Source: Octopus sinensis
Taxonomy: Eukaryota
Assembly: GCF_006345805.1 (NCBI RefSeq)
Contig: NW_021827055.1
Coordinates: 1-11,199 of the forward strand
Length of the DNA: 11,199 bases
Reading direction: 5' to 3'
Shown piece after piece: positions 1 to 11,199 of this stretch. Below the pieces are notes generated by a model. The model had not been told where the DNA came from, searched no databases, and saw nothing but the letters and a program-made list of their open reading frames with translations. The position numbers and the translations under genes were made by a program. Each line of letters opens with the position of its first letter. The stretch's first letter is position 1.

Positions 1-203
1 TTATCGAGAGTATATATTGTTATTAAATGCTCGAAATGCGAGACTAGAAAAACAGCCAACAACTGATGAAGGGTCGTTATTTATGCTGTCTTGGTTTCCG
101 TTGGTAACTTTGTTGTTCGAAAGAATTGTTCATGTACTAGTACGCGTGCTTCGTACTTTTTGTTGTACACGTTTCATGACGTCCTGTGCCCACATATGCA
201 TAT

Positions 204-629
204 GATATATATATATTATATATTATATATTATATTCTAATAAATTAGAGATAAACCCACTATTAGGCAAATCAAACAGTGAAAAAACTAAGCCAATACA
301 TAAAATTAATTTCAAAATATAAAAGTTAAAAATAAAAAATTATTTAAATAATTTTAAAACTTATTCAATTTATATATATATACAAATATATATATATATG
401 TATGTATGTATATTTTTAATTTATATATTATTTTATTAATTAATTATTAATTAATTAATTTATTTATTTTAATTTTTTTTACTTTATATATCAAACGTAT
501 TAAAAGTTTAATAAAAGATAAGTAGATGTAAGAATGTACATATACGTATGATATATATATATACATATATAGATTACATAATATATTATATATAGATATA
601 TATGTATGTCTATATATATATATTTATAT

Positions 630-662
<33 letters not shown>

Positions 663-735
663 GTATATAATATAATATATATATATCTATAATAATATAT
701 ATATATATATATATAATTTATACATATGTATGCAT
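204..735. repeat. AT-rich low-complexity region with degenerate (TA)n/(TATG)n tracts
   Basis: Interrupted TATATA runs at about 204-236, 371-430 and 540-735, with A-rich and T-rich spacers; almost no G/C. Confidence 0.9.
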
Positions 736-839
736 ATTGGTTTCTGTATATTTACTTATATTTATCTGTGTGTAGCTGTTTATGATTGTGACATACAGCC
801 AGATACTTTAGAGAAATTATTAGTTTTATTTCATGGAAA

Positions 840-980
840 CCAGTACGTTACTGGTACTTTATTTTATCGATCAAGGAAGGATGAAAAGTAGAATTGACCA
901 GAGCAGGATTGAACTCAGAACGGAGGTCTCGTGAGTAGCCATTACGGCAGAGGGATAACCACTCTGCTACATCGCCGCCC
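840..980 (-). mobile_element. Old, 3'-truncated copy of tRNA-derived SINE family B (same family as 10045-10449)
   Basis: 'cagtacgttactggtactttattttatcgatcaaggaaggatgaaaag...gattgaactcagaacg...actctgctacatcgccgcc' aligns colinearly by eye with 10296-10443 ('cagtgcgtaactggtacttaattaatcgatcccgaaaggatgaaagg...aatttgaactcagaacg...attctgccatctcgccgcc'). Confidence 0.85.
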
Positions 981-1074
981 GATGGAATGAAGTCGGAGAG
1001 AATGAGGAAGACAAGGGTGGACTATGAACTTCCTTCCCATCCACAAGTGAAATTGTGTTCGTACGACACACAGA

Positions 1075-1330
1075 CACAGAGGAGAAAAGAGAGAGGGGGG
1101 AAGAGTGGGGAAAGAAGGAGGGGTGAGGTGGGGGAGAAAAAGGGGGTAGGGGGGAACTGAAAAAGAAAAAATGGAAAAAGTTGCTATGAGGAGAAGGAGA
1201 GGTAGTGGGGGAAAGAGCGGGAGTAGAGGGAAGAGAGTGGGGGAGAGAGAGAGGACAGAGCAAGGGTGGAAGGAGGGGAGCGAATGAGAAAGGCAGAGAG
1301 TGAGAAAGTGAGCGAGAGAAAGAGAGATGC
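1075..1330 (+). repeat. Polypurine (GA-rich) tract with multiple G-runs
   Basis: Almost entirely G/A; G-runs at 1095-1100, 1107-1110, 1120-1123, 1130-1134, 1142-1146, 1149-1155, 1207-1211, 1219-1221, 1228-1230 and 1239-1243. Confidence 0.9.
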
Positions 1331-1333
1331 GGC

Positions 1334-1516
1334 AACACCAACACCACCATCACCACCACCACCACTGTCACCACCACCATCGTCACTACAAACTAACTAC
1401 TACTACTACTACTACTACTAACTAGTTCTAGTATCACACCAACGCCACCACCTCCACATTTGCCACCACCACCGCCACCACTACTACAACTACTACTACT
1501 CTACTACTATAGCTGT

Positions 1517-1551
<35 letters not shown>

Positions 1552-1643
1552 TACTATAGCTACTACTACTACTATAGCTACTACTACTACTACTACTACT
1601 ACGACTACTACTACGACTACTACTACTCTACTACTATAGCTGT

Positions 1644-1684
<41 letters not shown>

Positions 1685-1771
1685 TAGCTACTACTACTAC
1701 TATAGCTACTACTACTACTACTACTACTACGACTACTACTACGACTACTACTACTCTACTACTATAGCTGT

Positions 1772-1815
<44 letters not shown>

Positions 1816-1856
1816 TACTACTACTACTACTACTACTACAACTACTACTACTACTA
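1334..1856 (+). repeat. (CAC)n grading into a long (CTA)n microsatellite with ~127-bp higher-order units
   Basis: CAC/CAA repeats at 1334-1480; CTA array to 1856; marker AGCTGTT recurs at 1511, 1638 and 1766. Confidence 0.95.
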
Positions 1857-1964
1857 GTTGAAACCAGCTTTTTCTAGCTGCTGCTGCCCATGTCTCAATA
1901 ACTGACTACTTTGCTTGGCAATTCTATAACTGATGTCGCTGGAATAGAAATACTAAACTAACCT

Positions 1965-2465
1965 GTTCCTCTTCTTTCTTCCCTTCTTTGTTTTCCTCTC
2001 GAACAAACCTGCTCCTCTTCTTTTTTCTCTTCTTTGTTTTCTCTTTCCTTCTTCCTCTTCTTTCTTTCTTTCTTTCTCCCTTTACTTTCTCTCCTTCAAA
2101 CTTTTTATCCTCGTTCTCCTTTCACAGTCTCTTTCTTCTACGCCGCCGCTTCACTTTTAATGCATCTACAGCCGTCTCTCTCTCTCTCTTTCCCTCTATC
2201 TCTCTCTCCCTCTATTCCCCTCTCCCTCTATCTCTCTCTTCCTCTATCTCACTCTTCCTCTATCTCTATCTCTATCTCCCTCTATTTCCCTCTCCTCTAT
2301 TTCCCTCTCCCTCTATCTCACTCACTATCTCTCTCGCTTTCTCTCTCCTGTTCTTCCGCTCTCCCTGTTTCCCGCTCTTCCGCTCACCCTCCTTCTCTCT
2401 CCCTCTCTCTCCCTGCATCTCCATTCGCTCTAACCACTCCACTTCCCCCGCCACTTCCCTATACT
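1965..2465 (+). repeat. Polypyrimidine (CT-rich) low-complexity tract
   Basis: CT/CTT/CTCTAT/TCCCTC degenerate repeats. Explains ORFs 1988..2710, 2034..2699 and 2272..2454. Confidence 0.9.
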
Positions 2466-2598
2466 CTTCTAATATGTCATCAACTGTCTGTCAGCTCCCG
2501 ATGGTATTTTCACAAGAAGAGAGGCAACAAACTAGAGAACGCATTCAACACGCACACACTCACGTGCCTAAATATCTATTTAACTATCTATCTATCTG

Positions 2599-2599
2599 C

Positions 2600-2641
<42 letters not shown>
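2599..2641 (+). repeat. (CA)n microsatellite
   Basis: Near-perfect CA run preceded by a short (TATC)n. Confidence 0.95.
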
Positions 2642-2643
<2 letters not shown>

Positions 2644-2818
2644 ATATACCCGTACCCGTATACATCTCAACAACAATCCTACCACAAAACTTAACTTAAA
2701 AAACTCTTAACAGTTCCTATCAGGTGGTCCACTTCCCTTTGATTTGGCCCGGGGTCAATTTTTCCATGAAACATATTTAATCTTTATATCTATGTTACCT
2801 CCACGCCACATACACACA

Positions 2819-3080
2819 TGTGCGTGGCCTGGTGGTTAGTTTGTTCTCACAATCGGTAGACCATGGGTCAATTTACCTGACCGGGCGACGCATTGTCCTT
2901 GAACGAAAAACTTCATTTCACGTTACTCCAGTCCACTCAACTGTAAATGGATCGCCCCGCGACAGAGTAACCATTCATTCGATCAAGATGGATATTGGCC
3001 TAATCGCCAAGCCAGTCGGGTGGCATCATTCGAAATGCATTGTGATCAGCGGGGTGTAACAGCATTTGACGGTCAGGTCG
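2819..3080 (+). mobile_element. Diverged tRNA-derived CORE-type SINE (family C)
   Basis: A-box-like TGGCCTGGTGG at 2825-2835 and a decayed B-box near 2865-2875. The segment 'tgtccttgaacgaaaaacttcatttcacgttactccagtccactcaactgtaaatgg' (2894-2950) follows the layout of the CORE domain (TGTGACCTTGGGCAAGTCACTT...CTCATCTGTAAAATGG). The 3' boundary is approximate. Confidence 0.7.
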
Positions 3081-3136
3081 ATATCGCAATATATCGTAAC
3101 ATCATGGTAATGATGTTGCGATATATACATATATGG

Positions 3137-3449
3137 TTCAGTCATTTGACTGCGACCATTCTGGAGAATCTCTTTTCCCGAACCGCGATGTTACGGGTAC
3201 GTAAACACATCGACATCAGCTGTCAAGCGATGGTGGAGGGACAAACACACACACAGACACACACACATATCCATGCACACAAACAAACAAACACGCCAAA
3301 TACGTTGGGCTTCTTGCAGTTTCCCTAACAAAGCTTCGGTCGGACCGCGGCTATAGAAGACACTTGCCCAAGGTACCATGCAGTGGGACTGAACCCGGGA
3401 CCATGTGGTTGGTAAGCAAGTTACTTATCACACACCCACTCCTGCGCCT
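3137..3449 (-). mobile_element. tRNA-derived SINE family A, near full length with two internal deletions
   Basis: The reverse complement reads 'aggcgcaggagtgggtgtgtgataag...ccatggtcccgggttcagtcc'-like head (A/B boxes), then 'accttgggcaagtgtcttctatagc', an internal (TG)n and the tail 'ctccagaatggtcgcagtcaaatgactgaa'. It is colinear with 9488-9880. Confidence 0.9.
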
Positions 3450-3511
3450 ACACACACACATATATGTATGTATGTATGTATGTATCTATGTATGTATGCA
3501 TGTATGTATGT
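3450..3511. repeat. (CA)n + (TATG)n microsatellite spacer between two divergent SINE heads
   Basis: Direct reading of the sequence. Confidence 0.9.
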
Positions 3512-3521
3512 AAAGAAATTC

Positions 3522-3637
3522 GCATGACTGTAGGTAAGAACTTCACCAAGCAACCACAATGTTTCGCGTTCGCTCCCACCTCTTCACATCTGCCGTGTCT
3601 TCTACTATAGCTTCGAGCCGGGCAATGTCCTGCGAGT
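3522..3637 (+). mobile_element. Old 5' fragment of SINE family A
   Basis: 'ggtaagaacttcaccaagcaaccaca...gtgtcttctactatagcttcgagccg' matches the head of 9488-9600 ('ggtaagaagcttgtttcccaaccata...ttttctactatagcctcgaaccg'). Confidence 0.75.
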
Positions 3638-3840
3638 AAACTGCCGGACTTCAAATATGATCACTGATGATTATATTTGAAATAACCAATATTATAATCG
3701 ATAATCGGAGTGTCATGGAACCATTGATTGGTCACTCAGAGAAATAACATAAGACAAATAGACATTATCAAAATTTATTCTAAAGTGAAGCTGTTCAAAT
3801 CAAAAGATTTAGTCTTTCAACTTTCTTTCGATTGTTCACC

Positions 3841-4215
3841 TACGCGCGCGAATACACACACACATACACACACACACACACACACACATACACACACACA
3901 TACACACACACACGCATCAATCGCACACATACACACACATGGACAGGGTGAGACAGAGAGACAACAAAGGATACGGGGAAAGAAGAACAGGGAAACACGT
4001 GACCAAATATCAACACACACGCGCACTCACGCGCACGCACGCGCACGAACACGCCCGCTGCACGCGCACACATTATTTACAATATTCCTTATTTGCTGTA
4101 AACCGTACACTGTTACTATTATGTATGCGTCTGTGCATATGTGGGTCTGTGTGCGATGCACGTATGTTTCAAAGAATTATGTGTGTATGTAATTTGGGCG
4201 TGTGCGTGTGTGTAT
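3841..4215. repeat. Compound (CA)n/(CG)n ... (TG)n microsatellite region
   Basis: CA runs at 3855-3940 and 4012-4072; TG runs at about 4120-4215. Confidence 0.9.
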
Positions 4216-5030
4216 GTTAAAAGAAATATACAGACAGAAACAAATTGATTGATATTTGGCATTTACAATATTACTTAAAAGTAGCCAGATTCTGTACGAA
4301 TCAGCGAATGCGTTATTTACTGATTTCTGTGTATCTGTTACTGAGGGGGTTAAATTAACCGAAACACTAATGTCTATCGATCTACTGTCGTTAGTAAGAA
4401 CGAGATGTGTTTTTATCATTCAAAGACTCTTCTATATTTGTTTAAATTCTATAAATATTATACACATCGTTATTCTTTTAGCAAATACACATTTTAGCCA
4501 ATGAAATTTAGGATATCCTCTTTAAACATGGAAGTGTCTGAGTTCACTCTCTAATTCCCTTTTCTTCAAAATTACAAAAATTTTCAACAAAATATTATGC
4601 TTACATGAGAAGAGATATAGACCACACCTTGTGAAGCCATTAATGTATCAAGGAGCACATTCAATAACGTGCGTTTCCATCTTATGATTGGTAAGGCTAT
4701 ACTTTAAGTTCCAGATATATTTGGAGAGTGAAGTGGTAGGACGCCTTCCCGTGCATATGAATGTATACCTTTGTTGCTAGATTCTTTATAAAAACAGATT
4801 TCCAGGAAGTTTACTATAACCATCTGTTTTAGTGTTACCTGCAAGATTGACCATAGTACGATATGTTAATGCTTTCCAAAGCCACGTTAAGAGAGCAGAT
4901 TATAGAATTGGTGGAATTTACACGGATAAGAAATATTTTGCGTGATCGTTCGGAAAAACTAATCCTTCTACATACTGGCTACCAAATCAGTAAGATTTTT
5001 GCCCATGTTCGCATTCCACATAGCGTCATG

Positions 5031-5108
5031 GTGAGCTTACGTGGTTAAAAAATTGTCTCGCATCCGTAGTGTTTGAGTTGGGTGCCACTGCGTGGCACAT
5101 TGAACAGT
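5031..5108 (+). mobile_element. Decayed SINE family A head fragment
   Basis: 'cttacgtggttaaaaaattg...ccactgcgtggcacattgaacagt' resembles the family A head; compare the reverse complement of 3361-3390, 'agtcccactgcatggtaccttgggcaagtg'. Confidence 0.55.
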
Positions 5109-5164
5109 CGTCAGATCATTGTCTAGGAAGCAGATTTTATTAGATACAAACTCTTCTTCCCATT

Positions 5165-5189
5165 GAGTGTATATACAAACATACTTACA

Positions 5190-5268
<79 letters not shown>

Positions 5269-5315
5269 TTATCTATCGATCTCTCGCTCTCTCTCTATAT
5301 ATGCATGTGTGCATG

Positions 5316-5346
<31 letters not shown>

Positions 5347-5435
5347 GTGTGTGTGTGTGTGCGTATATTTATGCATATAGTGTATATATATATATATACA
5401 CACACACACATATATATACATACACACACATGCAT
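5165..5435. repeat. Compound microsatellite (TATC)n-(CT)n-(TA)n-(TG)n-(TA)n-(CA)n
   Basis: A (TATC)n run at about 5190-5278 followed by TA/TG/CA tracts. Confidence 0.95.
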
Positions 5436-5562
5436 ATCAAAAGAGATGTTCTATAAAGCATCATAAAATATATAACCACAGTAATTAAGAGCACCGTTAA
5501 TTATCGGTCATTAAACTCCTCCAGCACGTTAAAACGTTGTAATAAATCAAGTGGGAAAAGCT

Positions 5563-5565
<3 letters not shown>

Positions 5566-5615
<50 letters not shown>
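5566..5615. repeat. (TA)n microsatellite
   Basis: Perfect AT dinucleotide run. Confidence 0.95.
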
Positions 5616-5617
<2 letters not shown>

Positions 5618-5663
5618 CACACATACTCGGTCAATGCGATTTTTTAGTGCAACTTGTATTGAG

Positions 5664-6127
5664 AATAAAATGCAGAAAAGGACAAATTTCACACATATAT
5701 CGTAATCTAATTACTTTCACAGCTGTTTCAAGAGGAATAAACATAATCAATACTATAATTACATAATTCATATGAATTAATTCAAATTATATTAAGTTAA
5801 AGCAATCTTTGTCACAAATCTTCAAGAATATTCTACTGACTATTTTAGTCATAAAACGTTGCTGAAATTATATTAAATTCTTTAATTACATTTAATTCTC
5901 ACTTATATGAATACCCGCAACGGTTTATAGCTAGTACATCGGTAACATTTCTGATGATTTCGGATAACTATTGCTTTAACTTAATTAATTTTTGATTAAT
6001 TTTCATTAATTATATACTTTAATTGTGTAACTACAGAATTTAAAATGCTTATTCTTGATGAAACAGCTGTTGAAAGTAATTTAATAATAATGTATTTGTG
6101 ACAGTTGTGCTTTTTCTGCTTTTTATT
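5664..6127. repeat. Long imperfect inverted repeat (fold-back, MITE-like), arms ~215 bp, centre ~5884
   Basis: Colinear complementary blocks: 5664-5680 with 6111-6127; 5711-5744 with 6045-6079; a perfect 16 bp ATTAAGTTAAAGCAAT at 5791-5806 with 5970-5985; 5851-5862 with 5917-5928; 5872-5878 with 5890-5896. Confidence 0.9.
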
Positions 6128-6312
6128 TTAAACACAGACACGCGGATATAATAATTTTGAATTATTATATACACCTTGTAGTTTGTTTTTTTTGCCGTTT
6201 AAAGCCCGTTTAATGTATTCGGCAACCTGATGTCATCAACAGTATGGATTTAAATGCTACTGGATATACTTCAGGAATTCCTTCGTGTCCGTAGCGTTTA
6301 GAAAATATGAAA

Positions 6313-6354
6313 AAGAGAGAGAGAAAGAGAGAGAGAAAGAGAGGGGGGGAGAGA
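6313..6354 (+). repeat. (GA)n microsatellite
   Basis: GAGA/GAAA run. Confidence 0.9.
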
Positions 6355-6850
6355 AAATCTTTATTATTCATTACGTTCATTTCGACCCATCGTGCCTCGG
6401 TGCCTCAAACTGATGCTGTACAAATAGCTGCGGTCAATCGTTGGTGCAGATGTTTATCATCAAGTGATTTTTGAAAAGGTACCTAGTTTTTAAATCTCTG
6501 TTTCGTTTATTTCGATTAGAATACATTTTGGTAGTTGTCTTTTACTGTCCATATATATATAAGAAACTTGAGTTAAAATGAAGAAGAATGACTTACAAAG
6601 AATAAAGAAAATTGAATAAGTATAAAAACAAATAACACACACACACACACATTCAATAATCTAACTGAAATAATTGAAAGCGGCTAGTTTTATACAGTTT
6701 GAATTTACTTAGGCCCGTATGCCGTACAGGTTACTATGAGATTTTTGCGGGGCTAAAATGGAGCATCGAGTTATTTAATGAGGAAAAGAGTAACTTACAA
6801 TTTCGGAAAAATAATTAGTGAAAACAATGAAATCTAGTAGAAAGTATTAG

Positions 6851-6905
6851 GGGTGGTGCTCCAGCATGACCGGAATCCAGTGATTAAACCCAGTACATAA
6901 AGCAT
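6851..6905 (+). mobile_element. Isolated 3' tail fragment of SINE family A (or of its partner LINE)
   Basis: 'ggtggtgctccagcatgaccggaatccagtgattaaacccagtacataaaagc' matches the tail 'gatgccccagcatggccg...ctctaatgactgaaactagtaaaaga' at 9823-9872. Confidence 0.65.
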
Positions 6906-6919
6906 AAAAATACGTCTTA

Positions 6920-7047
6920 ATATACATTATACATACAAACATATATATACATACACAAACGTACACACACGTGCGTGCACACACACGCAAATACATACAT
7001 ACATACATACATATATATATATTATATATATATATATTATATATATA

Positions 7048-7090
<43 letters not shown>

Positions 7091-7335
7091 TATGATTGTG
7101 TATGTATACACGTATAATATATGCATACATGCTTATATATATATATATATATATATAATATACATTTGTATGCACAAAGGTTACGGAAACTCTTATCACC
7201 ATCATCGTGAGCAATAATAACGACAATATTGGTGACGACGACGATGATGATGATGATGATGATGATGATAATAATAATAACAATAATAATAATAATAATA
7301 ATTATAATAATAATAATAAATAAATGAATAAATAA
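6920..7335. repeat. Compound microsatellite (CA)/(CATA)n-(TA)n-(TG)n-(TA)n then (GAC)(GAT)n(AAT)n
   Basis: Direct reading; explains ORFs 6847..7353, 6927..7283 and 6975..7217. Confidence 0.95.
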
Positions 7336-7444
7336 AGATAGTAGTAATCTCATTTGAAATCATTTGAGAAGCAAGTACAAGTTAAGTGTTAGATTTATAG
7401 ATATATTGTGAAATTTCTTCTGGTTTTCCAAAAAACACAAGATT

Positions 7445-7680
7445 AATAATGATGATGATGTAGGTAGGTAGTGGTGGAGGTGGTGGTCATGTTCACGGGG
7501 ATGAGGAGGTGCTGGTGGCGGTGGTGTTGCTAGCAGAGGTGGCGGCGTTGGCGTTGGCGTTGGCGTTAGTGACGACACTGACAATGATGTTAATGACGAC
7601 GATGTTGCTTTTGTTGTTGTTGTTGTTGTTGATGATGATGATGATGATGATGATGACGATGGTGATGATGATTAATAATA
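7445..7680 (+). repeat. Compound trinucleotide tract (GAT/GGT/GGC/GTT) with (GGCGTT)4
   Basis: GGCGTT hexamers at about 7544-7567; GTT and GAT runs at 7605-7670. Confidence 0.9.
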
Positions 7681-7984
7681 AAAAAAAGAATGATTGAAAG
7701 CGAAGCCAACGTAAATGATTGATGAGATAGACTTGTGCATAATAAGCTGGCAGGACGTGCGATATATTTGCGTGTGAAACCGAACCCCGATGCGAGTACA
7801 ATGTACTTTTTGTACTCTTTGTATGGTGTGGCAGCGTTGAAACGAGGAACCAACGCCTAATTCCGAGATTCTTGTCTTTGGCTTTTGTTGGTGAGTTCAT
7901 TTCTAGCAAGACACAAAGTCCTTAGTAAGAACGGATAAATAGTTTGCGGGAATTAGGTTTTTCATCACTGCCATGGAAATTATA

Positions 7985-8056
7985 TAACAACAACAACAAC
8001 GACAAAGACAACAGCAATATCCATGACAACGACAGTAACAACAACAACGGCAACAA
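7985..8056 (+). repeat. Degenerate (CAA)n microsatellite
   Basis: CAA/CGA/CAG triplets. Confidence 0.85.
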
Positions 8057-8149
8057 TTGTAGAATTTAATGTTAAGTATTACAAAGAATTCTTTCTATCT
8101 TGGAATATGAAATGAGAAGATCATTTCAGTGTGTTTGCCTGGCGGAAGT

Positions 8150-8170
8150 GTTTGTATGAATGTGTGTGTT

Positions 8171-8236
<66 letters not shown>

Positions 8237-8320
8237 GTATGTGTGTATGTATGTATGTATGTATGTATGTATGTATGTATGTATGTATGTATGTATGTAT
8301 GTATGTATGTGTATATATAA
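8150..8320 (+). repeat. (TG)n-(TA)n-(TATG)n microsatellite
   Basis: Direct reading. Confidence 0.95.
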
Positions 8321-9308
8321 ACATAAGCGAACTTTAAGTTTATTAGAATATGTTTGTGACATATTTCAACTTCTAATGACGAATTTACTCCAATTACCGA
8401 GAAAAAAAAATTATTCTCTCTTATGGCAGAAGGTGTGAAAACACCATATCTGCCCAGTGTTGTCCAGTTTCGGATTCCCAGACGCAGCGTTTTTGGCTCT
8501 TTTACCCTTCCTCAATACCAAAGAGATAAAAATATGGGCAAATTTGAAGCTGTAGTTCTAATTGATTTTATTATATGTTTTTTTTTTTTTAAGTAAAAAA
8601 TGGCGTTAGAATCAGTGAATCCATTTCCGGGACAAATTTAAATGTTGAAGTGAATCTAACGGTTTCAATTGCGTTTTTTAAATGGCTTATAAACATCTTC
8701 CACGCTGCAATTGTTTTTGCTTCAGCACACGATCTAAGACCAGGTCACTTGCTATCCAAGTACATCTCCATTTTTTTTAGGTCAATAGAAACTTTTATTG
8801 AGAAGAAGGTGAGAAGTTTATATTTTATTTCATTCAGCAATGTAACTACACGTGGTACGTTGGCGACGTCTTCTCCCCCCTCCTTCTTTAGACTTTTCTC
8901 TTTCTCAATTCCGACGAAGACCTATGCCCGAAAAGTTAAATTCGATCCTTTTCCCGGAACGAAAAATCAAATTGAAGGCTGGTTATTGAGGAGGTCGTTG
9001 TACTTTAATGATCATAGAAGAGATGGTTGCAAGCGATGCAAAGCAAAGCTACTGAAGTGTTTTGGGAGTAGATTACTGATAATGATTACAGAATATAGTT
9101 GTTTTACATGAAAGTGAAATTTCTTGTCAAAAACAGCCACATAAATGGTGTAAGGAAATTGAAGGAAGACGTTGAAACTTCCCCTCTGCGAGTTTGTTTT
9201 CTTCAACAGCAAAGGGAGCTATTTTTTTTAGGAGAGATAAGCTTACAAAAGCCCCTTTATTCTGTCTACCCACATAGCCTGCGCATAAACTAACTAATTG
9301 GTATGGAA

Positions 9309-9430
9309 TTTACCATTGTATAACCCATTTATTACCAGAGACTTTGATATGGATTCGGTGCAGTAGAATGGTAAAATGCACCGAATCCATATCAAAGTCT
9401 CTGGTAATAAATGGGTTATATAATGGTAAA
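9309..9430. repeat. Near-perfect inverted repeat: 54-bp stem, 14-nt loop
   Basis: 9309-9362 pairs base by base with 9377-9430: 53 Watson-Crick pairs plus one G.T (9318/9421). The loop GTAGAATGGTAAAA is 9363-9376. Confidence 0.98.
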
Positions 9431-9487
9431 AAGATTCCAAAAAATGGCAAAATATTTATATACACGTGTGTGCGTGACTGTGTAGAT

Positions 9488-9880
9488 AGGTACAGGAGTG
9501 CCTGTGTGGTAAGAAGCTTGTTTCCCAACCATATGGTTCCGGGTTCAGTCGCTTTGGTCAAATGTTTTCTACTATAGCCTCGAACCGACCAAAGACTCGT
9601 GAGTCTGATAGACGGAAACTGTAGGAAGCTTGTTGTGCGTGTGTATGTGTGTGTTTGTGTGTGTGTGTGTGTGGGGGGTGTTCTATCTGTAGTTATCCAT
9701 CGCCACCATCTGACTACTGGTGCTGGTGTATTTACGTCCCTGCAACCTAGCAGTTTGGCAAAAGCGAACGATAAAATGAGTACCAAGTTTAAAAAATAAA
9801 AGTACTGAAATTTTTCAAACTTGATGCCCCAGCATGGCCGGCCGCACTCTAATGACTGAAACTAGTAAAAGATAAAAGAT
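9488..9880 (+). mobile_element. Full-length tRNA-derived SINE family A (tRNA head, central domain, (TG)n, tail)
   Basis: A-box-like 'tgcctgtgtggtaag' and B-box 'gggttcagtc' (9541-9550), then 'gacggaaactgtaggaagc', an internal (TG)n at 9638-9672 and the tail 'ccccagcatggccg...aatgactgaaactagtaaaagataaaagat' ending in a short AAAAGAT repeat. From memory it resembles the abundant Octopus SINE with an RTE-type tail. Confidence 0.9.
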
Positions 9881-10044
9881 GGATGTTATATATGTTTAAG
9901 TATGAGTGTATCAGGGTGACTCGATGTGTTTCTGTACAACAAAATAAGTCAATTGTTAAAAACCCGGAACGGCGGAAGACAAAACAAGCGAAGCATTTCA
10001 TTCTGCTCAACCCTGATTCATAATTAGTAGCGTATTAGAAATAT

Positions 10045-10449
10045 CCTTTTCTACTTTAGGCACAAGGCCCGAAATTTTTAGGGTCGAGGCCCAGTCGATT
10101 AGATCAACCCCAGTACGCAACTGGTACTTAATTTATCGAACCCGAAAGGATGAAAGGCAAAATCGACCTGGCGGAATTTGAACTCAACGTGAAGACAGAC
10201 GAAATACCTCTTCCTTTACTACCCACAAGGGGCTAAATAAACATAGAGAGAACAAACAAGGACAGACAAACGGATTAAGTCGATTACATCGACCCCAGTG
10301 CGTAACTGGTACTTAATTAATCGATCCCGAAAGGATGAAAGGCAAAGTCGATGTCGGCAGAATTTGAACTCAGAACGTAACGGCAGACAAAATACCACTA
10401 AGCATTTCGCCCGGCGTGCTAACGATTCTGCCATCTCGCCGCCTTAGTT
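10045..10449 (-). mobile_element. Dimeric tRNA-derived SINE family B with 12-bp target-site duplication
   Basis: A-box TGGCAGAATCG (10423-10433, minus) and B-box GAGTTCAAATT (10361-10371). The second monomer has only a B-box (10175-10185). Bodies 10094-10208 and 10279-10396 are direct repeats. TATTAGAAATAT flanks the element at 10033-10044 and 10450-10461. Confidence 0.92.
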
Positions 10450-10730
10450 TATTAGAAATATAGCCAAAGCTATTAATTAATGCAGATGCAAAATAAATTG
10501 CACATTTGCAGTGTCGCTAGACTTGGTGAAATTGTGAAGGAATGTGCAATGTTGATGCAGGTTTAGAGTGCTTGGTGGAATATGATTAATAGGTGGCTGA
10601 ATGCACCTCCAGCAGGAAACCAGAAATTTAACAGGCATTTAATAACGTCAACGTAATTGGCTCATGCAGTTGTTAACCGTGGACGACAGCATTTAAGGGT
10701 GAGAGAGTGGAACTATAGAATGGCATATTG

Positions 10731-10753
10731 ATATCTATCTATATGCCTGTCAG

Positions 10754-10808
<55 letters not shown>

Positions 10809-10833
10809 CTCTCTCTCTCTCTCTCTCTGTATG

Positions 10834-10904
<71 letters not shown>

Positions 10905-10921
10905 CTCTCTCTCTCTGTATG

Positions 10922-11004
<83 letters not shown>

Positions 11005-11013
11005 CTCTGTATG

Positions 11014-11084
<71 letters not shown>

Positions 11085-11093
11085 CTCTGTATG

Positions 11094-11127
<34 letters not shown>

Positions 11128-11199
11128 ATTAGTATATGTTTATCTATCTACGTAACTGTCTATCTTTCTATTCCTAAATCAATCAATCAATCCATCCAT
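10731..11199 (+). repeat. (TATC)n array with 80-92 bp higher-order units, ending in (TCAA)n/(TCCA)n
   Basis: Marker GTATGTC at 10829, 10917, 11009 and 11089, each preceded by a (CT)m tract. Confidence 0.95.

What the first reader, a model, noticed from the sequence alone, without database searches (positions are those of the whole stretch)
9363..9431. Template-switch footprint: the hairpin's right arm is bracketed by a 10-bp direct repeat
AATGGTAAAA occurs in the loop (9367-9376) and again at the end of the right arm (9422-9431); it is also complementary to the start of the left arm (TTTACCATT, 9309-9317). Deleting 9377-9431 restores a seamless putative ancestor (...GGTGCAGTAGAATGGTAAAA|AGATTCC...). 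This is what a single replication template switch predicts: copy 9362 back to 9309 in reverse, then re-anneal through the microhomology. The whole stem would then have arisen in one mutational step, the mechanism proposed for de novo miRNA hairpins. The alternative is a tiny MITE (9313-9426) with a TA TSD.
Basis: partly seen in the sequence, partly recalled or inferred. Interest (0 to 1): 0.75.

Follow-up and report, generated by a model that had tools for sequence, protein, structure and literature searches.

The report
Young inverted duplication forming perfect hairpin
A 54-base stretch of non-coding, repeat-rich animal DNA is followed after 14 bases by its own reverse-complement copy, and a 10-base repeat brackets that copy as a single replication template switch would leave it; the mechanism is already known and could not be proven here because no related genome was reachable.

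Summary
Arms 9309-9362 and 9377-9430 are 53/54 complementary around a 14-nt loop. AATGGTAAAA occurs exactly at 9367-9376 and 9422-9431, and removing 9377-9431 joins the sequence seamlessly. With random loops and flanks, a junction repeat of at least 10 nt arises in about 2 of 100,000 trials.

A single template switch is the most economical explanation: leave at 9376, copy 9362 back to 9309, re-anneal on AATGGTAAA.

The fit is not clean:
- The first jump has no microhomology.
- T9421 needs one extra substitution.
- The inferred ancestor already carried an improbable short inverted repeat (TGGAA-TTTACCATT / AATGGTAAA-AAGA-TTCCA) and a further motif copy at 9443-9452.

A TA-flanked MITE fits poorly, because the 10-nt repeat would cross the element boundary. 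A multi-copy palindromic element with the motif inside it cannot be excluded.

No cephalopod DNA was reachable. Every external search was empty, and so was the SINE control, so copy number and empty-site alleles remain untested.

An allele lacking exactly these 55 nt could also arise by slippage deletion between the two repeats, so polarity needs outgroups.

Nothing supports a miRNA: the stem is too long and no Rfam family reaches threshold. Most likely this is a neutral, young mutational footprint of a known kind. Interest is modest.

The parts
9304..9308 (+). Outer left pairing block TGGAA. It pairs with TTCCA at 9435-9439 across a 4-nt bulge.
   Evidence: RNA and DNA folds extend the stem through these bases. 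An outer extension of this kind has a null frequency of 1.7%.
9309..9362 (+). Left arm, the inferred source of the copy. It starts with TTTACCATT (9309-9317), the complement of the repeated motif.
   Evidence: Inverted repeat I1, 54 nt, 98% complementary. Base-by-base check.
9318..9318 (+). G that faces T9421, the only non-Watson-Crick position of the stem.
   Evidence: An exact copy would put C at 9421, and the loop copy has G at the equivalent position (9366). T therefore needs one extra substitution under any model.
9363..9376 (+). 14-nt loop GTAGAATGGTAAAA. Its last 10 nt (9367-9376) are copy 1 of the direct repeat.
   Evidence: (D3, D8).
9377..9430 (+). Right arm, the inferred inserted copy, equal to the reverse complement of 9309-9362.
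   Evidence: Deleting it together with A9431 gives 10 nt of junction microhomology, against at most 5 nt for any left-arm deletion.
9422..9431 (+). Copy 2 of the direct repeat AATGGTAAAA. It spans the last 9 nt of the right arm plus one flank base.
9431..9439 (+). Bulge AAGA (9431-9434) followed by the outer right pairing block TTCCA (9435-9439).
9443..9452 (+). A further copy of the motif with one mismatch (AATGGCAAAA), 21 nt downstream of copy 2.
   Evidence: The window has 7 matches at up to 1 mismatch against 1.7 expected, and 4 of them lie within 9308-9452.

Best explanation
This is a young, local inverted duplication made in place by one template switch during replication or repair synthesis.

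The inferred steps are as follows. A + strand was being synthesised and had reached A9376. Its 3' end left the template and resumed on the + sense strand itself, either by folding back on the nascent strand or by using the sister template. It started opposite A9362 and copied leftwards to about 9309. That added the reverse complement of 9309-9362.

The last bases made, AATGGTAAA, were identical to bases already present at 9367-9375, because the locus already held a short inverted repeat (TTTACCATT ... AATGGTAAA). The end could therefore re-anneal to the original template and continue into ...AAGATTCC.

The net result is a 55-nt insertion bracketed by the 10-nt repeat. It turned a weak quasi-palindrome into a 54-bp stem, or about 60 bp with the outer pairs, around a 14-nt loop. 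One later substitution produced T9421.

Shown: the sequence geometry and its improbability by chance. Inferred: the ancestor, the direction of the event and the mechanism.

The product is most likely a neutral mutational footprint. If transcribed it would form a long, almost perfect double-stranded RNA. As DNA it can extrude a hairpin or cruciform, and it can be lost again by slippage between the two repeats.
For: - Arms are 53/54 complementary and directly adjacent to their source, with a 14-nt spacer.
- Exact 10-nt repeat (12/13 over 13 nt) flush with both ends of the right arm. Chance frequency is 2e-5.
- The evidence is asymmetric: 10 nt of microhomology for removing the right arm against at most 5 nt for the left arm.
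- A single four-point solution exists. In ancestral coordinates, point 1 = 9376, point 2 = 9362, point 3 = 9309-9318 and point 4 = 9367-9376. This is a backward jump of the kind described for intrastrand switches in PMC8794818 and PMC10710096.
- The 54-nt inverted fragment exceeds the 15-nt minimum used in PMC10710096.
- There is no second copy of the arm in the 11.2-kb window.
- Arm GC content (35%) equals the window background (36%).
- Exact 9-nt inverted repeats at 20-80 nt spacing are rare in the complex parts of the window, with only 3 other loci. The pre-existing repeat is therefore a plausible cause of the event, not a routine coincidence.
- One mismatch in 54 implies a recent event: about 2.6 My, 95% interval 0.07-14 My, using the calibration JC 0.09 = 25 My from PMC13282606.
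Against: - There is no outgroup or second individual, so ancestor and polarity are hypothetical.
- The first jump (9376 to 9362) has no base pairing to support it: A9376 faces G9363.
- T9421 is neither the copy of G9318 nor the ancestral G9366, so an extra substitution is needed.
- The inferred ancestor already contains an inverted repeat of 9 + 2 + 5 pairs. It also has a further motif copy at 9443-9452. These hint at an older repeat-bearing structure or a multi-step history.
- Genome-wide copy number is unknown. Absence from an 11-kb window says almost nothing about a family in a gigabase-scale genome.
Confidence: 0.55

Rival explanations
1. It is one copy of a short palindromic transposable element (a MITE or similar). 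The AATGGTAAA motif would be part of the element, present at the terminus and repeated in the centre. It arrived by transposition and did not arise in place.
For: - It is a small, non-coding, almost fully palindromic unit of 122-136 nt. This resembles known palindromic MITEs such as human MADE1 (from my own knowledge).
- TA occurs at 9311-9312 and 9427-9428, and AA at 9307-9308 and 9431-9432.
- The palindrome continues outward (TGGAA / TTCCA) beyond the repeat, as the ends of an element might.
- The motif is locally over-represented, as sub-terminal binding motifs can be.
- Young DNA transposon insertions exist in Octopus vulgaris (PMC13282606).
Against: - With TA boundaries (9313-9426), the 10-nt repeat crosses from the element into the flank, which transposition does not predict. 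The chance of that is about 1e-4 or less.
- The only candidate duplications are 2 nt long, and a palindromic dinucleotide inside a palindrome is uninformative.
- No target-site duplication flanks the extended palindrome 9304-9439.
- There is no second copy in the window.
- The termini carry no recognisable superfamily signature.
- All 65 'MITE' families listed as recently active in O. vulgaris are singletons. Structure-based MITE calls may therefore themselves be local inverted duplications.
Confidence: 0.25
2. The palindrome came first and the loop was added later. A spacer-less or differently centred palindrome (...GGTGCA|TGCACC...) broke at its centre. Repair then inserted a templated 10-14-nt patch copied from the arm end 45 nt away.
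For: Removing 9363-9376 leaves a perfect, spacer-less palindrome centred on GGTGCA|TGCACC. Palindrome centres are known breakage sites, and end joining can add short templated inserts (from my own knowledge).
Against: It needs at least two events plus an unexplained origin for the palindrome. It does not explain why the patch ends flush with the arm. GTAG in the loop remains untemplated.
Confidence: 0.07
3. It is an assembly or sequencing artefact: a polymerase template-switch chimera carried into the consensus.
For: Amplification and sequencing polymerases make inverted chimeras at microhomologies (from my own knowledge). No reads were available to check.
Against: The insert is short and lies inside otherwise collinear sequence. 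It carries a mismatch to its source, which a fresh artefact would not. Consensus polishing normally removes errors confined to single reads.
Confidence: 0.03
4. Whatever its origin, it is a functional hairpin RNA gene, either a new miRNA or an endogenous siRNA precursor.
For: The hairpin is very stable on both strands. Its 14-nt loop meets the requirement for an apical loop of at least 10 nt (PMC10710096). Generic sub-threshold matches to miRNA hairpin models appear in Rfam.
Against: - The best Rfam score is 62 bits against a gathering score of 139, and all hits are generic long-hairpin matches.
- The stem is 54-60 bp and nearly perfect, against the roughly 35 bp preferred for pre-miRNAs.
- There is no evidence of expression or conservation.
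- The age is very young.
Confidence: 0.05

Closest known systems
Template-switch mutations that create hairpins and de novo miRNA stems (Monttinen, Frilander and Loytynoja 2023, PMC10710096; Monttinen and Loytynoja 2022, PMC8794818)
   Same: An adjacent sequence is copied in reverse complement in one event, giving a perfect stem. The event is described by four switch points. The backward jump is compatible with an intrastrand fold-back. A later point change introduces the first mismatch.
   Different: Those cases are inferred from parent and child nodes in a phylogeny. Here there is a single sequence and no ancestor. The fragment is 54 nt; the only fragment length I read in those papers was 28 bases for one example, and their threshold is at least 15 nt. 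The stem is too long for a canonical pre-miRNA. No expression is known.
Quasi-palindrome template-switch mutagenesis (Ripley model; cited as the origin of the idea in PMC10710096)
   Same: A pre-existing imperfect inverted repeat (TTTACCATTgTA / TAgAATGGTAAA) sits exactly at the return junction and is converted into a longer perfect palindrome.
   Different: The classical model extends the 3' end from the paired short arms. That would copy the left flank and give ...AATGGTAAA+TTCCATACC, which is not seen. Here the spacer itself was copied, and the departure junction is unpaired.
Palindromic MITEs that give miRNA hairpins (human MADE1 / miR-548 type; from my own knowledge)
   Same: A short, non-coding, almost fully palindromic unit with a small loop. 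A TA dinucleotide lies at symmetric positions.
   Different: MITEs are defined by many dispersed copies and true target-site duplications, and neither is shown here. The 10-nt repeat linking the loop to the arm end and flank is not a MITE feature.
Templated insertions of microhomology-mediated repair (polymerase theta snap-back synthesis, MMBIR; from my own knowledge)
   Same: A local inverted templated insert with microhomology at a junction.
   Different: Snap-back priming needs at least 1-2 paired bases at the 3' end, and none is available at 9376/9363.

Membership tests
Template-switch mutation (four-point model, PMC10710096 / PMC8794818) | An inverted fragment of at least 15 nt that is the reverse complement of a nearby source | tested here: met
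   54 nt, 53/54 match, with the source 14 nt upstream. The threshold is quoted.
Template-switch mutation (four-point model, PMC10710096 / PMC8794818) | One set of four switch points converts the parent sequence into the child | tested here: inconclusive
   A unique solution exists (points 9376, 9362, 9309-9318, 9367-9376) against the inferred parent. It needs one extra substitution at 9421. The parent itself is hypothetical.
Template-switch mutation (four-point model, PMC10710096 / PMC8794818) | Parent and child comparison on a phylogeny: source conserved, target absent in the parent and sister lineages, at least 5 differences explained | not testable with these tools
   No cephalopod genome is in any collection. 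Searches were empty, and the SINE control was also empty.
MITE (miniature inverted-repeat transposable element) | Terminal inverted repeats, small size, no coding capacity | tested here: met
   122-136 nt, fully palindromic apart from the loop. No Pfam match in the overlapping frames. These features are shared with any inverted duplication.
MITE (miniature inverted-repeat transposable element) | A target-site duplication flanking the element | tested here: inconclusive
   Only 2-nt candidates exist: TA for 9313-9426 and AA for 9309-9430. None flanks the extended palindrome 9304-9439. A palindromic TA inside a palindrome is expected by symmetry.
MITE (miniature inverted-repeat transposable element) | Many dispersed copies in the genome | not testable with these tools
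   There is no other copy in the 11.2-kb window, but that has almost no power. External scans were empty, and so was the positive control.
Canonical animal pre-miRNA | A stem of about 35 bp with an apical loop of at least 10 nt | tested here: not met
   The loop is 14 nt, but the stem is 54 bp of near-perfect pairing, about 60 bp with the outer block. The criterion is quoted from PMC10710096.
Canonical animal pre-miRNA | Membership of a described miRNA family | tested here: not met
   The best Rfam match is MIR5512 at 62 bits against a gathering score of 139. All matches are generic hairpin matches.
Canonical animal pre-miRNA | Small-RNA reads forming a 21-23-nt duplex with 2-nt overhangs | not testable with these tools
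   No read data. The held supplements of PMC9699675 contain no miRNA sequences: the let-7 control string was also absent.

The most novel reading that the evidence does not exclude
The hairpin is a newborn small-RNA locus in a cephalopod, made in one step by a template switch that extended a quasi-palindrome. It would already be transcribed and diced, or hyper-edited by ADAR. That would be a snapshot of the first stage of hairpin-RNA gene birth in a lineage known for miRNA expansion and heavy RNA editing.
Probability: 0.04. Interest if true: 0.7.

Novelty: new member of a known kind. Interest (0 to 1): 0.3.

Why it matters
If confirmed with outgroups, this would be a clean and unusually long (54 nt) example of a one-step template switch creating a perfect hairpin in a mollusc. 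It would show a pre-existing short inverted repeat supplying the return microhomology. That is useful as a textbook case, and as a warning that structure-based MITE finders may report such single-copy events as transposons. It does not open a new question. The mechanism and its link to hairpin birth are already published, and nothing indicates that this locus has a function.

Tried and rejected
**Retrieving orthologous or paralogous loci through proteins**
- Eight ORFs around the hairpin are not in the protein collection.
- The 158-aa ORF spanning the hairpin and SINE gave no hit.
- The 172-codon open frame at 8593-9108 gave no hit.
- The exhaustive search with the 99-aa frame 9278-9574 returned five hits. 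Three are bacterial repeat-domain proteins (Cna_B, PAS). Two are tandem-repeat proteins at about 30% identity. All five are spurious summed matches.

**Copy number by DNA scan**
- The arm 22-mer is absent from metagenome, viral and prokaryotic genome collections.
- A SINE-core control is also absent from the metagenome collection. These negatives therefore say nothing about copy number.

**Literature**
- Arm and SINE strings are absent from full texts.
- They are also absent from the octopus miRNA supplements, but those files hold no miRNA sequences.

**Coding or transposase context**
- Pfam found nothing in 10 open frames.

**Mechanisms considered and rejected**
- Classical fold-back priming from the short inverted repeat predicts AATGGTAAA+TTCCATACC, which is not seen.
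- Snap-back priming at a break after 9376 fails because the 3' end has no pairing.
- Treating the left arm as the new copy gives only 4-5 nt of microhomology and leaves GTAG unexplained.
- Hairpin-capped break or P-nucleotide-like opening predicts no loop.
- Template copying through 9304 with a later AAGA insertion needs an extra event.

**Known RNA genes**
- ARAGORN and Rfam give no tRNA and no RNA family at the locus.

Full report
**What is there.** The window is AT-rich (36% GC), full of microsatellites and dispersed repeats, and has no recognisable coding sequence. At 9309-9430 lies the only long inverted repeat in it that is made of complex sequence. The arms are 9309-9362 and 9377-9430, 54 nt each and 53/54 complementary, separated by the 14-nt loop GTAGAATGGTAAAA. 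The single mismatch is G9318 opposite T9421. That is a G:U pair on the + strand transcript and a C/A mismatch on the - strand transcript. The fold energy is -95.8 kcal/mol as RNA (z = -21) and -62.1 as DNA (z = -20).

It is correct in every coordinate.
- AATGGTAAAA is exact at 9367-9376 and 9422-9431, and the match extends to 12 of 13 nt.
- Nine of its ten bases complement TTTACCATT at 9309-9317.
- Deleting 9377-9431, or any of 11 equivalent frames, gives one and the same joined sequence.
- I kept the arms and drew the loop and right flank at random from the rest of the window. A junction repeat of 10 nt or more then appeared 8 times in 400,000 trials.
- The signal is asymmetric: removing the right arm leaves 10 nt of microhomology, and the best removal of the left arm leaves 5.

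1. The palindrome continues outward. TGGAA (9304-9308) pairs with TTCCA (9435-9439) across a 4-nt bulge, and an extension like this has a null frequency of 1.7%. The inferred ancestor would therefore already have carried TGGAA-TTTACCATT-g-TA ... TA-g-AATGGTAAA-AAGA-TTCCA, that is 16 paired positions. Exact 9-nt inverted repeats at this spacing occur at only three other places in the complex parts of the window. The ancestor's overall fold energy is nonetheless ordinary: -20 kcal/mol, at the 27th percentile of complex windows.
2. A further copy of the motif, AATGGCAAAA, lies at 9443-9452. Four of the seven near-matches in the window cluster at 9308-9452, against 1.7 expected for the whole window.
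3. Only one of the two switch junctions has homology. To start copying at A9362, the 3' end at A9376 would have to pair with G9363 and onward, and it does not.
4. T9421 is neither the complement of G9318 nor the G found at the equivalent loop position (9366). One extra substitution is therefore needed, directly next to the junction.

**Best explanation.** It is a single template switch.
- In the four-point terms of PMC8794818, point 1 = 9376, point 2 = 9362 (a backward jump, compatible with the nascent strand folding on itself), point 3 = 9309-9318 and point 4 = 9367-9376.
- No other placement of point 1 works, because the inserted sequence must begin with TGCACC.
- The return is explained by the pre-existing short inverted repeat. 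Once AATGGTAAA had been copied from the left-arm start, the 3' end matched the original template again.
- This reads as extension of a quasi-palindrome, the situation for which template switching was first proposed (PMC10710096). It is not the classical version, however. Priming from the paired short arms would have copied the left flank (AATGGTAAA+TTCCATACC), which is not observed.
- The published framework does not mention microhomology at all, so the unpaired first jump does not disqualify the event. It is still a gap in the mechanism.

**Rivals.**
- *TA-flanked MITE at 9313-9426.* It fits poorly because the 10-nt repeat would cross the element boundary into unrelated flank.
- *Palindromic element with boundaries at 9309/9430 or 9304/9439 that carries the motif both terminally and centrally.* I cannot exclude this. 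It would account for the outer pairing and the local motif clustering. It has no convincing target-site duplication and no second copy in the window, but the window is far too small to test copy number.
- *Palindrome first, centre break later.* It needs more events.
- *Artefact.* It is unlikely, because the copy already differs from its source.

**Why the question stays open.** None of the collections holds cephalopod DNA.
- ORFs of the window are not in the protein collection.
- Protein searches with frames that include a SINE covering 11.6% of the O. vulgaris genome (PMC13282606) find nothing relevant.
- The arm 22-mer is absent from the metagenome, viral and prokaryotic collections. A SINE-core control is also absent from the metagenome collection.
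It agrees with my recollection of the SINE sequences, but I could not verify it with a tool.

**A caveat for whoever runs the comparison.** The two 10-nt repeats flanking one arm of a hairpin are also the classic substrate for slippage deletion. An allele that lacks exactly 9377-9431 would be produced both by 'not yet inserted' and by 'deleted again'. Only outgroup polarity, together with copy number, separates these.

**Function.** Nothing suggests one.
- All Rfam matches are generic hairpin matches well below threshold. The best is 62 bits against a gathering score of 139.
- The stem is far longer and more perfect than the roughly 35 bp of a pre-miRNA.
- The event is young. One difference in 54 nt, with the calibration JC 0.09 = 25 My, gives about 2.6 My with a 95% interval of 0.07-14 My. 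Gene conversion between the arms would make it look younger.
- If transcribed it would be a long double-stranded RNA, which is a Dicer or ADAR substrate. That is speculation.

**Verdict.** The template-switch reading is the most economical and I put it at 0.55. A multi-copy palindromic element is at 0.25, and the remainder is spread over multi-step or artefact explanations. This is a further instance of a known mutational mechanism, and interest is modest (0.3).

Noticed in passing
window 9479-9880 (+); partial copy 3387-3456 (-): A SINE-like dispersed repeat starts about 50 nt downstream of the hairpin. Its head has a B-box-like GGTTCCGGGTTCAGTC, it carries an internal (TG)n at 9634-9673, and its tail ends ...CCAGCATGGCCGGCCGCACTCTAATGACTGAAACTAGTAAAAG. 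A second, partial copy at 82% identity lies 6 kb upstream on the other strand. ARAGORN and Rfam do not call it a tRNA.
   Followed up: partly
window 10093-10208 and 10278-10396: Two direct copies, 86-91% identical and spaced 185 nt apart, of another repeat (AGTCGATTAGATCAACCCCAGTACGCAACTGGTACTTAATT...GAAAGGATGAAAGGCAAA). This is probably two adjacent fragments of a second dispersed repeat family.
   Followed up: partly
window 5655-6136: An old, degenerate palindrome of about 480 bp, with arms 71-78% complementary in several blocks. It could be a decayed foldback or terminal-inverted-repeat element, or an ancient inverted duplication.
   Followed up: no
window 9443-9452: AATGGCAAAA is a one-mismatch copy of the bracketing repeat, 21 nt downstream of the right-arm copy. 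It makes four copies of the motif within 145 nt, against 1.7 expected in the whole window. No explanation offered so far accounts for it.
   Followed up: partly
window 551-731, 1480-1856, 5190-5282, 8149-8310, 10732-11171 and others: Microsatellite density is very high: (AT)n, (ACT)n of about 127 units, (TATC)n twice, (TGTA)n and long CT-rich tracts at 2018-2414. These produce most of the sub-threshold 'miRNA' hits in Rfam, such as mir-297 and mir-466.
   Followed up: no
literature: PMC13282606, Table 1: Among recently active Octopus vulgaris repeats, 'MITE' is listed with 65 families and 65 insertions, so every family is a singleton. Structure-based MITE callers may be reporting single-copy inverted duplications like this one as transposons.
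   Followed up: no
window 8593-9108 (+) and 9313-9861 (-): Two unusually long stop-free frames (172 and 183 codons) flank or overlap the hairpin in AT-rich DNA. Neither has any Pfam or database relative, so they are most likely chance.
   Followed up: yes
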